From positions 1 through 52,217 of the IMG/VR virus record IMGVR_UViG_3300028400_000009: a DNA stretch of 52,217 nt; one strand, 5' to 3'. Source of the stretch: a virus (taxonomy: Duplodnaviria; Caudoviricetes). A program made the translations under genes and the position numbers. How positions within the stretch are numbered: the first letter of the stretch is position 1; every line of letters starts with the position of its first letter. Below are positions 1-52,217 of this stretch, piece by piece. The notes beneath the pieces are model-generated. The model did not search any database. It saw only the letters and a program-made list of their open reading frames with translations, and was not told the origin of the DNA.

Positions 1-1
1 T

Positions 2-367
2 GCGTTTGCAACACCTACAAGCTACATCAAGACAAAAGAAATTCGTGTTATTCAAAAGCTAATGGAAGAAGCGAATATTGATAAAGAGCTATTCTTTGAA
101 CACTTCAACCTTGTTGATGTTTCACTAATAAAAACTGAAATGTACGACAAAATAGTAGCTTCTCTTGAAGCAAAGAAGGCACAAGCAAATTCAAAATATG
201 CTTATGAGATCGGTGGCTTAATTCAAAATTTAGCTTCTGCTGATAACGTGAGAATACTTGATGCGTACAATACAGAACTTACAGAAAAAATATTGCCAGA
301 CGATAAAGAAACATTAATTTATTCAGTATCGGTTTACGAAAAGAGAAAAGGAGAATTAAAAAAATGA
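2..367 (+). CDS. C-terminal part of probable ssDNA-annealing recombinase (ERF/Sak-like), truncated by window start
   Basis: Frame is open from the window start; lies directly upstream of Gp157/NinB/SSB, the usual recombination context. Family inferred from context only. Confidence 0.4.
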   Translation, partial: AFATPTSYIKTKEIRVIQKLMEEANIDKELFFEHFNLVDVSLIKTEMYDKIVASLEAKKAQANSKYAYEIGGLIQNLASADNVRILDAYNTELTEKILPDDKETLIYSVSVYEKRKGELKK

Positions 368-864
368 AATTACATGAGATAGCAATACAGCATAAAGAAC
401 TCGAATCATTGGCTGAAAAAGGAGAGTTCACACTAGATGAACTAAAAGATACTTTTGAAATGATTGAAGGTGATTTCAAAGATAAAGCGGTGTCACTTGT
501 TGCGGTAAAGGAAAACATGCAAACAAGCATAGATGCGCTAAGTAATGAAATAAAACGCTTACAAGGAATCAAAAATGTTATAGAAAATAAGCAAGATACA
601 ATGATTGATTACTTGCGTTACAACATGAAAGAGTCTGGTATAACTAAGATTGAACATCTTGAAAAGCCTTTCTTTACAATAACACTACGGAAAGCACCAA
701 AGATCGTTAGTGTTGATGATTTAGATGCAGTTCCAACAAAATACAAGAAAGCGAAAACAACAATAAGTCCTGATAAACAAGCCATTGCCAAAGCGTTAAA
801 GAGCGGCGAAGAAGTACAAGGATGTTCACTTGTTGATGGAAAGCAAAGCGTAATTATTAAATAA
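364..864 (+). CDS. Siphovirus Gp157 family protein
   Basis: MKLHEIA start, coiled coil, C-terminal PDKQAIAKALKSGEEVQGCSL motif typical of Gp157. Confidence 0.85.
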   Translation: MKLHEIAIQHKELESLAEKGEFTLDELKDTFEMIEGDFKDKAVSLVAVKENMQTSIDALSNEIKRLQGIKNVIENKQDTMIDYLRYNMKESGITKIEHLEKPFFTITLRKAPKIVSVDDLDAVPTKYKKAKTTISPDKQAIAKALKSGEEVQGCSLVDGKQSVIIK

Positions 865-1079
865 AATCGTTTACGTTATATACGTTAGAGCTAATTACAA
901 CAAATCTATATTAATCAGTAAGTTATGCTATAACTGAGTTAGCTATACCTATACTTAATTGTATATATAGGGGTACGGAGTTGTATACAGAGGGTTACGT
1001 TTTTGTATATATAGCAAAATTTCCGTTAATTATTTTATGCAGTTTAGTAGGATTATAGCTAACAGAAAAGGGTTGGACT

Positions 1080-1577
1080 ATGAAAGCAAAAACATTCAAA
1101 CTGGTAAACAATGAACATGGAAGAAGGCAGGAGTCTATAAAGCTCTATGCTCTTTTAAAGTCATTGCCACTTGATAAAGTGTTCTCTGTGAGAGTTAGCA
1201 ACTATACAAGCTCAAAGCAAGATAATCAGCGCGGTTTAAACTGGATGTGGAATTTAGAGGTTGCTAAAAGTGGCATAGGTGGGGCTAATCACGATACGGC
1301 AGAGGGAGTTCATCTTGATGCTAAGTGGAGATTCGCAAGACCTATATTGTTGCGCGATAGCAAATGGTTTAGAGACTTATATGAGGGATTTGAAGCTAAT
1401 CATGTAGAAGATAGAGCAACCGCTTTAAAATGGTTTTGTGAGAATATTATCCACACTGAAAAAATGACAGTATCACAAAATGCTGAGTTCCTAACAGATT
1501 TTCAAAGGTATTGGATTGGCAAAGGTGTTAATTTAACAGAGCCGAAGAAAAAGGAGCTAGATTATGAGCAAGTTTAA
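1080..1577 (+). CDS. NinB/Orf-like recombination protein
   Basis: QDNQRGLNWMW motif and C-terminal TEKMTVSQNAEFL...GVNL resemble NinB. Confidence 0.6.
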   Translation: MKAKTFKLVNNEHGRRQESIKLYALLKSLPLDKVFSVRVSNYTSSKQDNQRGLNWMWNLEVAKSGIGGANHDTAEGVHLDAKWRFARPILLRDSKWFRDLYEGFEANHVEDRATALKWFCENIIHTEKMTVSQNAEFLTDFQRYWIGKGVNLTEPKKKELDYEQV

Positions 1578-1869
1578 ACAATATGTTCTTGATGAGATAG
1601 AGCAAGGAATAATTAATAGGCATAGGGAAGCGTTGGAAAAGAAAGCGTTAGCAGAAAGAATAGCTAGTTTTGTCCCGTCACTGTATAAAAAATGGATGAA
1701 TGTGAATTATGTTGATGACTTTGATTTTTCATTCTCTGCTTTTTACGAAAATCTATACCGCTTTGAAATACCTGATGATTTAAAAGATTATACTAAATTG
1801 CTTTACACTATAATTGATACACATAGAGTGACAACCACTAAGATAGTTAATGAGAATATACTAAGGTAG
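1564..1869 (+). CDS. hypothetical protein
   Basis: ORF with RBS, overlaps the previous gene in the operon. Confidence 0.6.
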   Translation: MSKFKQYVLDEIEQGIINRHREALEKKALAERIASFVPSLYKKWMNVNYVDDFDFSFSAFYENLYRFEIPDDLKDYTKLLYTIIDTHRVTTTKIVNENILR

Positions 1870-1876
1870 CAAAATA

Positions 1877-2113
1877 ATGGGGACAGAAGAAATAAAAGAA
1901 CTACCAGTCAAACTAATCTATTGCGCTGGTCACAGTCCAGCAATGGATTTAGATTGCAGAAGGCGCGGTGACTGTATGAAGCACAAAAACTTTATGCAGC
2001 ATCACGCAAAATATGGCAGTCTTAAAGGTGAGTTCACGCATTCAATAATGCACGAAAGCATGGGTGCAAAATGTGGGTTTTATGAAGAAGTTGAAAACGA
2101 AGATAATTTATAA
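1877..2113 (+). CDS. hypothetical Cys/His-rich protein
   Basis: ORF in operon; four Cys suggest metal binding. Confidence 0.55.
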   Translation: MGTEEIKELPVKLIYCAGHSPAMDLDCRRRGDCMKHKNFMQHHAKYGSLKGEFTHSIMHESMGAKCGFYEEVENEDNL

Positions 2114-2126
2114 ACAAGGATAAAAT

Positions 2127-2564
2127 ATGGCAAACTTAAATAGATTTACGGGAATTGGGACTTTAGGCAGAGACCCAGAAGTTAGATATATGCCTAGCGG
2201 TAGCGCAGTAACAAGCTTTAGCATTGCAATTAACGAGAAATGGAAAGATAAACAGTCAGGGGAGCAAAAAGAATCTACTGAATGGGTGAATGTGACAGCA
2301 TTTAACCGCCTTGCAGAAATATGCAGAGACTACTTGAAAAAAGGCAGTCAGGTTTATATCGAGGGCAAATTGAAAACTGACAAATATCAGAAAGATGGTG
2401 TAGATGTTTACAGCACCAAGGTTATCATTCATACCATGCAAATGATAGGCGGAAAACAGGAATCAAACGGTAACGCGCCACAACAGAATAGCCAAAATCA
2501 AAGACAGCAAAGTTCACCACCCCAGAACTTTGATAACTTCGAGGATAACCAAATTCCATTTTGA
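2127..2564 (+). CDS. ssb: single-stranded DNA-binding protein
   Basis: GTLGRDPEVRY...YLKKGSQVYIEGKL OB fold, acidic C-terminal DNQIPF tail. Confidence 0.97.
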   Translation: MANLNRFTGIGTLGRDPEVRYMPSGSAVTSFSIAINEKWKDKQSGEQKESTEWVNVTAFNRLAEICRDYLKKGSQVYIEGKLKTDKYQKDGVDVYSTKVIIHTMQMIGGKQESNGNAPQQNSQNQRQQSSPPQNFDNFEDNQIPF

Positions 2565-2982
2565 TGTTAATCCAAAGCCCAAACAGAAAAGACAATAATC
2601 TCGCTATCTGATAGCTTGATACAGCCTTTTCTATCCATTAGTAAGTAAGTCTTACCAACTAGCCGCTTGACTCGTTCAGGCGGCTCAACACTATTCCCAT
2701 CTAACGACTTTTTAAACCCAACTGTACGCCCGAAAGGGTAGAACGCTTTGCCTTTTTGAATCTCAGTAAATGGCAAGTTGCCACGATAACGATTAATTGT
2801 TGAGACAGATGGGATAACTTTAAGAAAGTTATTACTTGTTTTTACAATAAACTTGAAGATGAAGGCATCGCAGAGCTTAAAGAAAAACTTAGAGGAAACG
2901 ATATGAAAATCATTAATAAAATTATTGCTGAATGGGATGACAGAATGAAAAAAGCAACGGATGATATTAGGGAGGCTGTGGC

Positions 2983-3189
2983 ATGAGCGGTCTTTACAAT
3001 CAACGAAAAGTTAAAGAGCAACATTATGTCTCTGATGAAGTTTTGGTAAATCTTGAAATTGACGTGCTAGACGGCGAATGGCTTGATACTAGAGTAACAA
3101 TGGATGATGTTGAATTTTGGGTGGGTGGAAGTCAACGCGAAAAGTTTTGCAAGGAACTTGGAGCGTTAATAGATAAATACCGTATTTGA
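2983..3189 (+). CDS. hypothetical protein
   Basis: ORF preceded by GGAGG RBS. Confidence 0.6.
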   Translation: MSGLYNQRKVKEQHYVSDEVLVNLEIDVLDGEWLDTRVTMDDVEFWVGGSQREKFCKELGALIDKYRI

Positions 3190-3213
3190 TGCCACGCTAT
3201 CTGCCGCTAGGCA

Positions 3214-3272
3214 ACATAACCTGAAAGCACAGCGGGGCGCTTTTCAGCCTCCGCCGGTGCTGGTTGTTAGCC
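3214..3272 (+). other. attC-like 59-bp imperfect palindrome
   Basis: ACATAAC...GTTAGCC ends, internal AGCAC-GCGG-GGC/GCC-CCGC-GTGCT symmetry with bulged bases, 59 bp long. Confidence 0.5.
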
Positions 3273-3315
3273 ATGCATAAAAAAGTGTAATTATTTTTAA
3301 TTAAGTTACAAATAA

Positions 3316-3358
3316 AAAGGAAAAACCTTTGACATAAAGGAAAAACCTTTATATGATG
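3316..3358 (+). promoter_or_regulatory. sigma70 promoter overlapped by a direct repeat (AAAGGAAAAACCTTT x2)
   Basis: TTGACA and TATGAT hexamers; the 15-bp repeat copies flank the -35. Confidence 0.7.
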
Positions 3359-3410
3359 TTTACATCAGCTAAGGAAATAAGTCCAAAGCACCAACTATAA
3401 AGGAATTAAA

Positions 3411-3677
3411 ATGTACACATTAAATAAATTATCAGTTAGCACATACGACTCGGTAACAGGCGAAAAGACAATCGAAAAATCAAAAAAATGTAAAACATGG
3501 CAAGAGTTGAAAGAAACTGCCTTTTCTGGTGATTGGTTCTATGGCGGTGGTTTTAATGTAGAAAAAAATGGAGAGGTTATTGGCGATAATAACACGTTTA
3601 ATTTCTGCGAGAATAATGATCAACCAGCTAAAATAACACTGGCTGAGTTTAAAGAAGCAGCAGAGATTTTAGCATAA
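3411..3677 (+). CDS. hypothetical protein
   Basis: ORF with AAGGA RBS after promoter. Confidence 0.7.
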   Translation: MYTLNKLSVSTYDSVTGEKTIEKSKKCKTWQELKETAFSGDWFYGGGFNVEKNGEVIGDNNTFNFCENNDQPAKITLAEFKEAAEILA

Positions 3678-4162
3678 TGAAATTCTTAGAGGAATGGGAT
3701 AAGTCTCTGACATACCGTCAGAGACGTGGTTTTTTCAGAAAACCATATTTTGAGTGTGTAACTCACATGATGGCTTGTGGCATATCCGTCCCTAAATCAG
3801 AATATGGAGTTATTGCCAGAGTTGCCATAGCGGAGTCAGGGATAACTGGAAAAGAGAGAGCGGGGAGCATCATTGATTTGTGGTCTCAAACTATACCCAA
3901 AAATCAAAAAAAACTATTTACAAATTGTTCTAAAAAAATTAGAAAACCAGCTCACATAAATGAGAATAGAATGATTAAATTTCTCAGGTCTAATAACACT
4001 GATGTGTTATTAGAAAATATCAGGGTCGGGTTGAAATTAATAGAAATGAACACAGGCGTTATCCCAACAGTATCATCTATTTACCATTTATTTAAAAAAA
4101 TAGAGGCTGGCAAACAACAGGAAATAGCTGAACGATTCTATACAGATTGGAGCGAATGCTAA
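3677..4162 (+). CDS. hypothetical protein
   Basis: TAATG translational coupling. Confidence 0.65.
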   Translation: MKFLEEWDKSLTYRQRRGFFRKPYFECVTHMMACGISVPKSEYGVIARVAIAESGITGKERAGSIIDLWSQTIPKNQKKLFTNCSKKIRKPAHINENRMIKFLRSNNTDVLLENIRVGLKLIEMNTGVIPTVSSIYHLFKKIEAGKQQEIAERFYTDWSEC

Positions 4163-4356
4163 TGAGTAAGAATGTAATGAGCATTGATGAATTTATAGAA
4201 CATTTGAAAATAGATAGGAAAAAATTCTATGGGTTATGGGGTCTAAAAGTAGAAAATCACTCGACATGGAAAGGTTATATTGTTGTTGGTAATGACGATA
4301 TTGGCTGGTCTATTTATTCTAAGCGGAGAGATGTGCCACAACTGACCGATATTTAA
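4162..4356 (+). CDS. small hypothetical protein, possibly DNA-binding
   Basis: TAATG coupling; MSIDEFIEHLKI resembles an HTH start. Confidence 0.5.
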   Translation: MSKNVMSIDEFIEHLKIDRKKFYGLWGLKVENHSTWKGYIVVGNDDIGWSIYSKRRDVPQLTDI

Positions 4357-4459
4357 AATAATTGTAAAAAAAGTAATCCTTTTTAGTTGACAAGTAATCT
4401 GCAATAGGTTACTATATATCCAGAAGTTAAGAAATCAATCAAACAACTGGAGATGCAAA

Positions 4460-4804
4460 ATGTTACCTTTAGATAAAATTAAAACCGGAGCAAACCTTAA
4501 TGTTGATATTCAAGGTGTGGCTTCTAATGATGTATATAATGACCCACGCCAGATAATATACACTGATTACACCTCTTATATGAAAGGATTTGAGCAGGAC
4601 GCTAAACAAAAACAAGAGGAAGATGAGTTGTATTACAACTCGCCAGTAACCGATAAGGAACAAAAAATAATGGAAGCAGTTGGCGAAGAGCACAGATATT
4701 ACAGGTGGTCAAACGACCGTGGTCATTCAATAGTCGTTAGATGCGAATTGAATGAGGGAATGTTCTCATGGAGTAAAATGCAAGAAATACATAACCCACA
4801 ATGA
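4460..4804 (+). CDS. hypothetical protein
   Basis: GGAG RBS; upstream TTGACA promoter near 4388. Confidence 0.65.
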   Translation: MLPLDKIKTGANLNVDIQGVASNDVYNDPRQIIYTDYTSYMKGFEQDAKQKQEEDELYYNSPVTDKEQKIMEAVGEEHRYYRWSNDRGHSIVVRCELNEGMFSWSKMQEIHNPQ

Positions 4805-4991
4805 AACAAATGGGGATTTGTGGGTTTCCGCTGGAGGCGGCAAGGGAAAAAACTTTGCTTAAAGTGGCAGCGGTATATAAATCAAGTCCAGGCGAGTAAT
4901 GGTCAAACTAGCGCTATGTGTGGGTACGATGGCACTGACTACAAGATAGTTACCTATACGACCCATGCGACTTAATTCAGAGAACATTAAT

Positions 4992-5168
4992 ATGGATTTA
5001 AAATCATACATAGCAGAAAACTTCACCAGTCAGCAAGAATTTGCTGACTGGTTAGGGGTCACAAAGCAGCAGGTGTCAAAATGGCTACATACAATGAATG
5101 TGATCGTAGAGGACAATAAATTAAAGTCTAAACGAACACTACGGTCATTGCCCGATAGGTCTGGCTAA
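4992..5168 (+). CDS. Cro/XRE-like HTH protein
   Basis: SQQEFADWLGVTKQQVSKWL is a classic HTH. Confidence 0.8.
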   Translation: MDLKSYIAENFTSQQEFADWLGVTKQQVSKWLHTMNVIVEDNKLKSKRTLRSLPDRSG

Positions 5169-5297
5169 CACTTTATTAGGCGGAAACTGGCATATTGGAA
5201 TAGATAGAAACTGTCTATTCTGGAATTTTTAGCGACATTTACCGTTATTGAGCGTAAAGCCCCCGTGTTTTAACCGTGGTGATATAAGCGAATAACA

Positions 5298-5462
5298 TTA
5301 TCTAACTGAAACCAACTCACCTTCATTTAAATCCTCAATATGGCTAATCATTCTTTCGACAAGCTCAAGCATAGAGCATTCATGCTTAACCGCTTCAATT
5401 TTAAGCTTCTTATAAACGTCTTCGCGTAGCTTTATTGATTTATATTTAATTTCTTGTTTCAT
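5298..5462 (-). CDS. small ribbon-helix-helix/CopG-like protein inside the IS, divergent from tnpB
   Basis: KSIKLREDVYKKLKIEAVKHECSMLELVERMI fits the RHH pattern. Confidence 0.65.
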   Translation of the reverse strand: MKQEIKYKSIKLREDVYKKLKIEAVKHECSMLELVERMISHIEDLNEGELVSVR

Positions 5463-5497
5463 TTGATTTATATCCTTTAGCGTGTATAATATTCCAC

Positions 5498-6598
5498 ATG
5501 ACAGAAGATAACACAGTATTGAAAACATTGAAAGTCAGAGTTAAAGATAATCGCAAGAATATCCTTAACCGTATGGCGTTCGATATTAATCAAGTGTGGA
5601 ATAAAGCCAACGAGATAACATCAGAAGAATGCTATGAGCCTATTCCAGAAGTCGGTTATGTTTTCAATAACATTTCAGCCTTCGATATTCAAAAACGAAT
5701 AAAAGGTATCCGTAAAGAACGAGATATGATTATTGGTGCAGGCTCAGCACAAAAAATAATTGCTATCCATGCTAAAGCCAGAAAACAATTTGAAAAAGTA
5801 AAACTTAAATGGCGTACCAGTGGTGGTAGTCGAAAGTCATTAGGTTTTGTACCGTTTAAATCAGGTGCTATTAAGTGGGTGAACGGTCAAATTAGATTCT
5901 GTGGTTATTATTTTAAGGTATGGGATAGCTACGGATTGTCAAAATATGACTTTAGGTCTGGCTCATTCTCACAAGATGCGCGTGGTCGCTGGTATCTTTC
6001 TATTGTTGTTAAAGTTCAGCAGGAAAAATCAAAAGGTACAGGTCAAATAGGCATTGATTTAGGGCTTAAAACAACGGCTGTATGTTCAGATGGTACGACT
6101 TTAGAGCGCAAACAATATTATAGAAATATGGAAAGCAAACTGGCTATGGCGCAACGCGCCAATAAGAAAAAGCAAGTTAAGAATATACACGCAAAAATTA
6201 AGAATCGTAGAGCTGATACAAATCATAAATTCAGCACAAAATTAGTAAAAGAAAACTCATTGATTGTAGTTGGTAATGTATCTAGCTCTAAATTAGCTAA
6301 AACTAAAATGGCTAAATCTGTACTAGATGCTGGCTGGTATCAATTAAAAAGTATGCTTGATTATAAATCCAAAGGGATGCAAGTATGCTATGTGGAAGTC
6401 AATGAAGCGTACACTACCCAGGCTTGTTCGTGTTGCGGCTGTATTAGCAGCAATAGTCCGAAAGGTATGGATTCGCTTGGAATAAGAGAATGGACTTGTG
6501 CAGAGTGTGGCACAAAGCATGATAGAGATATTAATGCGGCTGAGAACATTCTCCGTCTGGGGCATCAGACGCTCGCGGGAGGAATCCCCCGCTTTTAA
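5498..6598 (+). CDS. tnpB: RNA-guided endonuclease TnpB
   Basis: GIDLGLK RuvC-I, CxxC/CxxC zinc finger, HDRDINAA RuvC-III. Confidence 0.95.
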   Translation: MTEDNTVLKTLKVRVKDNRKNILNRMAFDINQVWNKANEITSEECYEPIPEVGYVFNNISAFDIQKRIKGIRKERDMIIGAGSAQKIIAIHAKARKQFEKVKLKWRTSGGSRKSLGFVPFKSGAIKWVNGQIRFCGYYFKVWDSYGLSKYDFRSGSFSQDARGRWYLSIVVKVQQEKSKGTGQIGIDLGLKTTAVCSDGTTLERKQYYRNMESKLAMAQRANKKKQVKNIHAKIKNRRADTNHKFSTKLVKENSLIVVGNVSSSKLAKTKMAKSVLDAGWYQLKSMLDYKSKGMQVCYVEVNEAYTTQACSCCGCISSNSPKGMDSLGIREWTCAECGTKHDRDINAAENILRLGHQTLAGGIPRF

Positions 6599-6612
6599 GC
6601 GTGGGGAGGATG

Positions 6613-7080
6613 TCAAGATTTAAAAGCAACAACCAAATTAAGCGCGGTATTTATATATCGCGCTATATTTTTATCCTTATTTTCTGCTTTGCTTATTCCA
6701 TCCTCAATAGATTCTGAGATAATTTTAAGCTTACTGTGGATTAATGCTATCTTTGCTCTATCAACTGGATTTATCTTTGACTTGTATTTCTGGAATAACG
6801 GCGGCATAACTTGCAAATAACTTGCTTTTGCTATTTTGTAATTAATTACAGAATCAGTTAAATTGCTATTCCTGACTTTTTTAATCTCGCTGTAAGATTG
6901 AGTTACAAGCAATTTTTCAGAATCATCAAGCAGGTTATTGTATTTCCCATATAACGCTTCGACTTCGGCTTGTTGCTTTTCCAGTGACTTATAACTAGCC
7001 ACCGTATTCACGGCTTTTAGTGCTTCATCAGATGAGCAGGCGGTCAATAGTAGAGTGATGCTTAGTATTAAATATTTCAT
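6613..7080 (-). CDS. putative lipoprotein (lysis/spanin region)
   Basis: Signal peptide with lipobox LLTAC. Confidence 0.7.
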   Translation of the reverse strand: MKYLILSITLLLTACSSDEALKAVNTVASYKSLEKQQAEVEALYGKYNNLLDDSEKLLVTQSYSEIKKVRNSNLTDSVINYKIAKASYLQVMPPLFQKYKSKINPVDRAKIALIHSKLKIISESIEDGISKAENKDKNIARYINTALNLVVAFKS

Positions 7081-7538
7081 TTTAATTCCTTTTTTTCAAC
7101 TTCACAAACATGATTAATCATTCTCTGATAGGCATCAGGGTATTTTTGCAAACCTTTTTTCTGATTATTTCGCCACGCTACACCACCAGCGATTCTTAGT
7201 CCCAAATAAAAAGTTCTGCTTACTGATAAGCCTGCTGTTTCTTTAAGCCCATTTTCGTAAATCGCATCAGCATAAAAGCGTGGGACAAATTGAGTTCTAT
7301 AAAAATAATCATGCAGGATAGAAAACAATATAATGTTCTCATTTTTCCTATCAACTAAGAACGTCATAATCCAAGGCAAACTAGCCCCGTCTGACCTAAA
7401 TCCTTTAGGAATTATGTACCAGTTACCATGCAACTTAATAAAAATATCATCAGTTGTAATAATATCTGGTGATTTTTTACCAAACTCTATTCTTATTTTT
7501 TCAGCGACTTCTTGCGCTGTTGGTATGATGTTCTTCAA
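7077..7538 (-). CDS. DUF1353 family protein
   Basis: IPKGFRSDGASLP...LHDYFY...AD motif. Confidence 0.85.
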   Translation of the reverse strand: MKNIIPTAQEVAEKIRIEFGKKSPDIITTDDIFIKLHGNWYIIPKGFRSDGASLPWIMTFLVDRKNENIILFSILHDYFYRTQFVPRFYADAIYENGLKETAGLSVSRTFYLGLRIAGGVAWRNNQKKGLQKYPDAYQRMINHVCEVEKKELK

Positions 7539-7933
7539 CTCTTAACCCCCAATTTCGTTTTATATACATTTGTTAATTTATCAACGCCATAGATGCCCCA
7601 AAGAGGGTCATAAACTAGATCATTTTTAACGACTACATAATGCGGCGTAAAGAAATACTGAATCATTAATATTGTTATATCATCTGCTTTATAACGTGAT
7701 TCAATACCCCTGCTATCAAGATAATTCTTTAAGTCACCAAAACTCCAATAAGTTGTTTTTGTGTTAAATGATCTTGCCTCAGCAGTATTTTTGCACTGCT
7801 TACCTACAAGATTAATAACCATACACCCAACCGCGGGAGCGCATTCCGTTGTGTTCAATCCTTGAAATCTATAATAACTATTACTGCATCCTGCAATTAA
7901 AAATAGTATTAAAGTCCAAGTAAATTTTTGCAT
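7535..7933 (-). CDS. lipoprotein with C39/papain-like peptidase motifs
   Basis: Lipobox LIAGC; QG..TECAPA, HYVVV and YDP motifs. Confidence 0.55.
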   Translation of the reverse strand: MQKFTWTLILFLIAGCSNSYYRFQGLNTTECAPAVGCMVINLVGKQCKNTAEARSFNTKTTYWSFGDLKNYLDSRGIESRYKADDITILMIQYFFTPHYVVVKNDLVYDPLWGIYGVDKLTNVYKTKLGVKS

Positions 7934-8898
7934 TTTTGCATGTGTCCCCACCGTTTTTTATAGCTATGTGTATGCGAATTAATTTTCTGCGTAGCATAAT
8001 TACATGCTTCTTCTGTTAACCCTATGTCAACCGCTCTGTAGACCTCGTTATCAACCCAATAATAAATAGCAGTCAATATACTGTGAGGTGCTTTCGCTAA
8101 TACATCAGCTCCTATTCTTAGAATTAAATCCCCATTTGTTTTTTCGTACAAATCAGGAAAGTTATTCAATAGCCAATCGTGGTATTTTTTCTGATTGTTT
8201 GTGCCTGTTAGCTGTATTCCACCACCACCACGAGTACGCCACCCGTCACCTGTTTCTGGTGCGCCGTTACCCATACGATTAGCATAGGCATTGTTAGCAA
8301 TAGCCATTTGATTCGCTGGATGCCCCTTGCATCTACCATCGCGCCACGGATTAGCAAAGCCATGCCTACCATACGCGCTAAATAGCTGAGGCAATACTTT
8401 GCACCGATAGTTAAGGTTTTCTTCTGTTATAAAGCCGGGTCCTGTTTCTTCTCTTATCTGAGAAACAAATAATATCCATTCTTCTGGTTTTGACAGATGA
8501 AACTCTTTTAAATATGGCTCAATATGTTTCAATGTTTCTTTGAATTGAGCTTGAGCTTTTTTTCTGCCGCCGTAGTTCCACATTGGCAACAATAAACGCG
8601 CCTTATCTCTATCAAATTCTTCTTGAGAGAATACTCTTTCGGGAGTAACAGCTTCCTCTACCCACGTTCCCGCATCTTTTGTGCGGTTGGCTATTAATTT
8701 AGCCCATGTTCCGACACCTACTATGCCATCTTGCGGTAATCCGTTTCGTGCCTGGAAGTGTTTAACCGCTGCCTCAGTACCTTTACCAAAAATACCGTCA
8801 ACGACATCCATTTTCAGCATCTTTTGCAACGCTCGGACTGTTAATCCATCGCGGTTAAACTTGCTCCTACTACCCATTCCTATTTGCAGATCAATCAT
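7909..8898 (-). CDS. endolysin: peptidoglycan-binding domain plus GH19-like glycoside hydrolase
   Basis: DGIFGKGTEAAVKHFQ..DGIVG PG-binding domain; EENLNY, ANRMGNG, GDGWRTRGGGGIQLTG GH19 motifs. Confidence 0.92.
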   Translation of the reverse strand: MIDLQIGMGSRSKFNRDGLTVRALQKMLKMDVVDGIFGKGTEAAVKHFQARNGLPQDGIVGVGTWAKLIANRTKDAGTWVEEAVTPERVFSQEEFDRDKARLLLPMWNYGGRKKAQAQFKETLKHIEPYLKEFHLSKPEEWILFVSQIREETGPGFITEENLNYRCKVLPQLFSAYGRHGFANPWRDGRCKGHPANQMAIANNAYANRMGNGAPETGDGWRTRGGGGIQLTGTNNQKKYHDWLLNNFPDLYEKTNGDLILRIGADVLAKAPHSILTAIYYWVDNEVYRAVDIGLTEEACNYATQKINSHTHSYKKRWGHMQKCKNLLGL

Positions 8899-9584
8899 AT
8901 TTTTACACCAGTTTGCACATAATAAGCCGCTTTGCATAACGACAAATGCGACTTAACATTTTTATAGTTTATCTTCTTAGCTAGTTTATACCAGAGATCA
9001 AGATCAAAATTATCGACGTACACCGCATCGCGCCATTTTGCACCACGCTGATCTTCTATTCTCTGGCATGTTTTAATTTCTTCGTATTGATGGTTTTTAA
9101 ATGATGTAATGTAAAAACCACTCTTTTCGCCTCCGCCAATACGCATATTATCAAGAAATACCCTGGCTGGCTTTGTGCCTCTACGGTTATTTACGTCCAT
9201 GATAGTACCGCTCAACAAACCACATATACTTACATCATGCTCTGATTTTGTAGTGATTCTTACGTTAGATATTTCTAAATTACGATAAGCACCATCACTA
9301 GAGAATATGCCCTGCATGGAACCATCAGAATATAGTGAGCAATTTGTTATTTTTACATTTTCTGAAATTTCGCCAAAATAACGCAAGTATGACTTTGTAG
9401 GTATTAACTGAATGAAATCACTATGAGGTTCAGCACGGCATATTTCATCTACGCAATGAACATCATGCAAGGTAATATTTGAGCCTATTGCTTTTACAGC
9501 ATCGTTTGATTCGCCTGGTGGTACATCATTAATATATTTACAGGTGAGTGTATCACCTGCTTCTAGAATATGTTTTTCGCCCAT
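8895..9584 (-). CDS. pectin-lyase-like parallel beta-helix protein
   Basis: HSDFIQL, ENVKITNC, QGIFSSDG, NLEISNV beta-helix-like rungs. Confidence 0.55.
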   Translation of the reverse strand: MGEKHILEAGDTLTCKYINDVPPGESNDAVKAIGSNITLHDVHCVDEICRAEPHSDFIQLIPTKSYLRYFGEISENVKITNCSLYSDGSMQGIFSSDGAYRNLEISNVRITTKSEHDVSICGLLSGTIMDVNNRRGTKPARVFLDNMRIGGGEKSGFYITSFKNHQYEEIKTCQRIEDQRGAKWRDAVYVDNFDLDLWYKLAKKINYKNVKSHLSLCKAAYYVQTGVKI

Positions 9585-9760
9585 AGTGGTGATTATACCA
9601 CAGTATATCCATTTTGGGGTATATGAGTGAATGTCAAATGTTATTTTTATTATTTATTAGTTGTTGCTATTGTTAATATCTGCGCTTTTGGATGCGCTTT
9701 AATAGTTTTTCCCCTGCAATGCTATGATTTGACGCATAGTATACCTTTTTTTGAATTGCA

Positions 9761-9925
9761 TTAATGTAACTCCGTGAACGTAAAATCATCGTCGTGTGGC
9801 ACTCCTTCATCGTGAATATAAATAAGAGATTGATCTTCTCCACTCTCGTATTCCTTAATGTTTGAAGGTGTTATCTCTCTCTGACAGAAAGGGCAATATT
9901 GATTATATTTATTTTCCTGCGGCAT
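9761..9925 (-). CDS. small hypothetical protein with CPFC motif (54 aa, not in ORF track)
   Basis: GAGG RBS, MPQENKYNQYCPFCQRE... Confidence 0.5.
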   Translation of the reverse strand: MPQENKYNQYCPFCQREITPSNIKEYESGEDQSLIYIHDEGVPHDDDFTFTELH

Positions 9926-10083
9926 TATATTTTCCTCTAAATTAATATAAACGTCTGCCTAACTTGGTAATTAACTGCGTTGTACAGGTTCTTCGCTCTA
10001 AATGTTAATTTATCTAAAGCAGGTGTTCCCGTTAAATTGTGGCGTTCTACTCTTTGCATAACTTTTTAGCTAACCTTCTTCTG

Positions 10084-10650
10084 CTATACATCTTCATATT
10101 TGTTCATTAATTTATCATAACAAGCCATGATTACTTTCGCATCCCATAGAGCATTATGTTTTTCATCTTCGTTTGCTTCTAACCCTGCAAATTCTTCTCT
10201 ATTAATATCAGGGTCTACGCCTTTGATCTTCATCAGCGTTGCAATATCGAAAGGAATGTAGTTTATATTTTCTGGTAGCGAAGGATAGCCGTTTGAATAA
10301 TCTGCTATCAGCTTATTAAATAGCATCCAATCATAAGCAAGGACGTCTGACCAAATGTCGATCTTATCAAGCCTTAATAACCACTTTCTCAAAATATTTG
10401 AAACATACTTTTGATCTGCTTTAACTATTGTATGCTTCCCTTCGCCATAGTGGCGCAAATAACCATCCAACTTATCAGAGAACTTTAGCTTATTAATAAC
10501 ATTATTTTCAATCCAGTCATCAACCTGCATCAAATTATAATCGCTTAGTTCAGCATAAAACGAGTCACCTTCATCTGATACAATACCAATACTGATAAGC
10601 GTTGTGTCTTGGTGAAGCCCTGTAAATTCTGTATCGAAATATAAATTCAT
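10084..10650 (-). CDS. DEDDh 3'-5' exonuclease (Rv2179c-like)
   Basis: YFDTEFTG, AYDW, HNALWDA motifs. Confidence 0.9.
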   Translation of the reverse strand: MNLYFDTEFTGLHQDTTLISIGIVSDEGDSFYAELSDYNLMQVDDWIENNVINKLKFSDKLDGYLRHYGEGKHTIVKADQKYVSNILRKWLLRLDKIDIWSDVLAYDWMLFNKLIADYSNGYPSLPENINYIPFDIATLMKIKGVDPDINREEFAGLEANEDEKHNALWDAKVIMACYDKLMNKYEDV

Positions 10651-10898
10651 AATCTTATCCTCCTTAACTTCCGCGCTGTTTTTAACATTCTTATTGCTTT
10701 ATCAAGTAATATATCCAGTTCTGTTGCTTCAAAGCATTCAGGATTATTTATTGATTTATTTGCATGGGTATTCTCATTATCACGCCACCATTTTTCAAAA
10801 ACATCATCGTATCCATTTTTGCATGATCTAGGTGTATCTTCTTTAAAAGTATTTATAACGCTATTATTGAAATACTTACATCTAATACATCCGCTCAT
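10647..10898 (-). CDS. hypothetical Cys-containing protein
   Basis: AAGGAG RBS before MSGCIRC. Confidence 0.6.
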   Translation of the reverse strand: MSGCIRCKYFNNSVINTFKEDTPRSCKNGYDDVFEKWWRDNENTHANKSINNPECFEATELDILLDKAIRMLKTARKLRRIRL

Positions 10899-11125
10899 AA
10901 CTATCTCCTTTTTACTCAATAATACGCAAACCACAGAGATTTGGTATATCTCTTAATAGGTAGATTAGCGTTTACTTTCTTTCCATGCTTCCCATGCAAG
11001 CTGTACTTGATAATCAGAATATTGACCTGCCCACTTGTGCTTTTCACTATTAATGGTAACATCCTTTTCATAGGGTGGTGCGGTAATCCAGTTCTCAAAC
11101 GCCTTTCTTTCTTCTGTTTCGGTTT

Positions 11126-11398
11126 TCATTTGCTAGTTCTTGCTTTATCAAGATATGGCTTCCTACATTCCTTATAAGCTTCTATGAACTCGGAGCTTTT
11201 TGGAATATCCTCGCCTTTGCAATATTTGGCGATATAAAAACTATCAAAGTCAAGCCCTACAATCATACAGGCTTGATATGCTGATTCTACAATATCTCTA
11301 TTCTTGTGGTACTTTTGAGCTACGGCATTTATTTTCATGTATGGTATTTCTGCCAGCTCAACACCATCTAATATTTTTATACTTCTTGCATCGTACAT
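11126..11398 (-). CDS. hypothetical protein with GyrB-like N-terminal peptide
   Basis: ORF with RBS; begins MYDARSIKILDG. Confidence 0.6.
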   Translation of the reverse strand: MYDARSIKILDGVELAEIPYMKINAVAQKYHKNRDIVESAYQACMIVGLDFDSFYIAKYCKGEDIPKSSEFIEAYKECRKPYLDKARTSK

Positions 11399-11836
11399 TT
11401 TATTTTCCTGTTTATTTTAGACATTACTTCTCTGGTTTATCCCTTGAACTACTAGCAATAGATTGTTTCTAATTTCCTTATGCCTAATACTCTTGCCCTT
11501 AGAGCATAATCCCTGCCAGACTTAGCCCTCTGGCATTTAACTGTTACGGCTTACGTGGGTTTTCACAGTTAAACTATTCGGACTTTTTAAAAATTTCAAG
11601 GTCTAGGTTGCACCACTGCATTGCCTAGTAGTTTGTTTGTTTCACTATTTAAAACTTTAATAATCAGAAGCTTGTATGAATTAACTGTAAGCAAAAATGA
11701 ATTAAAATGTTTTATTAATCTGTTAGCCGTGATGCCAATTAACGCGCAGATAAGTACGCCATCGAGTAGTTAGCTCATTGATGGATTAGTTTTAGCGAAT
11801 TGAATTTGCCTGAATCGGCTGTTTTTAGATTGATTA

Positions 11837-11980
11837 TTGCGTTTAGGGATAAACTGAATTATAATCTCTCTAACTTGTGCTGTCGCTAAACTTACACAAG
11901 ATTTATTTGATAAGTATAGTCTCTATCTCCTATAACGTCAAATAGCATTAAAGCCCGTCATTAACCTGATGGGCTTTTTT
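11837..11980 (+). ncRNA. putative small RNA unit, copy 1 (promoter, hairpins, terminator)
   Basis: TTGCGT-17-TATAAT, CTTGTG/CACAAG stem, AAAGCCC...GGGCTTTTTT terminator; paralogue at 49629-49777. Confidence 0.55.
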
Positions 11981-12190
11981 GTGGGCGAGATAAACTGATA
12001 TACCTCTAAGTGGGTATTCCACTAATTAGGCAATTAGCCTACACTAGCTAGTAATATGAAGATTGGTCAATAGATGTTAAAAATGAAAGCGGGACTAAAA
12101 GTATTTTGTTGATCTCAACAAAATGCTTGAACGAAGCCACGATTTTACAGAATGGCACGTAGTTAGCTGGTCGTTTTTTGGAGCGTGTTG

Positions 12191-12406
12191 TTAGGCTTGG
12201 ACTTGCACGTTCTCGGCTAATAACTCATTAAAAAATAGCGTGGTTATTGTTGCTGTTTTTGCATTTTTGAATTGATTTACTTTTTGCCTGCCATTTTTTA
12301 TGCCGTATTTATTTTCTAGGAATAATGCAAGCTGGTTGTAGTTTTCTGTTTTTGTCTGAGTAAGCATAAAATCTAGTATTTCTTCGTTTGAAATTATTTT
12401 GCTCAT
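12191..12406 (-). CDS. small hypothetical protein, possibly HTH regulator
   Basis: Divergent from 12486 across a TTGACA/TATAAT promoter. Confidence 0.55.
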   Translation of the reverse strand: MSKIISNEEILDFMLTQTKTENYNQLALFLENKYGIKNGRQKVNQFKNAKTATITTLFFNELLAENVQVQA

Positions 12407-12485
12407 TTTGTAAATATCCTATTGACATTAAATATTATTGTATATATAATATATACATATTCAACGAACAGCAAGGACTTTTAAA

Positions 12486-12695
12486 ATGAAAAACCTTAAT
12501 ATTGTAAAAAAAGCTTTAGTTAAACTACCAAAAGATCAACAATTTGATGGCATTATTGCTGTGCAGATGGTTGAGTTTAGCTTTAATTATTTTGGCAATA
12601 AAGTAACAGAGATGTTAGATACAAAGATAATGGAAGATGGAAGGCAAATAGTAATTGATGGAAATGGCTTTATACCAGCGGGTTATGAAATATAA
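12486..12695 (+). CDS. hypothetical protein
   Basis: AAGGA RBS, strong promoter upstream. Confidence 0.6.
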   Translation: MKNLNIVKKALVKLPKDQQFDGIIAVQMVEFSFNYFGNKVTEMLDTKIMEDGRQIVIDGNGFIPAGYEI

Positions 12696-13110
12696 AGATT
12701 GGCAACTATTCAATGAGTTACCTGATGGGTGGCTCATTGATAAAACAGCAGGCTCTCCTCTTGCTGGTCATGCTTTTATCACGAACGGAAAGAGCGTGAT
12801 AAATGGTCAGGAAAGAGGGTTGCTTAAAATAAAAAGAAATAGCGATAGCAACCACTTTAAACCGTTGCCTGTTGTAAAAAAACAGGAAGAGGCTGATCCT
12901 GAACAGGTTGTTATTGACGATAACTATGTAAGAACAGTTAATGAGCTTGCTAGACAAAAGTTTAAGCAGAAGATACTTAATGATATTTTAGTTGATTTGA
13001 TGATCTGCGAAATTGAAGGTTGGTGTAAGCTTGAATACATCAATGAGATAAAACAATTAATTGATGGAATTGCAAGGGCTAAAAAGAAAAATAATATCTT
13101 TAGAAGTTAA
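12685..13110 (+). CDS. hypothetical protein
   Basis: Long ORF in operon; start taken at MKYKDW. Confidence 0.65.
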   Translation: MKYKDWQLFNELPDGWLIDKTAGSPLAGHAFITNGKSVINGQERGLLKIKRNSDSNHFKPLPVVKKQEEADPEQVVIDDNYVRTVNELARQKFKQKILNDILVDLMICEIEGWCKLEYINEIKQLIDGIARAKKKNNIFRS

Positions 13111-13283
13111 AGATACAACAAAAGCTAAAGGTGTATGCTTAATTGATAATCTTTTGTTTGCTCATGCAGAAGCAACTGCGATGTTATCTTGAGTTATATA
13201 TATGACCATCCACCAGCAAGTAAGCACTTTAGGAGATTAAAACGCCCGCATAACAAATGAATATCTATTATGCGGGATAGAAC

Positions 13284-13718
13284 CTAAAAATTAATAGCAG
13301 TGCAATAAGGGAGCGAGTAATCAGTTCCCATTAACAGGCTATAAGCATAATCCTTCGGTTTGCCGTTCTTAAAGTAAACCTTGTAGGCTTTAGTACCAGT
13401 ATAAGCACCGTAGCTATTCTTGCCATTGATTCCAGCTATCACGCTCCATACGCGATACTTCCCTTTACCATCACGACATATTTCTTTCTTTGGTGCTAAG
13501 AAGTTAGTTATCTTCATGCTCGCGGGGTCTTTCATCGTAGGACGCACGTACTTATTCAGGTAAGCTGTAGCCTGTGCGTTAATGTTTTTAGGCTTAATTT
13601 TGCTGTAATCAGTGATAACAGGTGCTTTCTTTGCCACTGCTTTTGGTTTTACAGATGTTGCAGCACATGAGGTTAAGAGTGCTGATATTGCTATTAGTGT
13701 GATAATTTTAGTGTTCAT
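13284..13718 (-). CDS. lipoprotein (KDP.S / KNSYGAY.G type)
   Basis: Lipobox LLTSC; KDPAS and NGKNSYGAYTG motifs. Confidence 0.75.
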   Translation of the reverse strand: MNTKIITLIAISALLTSCAATSVKPKAVAKKAPVITDYSKIKPKNINAQATAYLNKYVRPTMKDPASMKITNFLAPKKEICRDGKGKYRVWSVIAGINGKNSYGAYTGTKAYKVYFKNGKPKDYAYSLLMGTDYSLPYCTAINF

Positions 13719-13932
13719 TGTTTTCATCCTTGTTTTGAAGTTCATTGTTGATCATGTTTGCGACTTTATCGCCTATCTTTGTGCCTATACCTCCTGTTTT
13801 CTTGTTAATCAGTTCACGCTTCATTAAGTCTTTTATGTACTCAGCCAGTGAAACACCTTTTTTATTAGCTTCCGCTAATGCCTCATCTTTTAGCCACTGT
13901 GGTAGTACCATGTTAAATCTTGCTTGTGCCAT
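13708..13932 (-). CDS. ribbon-helix-helix regulator divergent from the RAMP gene
   Basis: RFNMVLPQWLKDEALAEANKKGVSLAEYIKDLM. Confidence 0.8.
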   Translation of the reverse strand: MAQARFNMVLPQWLKDEALAEANKKGVSLAEYIKDLMKRELINKKTGGIGTKIGDKVANMINNELQNKDENNEH

Positions 13933-13968
13933 TTGCTCACCTTTTTTATGTAATACGCATTATTGTAC

Positions 13969-13997
13969 TTGATTAAGTAATTTTTGTTAAGTATTAT
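13969..13997 (+). promoter_or_regulatory. sigma70-like promoter of the RAMP-repeat locus
   Basis: TTGATT-17 bp-TATTAT. Confidence 0.5.
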
Positions 13998-14027
13998 AAT
14001 TACACACTAACAAAGTAAGGAAACGAA

Positions 14028-14597
14028 ATGAAACAACTTAAATTCAGATTAGAAGGTCTTGGAAGTCTTCTAATGCACTCCGATAGATTCGCTAATCCAC
14101 TAGATGAAGATGCGATTGAACACAAAAAGCTAACATCAAAAAGAAATAAAACAGTTGAAAATCTGCATGAAATAGCCAAATCAGAATGGCTAGGTTCTCT
14201 TTATTACAACGATGATCTAGGAATCCATATACCCACAGCAAACCTGCGTAAAAACCTCATAGAAGGCGCAAGAAAGTTCAAGCTCGGAAAGCACGTAGAA
14301 GGTGGTGTTTTCTTTAATAGTCAGGGCTTCCCATTAGAATACGAAGGAAGCAAGAAGCCTGAAACACTGTATAGAAATAAGGAATTTGTTGATTGTCGAT
14401 CGGTGGTTGTTGGTCGCGCTAAACTCATGCGTTACAGACCAATATTTAAACATTGGGCGTTATCTGGCACATTAGAATACGAAGAAACGGTTATTGACGA
14501 GGAGCAAATAAAGCAGTCATTTGAAAAAGCTGGTCAGGTAGTTGGTCTTGGTGATTATCGTCCTTTGTTTGGGCGGTATTCTGTTAGTTTTGATTAA
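14028..14597 (+). CDS. stand-alone Cas7/RAMP-like RNA-binding protein
   Basis: N-terminal strand LKFRLEGLGSLLMH, IHIPTANLRKNL (cf. PYIPGSSLKG of Cas7/Csm3), C-terminal Gly-rich loop GLGDYRPLFGRYSV. Confidence 0.75.
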   Translation: MKQLKFRLEGLGSLLMHSDRFANPLDEDAIEHKKLTSKRNKTVENLHEIAKSEWLGSLYYNDDLGIHIPTANLRKNLIEGARKFKLGKHVEGGVFFNSQGFPLEYEGSKKPETLYRNKEFVDCRSVVVGRAKLMRYRPIFKHWALSGTLEYEETVIDEEQIKQSFEKAGQVVGLGDYRPLFGRYSVSFD

Positions 14598-14632
14598 GTT
14601 TTAATTTTGGTTAAGTTTTAAATTATTGTCAA

Positions 14633-14756
14633 GGCGGGGCGGGGCGCGGCTAGGCGCGGCTAGGCGGGGCGAGGCGAGGCGGGGCGAGGCGGGGCAAGGA
14701 GTAGATAAGAATCTACTGGATTGGTCATTTTCAAAGTGATCTTTCCTGTCGGTTTT
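14633..14756 (+). ncRNA. GGY-NN pentamer array RNA 1 with structured 3' tail
   Basis: 13 exact GGC-NN units (14633-14697), then AGTAGAT-AAGA-ATCTACT hairpin and a second hairpin. Confidence 0.75.
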
Positions 14757-14763
14757 GATTAAT

Positions 14764-14896
14764 GGCATGGTAGTGTCGGGTGAGGTCTGGCGCGGCTCGG
14801 TGTGGCTAGGTCGGGCGAGGCATGGCGAGGCAAGGGATAGACAAGAGTCTATCAGATCGCACATTCTAAACAGTGTGCTTTCTTATAGGTTTTTTT
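14764..14896 (+). ncRNA. GGY-NN pentamer array RNA 2 with structured 3' tail
   Basis: 14 units (13 GGY, one TGT) at 14764-14833, then GATAGAC-AAGA-GTCTATC hairpin, GCACATT/AGTGTGC hairpin and U tract. Confidence 0.75.
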
Positions 14897-14913
14897 ACAA
14901 TGGAGATAAATAA

Positions 14914-15402
14914 ATGATTGAAGTACAAGCATACCCACAATATAAATACGCCGCTGAATGTATCGCCGATGATTTTACCTATGGCGACCTAATCAGCAAA
15001 GAGTATTTAGAAAACAAGCTAGGATTTAAGAAGCCCAAAACAATAGCTGAGTACCAGGCGCAACAATTAAAGAAGTTGGCAGATACCGTCAAGTTAAAAG
15101 AGTTCATACTTGAGACATATATGTATTACCTAATCCCTGAAAATGGTGGATACAGAATTGTTAAACCAAGAGAACAAACAAAAATAGTCGTTGATCGCCT
15201 AAAAAAATCCCTCGATAAAACAATGAGAGATTCAGCAAAAGGGCTGAAAAATGTCAATCATTCAAAATTAACTAATGATGAAATAAACGAAAACACAAGG
15301 GCGATGAATGTCTTGGGTGCAATGAAGCTTTTTGCAAAAAAAGGTAAGAAAAAGTTTAGGTTTTTAACTAAAGGCTCTAAGAGCTCTAAAGGCTCTTTCT
15401 AG
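14914..15402 (+). CDS. hypothetical protein associated with the RAMP-repeat locus
   Basis: GGAG RBS right after array 2; basic; possible winged helix (GGYRIV) plus helical C-terminus. Confidence 0.7.
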   Translation: MIEVQAYPQYKYAAECIADDFTYGDLISKEYLENKLGFKKPKTIAEYQAQQLKKLADTVKLKEFILETYMYYLIPENGGYRIVKPREQTKIVVDRLKKSLDKTMRDSAKGLKNVNHSKLTNDEINENTRAMNVLGAMKLFAKKGKKKFRFLTKGSKSSKGSF

Positions 15403-15856
15403 CTAGAAATTTATTTGATTCAACGACTACCCTTTTTACGCAACTACAATTTTCAGGATGTATCGTTATGCTTGATCTGATGAAGCATAACGAATCAATA
15501 GATGGGAGTTGAATATGAAGCTCCCATTTATCACCAGTAGTTAAATAATCGGACTCATATTTATACGTTGGGAATACCGAAGCGCCTACAGCATAAAAGC
15601 TTTTCCCTTCATCATAAGAACATCGCAGCTCGTCAGTGTATGTAACTTTTACAGGCTCTTTGTATTTTGAATATGATACAACAGGAATCACAGGATTGCC
15701 CGCTATTTGAGGTGATTCGACCTTTATGCTCGTATACTCAACCCATCTGCTAATAGGTGAATAAAAGTCATACAGTACACCAAAAAATCTAGGGGCGTAT
15801 GCTATAAGAGAACTTAATAGTATTACTGTTCCATATAATTTAATCCGATTCTTCAT
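15386..15856 (-). CDS. membrane-anchored hypothetical protein
   Basis: N-terminal hydrophobic segment. Confidence 0.6.
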   Translation of the reverse strand: MKNRIKLYGTVILLSSLIAYAPRFFGVLYDFYSPISRWVEYTSIKVESPQIAGNPVIPVVSYSKYKEPVKVTYTDELRCSYDEGKSFYAVGASVFPTYKYESDYLTTGDKWELHIQLPSIDSLCFIRSSITIHPENCSCVKRVVVESNKFLARKSL

Positions 15857-16199
15857 CGTCGATTTCAAGTCCTTTTTTCAGCTTGTCGGATATTGCTTTA
15901 GGTGCAAATTTAATCACCATCGCTACCAGTTCCATTGATAGCAGTGATGATAATCCGACTCCAATTATCATTAACGGGGATGTTAATGTTATATGGAATG
16001 TTATCCCAAGAAATGTTTTCCCATCAAGCAGGGCAATACCATTGCCTATGAGTACGCTCATAAATAGCGTGCTAAATAATATTGTAAAAAACGCCTTCGC
16101 GCCTTTTCCCGTACCCATTAGATATTGAAGAATCATACCCATAATTAAAACAAAAATTATTTGTATTTCTCCGATGTGATGCTTAATGGTTTGAAACAT
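15840..16199 (-). CDS. putative holin
   Basis: Three hydrophobic segments, charged C-terminus, downstream of tail genes. Confidence 0.6.
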   Translation of the reverse strand: MFQTIKHHIGEIQIIFVLIMGMILQYLMGTGKGAKAFFTILFSTLFMSVLIGNGIALLDGKTFLGITFHITLTSPLMIIGVGLSSLLSMELVAMVIKFAPKAISDKLKKGLEIDDEESD

Positions 16200-16238
16200 A
16201 TCGACTCCTAAATTATTGTTATTATTATACATTAGTGG

Positions 16239-16574
16239 CTACTTATACCAATCATTAATATTCTCAGACATCCACTTCTCCAATGCAGTGTTTGGCGCGT
16301 TTACACAGTCAGGCGGCAAAGGTATTTGTGAATGGGTAGGGCTTGTCATGCCAATATAATGCCTATATCTGGCTTCATCACAAAATGTATTCCGCTTGCC
16401 CTTTTTCTTAAACTTTTTTTGCTTGTTTATTTGTGCGAGAATTTCTGACTGCTCTTTTTGTACTGTCTGAAGTTCACTCAATGCAGTGTTTTGTACCGAC
16501 ATTGCATAACTCATTGCAGCAAGAGCTATAACCACTAGAATTGTTATAGCTCTCGTTAGATTCATTTCACTCAT
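16239..16574 (-). CDS. membrane-anchored coiled-coil protein
   Basis: N-terminal TM segment followed by coiled coil. Confidence 0.55.
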   Translation of the reverse strand: MSEMNLTRAITILVVIALAAMSYAMSVQNTALSELQTVQKEQSEILAQINKQKKFKKKGKRNTFCDEARYRHYIGMTSPTHSQIPLPPDCVNAPNTALEKWMSENINDWYK

Positions 16575-19072
16575 TTTGTATACTCAAAAGTTGCGATTAA
16601 GTTAGTTGCGCCACCGCCTGACCAAAAATTTTTAAGGTAGGCGTGTCCTCCACTTGTCCAATAATACGCCCTGTCTGTTGCTGTGTCGTCTTTGTATAAA
16701 GCAGGTATTTGTGTTCCATTCGCTGCTTTTATCATAACATCCGATCTTATCACCTCAGAAAAACCTATATTAATATCAAGTAGAGTTCCATTATTTGGTA
16801 TGGCATTAGTAAATGATCTTCGATAAATCGGCTTACCGTCTACCCATGTATTACCTGTCTTTTTCTCTAATAAAGAATACGTTATGTGATCTGATGAAAC
16901 GGTTGTTTCAGCATAACAAAATATTTTTTCAATGATAATATTTCTATTATGTTCTGCTGCCACTATTGTGTTGCTTGTTTTTGATACTGTTCCAGTTATG
17001 TATCCTGTGCCATATGTGTCAAATAAGAAATCATTAGTGCTGCTCAACAAGTACAACTCGTGCAATGCCCATCGCCTGGTTGGATTATCTACGTCTCTGA
17101 TTAAAAATTTAATTGAGGAGCAAGTAGAAATATCAAATTCATTCTTGCCAAGCGTATAAGTAGCGTTGCCTCCACCTATGTCCCAATTAAGGATTTTTTC
17201 AGCTACTTTATTAACAACACCTAAAACGGTTTTTTCACCACCTGCGTATTTCTGATCAAATAGCCAACTTTGCGCCGTTGTCGATTGATTCATTATCAAA
17301 TAGATTCCAGCGGGAATCGTTGCTGGGTCTTGCGTTGATATACCGTCAATATTCCTAAGTTCAATCGTTGCTGTAGAACCAAGCGCCGCTTTAACATCTG
17401 CTAGACTCAAATCGGTTAATATGCGCGTTTCCAAGCTGTTATGCGCAACACCAACATTAATTGGGGTTGAAATAAAGCTTCTAACAGTATTGCCGTCATC
17501 AAGCGTTGAATCAAGTGTTGCTTGCAATGTTGGATAATTAACTGTAATTGATTTTTCTTTTGCGCCACTTGATGCAGTAACAACATAAGTTGAACCGCTA
17601 GTTGCGTCTGGGTCTTCAAAATTTTGCCAGATATATGAATAATCGCTTGCAGGTATTGTTATATTGCCATTTTCGTCAGGTGTTGCGAGCGTACCGTTTA
17701 TAAATGTTTTCTTGTTGAAAGAATTATTCGGTTTAATCTTGTAGCCTGACTTTTGACCGTCGAACGGATACATGAATACGCGCTGCTCTTTTTTTAACCC
17801 AATCTGACTAATATCTAATGTCATTGTGCTGTTATAAAGCAGCGTATGACTATTATTTGTGTTTAGCGGCTTCCAGTTTGCGCCATTGTCTGTTGTCGGG
17901 TCTGTACCGGCAGGCACTTGATCTACTTGTGCTACATAGACAACACCATCAGAACCGATGACGTATTTAGAGCTAAGATTACCTACTGTTACAGATAAAT
18001 CGCCATAGGCTGCGTAGTTTTGATCCCAAAATGGCAGAGATGTTTGTCTTATTAGAGTCAACACTTCTTTATTTATTTGCTCTGATGTATGACCTTTAAC
18101 TGTCGCATCAGTGCCTGAAACTATATCACCAATTCCTGCCTTTGTGCTTTGATGCCAATCATAAAGAGCTTTACCACCCTTGATAGTACCACTTGTGACA
18201 TCTGCTTTGTTTTGAAGCTGTGCGTCTGTAATATCCGTCGCAGATGCGCCAAGCTCCTCTTGTGATAGATACTTTACCCATGCACCTGAAATCATTTGAT
18301 ATTTAGCCCAACCAGCCGTTACAGAGGTATCTCCACTCGCATCAATAACGTGGATAATTGAACCTGCTGTAGCTGTCGCTGGCAAATCGGCAAATGTTGC
18401 TACACTCGTCTGATCTGGTAGTGCATCTAATTGTGCTTTTAGTTTTTCCGCGTCCACCCACTTGTTAGCTGTACCAGCTGTTATTTGTGCTTGTGTTGCT
18501 TTGTCGGCAATAGCAACTTTTTTATCAAGCTCTTTTTTCAATGTATCTGGCTGAACATACTTGTTTGCAACTTTTGTTCCAGCCGTCACCTCTGCTTGAG
18601 TGTTGGCTGATGCTGTAACAGGTGCATCTTTATATTCAATGTCGTTACCTGTTGCATCTACAGTGGCAATCTGTCCTTTTGTTTTCCCAATCGGTTTTGA
18701 TACTTTTGTTTTTAACGCAGCATCAATGACTTTGTTTTGAAGTGAGTTTGTGCTTGTAGCATTTAAAGCTGTGTCTACAGTTGCAGCGGAAGGTAAAATT
18801 AGTTTTAGCTTCTGCCCTGTTAATGATAATGCTGAATTGCTTGTAGCATCTAAAGTGACGGGGTCGTGAAATTTCGCTTTTTCAGCAGATGTCACATGAA
18901 TATCCGTATCTGCTTTGTGGGTATCTATTTCTGTTTTTGCGGCTACTGCTGTAGCTCTTGCTGTTGTGTCGGTTGTTCCACCGCCACCATTAGCTCCTCC
19001 TGAACCATAGGTTCTAGCTTGTGCTGTACTTGCCATAGATAAAAATGCTAATAAAAATATTATTTTTCCCAT
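16571..19072 (-). CDS. tail-fibre/adhesin-like protein with apparent signal peptide
   Basis: ATQAQITAGT repeats, EKKTGNTWVDGKPIYRRSF fibre-type motif, N-terminal IIFLLAFLSMASTAQA. Confidence 0.6.
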   Translation of the reverse strand: MGKIIFLLAFLSMASTAQARTYGSGGANGGGGTTDTTARATAVAAKTEIDTHKADTDIHVTSAEKAKFHDPVTLDATSNSALSLTGQKLKLILPSAATVDTALNATSTNSLQNKVIDAALKTKVSKPIGKTKGQIATVDATGNDIEYKDAPVTASANTQAEVTAGTKVANKYVQPDTLKKELDKKVAIADKATQAQITAGTANKWVDAEKLKAQLDALPDQTSVATFADLPATATAGSIIHVIDASGDTSVTAGWAKYQMISGAWVKYLSQEELGASATDITDAQLQNKADVTSGTIKGGKALYDWHQSTKAGIGDIVSGTDATVKGHTSEQINKEVLTLIRQTSLPFWDQNYAAYGDLSVTVGNLSSKYVIGSDGVVYVAQVDQVPAGTDPTTDNGANWKPLNTNNSHTLLYNSTMTLDISQIGLKKEQRVFMYPFDGQKSGYKIKPNNSFNKKTFINGTLATPDENGNITIPASDYSYIWQNFEDPDATSGSTYVVTASSGAKEKSITVNYPTLQATLDSTLDDGNTVRSFISTPINVGVAHNSLETRILTDLSLADVKAALGSTATIELRNIDGISTQDPATIPAGIYLIMNQSTTAQSWLFDQKYAGGEKTVLGVVNKVAEKILNWDIGGGNATYTLGKNEFDISTCSSIKFLIRDVDNPTRRWALHELYLLSSTNDFLFDTYGTGYITGTVSKTSNTIVAAEHNRNIIIEKIFCYAETTVSSDHITYSLLEKKTGNTWVDGKPIYRRSFTNAIPNNGTLLDINIGFSEVIRSDVMIKAANGTQIPALYKDDTATDRAYYWTSGGHAYLKNFWSGGGATNLIATFEYTK

Positions 19073-19392
19073 TAGAATCTCGCGTCAGTAGATTTATTGA
19101 TAATAAGTTTAACTTCGCCTGAAGTTGAGCAAGCCCAGATATTATTATGACCAGAATTAGTAAAATATGGAGTTTTATCAATGAACCCATAAAAGCAAGC
19201 CGAAGACGGTGTATTAGTTGATTGTGCGAAGCGGAAGCCCTTGCTTGATCTGGCTCTGAACATGCCAGACTCCACCGTATCAAGGACTTTAACCCAACTA
19301 TTATCAGAGGGTAATGTTATTTCGCTTGCTTGTGCTGAGCTAACAACCAGCATCAAAAGCAATATTTGTATAAATCTCATGGATATACTCAC
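19072..19392 (-). CDS. small protein with apparent signal peptide
   Basis: ILLLMLVVSSAQA cleavage-like site; coupled to the next gene. Confidence 0.55.
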   Translation of the reverse strand: MSISMRFIQILLLMLVVSSAQASEITLPSDNSWVKVLDTVESGMFRARSSKGFRFAQSTNTPSSACFYGFIDKTPYFTNSGHNNIWACSTSGEVKLIINKSTDARF

Positions 19393-19455
19393 AGAATATC
19401 AAATGATACTATGATACAATTAAACGCTTTAAAAATACGATTTGTCGGACAGTAA

Positions 19456-19605
19456 ATGTCGTTCAGGATAACATTCAGAGCTAATGATTGGCTTCAAAAA
19501 AGAATAGAGGAAGAGTGCCGCTTTCGTGGTATGACTATTTCAGAATTCATACGCTACTGTGTGAGAGAAGAGATTAAAAAGCGGGAAATAGAAAAGAATG
19601 ATTAA
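19456..19605 (+). CDS. ribbon-helix-helix protein (49 aa, not in ORF track)
   Basis: MSFRITFRANDWLQKRIEEECRFRGMTISEFIRYCVREE. Confidence 0.65.
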   Translation: MSFRITFRANDWLQKRIEEECRFRGMTISEFIRYCVREEIKKREIEKND

Positions 19606-19843
19606 TATACCCACTTTGGGATATTTAACTATCTGTGTTTTTCGGGCAATATGTTTGTATTGATTAAGGAGATAGAAAGATGGCTTTAAAAATATTAGGT
19701 GTGTTTTTAGTAATGATTCCAATATCTGTGTTAATGGCTTGGTTTTTAGATACTCATGGCATTCATGGTATTAAATACTGGTTACTGCTAACACTTGGAG
19801 ACTCATTTATCTCTACTGGCTTGTTTTTTATCGGTGGCAATAA

Positions 19844-20143
19844 ATGAAACAGCAAAACATGCGCGGCAAAACCTACGAGTTCGACTACAATAGCAAGCAC
19901 TACCTTTGCCTAGCCGATGCCATGAGAAAGAATAAAGCCTCTGCTGCAACAATAAAAAAGGGCTGGAAGAACGTCAAAGTAGTGCCACTCACCAAGCATC
20001 GTAAAATCACTATTGCACCGCCTCAAGAGCCAAAGCGAGTCGATGTGAAGGTTGATAAGCTTACTCTTTCAGATCGCAAAAAGATTGACAATATTCTTGC
20101 TGAAAAACGAGATAGAGACGAATTAAAAGAGGTATGGGAGTGA
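19844..20143 (+). CDS. hypothetical basic protein
   Basis: ORF in plus-strand island. Confidence 0.55.
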   Translation: MKQQNMRGKTYEFDYNSKHYLCLADAMRKNKASAATIKKGWKNVKVVPLTKHRKITIAPPQEPKRVDVKVDKLTLSDRKKIDNILAEKRDRDELKEVWE

Positions 20144-20340
20144 TTAAAGAACGAATAATTAAACTCTCAAAATCCAAAACAGTTCAAGAAATATCCGTTC
20201 TTTTTGGGTTAAACGTATTCATTATTGATAATGTTATCAATGGCGATAAATACACGGCTGAAACTGTAGAGAAAGCAGCAAGAGATAGAGTTATTGATGA
20301 AGCAGTAAAAAGAGCGAAGCCTCTTAAACTTTGGTTATAA
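20134..20340 (+). CDS. small HTH-like protein
   Basis: KTVQEISVLFGL helix-turn-helix-like. Confidence 0.45.
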   Translation: MGVIKERIIKLSKSKTVQEISVLFGLNVFIIDNVINGDKYTAETVEKAARDRVIDEAVKRAKPLKLWL

Positions 20341-20553
20341 TTTCTTAGTAATCCTATCTATCGCATCCGTTAATATCTCATTCTGCTTTTTCACTTTCTG
20401 GCATTCTCTAAATGATGCTTCCCTTCTTTTTTTATGATATTCAACATCGTTAATCATTTTATTAGCGACTGAATTGGCTGATTCTCCCAATTCCTCAGCC
20501 TTTTTCCTGATTAACACCTCATTTTCTTTTGACGCTCTAATCATTAGTGCCAT
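20335..20553 (-). CDS. ribbon-helix-helix-like protein
   Basis: MALMIRASKENEVLIRKKAEELGESANSVANKMI. Confidence 0.55.
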   Translation of the reverse strand: MALMIRASKENEVLIRKKAEELGESANSVANKMINDVEYHKKRREASFRECQKVKKQNEILTDAIDRITKKL

Positions 20554-20654
20554 TTTTTGTTTATCCCTTTGATAAAATAGTGTATACTTTTTGTATACAT
20601 TAGTAATTATATCCATGTTAGCGTGATTATACAATATACGCAGGTTTAATAAAT

Positions 20655-20849
20655 ATGACCAAGAAATACATCTACAGCCAAGACGCAACAGAACGCCAGG
20701 TGTTGCGCCTTACAGACAAGGAAGTTATTGAGTTTATAGAGAGGCACAATAAACAAGGTAACAAAGTAAATAATATGTATACAAATGATGGGCGCGTCGC
20801 CTTCGAGATATACAGACCAACAGACGTTGTTGAATTGGGATGCCTTTAA
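20655..20849 (+). CDS. hypothetical protein
   Basis: ORF at start of plus-strand operon. Confidence 0.5.
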   Translation: MTKKYIYSQDATERQVLRLTDKEVIEFIERHNKQGNKVNNMYTNDGRVAFEIYRPTDVVELGCL

Positions 20850-20855
20850 AACAAA

Positions 20856-21122
20856 ATGAACGATACAGTAAAAAAAACAATACCAGTTCTATTTATCGCT
20901 TATGTATTGAGTGAGAATATTGTTATTTATAGCAAGTTAAGTGCTGGGCTGTTTTCTTTATTAATGACTTCAACTGAAGTTATATCAGCAGTATTTATTA
21001 TTTACTGTATATCTTTTTTTTTAATAATTTCAAGCAAAATGGAAAAGATGTCTTTGATTCTTTTGTTTGTCGCTTGTTTGATGTTTTTCGATAGGATAAT
21101 AATAGCAATAGCTTTTTTATAG
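20856..21122 (+). CDS. small multi-pass membrane protein
   Basis: Three hydrophobic segments. Confidence 0.55.
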   Translation: MNDTVKKTIPVLFIAYVLSENIVIYSKLSAGLFSLLMTSTEVISAVFIIYCISFFLIISSKMEKMSLILLFVACLMFFDRIIIAIAFL

Positions 21123-21133
21123 GGTTTTTAAAA

Positions 21134-22237
21134 ATGAATAATAATATTATTGGTATAGAACCATTCCATAAGACTGCAAAGTATTTAGCTTTTGCGGCTT
21201 TTGCTGTAAGTGTTACATTTACGATTATCTTCAACACAAGTCAGGCAAGTGGATACCTTGATATGATCTTACTAGCTGCAACAGGCGTTATTCAGGATTC
21301 AAGTGAGGTATTGCTTGCGGTGATCGCTTTTTTCTTCTGGACTCACAAGAGTAAGACTAAGATATTCAAGGTAATTGCTGTTATCTGCATGATTATTTCT
21401 CTATCCCTTGTAGCATGGAGCATTACTGCAACATGGGGCGGTAATAATGCGATGATAGAAAAGCAGGCAAATGAAGCTGATCTTGAAAAAAGTAAATTAG
21501 ACCTACTCACTACCGCTATTGCTAATTCTGATAATGTAGCTAATGCCGCTATCTCTAATGCAGAAGCAATGAGGAACAAGGCTAAAAGCTACTCTAAAAA
21601 ATACAATCAACGTGCTAAAAAAATGATTGAAGAGTCTCAGAAACTTGTAGACAAGGCAAGTAAGAGTGCAAGAACAACAATGGAACTTTTTGACCGAATG
21701 AAAGGAATAGATCAAAATAAGATAGCATCCGTCAATTCTGCTAAGGCGGCTTTTAATAAAATATCCGCTGTTACAGGCGCAAGCACTGAAACTGTATCAA
21801 CAACCTTTCTTCTATCAAGAGCAACTCAACTTGAGTTAATTGGAATTGTTTTTGCTATTGTAGCAATGCTTACTTCAACACCTAATGCAATCCGCGTTCA
21901 AACAGGTAGCACTAAAAAGCCAAAGGCAAAAGAAGGAAAAAAGGAAAGCAAGCCAGAAGAAAAACCAAAAGAGCAGAATAAAAGTGGCATTCTTATGAAC
22001 GGCATTGAGTATACGCCAGAAATGATAAGAGCAATCGTTAAGCGGTATGTAATAGCAAAGAGCGTACCAAATGGTGAAAAATGCACTTGCCCAGTTTGCG
22101 AGAAAGTTTTCATAAAAAAAAGGAATGCAGTTCATTGCTCGAACAAGGGCAAGGGTAATTGCGCTGACACAAGGAAAAATCTAATGAGTAAACAAAAGAG
22201 GGAATATAATGAGAAAATTCGTAAGCAAAAACCATAA
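21134..22237 (+). CDS. membrane protein with coiled coil and C-terminal zinc finger
   Basis: Three N-terminal TMs, coiled coil, fourth TM, CPVC...HC..C. Confidence 0.7.
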   Translation: MNNNIIGIEPFHKTAKYLAFAAFAVSVTFTIIFNTSQASGYLDMILLAATGVIQDSSEVLLAVIAFFFWTHKSKTKIFKVIAVICMIISLSLVAWSITATWGGNNAMIEKQANEADLEKSKLDLLTTAIANSDNVANAAISNAEAMRNKAKSYSKKYNQRAKKMIEESQKLVDKASKSARTTMELFDRMKGIDQNKIASVNSAKAAFNKISAVTGASTETVSTTFLLSRATQLELIGIVFAIVAMLTSTPNAIRVQTGSTKKPKAKEGKKESKPEEKPKEQNKSGILMNGIEYTPEMIRAIVKRYVIAKSVPNGEKCTCPVCEKVFIKKRNAVHCSNKGKGNCADTRKNLMSKQKREYNEKIRKQKP

Positions 22238-22297
22238 AATTATTATGGTAGCAATAATTGGTGTTGCTCTGTATGCACTATACAGCGACCCATATTT

Positions 22298-22582
22298 TTG
22301 GCAAACAATAAGGAGTTTATAATGGATAGATTAGTATCATGTAGCAACGTAATGAGCTATTCGCAAATAGTAGTAGTTTCTTTCTTTGCGATAATAGCAG
22401 TATTTATTGCGCTTAACTGGTTTGCAAAGATTGTCGCAGAAAAGAAAGCGAATATAATCGAATCAAAAATACAGAAATCTGTGGATGCAACACTAGAGGC
22501 AATGGCGAATGACAAAGTTAAGGAAGTAGGCGCAAGCCCTCAAGTCATAGTTGCATACGCAAAAACATTATTGGGAGTCTAA
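22298..22582 (+). CDS. single-TM hypothetical protein
   Basis: Hydrophobic segment; start uncertain. Confidence 0.55.
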   Translation: MANNKEFIMDRLVSCSNVMSYSQIVVVSFFAIIAVFIALNWFAKIVAEKKANIIESKIQKSVDATLEAMANDKVKEVGASPQVIVAYAKTLLGV

Positions 22583-22583
22583 A

Positions 22584-22727
22584 ATGAGTAGATATGACGA
22601 AAGAAAAAGCGAAATACTTGGAGAGCTAAGACAGAATGATAGCAATTCTCTATCATTTTTAATTAAAGCTGTACTATTTCTATCTGTAGTTTGGGCTGCC
22701 ATTTCTGTATTTATTGGCGCAAAATGA
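22584..22727 (+). CDS. small TM protein (47 aa, not in ORF track)
   Basis: GGAG RBS; ATGA overlap with the HNH gene. Confidence 0.5.
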   Translation: MSRYDERKSEILGELRQNDSNSLSFLIKAVLFLSVVWAAISVFIGAK

Positions 22728-23107
22728 GCAGAAAGCCATTAACATCAAAAGTCGAGAAAGCTGTCCTGAAAAGAGATAGACATAGATGCGCGAATCCTAC
22801 ATGCCTATTTCATTTTATAAAACCATCTGGAAAGGCTATCCACCACATCAATGATGAATCAACACATCATAAAAAGTGGTGGGTAGATCAGCCTCAAAAC
22901 TTGGTTACTTTATGCTCTACTCGCAGGGTTTTATTCTTCTTCAAGGTAAAAGGCTGTCACCAAAAGTACCACGCTTGGATAGGCGGCACTCAAAAGAAAA
23001 CAAATTTAAGAACGCTTCAAGGCTTTTACGCTCTTTTCTCGGCAAAAAGATTCTTTACTATATGTGTTATTATTATTTTTGCAACACTGTCAATCAAGTT
23101 CTTTTAA
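22724..23107 (+). CDS. HNH endonuclease with C-terminal hydrophobic segment
   Basis: VLKRDRHRC..C, IHHI, NLVTLC, CHQKYH. Confidence 0.8.
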   Translation: MSRKPLTSKVEKAVLKRDRHRCANPTCLFHFIKPSGKAIHHINDESTHHKKWWVDQPQNLVTLCSTRRVLFFFKVKGCHQKYHAWIGGTQKKTNLRTLQGFYALFSAKRFFTICVIIIFATLSIKFF

Positions 23108-23422
23108 GTCTTTACCGTTAGTATTAGCATAAAATATACTGTAAACAATATTGAAAATATCTTGGTGCGTAAGCACCTCTCCTGTTTCTTCCGCTGTCTC
23201 AGGGCTTAATATTTTGATCTTTTCGGTTGGACTAAACGGTATTTTAAGGCTTTCTAAGTTTATTTCCCTTCCATCTGATAGTTCATTGTATGCAGATATA
23301 ACTAATTGTGGTGGTTCGCCACGCAGAAAAGTTAATGCTCTCATTTTTGTTTTCTTTTCAAGTGTAACAGTAATCTTTTCTTTATTTATGCTTTTCATTT
23401 TCTTTATTCTCCTATATAGCAA
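23090..23422 (-). CDS. hypothetical tail-associated protein
   Basis: Follows the fibre-like gene. Confidence 0.5.
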   Translation of the reverse strand: MLYRRIKKMKSINKEKITVTLEKKTKMRALTFLRGEPPQLVISAYNELSDGREINLESLKIPFSPTEKIKILSPETAEETGEVLTHQDIFNIVYSIFYANTNGKDLKELD

Positions 23423-24206
23423 CTTTTAAATCGCCGCCTGTGTGATAAATTGATTTATTTGGTATAAGTCCAGCGTTAATTGCATCTGCATTTGAAGCGT
23501 ATTCAGGGATACCAGTGCCATTGCCAACTGATAATATAATATTGCCAGACAAATCAGATGGTAATCCAGTTACATTTGCGCCGATAATTGTATTATTACT
23601 CCCCGTTACTATGCCTCTCCCTGTGTTACATCCGTATATAGTGTTCGCATCACCAGTTGTGATGTCGTATCCAGCCGCATAACCATTCGCTGTCCAGTTA
23701 CTGCCCGTTGTGTTCAAGTATCCAGCGTACATGCCATTCGCTGTCCAGTTACTGCCCGTTGTGTTCAAGTATCCAGCTCTATTACCATTCGCTGTCCAGT
23801 TATTGCCCGTTGTGTTCGAGTATCCAGCCGCATAACCATTCGCTATCCAGTTATTGCCCGTTGTGTTCGAGTATCCAGCGTACATGCCATTCGCTGTCCA
23901 GTTACTGCCCGTTGTGTTCGAGTATCCAGCGTACATGCCATTCGCTGTCCAGTTACTGCCCGTTGTGTTCGAGAATGCAGATTCTTTGCCGACTCGTGTA
24001 TTACTACTTTTTGCTTCTATTTGTGGGTCAACGTATGCCGCAACGCTACCAGCATTAGTTACCGCAGCAGCTTGGTTTAAGAATTTCATTACATTAACAC
24101 TAGCATTAATGATGTTAAGCCACTTCTGATACCACGTTTTATCTTCGCATGTTATTTTATTTGTCTGTAACGCTGTTTCTAAGTCATCAATTGGATTTGT
24201 TGCCAT
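23412..24206 (-). CDS. tail fibre-like protein with 14-aa beta-roll repeats
   Basis: NTTGSNWTANGMYAGY repeats, YadA-head-like. Confidence 0.7.
   Translation of the reverse strand: MATNPIDDLETALQTNKITCEDKTWYQKWLNIINASVNVMKFLNQAAAVTNAGSVAAYVDPQIEAKSSNTRVGKESAFSNTTGSNWTANGMYAGYSNTTGSNWTANGMYAGYSNTTGNNWIANGYAAGYSNTTGNNWTANGNRAGYLNTTGSNWTANGMYAGYLNTTGSNWTANGYAAGYDITTGDANTIYGCNTGRGIVTGSNNTIIGANVTGLPSDLSGNIILSVGNGTGIPEYASNADAINAGLIPNKSIYHTGGDLKVAI
23665..23972. repeat. 42-bp coding tandem repeat (about 7 copies)
   Basis: GTATCCAGC...CCATTCGCTGTCCAGTTACTGCCCGTTGTGTTC recurs every 42 bp. Confidence 0.9.
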
Positions 24207-24209
24207 TTT

Positions 24210-25004
24210 TTATACTTCCATAAATTTAAACGGTGTTTCGTATACCGAATATTGATTATTTGTAAATGTCATCTCATCAGGTTTACACAAAAAGTTGTGC
24301 TGATCTGAGAGTAGATTCTCAACTGATTTGCCCCATAAAAACCAAGGGCGTTCGCCAAACTCAGCAAGTAATTTAATTAAGGTCATAACATCGCCTTGTG
24401 ACATATTTGTTTTTGATACCGAATATTCACGCGCTTTTAATGATCTTTTTGATTTTAGTATTCCACCTGACGCAGAGTACACAGTGCCACCACTATGTTG
24501 AACTTTAAATGTATTGCCCAGCGTGTCATTCCCATCGAAATAAACGCGGTTACCAATCAGGATGTGTCTTAAATCAAATGGCTCTGTTGTATTTATTTTC
24601 AGCCTGACTTTTGAAAAAGTCGGCTTATTCTCAAGATGCAAAAATAGATTGTTGTTTTCTACTGACACTGTATCACAAGGCGCGTCTGTTCCTATTTTAA
24701 ACTCACAAAATGGAATCGGAAATTTTATTGGCACATCGTGAGTTTCTACTAATTGCGCCCCGTCATATATCTCTGCTGTAATTGTACCCGATCTTATTGT
24801 TGAGCCAGCTATAATTATATCTGATAAACAAGCTACGGCAATATCGATGTCAATGTTTGTCGATCCAGAAAACCTGCAAACCTCTGATCTATTTGCATTT
24901 TTGAGATTCTCTAACCCCAAGTCAGCAGATACAGGCGCAACGGTAGACGTTATGGTCGCGTCTTGTACCCGATTATCAGCAAGTAATGAAAATCCGCAGC
25001 TCAT
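24210..25004 (-). CDS. minor tail protein
   Basis: Position after tape measure/hub genes. Confidence 0.6.
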   Translation of the reverse strand: MSCGFSLLADNRVQDATITSTVAPVSADLGLENLKNANRSEVCRFSGSTNIDIDIAVACLSDIIIAGSTIRSGTITAEIYDGAQLVETHDVPIKFPIPFCEFKIGTDAPCDTVSVENNNLFLHLENKPTFSKVRLKINTTEPFDLRHILIGNRVYFDGNDTLGNTFKVQHSGGTVYSASGGILKSKRSLKAREYSVSKTNMSQGDVMTLIKLLAEFGERPWFLWGKSVENLLSDQHNFLCKPDEMTFTNNQYSVYETPFKFMEV

Positions 25005-26362
25005 TAAAACACTTCGATATTATGAATGGATGTGTCTGTACGGCTTTTTATTGATGACACAATAAAATTACCTGATAAATCACTACGATTAACTGACACG
25101 GGCATACCTGGGATAATCATGTGACCAAGATCGTCAATTCCAAATTCATACGTTACTCTTTTAGTTGCTCTACGCAGCGCTATCATATCAGCGAGTGCTT
25201 GAGCATCTGCCTGATTTTGCAAAACAGTATTTATTTCTAATACGTCTCCAACTGCTCCAGTTACTTTTTCAACCGTTTTTTTCCCGCTTGTAAACTCTGC
25301 TCTCTGCTCTGCTGTGAGTGATATTGCTAAATTACTATCTGATAATACGTCTACATTACCGCCATAATTCACAATTACTTTTGATACAGGCTTCAAAACA
25401 TTTGAAACACTAATATCTGCTGTCGAATTGTCATCGTTTATTCTAAGAATATTAACTACGGGAGTAGCATCAATAAACATCCACCCGCCTTCTGGTTTCC
25501 GCACTAAGAACACGCCAACTGATCTTGCTATTTTATCCAATATTTCACTTGCTGTTTCTGTTCCCCTGACTGCAAATCCAATTACTGCATCTTTTTTCCA
25601 TTGTGCTAAGCTGGATACATCAACACCATTGAGCGAATATTCAGTATTAATCTGATTAACAACATCTTCTAATTTTTTCGTATTGCTATCAACATCAACT
25701 AATTGCGCCCCTGCTGGGTTATGCCCTGCATTATATTTGTAATTTCCTTGAGTGCGTGTTACATGCCCAGTTACATCAAGACCGATGTCATAAACAGTGA
25801 TATTTCCATTGAAGTTTCCATCATGGAATCTATAATCGAGTGTAAATGCATCAACGAGCTGTGGCTTAACGTGTGTCAATCTGCCGTACACCTTCATCTT
25901 TCGTTCACCCTCAGATACGTCTTGCAATAATTCTATTTTTGCTTCTCGACCTTCTGTTAGTCTGAACGAATAAACGCCAGCATTGTAACTAACAGAATCA
26001 ATGGTCAAATTAGCTATTTGTTTAAAGAAAGAGAAGTCCCAACGATCATCACCAAAATAGATTTTACAAGGCTGATTATCAAATGAGTATCCGCGCCAAT
26101 CCCGCACATCACACACAGCTTTAAACTCTGAAACTGAAATAGGCTTTTCTATTCTTCTTGTAAATTCTGGCAACCCGTCATGTAATAGCCATGCAGGGAA
26201 AGGCGCGTTAATATCATTGGCGATATAGCCTCTGTCACTCATACGAACGATGCCACCAGTGTGATAAGCTTCTATCAATAGAATGCGATGACTTACATTG
26301 CTTGTATTTCTATACCAATCATTGAACGCTTGTTCTGAAACGGCAAACGATGTAAACGGCAT
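25004..26362 (-). CDS. tail tip/hub protein
   Basis: Directly after tape measure; KVYGR..HVKP motif. Confidence 0.65.
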   Translation of the reverse strand: MPFTSFAVSEQAFNDWYRNTSNVSHRILLIEAYHTGGIVRMSDRGYIANDINAPFPAWLLHDGLPEFTRRIEKPISVSEFKAVCDVRDWRGYSFDNQPCKIYFGDDRWDFSFFKQIANLTIDSVSYNAGVYSFRLTEGREAKIELLQDVSEGERKMKVYGRLTHVKPQLVDAFTLDYRFHDGNFNGNITVYDIGLDVTGHVTRTQGNYKYNAGHNPAGAQLVDVDSNTKKLEDVVNQINTEYSLNGVDVSSLAQWKKDAVIGFAVRGTETASEILDKIARSVGVFLVRKPEGGWMFIDATPVVNILRINDDNSTADISVSNVLKPVSKVIVNYGGNVDVLSDSNLAISLTAEQRAEFTSGKKTVEKVTGAVGDVLEINTVLQNQADAQALADMIALRRATKRVTYEFGIDDLGHMIIPGMPVSVNRSDLSGNFIVSSIKSRTDTSIHNIEVF

Positions 26363-29300
26363 TATGCTAACTCCAATCTTTTATTGTCTGGCTTGTTAGC
26401 TGTATCTTTTACTGCCCGCGTGTTTTTCTCTTGAGCATCTTTTAAATCATTACGCTGTTGAGCCTCAAATCTTGCAATTTCACTCCTATTTTCTTTCAGC
26501 TCATTAAGCTCTTGTTTTATTTGTTGATTTTCACTTTTAATTTCCTCCAGTTTTTTCAAGCTGGCTTCTAAAAGTTTATTTGTTTTTTCTTGCTCTTTGT
26601 TTTTACCAATAAATGCAACAGGCTTGCTTTCGCGCTCATGGTTTTTATCCATAAAATACTGTGTGATGACTTTATTTGATGCCGCTGGCAATATCCTTTC
26701 CGCTTGATGCGCTCTGACATCAATAAAGTCCGCGCCTTTTGCAAAGCTTGGAATCGCAGAACCTGAGCCTGATTTGTGCCAGTTTTTATTCTGCTCTTTT
26801 ATGTTGTCGCGTATTTTCCCATCGTACCAGCTAATATCATCTAACCGTATTTGCAATAGAGTCAATACATCAGTATTTGATTGCATTTCTATGCCAAGCA
26901 ATTTAAACCACATCGCCAGATTATTACCATCAATCGGTGACGTATTTGTTTTAATCCCACCCAAATTCGGTTCTAATTTAGTTCTAATGTTCTCTGGTAG
27001 AGAATTGATTACGCCAGTATTTGTTTTAATACCGACAAGATTGGTTAAACGCGGGTCTAATTGCGAACGAATATCAACAGGTAGCGAATTTATATAATCC
27101 CGCATTGTTTGTGTTGCAGCAGTCAATGTTGTGTTGTCAGTCGCGTTTCTAATCGCGGTTAGATTTGCGTTCAAATGATCTCTAATATCAGCGGGCAGTG
27201 CTGAATCAATCGTAATTTGCTGCGCTAGTTTTTGAATAATATTTGCATAGTTTGTTTCATGCGTGTTTTTAAGAGTAGCAAGATGGGGTGTAATAGTTGC
27301 ATTACTTGCTTCTTTCGCAAGTGCTAATTCATCCATTTTAGCCTGTATTTTCGCAGCTAAATCAGCTCTTTGAGCCTCCAAATCTTCTGTGCGTGCTGTT
27401 TCTCTCGCTAATTCAAGTTGTTCGCGTAGTACAGCAAGCTGATCTTCTGCTGCTTGTAAGTTAGCCCTTGCAGTATTTAAAATGTCATCGGATGGCTGAG
27501 GCTGATTCTCAATTGATGCAAGTAAATCTTCAAAACTGCCGCGTGTTAAATTCAATATCTGATCATACTGGTCACTTGAACCGTATGCACTACGCGCTAA
27601 TTGCAAATACTTTTGCATTGCGCTTTGAGTTGCGCCTACATCCCCGCTTGCGAGTGCTGCCTGATACTGCCTCTGGGCTTCCGCGAGCTGCTCTTGCGGT
27701 GTTAAATTAGTGAGATTATTGTCAAGCTTTAATGATTCAAGATATTCACGCCCAGCTTGCGCGGCTTGTTGTTGAGCTTCCCAGTAGCGCATTGCTTCAT
27801 TGTATGCGTTTTGAGCTGCTGTCACGCTGTCACGCGCTTGTTGCACAACTATCTGCTGTGCGTCAATCTGTGCTTGAATAGCATCCTCAGCGGATGTGCC
27901 ACCTCCTGCAATTCTGCGATCTAACTCAGCGAGCTGTGCTTGTAAATCAGCAAGTTCTCTTGTTAAATCAGCAACCTTTTTCAATGCTCTTTGATGTTCT
28001 TCATAGATGCGCTGTTGCTCTCTTGCGAGCTTCTCAGCTTGTCGTGCTTGCTCCCGTGCCGCTTCCTCTGCAGCTCTAATACGCGCCTCTTTTAACCGAT
28101 TTTCTTCTTCAATAACGATTCTCACTGAATCATTAAGTGAGATTAAACGCTCACGCTCTGCGCCTGTTGCGCCGTTTACTAGCGCAATATAAGAGTTTTT
28201 GAGATTATCGACAGACAAACCAAGCGATGCTACAACCGCCCGTGCTTCTTCTAATGAGTGATTAGTGCCCAGGAAGTAACTTTCATAATTCTGCGTAGCT
28301 TCTGCCAGTTTTCGTGCCGCATCTTCTTGAGCATCAGCGATAATATCAATCGCTTGAGCATATTGGATCGCGTTATTATAAGCATCAGAGCCAGGGTCAA
28401 GAGATTCAATTAGAGTTCTGAATTTTTCACGGATATTATCCATTCCACCGAGATCAAGATTAGAATTAGCAAGTGTTGCTTGTGCGTCAGCGAGCTTTTG
28501 AGCTGCTTGCTCTGCTGAGCTATAAAATTCTTGATTGAATAATGAGATAGCACTGCTTAAATCAGTTACAGAACCCGCAGTTTCCTCTAATTTTGGGTAT
28601 AAAGTATCAACGGCTTGAGCTACATCAAGCAAAGCGGCATATTGTTTAACACCTGCCTCAGTTGTTAAATCAATGCTATCAATAATCGTTCTGAAAGTAT
28701 CACGGCTTGTAATATCTAGCCCACTGAATTGTTCGTTATACGCAGCTATCGCGTTTGAAGCGTTCTCCCGCGTTTTTATGTCTCGTTCTGCTTGCGTGAA
28801 AAAGTTCTGGTAAACAAACTCAGCTTTAGAGCCAAATTCATTCAACCCACCTGCCAATTCTATTAGTTGATTAGAAAGCTCTAGCCCTTTCAGCGATGCT
28901 GTAGATGAGCTAATACCCATGTTATCAGCCATTGTTGTAACAGCCGCGAAATTACCAGCACTTCTGATTAGTGCCTGACTAACGCTCTCGCCTTCTTGTT
29001 TAAGCTTTTCGCCCCACTTATAGACAATCACTAGTCGGGCATCCTGCGCCTGCCTTTCTGCTTCCGCAAGCGCATCTTCGGGGAACTGTTCAACCCAGGC
29101 ACTCAAGAAATCGTTATTTTTAAACTCAGTAAGAATAGTTTGAGCTGATTTGCCTATTTCCGCGCCCATTTCATCAAAAATCGGTAAAACAGTCTCTTTA
29201 ATATCAACAATATCGCTCAATGCTTGTAGTTGATGCTCATAGTCACCCGTACTTTTTATTACATTCTGAATAGCAGGTGATAACTGCTCAAGTTGTATCC

Positions 29301-32300
29301 TCAAACGCTCAAGCAAAAATGATTTTATGTCTTTGCTGTTATTACCATATTTAAGCCCTTGGTTGGATAGACGTGTTTTTGCGCCCTCTATTTGTTCTGA
29401 TGTCATTAATTTTGCAATTTTGCCATCGGCAATTTCAGCAACACGCATCATTTTCTCAGTTGCATCTTTTGCAGCATCAGAGAGTTTATAGAATCGTTTT
29501 GAAGCTCTATCTAAACCGAATCGCCCAAATACGCTTTTGCCTTCGTAGTTCCTGCCGTCATTCCAATTCTCAGCCGTTTGTCCTTTCTCGAACGACTGAT
29601 TAAACCTGATTTTTGGATTGTGACTGAATAGATTGCCGATTAACCCACCGACAACAGAGCCGATAGTGCTACCGATTCCAGGCATGAAAGAACCAAGTGC
29701 CGCACCAATTCCAGCCCCCATTTGCCCAGCCGGATTCGCGCCTAATGCGCTCGCCAGACCAGAACCTATTTGATAGGAATTTATTGCGCCGCCGATACCT
29801 TTGCCAGTGCCTTTGAATAATCCACCCACTGAATCTCTAACGGTCTTGATTAAATCACCAAAACCGCCGCCTTTGCTAAATACGGATTGAATTGATTTTT
29901 GTATATCACCAGCCGCTTTATTTATTTTGAGATTAACATCAAGCGTCAATGGTTTTAACAGCGCATCACGCAGATTATTCCATTTTAATTCACCTGTATT
30001 GAATACATCAGCTATAGCATTTTTAACCGTATCCCATGCGGCAATCTCTTGATCTGTGTACCTAAGTTGCTGTTCTTTTTGCTGAATTATTTTAGCTTGT
30101 TCTGCACCGTACTGTTTTGACAACTCAAGCAATCGTGCCGCTTCATCGCCTTGCTCTAATCTAACTGTTTGGATTTGTAAATTATCGTTAATCTCTGCTA
30201 TCTTCTTTAAACCGGCTATACGCTTGTCATCAGCTATTTTTGCTTCTGCCTGTTTTTTTGTGTAATGATCTAGCTGTAAATTTACACTAGCGATTGAGTC
30301 ACTATTGAGCTTATTCAGTCCAGTTAGAGCCGTTATTTGCTTTGTGCGCTTTGTAGCTTCATCATAAATTGACTTTGCAATTCTCACCGCCTCACGCTTT
30401 GTTTCTACGGCTTTTTTACGCAGAAACTCACGCTTTGACTCTAATAGTGTCAATCCTTTGATTATTGGGAAACCGCGCTTTTCTTCTGCTATTTCATCAG
30501 CAATGGTTTTTAACGCTTTTTTACGAGTTTCAATAAGCTCTTTTTGTGCTTTTGATGTTATCTTGTAAGACTTGGATGAATCCATCAGAGTTGATGATAG
30601 CTTTTTATTTAAGCTGCTTAATGCGAATACTGGGGCTTTTTGGTTGGCGTTAATGCCAACCGCAATGCCTTCAGGTATCCATTTTGCAAGATCAGCCATA
30701 AGCCTTGATGGGGATTTTATGCCAAAGAAACCTTTAACAGATGAAAACACGCTCTTTGACATGCTTTTTGCAGCTTGCTTCGCTCTCGCTGCACCCGCCG
30801 AAATACCTTTGCCAATACCTTCTGATATATTCCTGCCAAGGCTTTTCGCTTTATTGATAATTCCAGAAAAGTCAGGCATCTCAATTTTAGGGATTAATAC
30901 TTTCAGCGAGAGATTGTCCCACCATGCTTTAAACTTCTTTGCCAGTTCCCATGCAAGTTTTAACGGCTTTGGAATCAACGTCAAAACCTTTTCTGATAAT
31001 TTCAGGGTATTCCACCACGCAAACGCATCTTTAGCCAGATTCCAGCCTATTTGCAAAGGCGCAGTTACCAAACCAAGCACTTTTTCAGCAAGTGTAGAGC
31101 TATTCCACCAACTCATGAACTGTCTAGCTTTTTCCTCAGCGTACTCAACACCAGCAGGGCTAACACTAACCGCCCATTCTCTTAATGATGATTGATTCCA
31201 CCAACCAGCGAACTCGGTAGCCACCATTTTCGCGCCGAGAATAGCAGTATCATTGATGCTAATTATTTTCTCTGCAAACGTGGTGTTATTCCACCAGCTA
31301 ACTAATTTATCCCAATTCTTATAGATCAGAGTAGCACCAACAGCAATAGCCGCGATTATTGCCCCAATGGGATTGGCGATAATTACAGCTGTTAATGCTG
31401 AAAAAGCGGTAGTGACAATCGGAATTGCAGAACCTAAGCCAAGCAGAGTAGGTCCTAACGCCGCCAATCCACCTGCAAGAATAGCAATGTATTTAGTAAG
31501 CTCAGGATTAACCCGCATCCATTCACCAAACGATTGAATAATAGGCTTAACGCTATCAAGCAAATCTTTGAGCGTATCAAGCATATTGACATCAACCAGG
31601 TTCTTTAATGATTCCCTTACCTGTCCTAGTTTGCTGTCAAATGTTGCTTGCTGTCGGGTGAGTTCTTGTTGCCATTTTGTAGCAACTAACGCCTTATCAC
31701 CTGTTTTTTCTAGTAATTCTCCGTATTTATCAAGATTACCAAGTAGGGCAGCTATACCAGCAGAATTTTCACGTCCGAATATTTGAGTCAAGCTTCCAAC
31801 TGTATCACCTGATTTATCAACAGCTTTTTTAAATTCTTCAAGTGCCGCTGGAGCATCTTCCCTGAATTTCTTGATTAAAGCATCAGGAGCAAGCCCTAAA
31901 TCTTCTATTGCTTGTGTGGCTTTTGGAGTTAGATTCTTCAGGCTTGAAAATTGAGTAAGTAATGCGCGAATAGACGTGGATGCGATTTCAGGTGCTTTGC
32001 CCGTGTCAATCAAAGTTGCCGCTAATGCTGCTACCTGTATTTCAGATAAGCCAGCTTCTTTTGCTAGTCCCGCTACTCTTGAAGTAGTATTAAATATCTC
32101 AGCGCCTGTAGACTTTGAAGAATCAGCTAACACATTAACCTGTTGAGTAAGCTCTTTCAGTGCTTCCATATTATTTCTAATACCGAAACCTGCGCCAATA
32201 CCAAGCAATGTCTGCGCTAGTTCACCCGCTTGCATATCAAGAGCTACCGCGCCCTCAGTACCCAACCGCATAAAGTCAGACCAGTTTTTGAACTCGACAC

Positions 32301-32802
32301 CAGCTTTGCCCGCTTCTGCTGTTAATTCAGCTAATGATTCACGGGTTTTCCCTGATTTTTCAGCCAGGTCTTTTATATCAGTTAGAACGGCTTTATAAGC
32401 ATTTTCACCAACGCCATCAGGTAATTGTTTGGCAATATCAACAGTGGCATTTTCCCATTGTCGCGCAACTAAGGTGACAGCAGTTCCAGAGGCTAAAATA
32501 GGGGTAGTGAATTTTGCTGTGAGACTAGCACCGATACCGCGTAGCTTATCACCAACGCCATTAAGAGTGCCTTTTAAAGATGTGAAAGTCTGAGATAGTT
32601 TTTTTGTCTTTGTATCAAGACGGTCAACATCGCCGCCCATCGAGCTTAATCCACCCGAAGCGGTTTTGCTAGTTGAGCCGATTCTACTTAATTTCTTCTC
32701 TGTAGAATCGGCTGTTTCACCCAGCTTTTTAAGTTTTCTATCAGCAGCATCAAGCCCTGCTGATTCAACTTTATAACCAATCGTCGCAAGATCAAGTCCC
32801 AT
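26362..32802 (-). CDS. tail tape measure protein (TP901-like core)
   Basis: 2146 aa, Ala-rich helical protein, IFGRE motif, ANPIG and FGIKSPSR motifs, Trp-periodic repeats. Confidence 0.95.
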   Translation of the reverse strand: MGLDLATIGYKVESAGLDAADRKLKKLGETADSTEKKLSRIGSTSKTASGGLSSMGGDVDRLDTKTKKLSQTFTSLKGTLNGVGDKLRGIGASLTAKFTTPILASGTAVTLVARQWENATVDIAKQLPDGVGENAYKAVLTDIKDLAEKSGKTRESLAELTAEAGKAGVEFKNWSDFMRLGTEGAVALDMQAGELAQTLLGIGAGFGIRNNMEALKELTQQVNVLADSSKSTGAEIFNTTSRVAGLAKEAGLSEIQVAALAATLIDTGKAPEIASTSIRALLTQFSSLKNLTPKATQAIEDLGLAPDALIKKFREDAPAALEEFKKAVDKSGDTVGSLTQIFGRENSAGIAALLGNLDKYGELLEKTGDKALVATKWQQELTRQQATFDSKLGQVRESLKNLVDVNMLDTLKDLLDSVKPIIQSFGEWMRVNPELTKYIAILAGGLAALGPTLLGLGSAIPIVTTAFSALTAVIIANPIGAIIAAIAVGATLIYKNWDKLVSWWNNTTFAEKIISINDTAILGAKMVATEFAGWWNQSSLREWAVSVSPAGVEYAEEKARQFMSWWNSSTLAEKVLGLVTAPLQIGWNLAKDAFAWWNTLKLSEKVLTLIPKPLKLAWELAKKFKAWWDNLSLKVLIPKIEMPDFSGIINKAKSLGRNISEGIGKGISAGAARAKQAAKSMSKSVFSSVKGFFGIKSPSRLMADLAKWIPEGIAVGINANQKAPVFALSSLNKKLSSTLMDSSKSYKITSKAQKELIETRKKALKTIADEIAEEKRGFPIIKGLTLLESKREFLRKKAVETKREAVRIAKSIYDEATKRTKQITALTGLNKLNSDSIASVNLQLDHYTKKQAEAKIADDKRIAGLKKIAEINDNLQIQTVRLEQGDEAARLLELSKQYGAEQAKIIQQKEQQLRYTDQEIAAWDTVKNAIADVFNTGELKWNNLRDALLKPLTLDVNLKINKAAGDIQKSIQSVFSKGGGFGDLIKTVRDSVGGLFKGTGKGIGGAINSYQIGSGLASALGANPAGQMGAGIGAALGSFMPGIGSTIGSVVGGLIGNLFSHNPKIRFNQSFEKGQTAENWNDGRNYEGKSVFGRFGLDRASKRFYKLSDAAKDATEKMMRVAEIADGKIAKLMTSEQIEGAKTRLSNQGLKYGNNSKDIKSFLLERLRIQLEQLSPAIQNVIKSTGDYEHQLQALSDIVDIKETVLPIFDEMGAEIGKSAQTILTEFKNNDFLSAWVEQFPEDALAEAERQAQDARLVIVYKWGEKLKQEGESVSQALIRSAGNFAAVTTMADNMGISSSTASLKGLELSNQLIELAGGLNEFGSKAEFVYQNFFTQAERDIKTRENASNAIAAYNEQFSGLDITSRDTFRTIIDSIDLTTEAGVKQYAALLDVAQAVDTLYPKLEETAGSVTDLSSAISLFNQEFYSSAEQAAQKLADAQATLANSNLDLGGMDNIREKFRTLIESLDPGSDAYNNAIQYAQAIDIIADAQEDAARKLAEATQNYESYFLGTNHSLEEARAVVASLGLSVDNLKNSYIALVNGATGAERERLISLNDSVRIVIEEENRLKEARIRAAEEAAREQARQAEKLAREQQRIYEEHQRALKKVADLTRELADLQAQLAELDRRIAGGGTSAEDAIQAQIDAQQIVVQQARDSVTAAQNAYNEAMRYWEAQQQAAQAGREYLESLKLDNNLTNLTPQEQLAEAQRQYQAALASGDVGATQSAMQKYLQLARSAYGSSDQYDQILNLTRGSFEDLLASIENQPQPSDDILNTARANLQAAEDQLAVLREQLELARETARTEDLEAQRADLAAKIQAKMDELALAKEASNATITPHLATLKNTHETNYANIIQKLAQQITIDSALPADIRDHLNANLTAIRNATDNTTLTAATQTMRDYINSLPVDIRSQLDPRLTNLVGIKTNTGVINSLPENIRTKLEPNLGGIKTNTSPIDGNNLAMWFKLLGIEMQSNTDVLTLLQIRLDDISWYDGKIRDNIKEQNKNWHKSGSGSAIPSFAKGADFIDVRAHQAERILPAASNKVITQYFMDKNHERESKPVAFIGKNKEQEKTNKLLEASLKKLEEIKSENQQIKQELNELKENRSEIARFEAQQRNDLKDAQEKNTRAVKDTANKPDNKRLELA

Positions 32803-33157
32803 TATCTTTCTACCGCAAATGACATGAATTGATCTTCAACCGATTGAACGACTTTATCATCATGCAATGGGTCTGGCTTATCGCCACCAAAACGATTTAT
32901 ATCACTTAAATACTGCTCTGATAGCTCTTTTAACAATGTAACTTCCTCTCTATCAAAATTAGCACCCGTGATATTTATATAGCTTTCAATATCAGGGTAA
33001 GTGAACGGTTTATCGTATGACGTCATTCCCATCGCAATTAATTGATTAATCAACCATTGGGAATACTGCCATATTTCAGGCAGGTCATTTTTTAGCTTTC
33101 TTGCTCCGTTGTATGCGTAGTGCTTAATCCACTCTCTGCACTGTTCGCGGGTTTCGT
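32802..33157 (-). CDS. tail assembly chaperone, frameshifted (GT) C-terminal part
   Basis: The -1 frame after the slippery site is open (YETREQCREW...WLINQLIAMG) down to 32802. Confidence 0.75.
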
Positions 33158-33568
33158 AAAATTTACACCGCCCCAGTTTTTATCGTCGTCTAGCCAATCG
33201 CGCCACTGTTTATAATATGGCGCGTATGCTGGATTCTTGAAGAAATTATACAATTCTGATTCATTAGCATGTAAATCATCCAGTCCTTCAACTTTAGTGA
33301 CCATCTTTGAGTAGAGTCTTAATTGACGCTCTTCTGCAAGCTTGGTTTCTTCACGATCAATATTGATTATTTGATTACCAGAATCCTTTTCAATTTCGAT
33401 CTTTTGCATCTTTTTTGCTTTGAATTTATCAAGTTTGTCTGCACAATCTTTCCATTCTTGAGAATAGGGCACATAACCAGTAAAGCTAAACCCTAGCTTT
33501 TCATTAGTTGCAGGGTCTCTAAATTCATAAGTTGTCAACTTTGGTACTGCTAAATTGTTTAATTTCAT
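33092..33568 (-). CDS. tail assembly chaperone (G)
   Basis: Between tail tube and tape measure genes; AAGGA RBS. Confidence 0.8.
   Translation of the reverse strand: MKLNNLAVPKLTTYEFRDPATNEKLGFSFTGYVPYSQEWKDCADKLDKFKAKKMQKIEIEKDSGNQIINIDREETKLAEERQLRLYSKMVTKVEGLDDLHANESELYNFFKNPAYAPYYKQWRDWLDDDKNWGGVNFTKPANSAESGLSTTHTTEQES
33158..33164 (-). other. -1 ribosomal frameshift slippery heptamer A AAT TTT
   Basis: X XXY YYZ in the frame of G; joins to the downstream ORF. Confidence 0.75.
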
Positions 33569-33660
33569 TATTTTGTCCTTTGTAAAATTTAATGGGCGCA
33601 CCTTAAAAAAAGTACACCACTTCCTCTTTAACTAGAGGCGACAGCCAAGGACGCTATGGA

Positions 33661-34134
33661 TTAAGCGGCTTTCTTAACGTAATCGTCCATTTGCGGCCAT
33701 ATTTCAACAGAACGCTTATCTTTATCATCAGCTGAACCGCCGTCTGAGATAGTAAATTTTGCCACTTCGCCCTGACCGAATACTTGGTTGCCATTAGGGA
33801 AGGTTAAACGATACGATACGATGCCACCGTTAGGTTTTTCAGCATTTTCAAGGATAGTCTGAGCTGCATTACCCCAATCACTTTCCATTGTGAATGTAAT
33901 CGCGTCCCACTTAGAAGAGCCTTTGCTATCTGAATTAGTCGCTTTACAAACTAAATTACTTGATACAGCGTTATAGGTTCTGCCTATAGTTGGGGAGTTT
34001 TCTAGGGTACAGTCATCTTCTGTCCATGTCAGGGCTTCATATTCTGCCAAGGTAGCACCAGACAAACCGCTTGCTGGTTGTGATGCCGTGAATGCTATTT
34101 TAGTCCCTGCTAAGGTTTGTGTTCCAGTTGCCAT
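33661..34134 (-). CDS. major tail tube protein
   Basis: Size, position and YEALTW...KGS...YRLTFPNG pattern. Confidence 0.8.
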   Translation of the reverse strand: MATGTQTLAGTKIAFTASQPASGLSGATLAEYEALTWTEDDCTLENSPTIGRTYNAVSSNLVCKATNSDSKGSSKWDAITFTMESDWGNAAQTILENAEKPNGGIVSYRLTFPNGNQVFGQGEVAKFTISDGGSADDKDKRSVEIWPQMDDYVKKAA

Positions 34135-34149
34135 AATTCTTGACTCCGT

Positions 34150-34317
34150 TTATTTAATTTTCCAGCCATCGGCAACATAGCCTTCGACTTCGACTTCAAA
34201 AGGTGAGACTTCTACTGTCTTCCCTTTAATTTTTTTGATGAGCGTTATCCTGGAGGCGTCTTCTTTTACTTCAACGCCTTTGGGTTTAGTTTCGCCTTCT
34301 GCTTTTTCTTTCGTCAT
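34150..34317 (-). CDS. small hypothetical virion-region protein
   Basis: RBS before MTKEK. Confidence 0.55.
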   Translation of the reverse strand: MTKEKAEGETKPKGVEVKEDASRITLIKKIKGKTVEVSPFEVEVEGYVADGWKIK

Positions 34318-34319
34318 AA

Positions 34320-34703
34320 TTAACAATCCTTTACTTTGTAGCTGATTGATACAGGCGTGTACCACCATGTATCTCTATTATCAACGTAACGCTGGATATG
34401 AGGTCTTTTTACAATCTCAATTCCACCGAATTTCAGAAACTTAGGGAACAAATCAGCTACTTTCTGAGCTTCTACTTGCCCCCAATATTCACCTTTCGTT
34501 CCTTTGTAATTAATCAATACAGTAATCAAACCATATAGTTCATCACCACCAGTTAATTTTCCTACAGGTGTATTAGGCGCGACAAAATAGGTTATATATT
34601 CATCTGCTGAAAACTTGTAATCCCGTGGATGCTTAACAGGCAATAATCCAACAGAATTAATAAACCTATCACCAACAGCCGCAAGTATTTCATGCTGATA
34701 CAA
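34320..34703 (-). CDS. tail terminator-like protein
   Basis: Position; WWYTPVSISY C-terminus. Confidence 0.7.
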   Translation of the reverse strand: MYQHEILAAVGDRFINSVGLLPVKHPRDYKFSADEYITYFVAPNTPVGKLTGGDELYGLITVLINYKGTKGEYWGQVEAQKVADLFPKFLKFGGIEIVKRPHIQRYVDNRDTWWYTPVSISYKVKDC

Positions 34704-35091
34704 CTCTCACCGCCTCGTTTACTGTGTTCTGCCAGGCATTTACAGCCAATCCAAACGGTCTATAACCTAATTTGTATTCAACAATTTTATTGTGATGAAC
34801 TGAATCAGTAACATAAGTATCATTGCCCAGTTTGATGCGCTTAGAGTTCTTTTTGGCTCTGAGTTTCGCATCTTCAAGTTTTTGTATTTCTACTGAGATA
34901 CTTACTTTTTCATCGCCATAAACTTTAAATGACTTATTAATACTGTTAGGACTCAAATTAATAGAATCCATAAATGCACCAGTCCAAACAGGGGAGGCGT
35001 CCGCTACAACCTCAACACTTAACGCAGGCGCAACCTGAGCCAATTTTCTCAATCTTGCACGGTGCTTTTTGATTATGTCTGAGTGCTTCAC
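34690..35091 (-). CDS. HK97 gp10-like neck/tail completion protein
   Basis: SPVWTGAF motif. Confidence 0.7.
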   Translation of the reverse strand: MKHSDIIKKHRARLRKLAQVAPALSVEVVADASPVWTGAFMDSINLSPNSINKSFKVYGDEKVSISVEIQKLEDAKLRAKKNSKRIKLGNDTYVTDSVHHNKIVEYKLGYRPFGLAVNAWQNTVNEAVRVVSA

Positions 35092-35438
35092 TTTCTCACC
35101 TGTATTTCATATAAAATGGTTGTTATTCCGTCGAAATTTAACGGCTTAACTTTTACTATCTTATAATCAGTGTCCATGTGCGTTACGTTTTCAAGTTCAA
35201 CTTCATTAGTAACCAGATAAAACAAATCATCTTTTTTTACGTCACTACTAAAGTTTTCATCAAAATCCAGCGTTAAAACGTGCGCTTTCCCAACTTCTGT
35301 AAACGCTTGAGAATCAAGATAAGGTTTAAGCGGGTCGCCAAGGTTGCCAAAGCTTGCTTGTCTCCCTGCTTCTTTTATATCTTCTACTGTTTCAAGCGCA
35401 TCTTGAATGTAACTCGCGCTTTCTGCGCTACTAGCCAT
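35088..35438 (-). CDS. head closure protein
   Basis: Position; YKIVKVKPL...ILYEIQVRK. Confidence 0.65.
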   Translation of the reverse strand: MASSAESASYIQDALETVEDIKEAGRQASFGNLGDPLKPYLDSQAFTEVGKAHVLTLDFDENFSSDVKKDDLFYLVTNEVELENVTHMDTDYKIVKVKPLNFDGITTILYEIQVRK

Positions 35439-35839
35439 TACCTAATGAGTTCTATAATTGAATTGTTACTGCCGCACAAATAATCTTTTAAAAGTTCATA
35501 AACAACGCCTAGTCGTTTGATCTTTGATATTGAATCAGAACCAGATAATGATTTATCTACATCCCATTCTTTAACAATAGCCCCGCGCCCTAATCCTTTT
35601 TTAGTGAGCATTTTTTCTTCTGCAACACCAAAAGGATTAAATCCGCCTCCCTCTGCACTCATTGAATAGGCAATATAATTATGCGCTTGTACTATGATTT
35701 CATCGGGAACTGGCTTGCACAGCTTTACAGTAGACAGAAAACTAAACGATCTTTTCAATAAAACGTCTTTGTTCTCTGCTACTGTATAACCAAAGTCAGT
35801 TAGAAATTGGTCAAACTGTGCAAGTGTGGAAGGAGTCAC
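35438..35839 (-). CDS. head-tail adaptor protein
   Basis: Position after capsid gene. Confidence 0.65.
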   Translation of the reverse strand: MTPSTLAQFDQFLTDFGYTVAENKDVLLKRSFSFLSTVKLCKPVPDEIIVQAHNYIAYSMSAEGGGFNPFGVAEEKMLTKKGLGRGAIVKEWDVDKSLSGSDSISKIKRLGVVYELLKDYLCGSNNSIIELIR

Positions 35840-36057
35840 TTTTTAGGCTTTGCTTTTTTAGTCTTATCAGCTATCACTTCAATGCCTGCATCTTCAAGAG
35901 CTTTCACAATATCAGGATAATCGCCATGAACTTCTGCAACTGTTATATCAGATGAAACGCCCTGGAAAGCATCCGCATTCTCGACGCGGCAACCAGCAAA
36001 TTTATTTCTAAATTCAGGTGTTATTTCTAAATCACTAGGGATATAAATAGCTTTCAT
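35836..36057 (-). CDS. small head-region protein
   Basis: ORF between capsid and adaptor genes. Confidence 0.6.
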   Translation of the reverse strand: MKAIYIPSDLEITPEFRNKFAGCRVENADAFQGVSSDITVAEVHGDYPDIVKALEDAGIEVIADKTKKAKPKK

Positions 36058-36060
36058 GGT

Positions 36061-36993
36061 TTACGCTCCAAATTCAGTCATAGTTCCAAGCAAATTAGTA
36101 TTACTGCCTGTAGTTGACCAGTTCGCTGGAGTAGTAAGCAATGCTCTTGTTACATTTCCACCTGTGCCAACATAAGGAGTATTTCTAAGCTTCAAGTTAA
36201 ACCCGCCATCAAGCGACCATGTTTGATAATGATTTTCTGTGTCGTCATGGTTATTGATAACGATACTTGGTGCGCTTGAATTAAGCTTGATTTCAATAGC
36301 GTTTTCAAACAAAGCAAGTAATCTTTGTTTAGTCCCATTCATAAGGTCAGGTAATGCAGACGACATGAAAGGGATATTCAAAGTTCCTGCACTCGCGCCA
36401 TAGACAACACCAGCCTCACCGTATCGGTTTTGCTCGATAGCTTCGCTTAGTACATCAAAACCAAGTCCTGTAGCGGCCAACCAACCTACAACATTAGGTG
36501 CTTGATCTTGCAGAGGTCTTAACGCCTCAACAAAGTCTTTCTTTGTGAATGCTGCTGTCTGAGCTATTTTATTTGTAGCTACTGCGCCGATTGCTGTTGC
36601 CGCTGCTGCAATAGATATACCTAGAATATGCTTCATTTCATTCTGTGCAACATTACGTCCCATTGCATTTGAATAAGCCATGTTATCAAATCCAGAACGC
36701 GATAGATCAGACTGTGGAATGATTTGACGCTTTGTGTTGTAGGATACTTTTACACCTACATTTTCAGCTAGTCCGAGGCGCTCTTCATTACGTGCTGCTG
36801 TGCCAGAAGGGTCGCGGTTTTGGAATGTAACATCACCAGTAAAGATAGTTTCTTTTTCAAAATCACCTTTTACGGCTTCCGATGTTACTTTAATTGCTCT
36901 AAATCCAGCTTGCGAGGTTATAGCAAGATTTTCTTGTACGCCCTCTAAATATCCAGATTCATATTCATCATTGTGTAAGACAAAATTTGCCAT
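36061..36993 (-). CDS. major capsid protein
   Basis: 310 aa after scaffold; GTLNIP and TPANW motifs. Confidence 0.85.
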   Translation of the reverse strand: MANFVLHNDEYESGYLEGVQENLAITSQAGFRAIKVTSEAVKGDFEKETIFTGDVTFQNRDPSGTAARNEERLGLAENVGVKVSYNTKRQIIPQSDLSRSGFDNMAYSNAMGRNVAQNEMKHILGISIAAAATAIGAVATNKIAQTAAFTKKDFVEALRPLQDQAPNVVGWLAATGLGFDVLSEAIEQNRYGEAGVVYGASAGTLNIPFMSSALPDLMNGTKQRLLALFENAIEIKLNSSAPSIVINNHDDTENHYQTWSLDGGFNLKLRNTPYVGTGGNVTRALLTTPANWSTTGSNTNLLGTMTEFGA

Positions 36994-37067
36994 TATAATT
37001 TACCTATGTAATTTTTTAATTCTAGGTAAAGTGCTTATTACCAAACTTTCGAACTGCTTAATTGCTT

Positions 37068-37910
37068 TTAAGCAGCTTCTTTTTGTGGAGAGAAAGGAAG
37101 CGCGTTATATGCCGCGTACCCAAACTCTTTCTTGTATTGTGCTTTTTGCTGTTCAGTCATTTTTGACTTGAACATGCCTTCTTTCTTAATGCCGCCGCCA
37201 TTTGTCCCCAATCCGTCAGCATCTTTGAAGATTGTTAAATTCTTTGATTCGTGTAGATATTTAACCCAATCAGTAAACGAGAAATTACCGTTTTCATCTG
37301 ACAGTATTTTCCCATCCTCAAAACTTCTAAATGTTGTGTTCCCCTCTCTATCGACCTCAATCGCTGGTTTTTCAATAACAGAACCATCAACATCTTTAAA
37401 ATAAACATTGTCACGCGCCATCACTAAAGCGGCTCTCAATACTTCTGGGTTCGCTTTTAATGTCAAGAAAGCACTTTTAACACCACCATCACGCTTTTCT
37501 CTAACTAGAGTTGACTGTGATGATTCAGCTAACTTTAACGCCTCTTCGCTTGCTTCATTTAATGCTTTCAACTGTGATTCAAGTTCTTCTATTTTGCTTG
37601 AGAACTCACTCGATACATCTTGCCTGATAGCTTTTTCTATTTCGTCACGGTTTACACCGTCTAAATTATCTTTTTTCAGTTGTTCGATTTTAGCTTCAAG
37701 CTCTTCTGCTTTTTTAGCTTTTTCAGCTAGTGTTTCAACTTGAGCCTTGTACTCATTGGCTTTATCAATAGCTTGTTGCTTCTCAGTTTTCAATGCAGAA
37801 TTTACATTTCTTACTGATTCATTCGCCTTCTCAAATTCTGTATTAACTAATTTTGTTACTGCTTTTTGTTGATCTTCGCTTAGACCGATTCCACTAAAAT
37901 CTAATTCCAT
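37068..37910 (-). CDS. capsid scaffolding protein
   Basis: Coiled coil, C-terminal SKMTEQQKAQYKKEFGYAAYNALP. Confidence 0.85.
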   Translation of the reverse strand: MELDFSGIGLSEDQQKAVTKLVNTEFEKANESVRNVNSALKTEKQQAIDKANEYKAQVETLAEKAKKAEELEAKIEQLKKDNLDGVNRDEIEKAIRQDVSSEFSSKIEELESQLKALNEASEEALKLAESSQSTLVREKRDGGVKSAFLTLKANPEVLRAALVMARDNVYFKDVDGSVIEKPAIEVDREGNTTFRSFEDGKILSDENGNFSFTDWVKYLHESKNLTIFKDADGLGTNGGGIKKEGMFKSKMTEQQKAQYKKEFGYAAYNALPFSPQKEAA

Positions 37911-38047
37911 TTGGTTATCCTATGCTTTGGATTGATTAAAAAGTATGCTTACTTATTTTTAATAATATCAAATGGTAATGTATGTTAAAAGCGCAGTATT
38001 GCTGTATACTATTAGGGTAATATTATGATAATGGTATATTTTTATAT

Positions 38048-38215
38048 ATGTGCAAAAATAGCATCATACAAACAACTTTCTACCTGCCTAAATGGCTAAA
38101 AGAAAAGAGGAAGATATTTGCTGAAAGACTGGGATTATCTGAGAACGCTTTTACTCGGATGGCGGTTAGCGAAAAAATAGAAAGAATGAAGGAAAACAAT
38201 GAAGAGCATTTTTAG
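38048..38215 (+). CDS. ribbon-helix-helix protein (55 aa, not in ORF track)
   Basis: QTTFYLPKWLKEKRKIFAERLGLSENAFTRMAVSEKI. Confidence 0.65.
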   Translation: MCKNSIIQTTFYLPKWLKEKRKIFAERLGLSENAFTRMAVSEKIERMKENNEEHF

Positions 38216-38220
38216 AACTG

Positions 38221-38898
38221 CTATTTTAAAAGCTTCTTTACACTAATCAACCGAGCATCAATCAACTGCTTAGTGGTGTTTAATTCAAGCTCTCCTGATT
38301 CATAAGCTTTTATTACTGATTTGCGCTTTAATATATCGCGCTTTTCTTTTTTGCTCATGCTATTAAATTGGGTGATTAAATCCCTTGTATCTGGTTTTGC
38401 TTCGCCTGTTTTTATTGGTATTATCCTTGACCTGCACCTGTGTTGATGATGATGAACGCCTTTATGAAAAGCCCCACTTGTTCTCGGAGGTTTCTCCACG
38501 CTTGGAATCTCGCTCCATTTTTTATGCCATTCTTCGCCAACGTAAACAGGACATACTTTTGAAGAGCGACCATCTAACACAACATAACTATAAAAATAAT
38601 CGACCTTTCTAGCAAACCTATTCTCCATCTCTTGCCTTGCGCCTAACATAATATTTCTAAACGTGGTCAATATTGGTGCTTTTCTCTTTTGAATAATATC
38701 TGAAAGTGTATGTTCAAAATCACCAGGGGATAGCTTGTTTTTCTTCGCAGTCTTAAATGCTTCAATCATTCTATTAAAAGTAGTTTGCTCAGATGATAAA
38801 ACACCACTAAACAATATTTCTTTTATTGTTTTGCCGCCAACTTTTAGTTTATCTAAAAACTGCTTTGCTTTATCGAATGAGAAAAAATCTTTTATCAT
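38221..38898 (-). CDS. minor head protein (SPP1 gp7/Mu F-like)
   Basis: VLDGRSSKVC and H.HRCRSRIIP motifs. Confidence 0.8.
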   Translation of the reverse strand: MIKDFFSFDKAKQFLDKLKVGGKTIKEILFSGVLSSEQTTFNRMIEAFKTAKKNKLSPGDFEHTLSDIIQKRKAPILTTFRNIMLGARQEMENRFARKVDYFYSYVVLDGRSSKVCPVYVGEEWHKKWSEIPSVEKPPRTSGAFHKGVHHHQHRCRSRIIPIKTGEAKPDTRDLITQFNSMSKKEKRDILKRKSVIKAYESGELELNTTKQLIDARLISVKKLLK

Positions 38899-39128
38899 TT
38901 TATTAATTTGAACTGAACAATTAAATCTTTAACTAATCGCTTGATTAATCCTTCGCGCCTATTAATTAGAAGCTCTTTTCCTTTAGCTATTGCAAGCTCA
39001 GCACTCCCACCTTTCTGATAAATATCGCTTAACAGCTTTGCTAGTTTTTTATTTGTCTTTTTCTGGTATGGATATGACTTTAGCTTGACTGTTGTTGAAT
39101 CAAACTCCTGCTTTGCTCTTTCATCCAT
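38895..39128 (-). CDS. hypothetical protein, possibly separated N-terminus of the minor head protein
   Basis: Coupled to both portal and gp7-like genes. Confidence 0.5.
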   Translation of the reverse strand: MDERAKQEFDSTTVKLKSYPYQKKTNKKLAKLLSDIYQKGGSAELAIAKGKELLINRREGLIKRLVKDLIVQFKLIK

Positions 39129-40510
39129 TATTGCTCCAATGCCAAAGCATCACTAATCGCTTTTTGCTTTTTCACACTATCAGAATTAACCAAATCAGCA
39201 TAAGTCTCATAATCATTATTTCCGTCCTTATCAACTTCAATATCAAGAGGTGCGTACTTGTCAACCGTCCTAATGTAATCAACATGGCGAATTAGTCCAG
39301 CCGCTACAGACTCCCTTAGTTCCTTTAAGAAATTATTATCTACAGGTCGCTCGATTAGTTTGACATTTATTTTGTATTCAACCTCTTCTTCGTTCTCGCC
39401 TATCATTTTAGCGCACGTTCTTAATGCGCTAGTAATAGCATGAGATACAATGTCAGTGACTTTATTTAGCTTTATTTGTTTTGATGATGTTTGTAGGTAA
39501 AGGTTTTCAGCAGACGCACGATTTGCGCCCTCTATGATAATCTCCATGCCTTGTTCTTTTGCTGACTGGAAATAATCAACCATTGCTTCCTTCACTACAT
39601 TCGCACCATCTGAACGCAGTTGTACTAATTCCGCATTTGAACCTTTATCAAGCACGACACCAGATAGATGACCGCCTTTTATAGCACTCACATCTGAATC
39701 TGTGTAGACAAACAACTTGCCACTTCCAAGAGTATCAACCATTGAAAAATAAATAGCTGATTGCCTAAAACCCTTTAATACTGTTTTTGCTGCCGCACCC
39801 AATGTGGCTTCTTCTTCAATATATGAAACTGGCAAGTAATCTAATTTTTCTTTGTTGTATAAAGTAGGGTGTAATTCATCCCCGTATGCTTCCCATTGTC
39901 CTGATTTTTCATTCTGCTTGTATCGTTGCCCGATAACATCGCCATCTGATATTTTTAGCTCAAGGCGAATATTTGTTTCTTTCTCGTCAATTAACGCTGT
40001 TTCACTTAATGCAAAATAATGATACTTACCTGCTGCCTCTTCATAATTTATTGTCTCTTGAGAATTGTATAGCGACAAAAAAGGCTTGCTGTCTTCTATA
40101 TCTGATACTATCGCGCTACGTCCTGATAACAATATATTATCTAGCAATTCTCTTGCGAAAATATCTAAGCTAGTGCCTTTCCTGTCTATATTCTCTTTCA
40201 GCCCCATCATTGAATCAGGGAGGCTGATTGTTGCATCTGATTTAAAAGCTATCCCCAACGCCTGATTTCTGCTGTCTTTGATTATATGTTCTGGCAAGTA
40301 AGACTGATATACTAATCGCTCAAATAACTCTTCATCCCATGTTCCATCATCTTTTTTGTATGTGTAAGGGATTAATAGGTAATCGTGAATTGAAGTATAG
40401 GACTTTAAACAAGCATTTTTAGTGTCATCCTCAGACATTAAATCGCGGATAAGCTTCTCGCGCTTCATCCACTTCTGATAATCTTTATGCTCTTTTTCGA
40501 TTTTTAACAT
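39128..40510 (-). CDS. portal protein (DUF4055-like)
   Basis: After TerL; NIDRKGTSL..F...GRSAIVSD motif. Confidence 0.85.
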   Translation of the reverse strand: MLKIEKEHKDYQKWMKREKLIRDLMSEDDTKNACLKSYTSIHDYLLIPYTYKKDDGTWDEELFERLVYQSYLPEHIIKDSRNQALGIAFKSDATISLPDSMMGLKENIDRKGTSLDIFARELLDNILLSGRSAIVSDIEDSKPFLSLYNSQETINYEEAAGKYHYFALSETALIDEKETNIRLELKISDGDVIGQRYKQNEKSGQWEAYGDELHPTLYNKEKLDYLPVSYIEEEATLGAAAKTVLKGFRQSAIYFSMVDTLGSGKLFVYTDSDVSAIKGGHLSGVVLDKGSNAELVQLRSDGANVVKEAMVDYFQSAKEQGMEIIIEGANRASAENLYLQTSSKQIKLNKVTDIVSHAITSALRTCAKMIGENEEEVEYKINVKLIERPVDNNFLKELRESVAAGLIRHVDYIRTVDKYAPLDIEVDKDGNNDYETYADLVNSDSVKKQKAISDALALEQ

Positions 40511-41971
40511 TTAAAATCCTAATGCTTTTTGGTTTATATTTTGTGCTGGTTTCACTAAATCAGGCAACTCAAAATTAATAAAATCATTCATAGGGTCTAC
40601 TTGGTCATCGTGTTTATGTGAGTCATCTGGTTTAAACTTTGTCGCCTCAGTAATAATTCCATCACCAACCACACCAGTAGGAATATGAACCTCGCCTCTC
40701 ATTACATGAGGTGCAGCTTTTACAGCTCGCGCATACTTACCTTCTTTGCGCTGAATAGGATTAACCTTGAAGCTTTTCCCATCGCTATCAGATTCCAGCG
40801 CAAGCGATTGTATAAGCCCTACACCTGAATCTTTATCCTCAATATTAATAGGTATTATACACTTTCCAGTTAGTTTTTCACATTCCGCATAAAAATCAGT
40901 GAACTCACCCAATAAAAAAGGTATTTGAACCTTCTTACGCCACTGCTTTAAAAGATAGCCGTGATTATTAGTTGTTTTTGCCCATAACTGAAAAACAGAG
41001 TAGTCATTATACTTATTTGTTTTTGAAGCAGTATCACAATAAATAGATACGCTTTTTATATTTTCAGGGTATCCAGTATATCTTTTGAACCATTCACGTT
41101 CATAAACATCACCCTTAGCAGGTGTCGGCTCTTGTGAATACTGGATGCTATTCATTAATCCAAGTGCTTCACTATCGCTAAACTTGTAACCCCATAGCGA
41201 ACCTTCTGGTAAGTTATGATCTAAATATATGCCACCTTGCGTATACTCATAAGAATGATCAATATATGCAGGCAATACAAGATGATGCCATTCCTCGCCT
41301 GAGTTCTCTAAAAGCTCCCAAGTAAAATCCTCTTCATGGATTCGCTGCATTATAACGATTACAGGTACTTTAGAATGCGCTAATCTTGACTTAAAAGTAC
41401 CATGCCACCGCTGATTAATGAACTCGCGCCTAGTATCAGAATAAGCATCATCAGGCTTTAATGGGTCATCTATTACCAATGCTCCTGAAAACTTATAATC
41501 GCTATTAGTAAGCCCTGCACGGAATCCTGTTATAGCTCCCCCGCTAGGGCTCGCTAAAAATGAACCACCTGCGCCTGTTTGCCATAACCCCTTAGCCTTC
41601 GTGCCTTGTCGAAAATCAACATAAGGGTAAAGCATCTGATAATCTGGATGTGTTATTATTTGCTTTATCTTTGAACTATTGTCTTGTACTAGCTTATCTG
41701 AATAACTAGCATGGATGAAGCGTGACAACGGATTTATTGCAAATCCCCTCGCTACATAAGCCCATACAGCCCTTAGTGTTTTGCCATAACCTGGAGGGAT
41801 ATTAATTACAAGGCGATTTATCTCTCCTGTAAAAGTTCTATCAAGTGCTGAATTTATTATATTATCGAATGGAGTCTCTAAATATTCTGAACCATCTAAA
41901 ACTTGGGCGGAAAATCTGACAAAATACTTGTGCTGGCTGGCTAATTCTATTGATTCTCTGCTTAATGTCAC
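40511..41971 (-). CDS. terL: terminase large subunit
   Basis: RLVINIPPGYGKT Walker A, VIDDPLKP, IMQRIH, DTA..DYS and HDDQVD nuclease motifs. Confidence 0.97.
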   Translation of the reverse strand: MTLSRESIELASQHKYFVRFSAQVLDGSEYLETPFDNIINSALDRTFTGEINRLVINIPPGYGKTLRAVWAYVARGFAINPLSRFIHASYSDKLVQDNSSKIKQIITHPDYQMLYPYVDFRQGTKAKGLWQTGAGGSFLASPSGGAITGFRAGLTNSDYKFSGALVIDDPLKPDDAYSDTRREFINQRWHGTFKSRLAHSKVPVIVIMQRIHEEDFTWELLENSGEEWHHLVLPAYIDHSYEYTQGGIYLDHNLPEGSLWGYKFSDSEALGLMNSIQYSQEPTPAKGDVYEREWFKRYTGYPENIKSVSIYCDTASKTNKYNDYSVFQLWAKTTNNHGYLLKQWRKKVQIPFLLGEFTDFYAECEKLTGKCIIPINIEDKDSGVGLIQSLALESDSDGKSFKVNPIQRKEGKYARAVKAAPHVMRGEVHIPTGVVGDGIITEATKFKPDDSHKHDDQVDPMNDFINFELPDLVKPAQNINQKALGF

Positions 41972-42030
41972 TTTTTTAAATGCCTATTAACTCAATAACT
42001 TAGTTACAAGTCCCCACGGGCGGGATAAAA

Positions 42031-42474
42031 CTATTTTTTTGATAAAATATCACCTACAATTTCATACTTGCCTTTATGCGTCATATCAACCTCTTTTTTC
42101 TTCGGTTTATCATACCCAATCATTGATGCTCGTCTTGATATAATATTTAGTGCTGATTGAACTGCCTGTAAGTCACCGGCTTGCGCGGCTTCTAGGACTG
42201 GCTGTAGCATAGTGTCCAACCTGCCCAAGTCCAATTTTAGTGCGAGCTTTGCGTTTTCCTTCGGGATATTCTTCATAGCCCGTTTAATCCAATGGGCTAT
42301 TTTCTGCTTATACATTTTTTCATCTGGATAGTCCTCACTCATAGCTTCGGCTATTTGATCGTAAGTATACCCAGCAATACGGTATTCTAAGGCTTCATTG
42401 CACTTTTTCTCCAGTGCTATATCCTTTGGTGTTGTTCTTATTTTTCTTCTATTATTTAGTTTCTTTTTTTTCAT
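42031..42474 (-). CDS. terS: terminase small subunit
   Basis: HTH ALEYRIAGYTYDQIA; upstream of TerL. Confidence 0.75.
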   Translation of the reverse strand: MKKKKLNNRRKIRTTPKDIALEKKCNEALEYRIAGYTYDQIAEAMSEDYPDEKMYKQKIAHWIKRAMKNIPKENAKLALKLDLGRLDTMLQPVLEAAQAGDLQAVQSALNIISRRASMIGYDKPKKKEVDMTHKGKYEIVGDILSKK

Positions 42475-42529
42475 AACACAAAAACAGGGCATTAAGCCCT
42501 GTGTTATTTTACCTTTGGTTGTTTTCTAG

Positions 42530-42616
42530 TTAGCTTCCAGATGTGCTGCCACCTCTAGCTCTCCGACCTATAGCTCTACGACCTGTGCCAAATACGGTTC
42601 TTGCTCTACCAAACAT
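42530..42616 (-). CDS. 28-aa Arg/Gly-rich peptide ending GGSTSGS (not in ORF track)
   Basis: AAGGAG RBS, MFGRARTVFGTGRRAIGRRARGGSTSGS, followed by a terminator hairpin. Confidence 0.65.
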   Translation of the reverse strand: MFGRARTVFGTGRRAIGRRARGGSTSGS

Positions 42617-42629
42617 TTTAAATGCTCCT

Positions 42630-43070
42630 TTATGTTAATTCCAACAATTTTTTATCAATCCTTGATGATGTATTATATTTAATATCCACCTCTGGAATAT
42701 CAATGCCTAGCTTTTTAGCTACATACCAACCATCAAGGTATTTATCACCATGCTCAAACCATTCTACAGCTTTCAAAAATGCTTCTTTCTGCTCTCTTGA
42801 CTGAAAACAGACAGCAAACCAAAACTCTGAATCAGTTGCTAATCTGAATCGTTCTCGTTCTGCTTTGTCACGTTCTTTGAAGGCTTTTAGCACTGCTGAA
42901 TCACCAGCGGCACTATCGGTCTCTGCATTACCTGTTAGTTTAACACTATCCAACGGATTTTTCACTTTTTTCACTTTTTTAGCCTTTCTTTTTATTTTTC
43001 TGTTTCTATTGTTTAATTTAGCTTGAATTAAATCAGGTTTTTTTATCTTTCTCTTTACTGGTTTTTTCAT
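42630..43070 (-). CDS. hypothetical protein partnered with the PAPS-reductase-like gene
   Basis: ATGA coupling; TDSEFWFAVCFQSREQKEAFL...DKYLDG. Confidence 0.75.
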   Translation of the reverse strand: MKKPVKRKIKKPDLIQAKLNNRNRKIKRKAKKVKKVKNPLDSVKLTGNAETDSAAGDSAVLKAFKERDKAERERFRLATDSEFWFAVCFQSREQKEAFLKAVEWFEHGDKYLDGWYVAKKLGIDIPEVDIKYNTSSRIDKKLLELT

Positions 43071-43792
43071 GCTGTAAGTCCTCGTTTTTTAGCGGCTTCA
43101 TACCTGAATATTTCCATATCTGCGAGCGGAAACCATTCTAGTATTTTTTCGTAATCTTTTGGGAAGTTGATCTTAATGTTGTATAAAAATCGTAAATCTA
43201 TCCCGTCGAATGTCCTTGAGAAATATTTATAATCAACTGGTAATCGTATTTTTGCCTTTTTGATTTCAGTGATTAACCTTTCTTTGTTCCAGTCCCAAAC
43301 AGGGTGGTATTTATGAGCATTTGCAGTAATAGGACCGTATTTTTTAATTACTGTCCGTCTCATTGGTGAATCAGCAGCACGGACACCTGTTGCATACATG
43401 ATGTTATCAGGTAGGTCATAATCATCTATTAGAGCCTGTCTAATGTCCATATAGTTTATTTTAGGTAGCTTCATTGCCTCGATTATTTCACAGCGTTGAG
43501 GAGGCTGATAGACCATTTCATTGAGCATTTTATAAAAATTAGGTGCTGGTAATCTAATTATATGAGTGCCTAGAATTTTCTCATGATATTCTAGCTCTTT
43601 TTCCACAAATTCTAAGCCCGGCACTAAGTACAAATAGAATGGGGTAATTTCCTCAAAATGGTCTCGAATGCCCAGCCATGCACAAATTGAGTCCTTACCG
43701 AGCGAGTAAGAAATTAGAGTCTGTTTTGAGCCCTGTATCTCTTTTACTTTATTTATTAGCTCCAACCCCTTTGGCTGATCAATTCCTTTCAT
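43067..43792 (-). CDS. PAPS-reductase-like (PP-loop/HUP fold) protein
   Basis: ISYSLGKDS PP-loop, TGVRAADSPMRR, PVWDW. Confidence 0.85.
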   Translation of the reverse strand: MKGIDQPKGLELINKVKEIQGSKQTLISYSLGKDSICAWLGIRDHFEEITPFYLYLVPGLEFVEKELEYHEKILGTHIIRLPAPNFYKMLNEMVYQPPQRCEIIEAMKLPKINYMDIRQALIDDYDLPDNIMYATGVRAADSPMRRTVIKKYGPITANAHKYHPVWDWNKERLITEIKKAKIRLPVDYKYFSRTFDGIDLRFLYNIKINFPKDYEKILEWFPLADMEIFRYEAAKKRGLTA

Positions 43793-43962
43793 GTTGAAAA
43801 CCTCTTTATCAGCCAATCATTAAGCATTGATTCAATTTCCTTTTTATCTTCTTTTGTTAGTTTGTGCTTTTTAGAGTAGTAAACCCCTCTAAGCTCTTTT
43901 AATCCACCAGCAAGCTTTCTATCCCTGTATGCTTGCTGTATCTCTGCGTTAGTTAGTGCCAT
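43789..43962 (-). CDS. small basic putative DNA-binding protein (57 aa, not in ORF track)
   Basis: MALTNAEIQQAYRDRK; ATGA overlap with the next gene. Confidence 0.6.
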   Translation of the reverse strand: MALTNAEIQQAYRDRKLAGGLKELRGVYYSKKHKLTKEDKKEIESMLNDWLIKRFST

Positions 43963-43964
43963 TT

Positions 43965-44243
43965 TTACATGCTCCTTGATTTATTTATTTTAATTAAATT
44001 ATCAATAAAAGCGGTTTTCCCTTCCCTTTTATCTTTGCTTGTGAGTTTATACATGCTTATATACAGCTCATATCTCGACATGGCATTTCCACTCGTCATG
44101 CTACGGTAATCTGAAATCCAGCCTTTTGATTTCATTAGTTTAATATAATCGTCAAGTTTTTTATTTACTCTGATTTCTGCTGTTTCTTTAAAATTACACC
44201 AGCCATCATTTGCCACAGTTAATCTTTTCCTTATATGTTGCAT
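43965..44243 (-). CDS. hypothetical protein
   Basis: GGAG RBS. Confidence 0.6.
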   Translation of the reverse strand: MQHIRKRLTVANDGWCNFKETAEIRVNKKLDDYIKLMKSKGWISDYRSMTSGNAMSRYELYISMYKLTSKDKREGKTAFIDNLIKINKSRSM

Positions 44244-44252
44244 TACTATCTC

Positions 44253-44492
44253 CTATGCTTTTGTAAGTGTTATTGTGTTTTCATTGCCCATATTCCAGTC
44301 TGAAATATTTTCAGAATCAGAACCATCTGGCTGCCAATGTATAGAAGATACACCATTGTTTTCTAGCCATCCGTAAAGTTCTCCTGCTATTTCTTCACTC
44401 ATAACTAAAAGTATTTCATCTGTCTTTAACTCGTATGATGTAGCTCTTACATTTTTTGCTTCTTTTTCGTTTTTTGATATTAAAGTAGTCAT
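44253..44492 (-). CDS. hypothetical protein
   Basis: RBS and own promoter. Confidence 0.6.
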   Translation of the reverse strand: MTTLISKNEKEAKNVRATSYELKTDEILLVMSEEIAGELYGWLENNGVSSIHWQPDGSDSENISDWNMGNENTITLTKA

Positions 44493-44579
44493 TTCCCTTA
44501 CCTCTGTTTGGTTTATCTCTTAACTTGCAAACAAGTATACATTGGTTATGCGTAATTGCAAAGAGTTATTTTACTTTAT

Positions 44580-44816
44580 TTAGTATCCAGTAGATGCAAG
44601 CATCCCTTTGGCTAAATGTTTTAAGTAATGAAACACGTCACCATTTAGAAAATCAATCTTTACTAATGTTTTTCTTATTGTCTCGTGGTATTCAGGAATA
44701 CTAGATATAAAATCAACAAGCATTTCATAAGTTAAACCATAATGCCCTTCTATTTCTATCTCGGCATCAAGCGACTTCCCTTTCTCTTCGATTAGTTTTG
44801 TTAAATAAGCTTTCAT
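44580..44816 (-). CDS. hypothetical protein
   Basis: AAGGA RBS, TTGACA/TATAAT promoter upstream. Confidence 0.65.
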   Translation of the reverse strand: MKAYLTKLIEEKGKSLDAEIEIEGHYGLTYEMLVDFISSIPEYHETIRKTLVKIDFLNGDVFHYLKHLAKGMLASTGY

Positions 44817-45668
44817 TTTAGTTTCCTTGTTTGTCTGTGTATGGGGTGTATTATATATCATTATGCGTAACTGTCAAGGATTATTTTAATTTAATTTTTA
44901 CCTATCCATTAACGAGTTCTTCAATCACCCCACTCTATGTCCTCAGCAACTTTATAGGCATTTGTAGCAATGATTACTTTTTGCAGATTACTGAATGAAC
45001 TCCATGCTTTTTGTAGCTCACTAGAAATAAAGTCTCTCCAATCATACAACTCTTTTTTATTATCCCAATCTGGATTTTCCCAATCTGACGGAGTGCGAGA
45101 AAATAGAATATTAAGCTTTTCTATTTCGTCTTCTAAGTAATCGGTATCAAACTCACTAAACAGAACCCTCCGTTCTGAATTAGATGCTTTATCCAGGAAT
45201 GAATAGCTTTTCCTTATAAGTCTGCTCTACTAATTTCTTAATACCATCAGGCGTTAGATTCGCGCCCTTAGTGAGCCAGTGCGGATTTTTATCCGTGCAC
45301 TTATACCATAGTTCAATTTTTGTCATATCTCTATCCTTATTTAACTACCTGAATTATAGCACATTATTGCGATTGACGTGATGCGATTAACATAAGAATT
45401 AATACAAATCTAAAACTTTCTTTGAATACAATCTATCAAACTCTCTATGATTCATTTTTGATAGCACCCAACCACCAAACCTTTTCACATAGATCGCCTT
45501 ATTAGTGAATTTATACGTTTTACCTTTGTGTTGTAGCTTTTTCATCGCTTCTCTGTCCGATTAGCTTAATCATTTCTGATAGTGCAGCTTTTCGTTCTTT
45601 GTTACTAACATTAATATTGCATACTTTATCGCATAATACGTTTATGCGCCTTTCTCTTATTCGCTCGT

Positions 45669-45869
45669 TCATGTTCCCCATTCCTCTATTATTTTATTTG
45701 CCATCTCAAAGCTCCATTGGTATTCGCTACAAACATCAGGAATAATTGTGCAATTATTTGAGCAATATATACATCTAACATCTGTTGGGAAATGCTCGCG
45801 GTAACCACCAATCATTGGTACACCTTTCGTCATGTATTCTTGAAGTAATGCCATATATTCTGGTTTCAT
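45669..45869 (-). CDS. hypothetical protein
   Basis: ATGA coupling with dnaB. Confidence 0.55.
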   Translation of the reverse strand: MKPEYMALLQEYMTKGVPMIGGYREHFPTDVRCIYCSNNCTIIPDVCSEYQWSFEMANKIIEEWGT

Positions 45870-47239
45870 TGAAAACTCACTCTTTTGGGTTTTTTAGGCT
45901 CGTTAAACTCCATCAGTGAGTTTATATACTGATTTTTCGCGCCTTCCTCAATATCAACAAAATCCATTCTGTTTTTTCTGAAACAAACTATTTGCTTTGA
46001 TGTTTCACCATTCCTGAATTTATCAATTATTATTTCTGCAACGCCATGAGCGGCTTGAACATCTGGAAAATAAACCTCATGTCTGTATAAAAGGATTATC
46101 AAATCTGCATCATTCTCGAATTGACTAGCCCAACTTAGATTTGCCTTGGTTGGTCTTTTATCTTTTTGCTTGTCAACTTCTCGCTGTATTTGGCTTAGTC
46201 CTATAATTGGAATATTAAGCTCTTTTGCTAATGACTTGCACTCTGAAGATATGGTCATTGCCTCCTGGATTTTTTCCATAGTTCGCCCGCCTCTATTAAC
46301 CCGTAGGTTTTGAAGGTAATCAATCCAGACACCTCCGCTCATATCATTATTTTGCGCCCACGTTCTTATTTGATTCTTGATTACATCCCAATCATTAGTC
46401 CAGTCATTTATCAAGACTCGTTTTCTTTCTTCATTGCTTACTTGCTGCAACCCTTGAGCTATTCTTGCCCACTCGCTTTCTTCTGCTTTTCCGTTTCTAA
46501 TTTTTTTAAGATCAATTCCTGAATGGCTTGCTATGTGCCTCATGCCTAATTGCATATCTGGCATTTCAGTGGAAATAATACCCGTGAACCTTCCATCTTT
46601 TACTGTGTTCTGCATACATGATAAACAGAAAGCAGTTTTACCCATCGCTGATCTAGCACCAACAACAATAAAGTCAGTTTTCTGAAAGCCGCCCGTTTCA
46701 TTGTCTAAAACTGAAAGCCCTGTTTTTGCACCAGTTGGAGAATGAACATCCATGTATACGCCTAGCTGGTCTACGGCTTTCTTAACTCCTTCATTGAGGT
46801 TTGTACTCTTTCTTGATGCTGTGCTACTCGTTGCCTCCAATAAAGCCTGTATAGCCTCACTAGCACTATTTGGATTCCTTAATAAATCCTCTGCAATTTC
46901 CAAAACCTTAACTTGTACGCCATGTTTTTTAATATTTGTAACGGCGTTTTCAATAGTTCGTTTATCTGTTTTGAAAAGCCTGTAATCATTAGCAAATAGA
47001 TTGAGCCTTGTTTTCCAATCTATAGCCGAGCAAGGTATATTTTTCTGGTTCAACATATCTGCAATAGTAAGAATGTTTGCTGGTTGTCCAGATGTTTCTA
47101 ATTGCTCCGCTGAAAGCCATATTTGTTGGTTTTCTTCATTCTTAAAATCAACCGCGCTTAATCCTATCTGTGAAGCACTAGCCCTTGAGCTAAGAACTAA
47201 TGCAATCAGGTAATTTTCATAATCAGATGTGTTTTGCAT
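45866..47239 (-). CDS. dnaB: replicative DNA helicase
   Basis: GARSAMGKT Walker A, STEM, IDYLQ, LSQIQR, ENDAD, KFRNG. Confidence 0.96.
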   Translation of the reverse strand: MQNTSDYENYLIALVLSSRASASQIGLSAVDFKNEENQQIWLSAEQLETSGQPANILTIADMLNQKNIPCSAIDWKTRLNLFANDYRLFKTDKRTIENAVTNIKKHGVQVKVLEIAEDLLRNPNSASEAIQALLEATSSTASRKSTNLNEGVKKAVDQLGVYMDVHSPTGAKTGLSVLDNETGGFQKTDFIVVGARSAMGKTAFCLSCMQNTVKDGRFTGIISTEMPDMQLGMRHIASHSGIDLKKIRNGKAEESEWARIAQGLQQVSNEERKRVLINDWTNDWDVIKNQIRTWAQNNDMSGGVWIDYLQNLRVNRGGRTMEKIQEAMTISSECKSLAKELNIPIIGLSQIQREVDKQKDKRPTKANLSWASQFENDADLIILLYRHEVYFPDVQAAHGVAEIIIDKFRNGETSKQIVCFRKNRMDFVDIEEGAKNQYINSLMEFNEPKKPKRVSFQ

Positions 47240-48066
47240 TACGCCACCTCTCTATGGTATTTGCCTTCATAAATTTTTGCGAAATTGTTAGGTCTTGATA
47301 GCCATTCAAGATCAGGCAAGAAAGGTGGTTTATCATCTGTACCCTCTGTTTTACCTGTCAGAAATCTTGATTCTGATATGTAAGTGAAATACTTTTCCCA
47401 ACTCTCCAATGATGGCAAATCTTCAATCCACCGTTGTTTTATGTATCCCTTCCTTGTTGCTGTTAGCTTTCTTAGCTCTGGATTGTTTGGCAAGATAGAG
47501 TGATATAAAGATATTATTCTTTTGAATGGAACTTGAGTTTTTTGTTTAGTTTTTGTTTTAACTTCAACATCTACATCACCATGTAGATTATCATTAGTAG
47601 TATTATTATATATAGTAGTATTATATGTCGGATTTATTTCCGAGTTATTTTCGGATTTATTTCCGAGTTTTGTCGGATTTATTTCCGAGTTCGGATTTAT
47701 TTCCGACATAGTAGCCTCACTTAATTCGGATTTATTTCCGACATAGTAGCTTTTCCCCTTTTCGGTTAGTTTCATACAGTCCTTTTTCCCTACTTTTATA
47801 TGCTTTATAACGCCTAATTTATCCAGCGCTTTTAGATGCCTGTATATTGTGTCTGGCTTTAACCCTAATATTGGAAGTTGTTCAGATATTTTTTGCCTTG
47901 CGACCCAGTAGTAAATATCGTTATCTACTATAATTGCCTCAGCCCATGTGTTTGCATGGGCTAATAAGTCAAAGATTATAGCTTGATTTATATTTGTTAT
48001 GCCTAGACGTAAGCATTCACGCTGACCAACGTATAAAGTAAATTTGAAGTTATTATGCTGTGACAT
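47239..48066 (-). CDS. replication initiator (lambda O-like organisation)
   Basis: N-terminal wHTH, internal iterons, C-terminal DLEWL...KIYEGKY; upstream of dnaB. Confidence 0.85.
   Translation of the reverse strand: MSQHNNFKFTLYVGQRECLRLGITNINQAIIFDLLAHANTWAEAIIVDNDIYYWVARQKISEQLPILGLKPDTIYRHLKALDKLGVIKHIKVGKKDCMKLTEKGKSYYVGNKSELSEATMSEINPNSEINPTKLGNKSENNSEINPTYNTTIYNNTTNDNLHGDVDVEVKTKTKQKTQVPFKRIISLYHSILPNNPELRKLTATRKGYIKQRWIEDLPSLESWEKYFTYISESRFLTGKTEGTDDKPPFLPDLEWLSRPNNFAKIYEGKYHREVA
47628..47741. repeat. replication origin iterons, 5 x TCGGATTTATTTCCGA
   Basis: Exact 16-bp copies at 47628, 47651, 47673, 47691, 47726 next to an AT-rich tract. Confidence 0.9.
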
Positions 48067-48378
48067 TTATAAGCCCCTTTGTCGATTGTTGAAAAATCAG
48101 GGCATATCATTATTGTTGATTCAAAGCTCTTTGACTCTGGGTGGGTAGCGTTGCATAGAAAGCCAACAATAACAAACTATACAGACCACCCAGATCAAAG
48201 AACTCTAAGCCGACGCTACATCAGCCCTGTTACTGCATATTATAATGCAATTTGCTAAATTTGTATACCTCTAAAGAGATAGTTAAATATCATTCCCTTT
48301 CTGGAGGTGCACCTCATTAATTGTTTTTACCAGTTATGCTTCATTATTCCATCTCCTATTAATTTTAACCAACATCTA

Positions 48379-49059
48379 CTATTTTTTTATATACTTCTGC
48401 ATCCTAGCGTCAGCTTCATTGTTGATCCTTTCTTCGTCATACTCATAGCCAACCCAGTTATCAACTCCATTGGCTTCTAATTCAGACAGCTCAATATCAC
48501 TCTTCAATAGTCTTTTGAGTTCTGTGTATCCAATACTAACCTTTCCATCTGATTGAGATTTTAATAAACTCAATGCGTTTCTAGCTTTGCTAATTGATTC
48601 GTTTATTGAATCTAGCTCTTTCTTTGCATTAAGACATTTACGCTCCCATGCCTTTACTTCAGCATCAAAATCATTAATTTTTGCTTCGTGGGCTTTAATT
48701 TCACTTTCTAGTCCTATATTCTTCTCATTCAGTGTAGCGTTCAATGCCGATAATTTAGCTATGTGTTCTTGCAGTGGCTTAATCTGCAAGAACTCTACTG
48801 GTTCATCATGTAGTAAACGATTCTCCACCATGACTACAATAGATGCCTGTGAGTCGTTGATTATATCTATGACCTCCTGAGCTTCCACGCATGTGTGTCT
48901 TGTTGGTGTTCCTTGGTTTCCTACCATGCACTCAGTACACCACTGAGCACCCTCAAATTCATCAGCATATTTCGGTGTTAATTTAATCTCACTGAAATCA
49001 TCCGATACTTTTCTTATTATTACGCATGGGTTGTTCATGTAGTATTTTACGTTTTTCAT
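48379..49059 (-). CDS. coiled-coil protein with C-terminal LEANGVDNW.GY motif
   Basis: Motif recurrent in phage proteins; GAGG RBS. Confidence 0.65.
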   Translation of the reverse strand: MKNVKYYMNNPCVIIRKVSDDFSEIKLTPKYADEFEGAQWCTECMVGNQGTPTRHTCVEAQEVIDIINDSQASIVVMVENRLLHDEPVEFLQIKPLQEHIAKLSALNATLNEKNIGLESEIKAHEAKINDFDAEVKAWERKCLNAKKELDSINESISKARNALSLLKSQSDGKVSIGYTELKRLLKSDIELSELEANGVDNWVGYEYDEERINNEADARMQKYIKK

Positions 49060-49628
49060 AGTTCACCTCATTAATTTAACCCCACTATACCAGCCAACCA
49101 CGTTTTACTGTATACCCATTAAGGGGTAGGGTGGTTGTTATTTGCTCTCCTGTTTGTTTAGACAATAGCAAGGCATTAGAGGGGTTTAAGTGGTTTCCCA
49201 AGAAAACTAATCCTCTGTTTCTGTTATTTAATATGCGTGTATCAATACCAACCAATATATCAGGCTTCGTTATTTGTGTGCAAAACTTTCATTATTGCAT
49301 CGGGAACTGTACATCTAACCGTTTATCAACCATGTTCTTTTTTGCTGGCTCTCTAAAGTTTGCATGAATTAACTTAAACTTTAGCAGTCAAAAAATTATA
49401 CGAATTTAGGTTGATGGTGTATTACCACTTTTAAGTACCTGTTTTGTTCCGCAGAATTGCATAGATTAGCGGACGCTCCCCCTCTAGTCATTGTCTATGC
49501 GCGACTGGAACGGGTTGGATATTGTCTGCACTTGATCTCGCTCAAGCCGTTTTATTAATAGTTTAAGTCACTACTCGACAGGCGTAGGCGGTATTGAATG
49601 CTTGATTTAAGCAGATTTAGAAGATTAT

Positions 49629-49777
49629 TTGCTTTTTGATTCAGCTTGAAATATAATCTTTCTAACTTGTGGTGACCGTCTAAAGCAACACAAGATTTTG
49701 ACTAGTATACCTAACCTGTTTTGTATTAGTCAATATTTGCATAATCAAAGCCCCTTATTCACGTTTGGGGCTTTTTT
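49629..49777 (+). ncRNA. putative small RNA unit, copy 2
   Basis: TTGCTT-17-TATAAT, CTTGTG/CACAAG stem, TTGACTAGTATA/TGTATTAGTCAA stem, terminator. Confidence 0.55.
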
Positions 49778-49823
49778 GTGGATGTGGTATAATGATAATT
49801 GATTATTAATAAGGAGTAACAAG

Positions 49824-50087
49824 ATGGATTTTGGAAAAGCGCTAGAAAATATAAAAGCAGGAATGAAGATGCAACGCGAAGGATGGAACGGGAAAGGCAT
49901 GTTTATCTTTCTTGTGCCAGGGTCAACTTTTAAAGTTAATCGCAAGCCGCTTCTTGGAATCTATCCAGAAGGCACTGAAATTAACTATCGCGGGCATATC
50001 GACATGAAAACGGCTGATGATATGGTTGTTCCGTGGCTTGCATCACAGACAGATATTCTTGCTGATGATTGGAAAGTGGTTGAATAA
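49824..50087 (+). CDS. DUF2829 / Tad2-like anti-defence protein
   Basis: MDFGKAL...REGWNGKGMFI...PWLASQTDILADDW. Confidence 0.88.
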   Translation: MDFGKALENIKAGMKMQREGWNGKGMFIFLVPGSTFKVNRKPLLGIYPEGTEINYRGHIDMKTADDMVVPWLASQTDILADDWKVVE

Positions 50088-50141
50088 CTGGTATATCGCG
50101 TCAGTGTGCCGTACAAGACTAATTGATTAAGCTATGCCATA

Positions 50142-50178
50142 AAGCCCGAATTAAGAACCTCTTAGTTTGGGCTTTTTT
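50142..50178 (+). terminator. intrinsic terminator
   Basis: AAAGCCCGAATTAAG/CTTAGTTTGGGCTTTTTT. Confidence 0.7.
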
Positions 50179-50290
50179 GTTTCTGCAAATAACACGCAAA
50201 AGAAAACCCGCATAGACCGAGACAATCTAGCGGGTTTAAATCAACCTAAAAAGGCGCAGTCATGAAAGTAACTGCAAGACCATTATAGCA

Positions 50291-50593
50291 CTATTTCTTG
50301 TAAACCGTAGTCCTTTCTTTATTTATACAAACACGTTTATCCTGCTTTTTATATCCTAGAAGAGACAAAGCCCTTGCTTGTGTTATGTTGTTCCCGTCGA
50401 ACTCACCTACTCTAAATAAGAATAAGCTATGAATTGTTTTATCATTGTATAACTCAGTGCTATTTTCTTTTAGAAACTCTAAGATTTGTTTCGCTACCTG
50501 CTTAACGATAGGCGACGGTTCTTTCTTTTTAGGATTTATTTTTTCGCCTCTTATCTGTGACTTAATTCTTTCAACTGTTTCTTGGATTGTCAT
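50291..50593 (-). CDS. hypothetical basic protein
   Basis: AAGGAG RBS. Confidence 0.65.
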   Translation of the reverse strand: MTIQETVERIKSQIRGEKINPKKKEPSPIVKQVAKQILEFLKENSTELYNDKTIHSLFLFRVGEFDGNNITQARALSLLGYKKQDKRVCINKERTTVYKK

Positions 50594-50684
50594 ATTTAAT
50601 CTCCTTTAAATATACGACTATACCAGCTCAAATCAATAACTAAATACCCACTATTGGGTATACTGTGCGCTTTTGGAGAAAGAT

Positions 50685-50891
50685 ATGAAATTTAAACTAA
50701 TCCTAGCATTTGAAAAAGAAAGTAGCACTACCACAAGAATAACACCCCAAGATGCAGCAAAATTGCTATCTCTGTGTGATGCAGAATTTCTTAGAAATAC
50801 AATGAAAGAACTTGAAATAGAGCTGATGCCTTTTGGCGAAAAAAGGCAGAAAGAGATTTATAGTATTTTAGGCAGTAAAAAATCCGATTGA
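50685..50891 (+). CDS. hypothetical protein
   Basis: GGAG RBS, divergent across the palindromic operator. Confidence 0.55.
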   Translation: MKFKLILAFEKESSTTTRITPQDAAKLLSLCDAEFLRNTMKELEIELMPFGEKRQKEIYSILGSKKSD

Positions 50892-51076
50892 GTTACTTAT
50901 GCTCAATCGGCTTAGTTTGCACATTGGGTAATGAGGTAGTGCTACCCCTAAGCTTTACGCTACTAATGCAAGACTTGTGAAAGCCTGTGCATCATTAGAA
51001 GCTTGACCGTAAGTTTCATTGCCATTTCAAGCAATATTAACTTTAGTTGCTGAGTAGCTGATGACTTCTACTCATG
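50877..51076 (-). ncRNA. tmRNA mRNA-domain-like RNA lacking a tRNA-like domain
   Basis: Extended -10, start-less frame GNETYGQASNDAQAFTSLALVA-stop, pseudoknot, terminator. Confidence 0.5.
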
Positions 51077-51185
51077 CGCTCATTATAACATCTATTAAAA
51101 CCAATTTCACATACCCACTATGGGGTATTTTAAAGATATTGTGGGCTGGTATTATTGGTGTATTGAAATTAAGATGTGGGAAATA

Positions 51186-51470
51186 ATGAGCATTTATGGG
51201 AGTTTAAAATATAGATTCGCAAGGGAAGCAGATGCGCTTTATGTGTACGGCAAAGGCGACAAGGACGGCGAGAAACCTCTGCTTTCATTTGAGTTATCAG
51301 ATGAAACACTGATAAGCCATAAATTTATGGCTCATTATGATATGTGGCGCATTAAAGGTGGGTATATAGTTAATATGGTGGATAACGAGTACACCATATA
51401 TTATGAAAACCCAGGAAATAGCCTAGAAGAAGACCTGGATAGATTAGACTTTTATCCAGAATTTACCTAG
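51186..51470 (+). CDS. hypothetical protein
   Basis: ORF; start uncertain. Confidence 0.55.
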   Translation: MSIYGSLKYRFAREADALYVYGKGDKDGEKPLLSFELSDETLISHKFMAHYDMWRIKGGYIVNMVDNEYTIYYENPGNSLEEDLDRLDFYPEFT

Positions 51471-51472
51471 AT

Positions 51473-51514
51473 TGAGCGTAAAGCCACCGACTTTAGGCGT
51501 GGGGAGTATGTCAA
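51473..51514 (+). mobile_element. 42-bp miniature IS200/IS605 derivative (fused left and right ends)
   Basis: TGAGCGTAAAGCC (left end of the 5249 element) joined by one hairpin to GCGTGGGGAGTATGTCAA (right end). Confidence 0.8.
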
Positions 51515-51697
51515 TCGGTAGAAAACATCGGTAAATAGCTCAGTATGTCGGTTAACCGAGCAAAACAGAGTTAACCGAGCAAATTCTACCGAGCTACATG
51601 GTAATTTCTACCGACCAAATATACCCACAAAGGGGTATTTACCGATTATCAGAATCTCGGTAGTATCGGTTCTGAAATTAAACGAAAGGAGTTACAA

Positions 51698-52078
51698 ATG
51701 AATATTGATGATTTAACTATTGGGGAGGCTAGAGAAATCGCCTCTTTTTTTCAGCCAGTGGAATCTAATAAAGGGTTTAAAAATCCATTAATTGGTTCTT
51801 ATGTTCTTGTTAGAACGTATGCAAGCGGCGTCCACTTCGGAAAACTAATACAACATCAAAACCAAAACATTGTTCTTGATGAAGCAATAAGAATATGGAA
51901 ATGGAAAGCCAAAAAAGGTATTGCGCTTTCAGGAGTTGCAATGCACGGACTAGACATGGATTACGATAACAAATTAGATTCGATGACAAGTAACCATGTC
52001 ATTACTGACGCAATAGAAATTATTAAGTCTGATGTTTTGAAAAAGCAGTTAAATGAAATAGGAGAGTACAATGCTTAA
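51698..52078 (+). CDS. DUF6948-like protein, possible Sm/SH3-like barrel
   Basis: IGSYVLVRTYASGVHFGKL...NIVLDEAIRIWKW...LSGVA..G. Confidence 0.7.
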   Translation: MNIDDLTIGEAREIASFFQPVESNKGFKNPLIGSYVLVRTYASGVHFGKLIQHQNQNIVLDEAIRIWKWKAKKGIALSGVAMHGLDMDYDNKLDSMTSNHVITDAIEIIKSDVLKKQLNEIGEYNA

Positions 52079-52217
52079 CATACAAGTGTACTGGAAAACT
52101 GGCTCTGGCTCTGGCTCTGGCTATGGCTATGGCGATGGCTCTGGCTATGGCTATGGCGATGGCTCTGGCTCTGGCTATGGCTCTGGCTATGGCTCTGGCT
52201 ATGGCTATGGCTCTGGC
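52071..52217 (+). CDS. Gly-rich (GS/GY/GD) repeat ORF, truncated by window end
   Basis: GGAG RBS, MLNIQVYWKT then (G-S/Y/D)n. Confidence 0.5.
   Translation, partial: MLNIQVYWKTGSGSGSGYGYGDGSGYGYGDGSGSGYGSGYGSGYGYGSG
52101..52217 (+). repeat. GGC-NNT hexamer tandem array (19+ units)
   Basis: Only GGCTCT, GGCTAT and GGCGAT units. Confidence 0.95.

Follow-up and report, generated by a model that had tools for sequence, protein, structure and literature searches.

The window, the whole stretch of DNA that was analysed, is the entire record of an uncultured tailed phage, 52,217 bases long, and carries on its plus strand a compact group of features in the order vipr - vrRNA - vrRNA - vap1. The vipr gene (14028..14597) encodes a 189-aa Cas7-like RAMP protein predicted to polymerise on vrRNA, the vap1 homologue (14914..15402) encodes a 162-aa accessory protein, and both vrRNAs lie in the 316-nt gap between the two genes. 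A consensus scan placed a promoter-like site, TTGATT-17-TATTAT (13969..13997, plus strand, 9/12 matches), upstream of vipr, which may drive the whole vipr-vrRNA-vrRNA-vap1 unit; three such sites were found in the region against 3.9 expected from shuffles, so the signal is weak. The original prediction had begun the system at position 13708, which proves to belong not to the Cas7-like gene but to a separate, divergent ORF of 74 aa (13708..13932, minus strand). Its Pfam matches are all sub-threshold (HicB, E 0.093; CopG_antitoxin, E 0.12) and it has no PHROG match; to judge from these sequence resemblances it may be a ribbon-helix-helix regulator, membership of the neighbouring system not being implied.

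Guide arrays were sought across the whole window with a GGY-NN caller that covered the five registers of either strand. Exactly two arrays of at least six units were found, the sole other call being a four-unit run at 29697-29716 on the minus strand; in 50 shuffled versions of the window, runs of at least four units numbered about one per shuffle, and the longest had five units. The repeat tract of vrRNA 1 (14633..14697, plus strand) comprises 13 units, of which 13/13 are GGY and all are GGC, with NN = GG GG GC TA GC TA GG GA GA GG GA GG AA; that of vrRNA 2 (14764..14833, plus strand) comprises 14 units, 13/14 of them GGY, unit 3 being TGT, with NN = AT AG CG GA CT GC TC GT TA CG GA AT GA AA. 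Both NN lists agree exactly with those given in the original prediction, and its description of the arrays as very GC-rich in an AT-rich genome is borne out by G+C contents of 86% and 69% for arrays 1 and 2 against 37.7% for the genome. The strict 5-nt period with constant GGY that it also proposed holds for 26/27 units and fails at one, unit 3 of array 2; 21/27 units are GGC, and 11 different NN are represented. The repeat code is thus established for this locus. Tandem Repeats Finder reports array 1 as 13.6 copies of a period of 5 and detects array 2 only partly. At 13 and 14 units, the arrays, which adjoin vipr on the same strand, fall within the range of 9-16 units reported for vrRNAs in the bioRxiv preprints on VIPR (Viral Interference Programmable Repeat), a CRISPR-like viral system (10.64898/2026.04.26.720920, 10.64898/2026.04.26.720927, 10.64898/2026.10.15.759431). 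Scans with alternative 5-nt consensuses (GGNNN and two looser forms) revealed no convincing further array, and Rfam recognised no family in 13000-16500 at E ≤ 1. Guide 1 has a G-rich, low-complexity sequence, with GG, GA or GC at 11/13 NN, unlike the 82 arrays of relatives, in which NN positions are near-uniform; since its scaffolds are moreover all GGC, its specificity is doubtful.

Each repeat tract is embedded in a module with its own leader and tail, and the two modules align with a mean column identity of 80% overall. The vrRNA 1 leader (14598..14632, plus strand) is AT-rich and alignable with that of vrRNA 2, whose last bases occupy 14757..14763 (plus strand) by the module alignment and whose alignable part starts further upstream, at about 14728, and so overlaps the end of the vrRNA 1 tail. 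The tails (14698..14756 and 14834..14896, both on the plus strand) follow a common plan: GG, hairpin 1, hairpin 2 with a closing helix, and a U-run. In vrRNA 1, hairpin 1 spans 14700-14717 (7 bp, AAGA loop) and hairpin 2 with its closing helix 14718-14746; in vrRNA 2 the corresponding elements lie at 14836-14853 (AAGA loop) and 14854-14883, and the latter tail also contains a terminator-like site (14859-14878). Single-sequence folding gave z-scores of -3.3 and -3.5 for tails 1 and 2, and the alignment fold of the two has 17 predicted pairs in common, with six compensatory changes and none broken, which argues for selection on the RNA. By eye, the two-hairpin plan is also seen in relatives, whereas a pseudoknot of the SUSP1 type is not evident in the window tails, the folding tools used being unable to predict pseudoknots. 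That the tails are structured, like the repeat code, is established.

Comparison of Vipr with its counterpart in Escherichia phage SUSP1 by BLASTP aligned 187/189 residues at 35% identity (E 3e-43), and a profile of the Vipr family matched PDB 36pp, 'SUSP1 Vipr protein', over its full length with E 5.2e-64. The protein belongs to phrog_4652 (PHROGs scan, E 3.9e-54), and tblastn matched it to 130 phage records; SUSP1 (34.8% identity, E 2e-33) and LESphi2 (44.7%) are among them. The closest relative in a collection of 5.8 billion proteins is 62% identical, so the window Vipr is divergent. Pfam returned nothing above cut-off for Vipr, Vap1 and two neighbours. The AlphaFold model of Vipr (pLDDT 93.8, pTM 0.86) drew 48 PDB matches at E ≤ 1e-3 in Foldseek, and every one of the matches listed is either a Cas7/Csm3 chain or a type III/VII CRISPR effector complex of such chains, in keeping with the RAMP hallmarks first noticed in the 189-aa gene. 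In the model, a beta-hairpin (121-140) carries R137, helices 27-57 carry K33, and a G-loop lies at 173-182; the minimal RAMP fold expected of Vipr (RRM core, G-loop, thumb and helical bundle) is present in the model.

The residues through which SUSP1 Vipr is reported to make its GG, backbone or cation-pi contacts, in the 2026 preprints, are H17, K33, R138, D177, W178 and R179, K33 being said to contact the target-DNA backbone beside the skipped base. All six (6/6) are kept in the window protein, as H17, K33, R137, D176, Y177 and R178, the only substitution being W to Y. Among 36 aligned relatives, the H, the K and both R are invariant (36/36), D occurs in 34/36, and all (36/36) have Y or F at position 177, so that the six positions are invariant or conservative in all 36 aligned. 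Homology, RAMP fold and conservation of contact residues are established for Vipr. The pyrimidine pocket of SUSP1 (E71, M72, C173, T175) differs, reading A71, N72, V172 and L174 in the window; Pseudomonas relatives have the same N72, V172 and L174. The SUSP1 record itself has V rather than T at position 175. At sequence level this part of the SUSP1 mechanism does not carry over residue for residue to the window Vipr, and the pocket characterises the SUSP1 structure without being listed among the criteria for the family.

Homology is likewise established for Vap1, which is 29% identical to SUSP1 Vap1 (E 4e-16), matches the neighbour of vipr in LESphi2 (E 2e-18), belongs to phrog_5926 (E 5.7e-24) and has 318 cluster representatives at E ≤ 1e-3. 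A word-based homologue search returned only Vap1 itself. Its model is confident (pLDDT 92.2); Foldseek gave no match at E ≤ 1e-3 (best E 0.12), and the Atlas yielded only unnamed viral clusters and sub-threshold winged-helix matches. Vap1 is probably DNA-binding.

Linkage of Vipr homologues to GGY-NN arrays, anticipated by the original prediction, was observed in 53/55 related loci (47/49 from IMG/VR and 6/6 phage records), each with arrays of at least six units on the vipr strand, compared with 0 arrays in 18,475 bases of unrelated loci. The phage context of the window locus is equally plain: it is surrounded by genes for terminase, portal, tape measure, DnaB and endolysin, and the record is classed as virus. 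No integrase was found in the phage. There is no CRISPR-like repeat-spacer array in the window, and Pfam or PHROGs scans of 42 ORFs, the larger ones, detected no Cas family, which to that extent upholds the earlier statement that a CRISPR array, cas1, cas5 and cas6 are missing. Neither the locus nor 24 kb of the phage had a megablast match among 50,697 phage records, and the best terminase relative is 42.9% identical. TnpB has relatives in Psychromonas (74%), Methylobacter (72%) and Thiolinea (66%), which by sequence similarity point only loosely to Gammaproteobacteria. The phage sequence is present in full in a run labelled hydrothermal vent metagenome; no RNA dataset is listed as containing it.

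Taken as a whole, we consider it highly probable (about 93%) that the locus is a VIPR system of the SUSP1/Pseudomonas kind. Its designation as type II-like should be read as resting on vap1 homology and similarity to two exemplars rather than on the preprint authors' own phylogeny, for which the reference set is given as 664-667 representative VIPR loci. The original prediction is upheld in each of its elements that lent itself to testing, and the viral 'VIPR' architecture to which it likened the locus is a real, published system, whose one-base-skip DNA code and anti-rival role are already described in the three 2026 preprints; the window locus is a genuine VIPR of a kind published that year, and the system itself is not new.

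The system of SUSP1 (type II; vipr, vap1 and four vrRNAs; PDB 36pp) resembles that of the window in its GGY-NN vrRNAs of similar length with structured 3' tails, the placing of everything on one strand, and the lack of a detected integrase and of a CRISPR array or cas genes. It differs in that vipr directly adjoins vap1, the vrRNAs flanking the pair (one upstream, three downstream); in its scaffolds, which are mostly GGT; in its pyrimidine-pocket residues; in its tail, reported as a pseudoknot where the window tail is predicted to form two simple hairpins; and in having a known target, a satellite. The closest named Vipr proteins come from Pseudomonas-clade loci (LESphi2, 44.7% identity; Medea1, 41.8%; also IMG/VR relatives), a group close to the P. 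fulva prophage system that the preprint describes. These share with the window the N72, V172, L174 and Y177 variants, a Vap1 homologue and a tail that opens '...GGCAA GGG + short hairpin + second hairpin'; unlike it, they occur in GC-rich genomes and have either 1-6 arrays ahead of vipr or arrays beyond vap1, with none (0/52) between the genes. Class 1 CRISPR-Cas proteins of the Cas7/Csm3 group (types III and VII) have the same RAMP fold (Foldseek probability 1.00, TM 0.42-0.50) at 9-15% sequence identity to the window Vipr and, according to the preprint, would be analogous in oligomerising on guide RNA at a fixed step and in flipping bases with a thumb. The step itself differs: 5 nt in VIPR, with three bases hidden and a noncontiguous guide, against 6 nt with one base flipped in class 1 CRISPR; and the window is without repeat-spacer array, cas1, cas2, cas5, cas6 or large subunit.

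Homology with the solved SUSP1 system suggests a likely mechanism: the locus would be transcribed rightwards to give two guide RNAs, the vrRNAs, on which Vipr would assemble at one protomer per 5-nt unit into filaments of about 13 and 14 protomers; the preprints likewise describe one protomer per repeat, but with each GGY jointly held by two neighbouring protomers. Residues corresponding to H17, R137, D176, Y177 and R178 would hold each GGY in a flipped-out state, while the two-hairpin tail would cap the filament at its 3' end. The exposed NN would then pair with dsDNA, matching dinucleotides one skipped base apart. As reported in the preprints, dsDNA is targeted, exactly one base is skipped (xNN) and the target is silenced transcriptionally; for SUSP1 Vipr they describe dsDNA binding in vitro, silencing from either strand and an R-loop triplex. 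With a one-base skip, the targets would be 38 bp long for guide 1 and 41 bp for guide 2. Once stably bound, the complex would keep the target, in all likelihood a gene in a competing phage, prophage or satellite, from being transcribed, and Vap1 would assist. For expression, RNP assembly, the one-base-skip rule in the window clade, silencing and the nature of the target, we infer by analogy with the systems of the preprints.

Targets were sought under the one-skip (xNN) rule, a target being defined by an NN match of at least 80% at xNN spacing, and the scans of three public collections were limited to exact sub-patterns of 10 units. Within the genome of the phage itself the best matches were 16/26 and 18/28, inside the null from 200 shuffled guides (means 16.9 and 18.0); absence of a self-target, established here, is reported for other VIPR systems too. 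The 52 VIPR loci of relatives gave at best 17/26 and 18/28, a chance-level result that gives no indication of the guides being directed against other VIPR systems. For guide 2, all five 10-unit windows gave 0 matches in viral_contigs. Its units 4-13 matched four genome_contigs sequences from unrelated MAGs (an alphaproteobacterium, two Planctomycetes and an archaeon), in which 0-2 of 8 flanking informative bases fitted and the real gene lay on the other strand in 2/4; these were rejected as chance, and the peptide '[DE]LASVYR[DE]I[DE]' common to them is a product of the pattern itself, not of kinship. The three matches of the same units in metagenome_contigs (one of them a contig already matched in genome_contigs, one with the identical target site, the third scoring 22/28) were also rejected. 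Units 1-10 of guide 1 gave 0 matches and units 3-12 a single one, on a 1.4-kb contig, where it falls within the N-terminus, rich in Lys and Glu, of a capsid-like ORF; at 21/26, with both upstream units unmatched, it was set aside as low-complexity chance. The Gly/Ser/Tyr/Asp repeat ORF at the end of the window scored 14/26 with guide 1. No natural target was thus found in the collections scanned, all exact 10-unit matches having flanks at chance level.

This blank, together with the low complexity of guide 1, would suit a relic or orphan VIPR, in which protein and arrays are inherited, the guides are without targets and the system lies idle in the phage. We think this very unlikely: both ORFs are intact, the six key contact residues and 26/27 GGY units are kept, and tail pairing has been preserved through six compensatory changes, which speaks for selection on the RNA; moreover, with searches confined to exact matches and the host unsampled, a blank result was to be expected anyway. 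Less probable again is action of the Vipr-vrRNA complex on RNA rather than dsDNA, in the manner of the Cas7 backbone of type III/VII CRISPR. The closest solved folds besides Vipr are indeed Csm3 and type VII Cas7 of RNA-targeting effectors, but the protein is homologous in sequence to SUSP1 Vipr, reported as a dsDNA binder and silencer that forms an R-loop triplex, K33, the reported contact to the target-DNA backbone, is invariant, and the locus contains no nuclease partner. That the GC-rich stretch is a minus-strand ORF with the pentamers as its coding repeat can be practically discounted, for although an 87-aa, Pro/Ala/Ser/Arg-rich frame is open at 14601-14864, a 5-nt period, no multiple of 3, cannot encode a peptide repeat, the arrays lie in non-coding DNA beside vipr in 53/55 relatives and always on its strand, and the hairpin tails covary.

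Returning to the locus as a VIPR system, its layout sets it apart, as in 0/55 relatives do the vrRNAs lie between vipr and vap1. This arrangement could represent regulatory design and not the accident of a rearrangement, although we regard that as unlikely. Under such a design vap1 would be transcribed only by read-through of the two terminator-like vrRNA tails; how much of the accessory protein is made would depend on the loading of Vipr on guides still being transcribed, or on tail processing; and the conserved leader would serve as a recombination handle for exchanging guide cassettes in the population. The last point is hinted at by a contig of run X2 that matches the 39-nt leader (14728-14766) exactly and continues into different GGY-NN units. 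The contig, a single one of 232 nt at a depth of 2.4 from a run that covers the locus only in part, joins letters resembling those near window position 13400 to the vrRNA 2 leader; read at face value, it would come from a relative that lacks vipr and has a solo vrRNA with another guide. Solo vrRNAs are reported in VIPR-null phages and satellites (bioRxiv 10.64898/2026.10.15.759431), which the X2 contig resembles and from which the window differs in having vipr and vap1. As for guide 1, one possibility is that it is aimed not at a unique site but at a repeated or Gly/Asp/Glu/Tyr-rich coding repeat in rival phages.

The locus leaves understanding of the VIPR mechanism unchanged. Specific to it are the divergent Vipr, the position of both guides between vipr and vap1, and the G-rich, low-complexity guide 1; the between-gene guides and the hinted replacement of guides at a fixed leader are small additions to the VIPR picture as published in the preprints. 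It adds a divergent, compact natural example, of about 1.4 kb and with two guides, from an AT-rich uncultured phage, in which the GG-binding and DNA-backbone residues are kept at 35% identity while the pyrimidine pocket and tail vary. Seen from the aligned sequences, this retention supports the generality of the GGY-NN code and would mark the parts that are free to vary, which may be useful in choosing orthogonal pairs of Vipr and tail.

VIPR, as set out in the accessible text of a preprint (10.64898/2026.04.26.720920), combines Vipr, a minimal RAMP protein, with vrRNAs in which 9-16 YNNGG repeats precede a conserved structured tail; a single vap gene usually accompanies them, and the hosts are mainly viruses and proviruses. 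The NN dinucleotides are reported there to pair with double-stranded DNA, with one skipped base separating successive dinucleotides; such binding, for which no PAM is required, represses transcription from either strand; and seven types are named, type II including Escherichia phage SUSP1 and a P. fulva prophage. Further preprints deal with the structural basis of the system and its contact residues (10.64898/2026.04.26.720927) and, in the text available, with satellite competition, decoy guides and vipr-less phages carrying solo vrRNAs (10.64898/2026.10.15.759431). The original prediction had pointed to a resemblance to a viral 'VIPR' architecture, and a full-text search located the system in these 2026 preprints.

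The vipr ORF (189 aa; 14028-14597, + strand), preceded by a Shine-Dalgarno-like AAGGA, had been predicted to encode a RAMP/Cas7-like protein, and both profile and structure searches bear this out. A 36-relative profile returned a single solved-structure match, PDB 36pp chain D, deposited as 'SUSP1 Vipr protein' (E 5.2e-64, full length); an AlphaFold model on the 36-relative alignment (pLDDT 93.8) gave 48 Foldseek matches at E <= 1e-3 in a PDB copy ending April 2026, and among the matches listed all are Cas7/Csm3 chains or effector complexes, of types VII, III-A, III-B and III-D. BLASTP aligns 187 residues with the SUSP1 protein (E 3e-43). In PHROGs the protein falls into phrog_4652, a family of unknown function (E 3.9e-54); Pfam holds no family for the proteins of the VIPR locus and Rfam none for the locus. 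Searching 50,697 phage records by tblastn, we found 130 matches, none of which reaches 60% identity; leading them are Pseudomonas phage LESphi2 (44.7%), Medea1 (41.8%), Gordonia and Mycobacterium phages and about 100 Felixounavirus/Suspvirus-type phages, SUSP1 (34.8%, E 2e-33) among them. Among 5.8 billion clustered proteins the closest relative is 62% identical and most are 44-50% identical. Judged by its sequence, the window Vipr is a divergent member of the family. Divergent from vipr lies a 74-aa ORF (13708-13932, - strand) with sub-threshold similarity of the ribbon-helix-helix type (HicB, E 0.093; CopG antitoxin, E 0.12); in Medea1 an Arc-family gene is found upstream of vipr, with an antirepressor gene in between.

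To call arrays we scanned each strand, in every one of the five registers, for tandem 5-nt GG[C/T]NN units. The 52,217-base window contains exactly two arrays of at least 6 units: the repeat tract of vrRNA 1 (14633-14697, + strand), with 13 units, GGC throughout, and that of vrRNA 2 (14764-14833, + strand), with 14 units, 13 of them GGY and the third TGT. The sole other output was a 4-unit run at 29697-29716 (- strand), and the longest run in 50 shuffles of the window was 5 units. Pentamer arrays directly after the 189-aa gene are thus present as predicted, save that the GGY scaffold holds for 26 of the 27 units, and the NN dinucleotides listed for both arrays are identical to the sequence. 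G+C content is 86% in array 1 and 69% in array 2, against 37.7% for the genome. Downstream of each array come GG and a first hairpin (7 bp, AAGA loop), then another hairpin, which a 3-bp helix closes, and finally a U-run. The two modules, each of leader, repeats and tail, align with 80% column identity; of 17 predicted pairs in the tails, 6 are changed on both sides between the copies yet still paired, and none is broken.

The predicted linkage of Vipr homologues to such arrays is general. With the window Vipr we found 49 IMG/VR loci, 43-49% identical to it, and at least one array of at least 6 units lies on the vipr strand in 47 of them, as it does in all six phage records examined of the 130 matching; no array of this length occurs in seven unrelated loci (18,475 bases) or in the remainder of the window. 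Pooled from the relatives' 82 distinct arrays, 921 units have G (96%), G (92%) and C/T (90%) at their first three positions, and the NN positions, 4 and 5, carry 0.06 and 0.02 bits. In many relatives the tail, judged by eye, is organised as in the window: it starts '...GGCAA GGG', and two hairpins come next, the first of them short. One IMG/VR relative has, besides one array on its vipr strand, four extra arrays of 11-20 units on the opposite strand (positions 1394-1826 of that relative's own locus, -), about 1.2 kb upstream.

Its layout sets the locus apart from those compared. At SUSP1, following the published plan, one array lies upstream of vipr, vipr and vap1 abut, and three arrays lie downstream, whereas in the window both vrRNAs sit in the 316-nt gap that separates vipr from vap1. 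None of 52 comparison loci has an array between the two genes: in 19 of them tblastn found vap1, starting -4 to +42 nt relative to where the vipr match ends, and the remaining 33 have no array anywhere downstream of vipr within the flank examined. Three actinophage records show vipr overlapped or abutted by the gene that follows it, with the arrays outside this pair. Since the preprint, in its accessible text, reports array architectures as variable (10.64898/2026.04.26.720920), we treat the arrangement as a layout variant rather than a new type.

The accessory ORF, vap1 (162 aa; 14914-15402), is on the same strand as vipr (+), with GGAG upstream. In both SUSP1 and LESphi2 the gene that follows vipr encodes a homologue of its product (Vap1 of SUSP1, E 4e-16; LESphi2, E 2e-18). 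The product also matches phrog_5926, of unknown function (E 5.7e-24), and a search of 1.84 billion proteins yielded 318 cluster representatives at E <= 1e-3, the nearest 39% identical. The model (pLDDT 92.2) consists of helix-strand-helix-helix-wing followed by two long helices. All matches in structural comparison were sub-threshold (best E 0.12), most of those listed being winged-helix DNA-binding domains; these matches offer a lead that Vap1 may bind DNA through a winged helix, which agrees with the label 'predicted DNA binding' given to type II vap genes in the preprint's available text (10.64898/2026.04.26.720920).

In SUSP1 Vipr, according to the text available, H17 and D177 hold G1, R138 and W178 hold G2, R179 makes a cation-pi contact and K33 touches the target backbone, while E71, M72, C173 and T175 shape the pyrimidine pocket (10.64898/2026.04.26.720927). 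The first set corresponds in the window to H17, D176, R137, Y177, R178 and K33; H, K and both R do not vary across the 36 relatives, of which 34 keep D and all 36 have Y or F at position 177. The pocket positions are A71, N72, V172 and L174 in the window and Q71, N72, V172 and L174 in LESphi2; residue 175 in the SUSP1 record itself is V, against the published T. Because the contact residues are kept while the pocket equivalents differ, the alignment indicates that the GG grip is conserved and that the Y pocket is constructed otherwise in this clade.

Natural VIPR targets are reported to be mostly rival satellites and prophages, the guides having no match to their own contig (10.64898/2026.04.26.720920, accessible text). 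We scored every position of the phage genome with the published query form: guide 1 reached at best 16/26 (shuffled guides: mean 16.9, maximum 20) and guide 2 18/28 (mean 18.0, maximum 21). These scores lie within the shuffled range, so the genome holds no self-target, matching that report for other VIPR systems. Scores of both guides on the 52 related VIPR loci were likewise at null level. Public collections were scanned with exact 10-unit sub-patterns only (20 specified bases), the threshold in the preprints, as far as their text is available, being an NN match of at least 80%. All five 10-unit windows of guide 2 gave 0 exact matches in viral_contigs; its units 4-13 gave 4 in genome_contigs and 3 in metagenome_contigs, in unrelated, mostly GC-rich MAGs (two re-measured loci have 67% G+C; one metagenome contig, 47%). 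These we count as chance: outside the 10-unit pattern only 0-2 of the 8 informative bases match, and in several cases the strand that is hit is antisense to a long gene. Guide 1 gave 1 exact 10-unit match, in a Lys/Glu-rich capsid N-terminus (21/26 overall), judged a low-complexity chance match, and a second 10-unit window gave 0.

Guide 1 is unusual: all 13 scaffolds are GGC, 11 of 13 NN are GG, GA or GC, and there is a 15-nt super-period. On a reading in which the skipped base is a wobble position, it would spell G-G-A-Y-A-Y-G-[DE]-[DE]-G-[DE]-G-[KN], and guide 2 [IM]-[SR]-R-[DE]-L-A-S-V-Y-R-[DE]-[IM]-[DE]-[KN], a sequence resembling that of an ordinary helix.

Guide replacement may be glimpsed in a metagenome sequencing run, X2, which has contigs identical to window 14795-14945. 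One 232-nt contig (depth 2.4) matches 14728-14766, the vrRNA 2 leader, exactly, and the six units that follow in it all fit GGY-NN in full and differ from the window's; at its opposite end 24 of 27 letters match, by eye, window 13400-13426, within the minus-strand gene 13284-13745. If this single thin contig is real, it represents a relative with a replaced guide, perhaps without vipr.

The window comprises the complete record, which is classed as a virus, and encodes a large terminase, portal, a 2,146-aa tape-measure-like protein, baseplate and tail-fibre proteins, a DnaB-type helicase, a replication initiator with 22-nt iterons, RNase H and endolysin; none of the scanned ORFs was recognised as an integrase, the window has no tRNAs, and no close relative was found among deposited phages. 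One run labelled hydrothermal vent metagenome has all sampled words of the phage sequence and may be where it came from. A TnpB/IS605 OrfB gene (5498-6598, +; PF01385 and PF07282) adds a second RNA-guided protein family; its nearest named relatives are from Psychromonas sp. (74%), Methylobacter (72%) and Thiolinea (66%). Within the replication-initiator gene (47239-48066), five copies of a 22-nt repeat (47625-47744), with the palindromic core TCGGATTTATTTCCGA, are probably origin iterons. A 226-aa ORF (48379-49059, -) matches at its C-terminus the T7 gp5.9 RecBCD-inhibitor family (PF25708, E 3.4e-9, above cut-off), and a 51-nt repeat of about 6 copies, with a 153-nt super-repeat (23602-24009), lies inside a minus-strand gene (23412-24206) of the tail-fibre region. 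The window ends inside 19.7 copies of a TGGCTN hexamer (52071-52217, +); this stretch forms the beginning of an open ORF that encodes GSGSGSGYGYGDGSGYGYGD, and guide 1 scores only 14/26 on it. The hexamer is probably where assembly stopped, given that a 59,943-base contig carrying the same Vipr has also been recorded.

The locus has every property of VIPR that sequence tools can test, and departs from none that the authors, in the text available, state as defining. The original prediction read it correctly overall, though VIPR is not new to science: the locus is a new, divergent member of a system itself published in preprints of April-October 2026.

Follow-up and report, generated by a model that had tools for sequence, protein, structure and literature searches.

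A predicted stand-alone small RNA gene with a start-less, tag-like frame carried by two different hydrothermal-vent phages

Prophages encode base-pairing small RNAs such as DicF, IpeX, and AgvB/AsxR, and the 6S RNA of phage lambda is 194 nt long. For Shiga-toxin phages, one report describes how a by-product transcript, StxS, works as a small RNA (PMC7547250). Phages also carry tmRNA genes: a survey of 18,146 phage genomes counted them in 402, placed the two-piece forms chiefly in marine phages, and noted ssrA fragments in prophages (PMC9004378), and phage DS6A is described as carrying the acceptor part alone, a similar molecule being an inhibitor of tmRNA (PMC4131195, PMC11915505). A non-exhaustive literature search returned no description of a form that holds only the frame. 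To our knowledge, no template-only RNA that manipulates ribosome rescue has been described.

The window (i.e., the whole stretch of DNA analysed here) is an entire IMG/VR virus record, IMGVR_UViG_3300028400_000009, with 52,217 bases, an estimated completeness of 58%, and about 37% G+C. It encodes a siphophage-like gene set that includes a DnaB helicase and an O-like replication protein, and no cultured phage has a large terminase that exceeds 43% identity to the one encoded here. One DNA sequencing run labelled hydrothermal-vent metagenome contains the stretch, as a single identical contig with no variants, and may be the source of the record; there was no RNA run among the sequencing runs listed as containing it. 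Near one end of the window, the original prediction had placed a tmRNA-like RNA with a tag-like frame and no tRNA-like domain, and all the letters and minus-strand coordinates were where it had claimed them. The features of this element, in the order of the RNA, are as follows.

51082 to 51110, minus strand: sigma-70-type promoter (GTGAAA, 17-nt spacer, TATAAT, with the TG of an extended −10; 10 of 12 matches)
50877 to 51075, minus strand: predicted transcript of about 199 nt, its start inferred 7 nt past the −10 and its end at the T-run
51051 to 51074, minus strand: hairpin P1, 7 bp with a 10-nt loop that contains the invariant AGUCAUCA
51011 to 51043, minus strand: hairpin P2, formed by P2a (5 bp) and P2b (5 bp), with its loop within the invariant word TTGAAATGGCAA
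50955 to 51023, minus strand: start-less frame of 22 codons and a stop, GGC...GCG TAA, reading GNETYGQASNDAQAFTSLALVA*, with a TGA before it at 51029-51027
50950 to 51004, minus strand: long irregular hairpin P3 (P3a, P3b, and apical P3d), which encloses most of the start-less frame
50933 to 50948, minus strand: hairpin P4, 6 bp with a GCAC loop and an invariant core, GGTAGCACTACC
50909 to 50931, minus strand: invariant 23-nt block TTACCCAATGTGCAAACTAAGCC, mostly unpaired and identical in the window and the homologous record described below
50877 to 50910, minus strand: intrinsic terminator, a 9-bp stem and a 9-nt loop with an invariant TAAGTAA, then A and T6

The promoter had been predicted as TGnTATAAT and reads TGtTATAAT at 51090-51082 on the minus strand, to which our scan added the −35 hexamer GTGAAA and the 17-nt spacer. 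Likewise confirmed were the TGAGTAG/CTACTCA hairpin (the P1 stem, 51074-51068 / 51057-51051), the start-less frame with its upstream TGA, folded in a hairpin, and the terminator, whose stem of 9-10 bp (50910-50884) is followed by A and T6. Between window positions 50200 and 51700, terminator-like sites were enriched (4 vs 1.0 expected), and the promoter scan was not significant on its own (4 sites vs 4.6 expected).

A metagenome search with a 20-mer from the unpaired stretch led to one true homologue, on contig Ga0256831_1000168 (locus L018), which belongs to an IMG/VR record of 34,440 bases (79% complete, 40% G+C) that we read whole and refer to as G001. Window positions 51073-50878 and G001 positions 917-1107 are 74% identical, and this homology stretches from 2 nt past the predicted start, at the first hairpin, to the T-run, that is, over the transcript alone. 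The promoter regions do not align; G001 has a promoter of its own (TTGATC, 17 nt, TAGAAT with a TG, G001 881-909), with an extended −10 as in the window. The genes that flank the RNA are also unrelated between the two records. Given promoters that cannot be aligned and neighbours that differ, it is the transcript that is inherited as a unit, and since the similarity is limited to the transcript amid unrelated flanks, we consider the element to be a mobile RNA gene. Besides the RNA element, blastn found just two further segments shared by the window and G001, namely the N-terminal part of a lysis protein (67%) and a portion of an 833/852-aa protein that belongs to no known family (80%). A homologue that covers just the transcript supports the prediction that the RNA gene, at about 200 nt, stands alone between a promoter and a terminator of its own, and from this sequence comparison it is nearly certain that a real RNA gene of that size is carried by two different vent phages.

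Two members of the RNA family are known, and the samples they come from are apparently similar. Neither 50,697 phage records nor 72,556 plasmids contained a blastn match to the region, and a 28-mer pattern scan gave no loci. G001 was the only real locus among the 3 found with a 17-mer, the 27 found with a P4 pattern, and the 11 found with a 5′ pattern; chance matches across the seven pattern scans were called by blastn checks and reading. The other 20-mer match in metagenomes (L019) was also a chance one, as was the match in genomes on the same contig (L020), a 21-mer inside a 1168-aa ORF; about one such 20-mer match is expected by chance in that genome collection, according to our estimate. 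This 21-nt exact match to the invariant block (L020 1169-1189 / L019 10755-10775) comes from a Cyclobacteriaceae MAG, where it is oriented like the RNA. A protein search baited with the translation of the antisense strand returned four candidates, none of which scored.

Both RNAs are predicted to fold stably: the 209-nt window RNA reaches −60 kcal/mol (z = −3.7) and the G001 RNA −57.3 kcal/mol (z = −3.1), and none of the 200 shuffles folded as well in either case. Helices were also located by hand in both sequences, and P1, P2a, P2b, P3a, P3b, P3d, P4, and the terminator recur. P1 keeps 6 of its 7 pairs in G001, with one A-C mismatch; one P2 pair is altered on both sides (A-U to C-G); P4 has 6 pairs in the window and 9 in G001, with one pair altered on both sides (G-C to A-U) and another on one side; and the 9-bp terminator stem is kept, followed by T6 in the window and T5 in G001. 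The architecture of P3 is the same with different letters, the insert within P3b being 24 nt in both, and apical P3d is wholly rewritten in G001, still with 6 bp and a tetraloop. RNAalifold on a MAFFT alignment gave 42 consensus pairs, 11 of them altered on both sides, in an alignment whose P3 part is uncertain; the firm compensatory pairs are one each in P2b and P4 and three each in the terminator and P3b. The first 21 nt of the invariant block have a mean unpaired probability of 0.73 in the window and 0.59 in G001, and this stretch of 21-23 nt is a candidate seed or binding site.

The pseudoknot that had been predicted downstream of the frame finds no support in the homologue. The complementary words GGGTA/TACCC, GCAC/GTGC, and GCTTAG/CTAAGC do exist in the window, yet in G001 GGGUA of the first stem is changed to AGGUA, leaving 4 pairs, and the outer helix GCUUAG/CUAAGC is reduced to GCUU/AAGC. 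The simple hairpin P4, which is the rival of the pseudoknot with its GCAC loop, instead grows from 6 to 9 pairs and covaries. Upstream of the frame, no pseudoknot was found. The hypothesis that the element has no function at all, and that a chance open frame merely coincides with a chance promoter-terminator pair in an intergenic spacer, agrees with promoter-like sites being no commoner here than in shuffles. It is scarcely credible in the face of the transcript-exact homology amid otherwise unrelated context, the compensatory pairs, and the fold z-scores of both copies.

The window copy converges on a 68-aa plus-strand gene (50685..50891), which has its stop codon within the terminator stem that the two share, and diverges from another plus-strand gene (51183..51470). 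Nearby are a Tad2-like Thoeris anti-defence gene (49824..50087, plus strand) and a gene for a protein of 226 aa that matches the T7 gp5.9 RecBCD inhibitor at its C-terminal end (48379..49059, minus strand), so the RNA gene sits in an anti-defence and early accessory region of the window. The 68-aa and 95-aa neighbour proteins had no relatives in viral contigs, and for the latter a set of 5.8 billion proteins gave only its own 116-aa form. Longer contigs with the window phage were seen, one of 54,681 in the sequencing run and one of 59,943 that contains the 116-aa protein. Within the converging 68-aa gene, GTAGCACTACC at 50724-50734 (plus strand) equals 11 letters of the P4 core of the RNA, which may be chance. 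Plus-strand translation of the element as a type I toxin was considered and dropped, as a promoter was absent and the ORF was not conserved.

Back-to-back promoters of the RNA gene and of 51183..51470 enclose a palindrome that recurs in the window.

51112 to 51127, no strand: 16-bp palindrome TACCC-N6-GGGTA, flanked by the promoters of the RNA gene and 51183..51470 (plus strand), which stand back to back
12001, 19608, 49113, 50645, 51112, and 51622: six palindromes of 16 bp each, intergenic, with variants at 9606 and elsewhere

The copy between the two promoters reads TACCCCATAGTGGGTA. The pattern has 9 matches at 6 window loci vs 0.08 expected. At 49113 (minus), 50645 (minus), 51112 (plus and minus), and 51622 (plus), the palindrome is accompanied by a −10-like hexamer at a distance of 22-24 nt; at three of these five promoter-facing sides, the hexamer sequence reads CTGGTAT. 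Since these palindromes lie at promoters beside −10-like hexamers, the RNA gene would belong to a co-regulated promoter set in the window, and the palindrome has the look of a site bound by a single phage regulator, which may control at least five promoters. None of these palindromes occurs in the G001 record, and the 15 loci that the pattern found elsewhere were all chance matches.

On its 5′ side, the G001 element is preceded by a YbcO nuclease gene and then a resolvase-like gene whose stop codon lies in P1; on its 3′ side, a lysis gene, the small and large terminase genes, and the remaining plus-strand ORFs follow on the same strand. This slot corresponds to the PR′-tR′ place of lambdoid phages, where an always-active PR′ that is terminated just downstream gives a short regulatory RNA, as described for Shiga-toxin phages (PMC7547250). 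With a strong promoter and a terminator about 200 nt downstream, ahead of lysis and late genes, the G001 copy is similar to lambda 6S and StxS, and the RNA might be the terminated promoter-proximal transcript of an antitermination-controlled late operon that may double as a small RNA. We consider this quite improbable, as such a role fits G001 but not the window, where the copy lies in the early region, converging on 50685..50891 (plus strand) and followed by genes with their own promoter, and where the lysis homologue (8895..9584) has its own promoter 41 kb away. Compared with 6S and StxS, the element has a different position in the window phage, shows no sequence likeness, with neither an Rfam match nor a blastn match in the 50,697 phage records, and has no Q gene seen next to it; beside the G001 element, in a contig that begins just 917 nt upstream, no Q-like or antiterminator gene was seen. 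Moreover, a plain leader need not preserve sequence and helices across unrelated contexts. A search with the Rep protein yielded one lambdoid contig (L002), which is without the RNA element.

The element is similar to the messenger part of tmRNA (SsrA; RF00023 and the two-piece forms) in having a short frame without a start codon that carries an AND...aromatic motif and ends in hydrophobic Ala/Leu/Val residues, in the placement of this frame partly in a hairpin that closes past the stop, and in being a structured RNA with its own promoter and terminator. The window frame has an in-frame TGA two codons upstream and contains no ATG, GTG, or TTG. The frame is open in G001 as well, where it is preceded by a TGA, is 3 nt shorter, and reads GKNFLGMKPANDSSFEMALVA-stop, ending ANDSSFEMALVA-stop, so that both frames end ALVA-stop, and in both phages it lies in a hairpin that closes just past the stop. 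The in-frame TGA, the first GGC codon, and an ATG in another frame all fall within the invariant word TTGAAATGGCAA. Conservation of tag frame and pseudoknot among homologues had been proposed as a check, and in the sole homologue the tag frame stood (open, with its ALVA-stop) and the pseudoknot pairs were lost. A start-less tag frame with an Ala-rich tail, as expected of a tmRNA, is thus present, and ALVA is a candidate degron.

Several statistics single out this frame. Among all six-frame stops, AL[AV]A-stop occurs once in the window (1 of 6525) and once in G001 (1 of 3887), each time at this frame, and the pattern [AS]ND..[FY]..ALVA-stop was likewise found only there in both records; the two patterns were composed after the frames had been seen. 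When frames were ranked blind by similarity to the E. coli tag ANDENYALAA as printed by ARAGORN, the G001 frame came first of 2100 and the window frame fifth of 3412, the G001 frame being the more tag-like. The last 15 nt of the frame differ at four bases between the window and G001, all of them silent, an outcome reached in 0.003 of trials under random changes for one frame and about 0.01 when three frames are allowed for. The middle of the encoded peptide is not conserved, and the silent-change and ALVA arguments overlap and are based on one pair of sequences.

Nevertheless, the phage RNA is not a tmRNA. ARAGORN found no tRNA or tmRNA gene in the window (58% complete) or in G001 (79% complete) while it detected the E. 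coli and G002 tmRNAs used as controls, and a T-arm pattern scan gave no sites in either record and one in the E. coli ssrA control, which agrees with the predicted lack of a tRNA-like domain and leaves no acceptor piece found by these scans elsewhere in the record. Acceptor stem, T-arm, and CCA are absent from both phage records at these levels of completeness, and neither the window nor the G001 record has an SmpB or SspB gene. Rfam returned no matches at the gathering score for the window or G001, and at E<=10 the five weak matches to window 50600-51300 included no tmRNA family. Nucleotide similarity to the E. coli tmRNA was at chance, with 57-68 of 300 shuffles scoring as well, and a 12-nt likeness to its positions 33-45 was also at chance level; the proposed kinship with tmRNA in sequence and structure is therefore not supported. 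Unlike tmRNA, the element also has no covariance-model match and no supported pseudoknots, is about 200 nt long vs 363-405 nt for the two tmRNAs compared, and has a frame that ends in VA, not AA.

The invariant block shows a likeness of 20-24 nt to the tmRNA of a Bacteroidota MAG (positions 328-351), with a score reached by 3 and 16 of 300 shuffles, and in a scan of both phage records with Bacteroidota tmRNA the block was the best locus in G001 and the third-best in the window. The same likeness is absent for the E. coli tmRNA, and these sequence comparisons do not support kinship of the block with Bacteroidota tmRNA. Shine-Dalgarno-like words precede 45% (window) and 35% (G001) of long ORFs vs a background of 4-8%, and because they are frequent in both phages, the Bacteroidota MAG is an unlikely host. 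An ssrA fragment captured at an attachment site was rejected as an explanation, with no acceptor end present and no integrase among the ORFs scanned, which were part of those in the window.

These data allow us to weigh the idea that the RNA is a stand-alone messenger part that mimics tmRNA, decoded with an acceptor arm supplied in trans or acting as a decoy for factors that bind the tag region. The acceptor arm could come from the host or an unsequenced part of the phage, and phages have been reported to meddle with ribosome rescue (PMC9004378, PMC4131195, PMC11915505). The frame inside its closing hairpin, the shared ALVA-stop that is unique in each record, the tag rankings, the silent differences (p about 0.003 for one frame), and the length difference of 3 nt all argue for it. 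On balance, we regard this mimicry as unlikely: acceptor stem, T-arm, and CCA are missing in both records, no Rfam tmRNA appears even at E<=10, the element resembles the E. coli tmRNA no more than shuffled sequences do, the homologue loses the pseudoknot, the peptide varies in its middle, and the supporting statistics overlap, come from two sequences, and partly use patterns set post hoc. We also know of no mechanism that loads a template into the ribosome without a covalent or base-paired acceptor arm, and no route supports the proposed decoding of the start-less frame without one. It is likewise doubtful that the RNA is a "tag template without an acceptor arm", with its ALVA-ending frame under peptide-level selection, either for being read on rescued ribosomes with an acceptor arm supplied in trans or for mimicking the tmRNA tag region and so diverting host rescue and tagging factors during infection.

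The phage-borne, partial likeness to tmRNA is shared with the acceptor-only ("TLD only") mini-tmRNA of DS6A, and both could interfere with ribosome rescue in the host. Genes of the DS6A type, however, have a tRNA-like part and no frame, whereas the present RNA has a frame-like part and no tRNA-like part, making it their mirror image, and they are recognisable tmRNA homologues while the present RNA is not. A second look is warranted, as the start-less frame behaves like a coding frame in the sole comparison and resembles an ssrA degradation tag. If more homologues agree, phages would manipulate ribosome rescue and protein tagging by means of a template-only RNA, which, if true, would be the missing counterpart of their acceptor-only mini-tmRNAs.

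The same frame statistics could point to a small-peptide gene with an unconventional start, whose product of 15-22 residues ends in ALVA and feeds or clogs ClpXP-type proteases, and in G001 an in-frame ATG would give MKPANDSSFEMALVA. This is very unlikely, since the window frame lacks not only the usual start codons but any codon one base from ATG, and the G001 ATG has only AGG, one base upstream. A conserved ATG in the P2 loop opens another frame, of 20 codons in the window and 5 in G001, and no shared frameshift, read-through, or hop was found to lead into the tag frame. For a frameshift from this ATG, G001 alone offers a possible site, UUC-UAG; reading through the TGA ahead of the frame was dropped for want of a start codon upstream, and so was a hop from the upstream gene of G001, which has no counterpart in the window.

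The explanation that we favour, with a probability of roughly one half, is that the element is a self-contained phage gene, mobile by horizontal transfer, whose product is a structured small RNA acting in trans. The RNA would be an early product, expressed in the window phage alongside the palindrome-controlled promoters, and would be stabilised by hairpins P1-P4 and the terminator. Its invariant block of 21-23 nt would then pair with a host or phage RNA, or hold a protein, as in phage small RNAs of the Hfq type, and the invariant loops may also contribute. The tag-like frame inside P3 would not be decoded, and its persistence would be a by-product of RNA-level constraint and chance. Consistent with this explanation are the strong promoter, the intrinsic terminator, and five helices kept across two phages with unrelated flanks, the absence of a start codon in the tag frame, and the lack of a tRNA-like part, SmpB, and SspB in either record. 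Both phages also have, as predictions, the own promoter and U-run terminator expected of an Hfq-type small RNA. Arguing against it, the frame is open in both copies with a length difference of exactly 3 nt, which is unexpected if it is never read, and the all-silent last 15 nt and the rank of 1 in 2100 in G001 are unexpected of an unread frame. The evidence for the RNA comes from two sequences.

Like the base-pairing small RNAs of prophages, the element is an autonomous promoter-terminator cassette in an accessory region, with a conserved single-stranded stretch adjoining a U-run terminator. Unlike most of them, it is large (about 200 nt, four hairpins), and its Rfam match to AsxR reaches just 18 bits (E 5.5) on the opposite strand. 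A complementarity scan of both phage genomes gave the antisense strand of the element itself as the sole outlier, and scanning the whole RNA for duplexes with start regions was uninformative. As a plain small RNA, the element would add one more well-defined, portable RNA gene family, from deep-sea vent phages, which is useful but ordinary; its helices are clear, the candidate seed is obvious, and a set of promoters would be co-regulated with it.

Other parts of the window also showed features worth recording. Ahead of the lysis-region gene 8895..9584, the promoter reads TTGACA ... TGgTATAAT, and the −10 hexamer lies just 6-7 nt before the ATG (window 9588-9640, minus strand; L052 1115-1135, plus strand). 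This short spacing is common to the window gene and its G001 homologue, which suggests that the mRNAs of these lysis-region genes are leaderless or nearly so. A TnpB-like gene with OrfB_IS605 and Cas12f1-like TNB domains lies inside the phage (5498..6598, plus strand). Between 51480 and 51680, ahead of a DUF6948 gene (51698..52078), TCGGTA/TACCGA words are dense in both orientations, and two exact 14-nt direct repeats, GTTAACCGAGCAAA, lie at 51551 and 51570; this array looks iteron-like or protein-binding. The record ends (52071-52217, plus strand) within an ORF of Gly-Ser-Gly-Tyr repeats, and this repeat probably broke the assembly of the window record.
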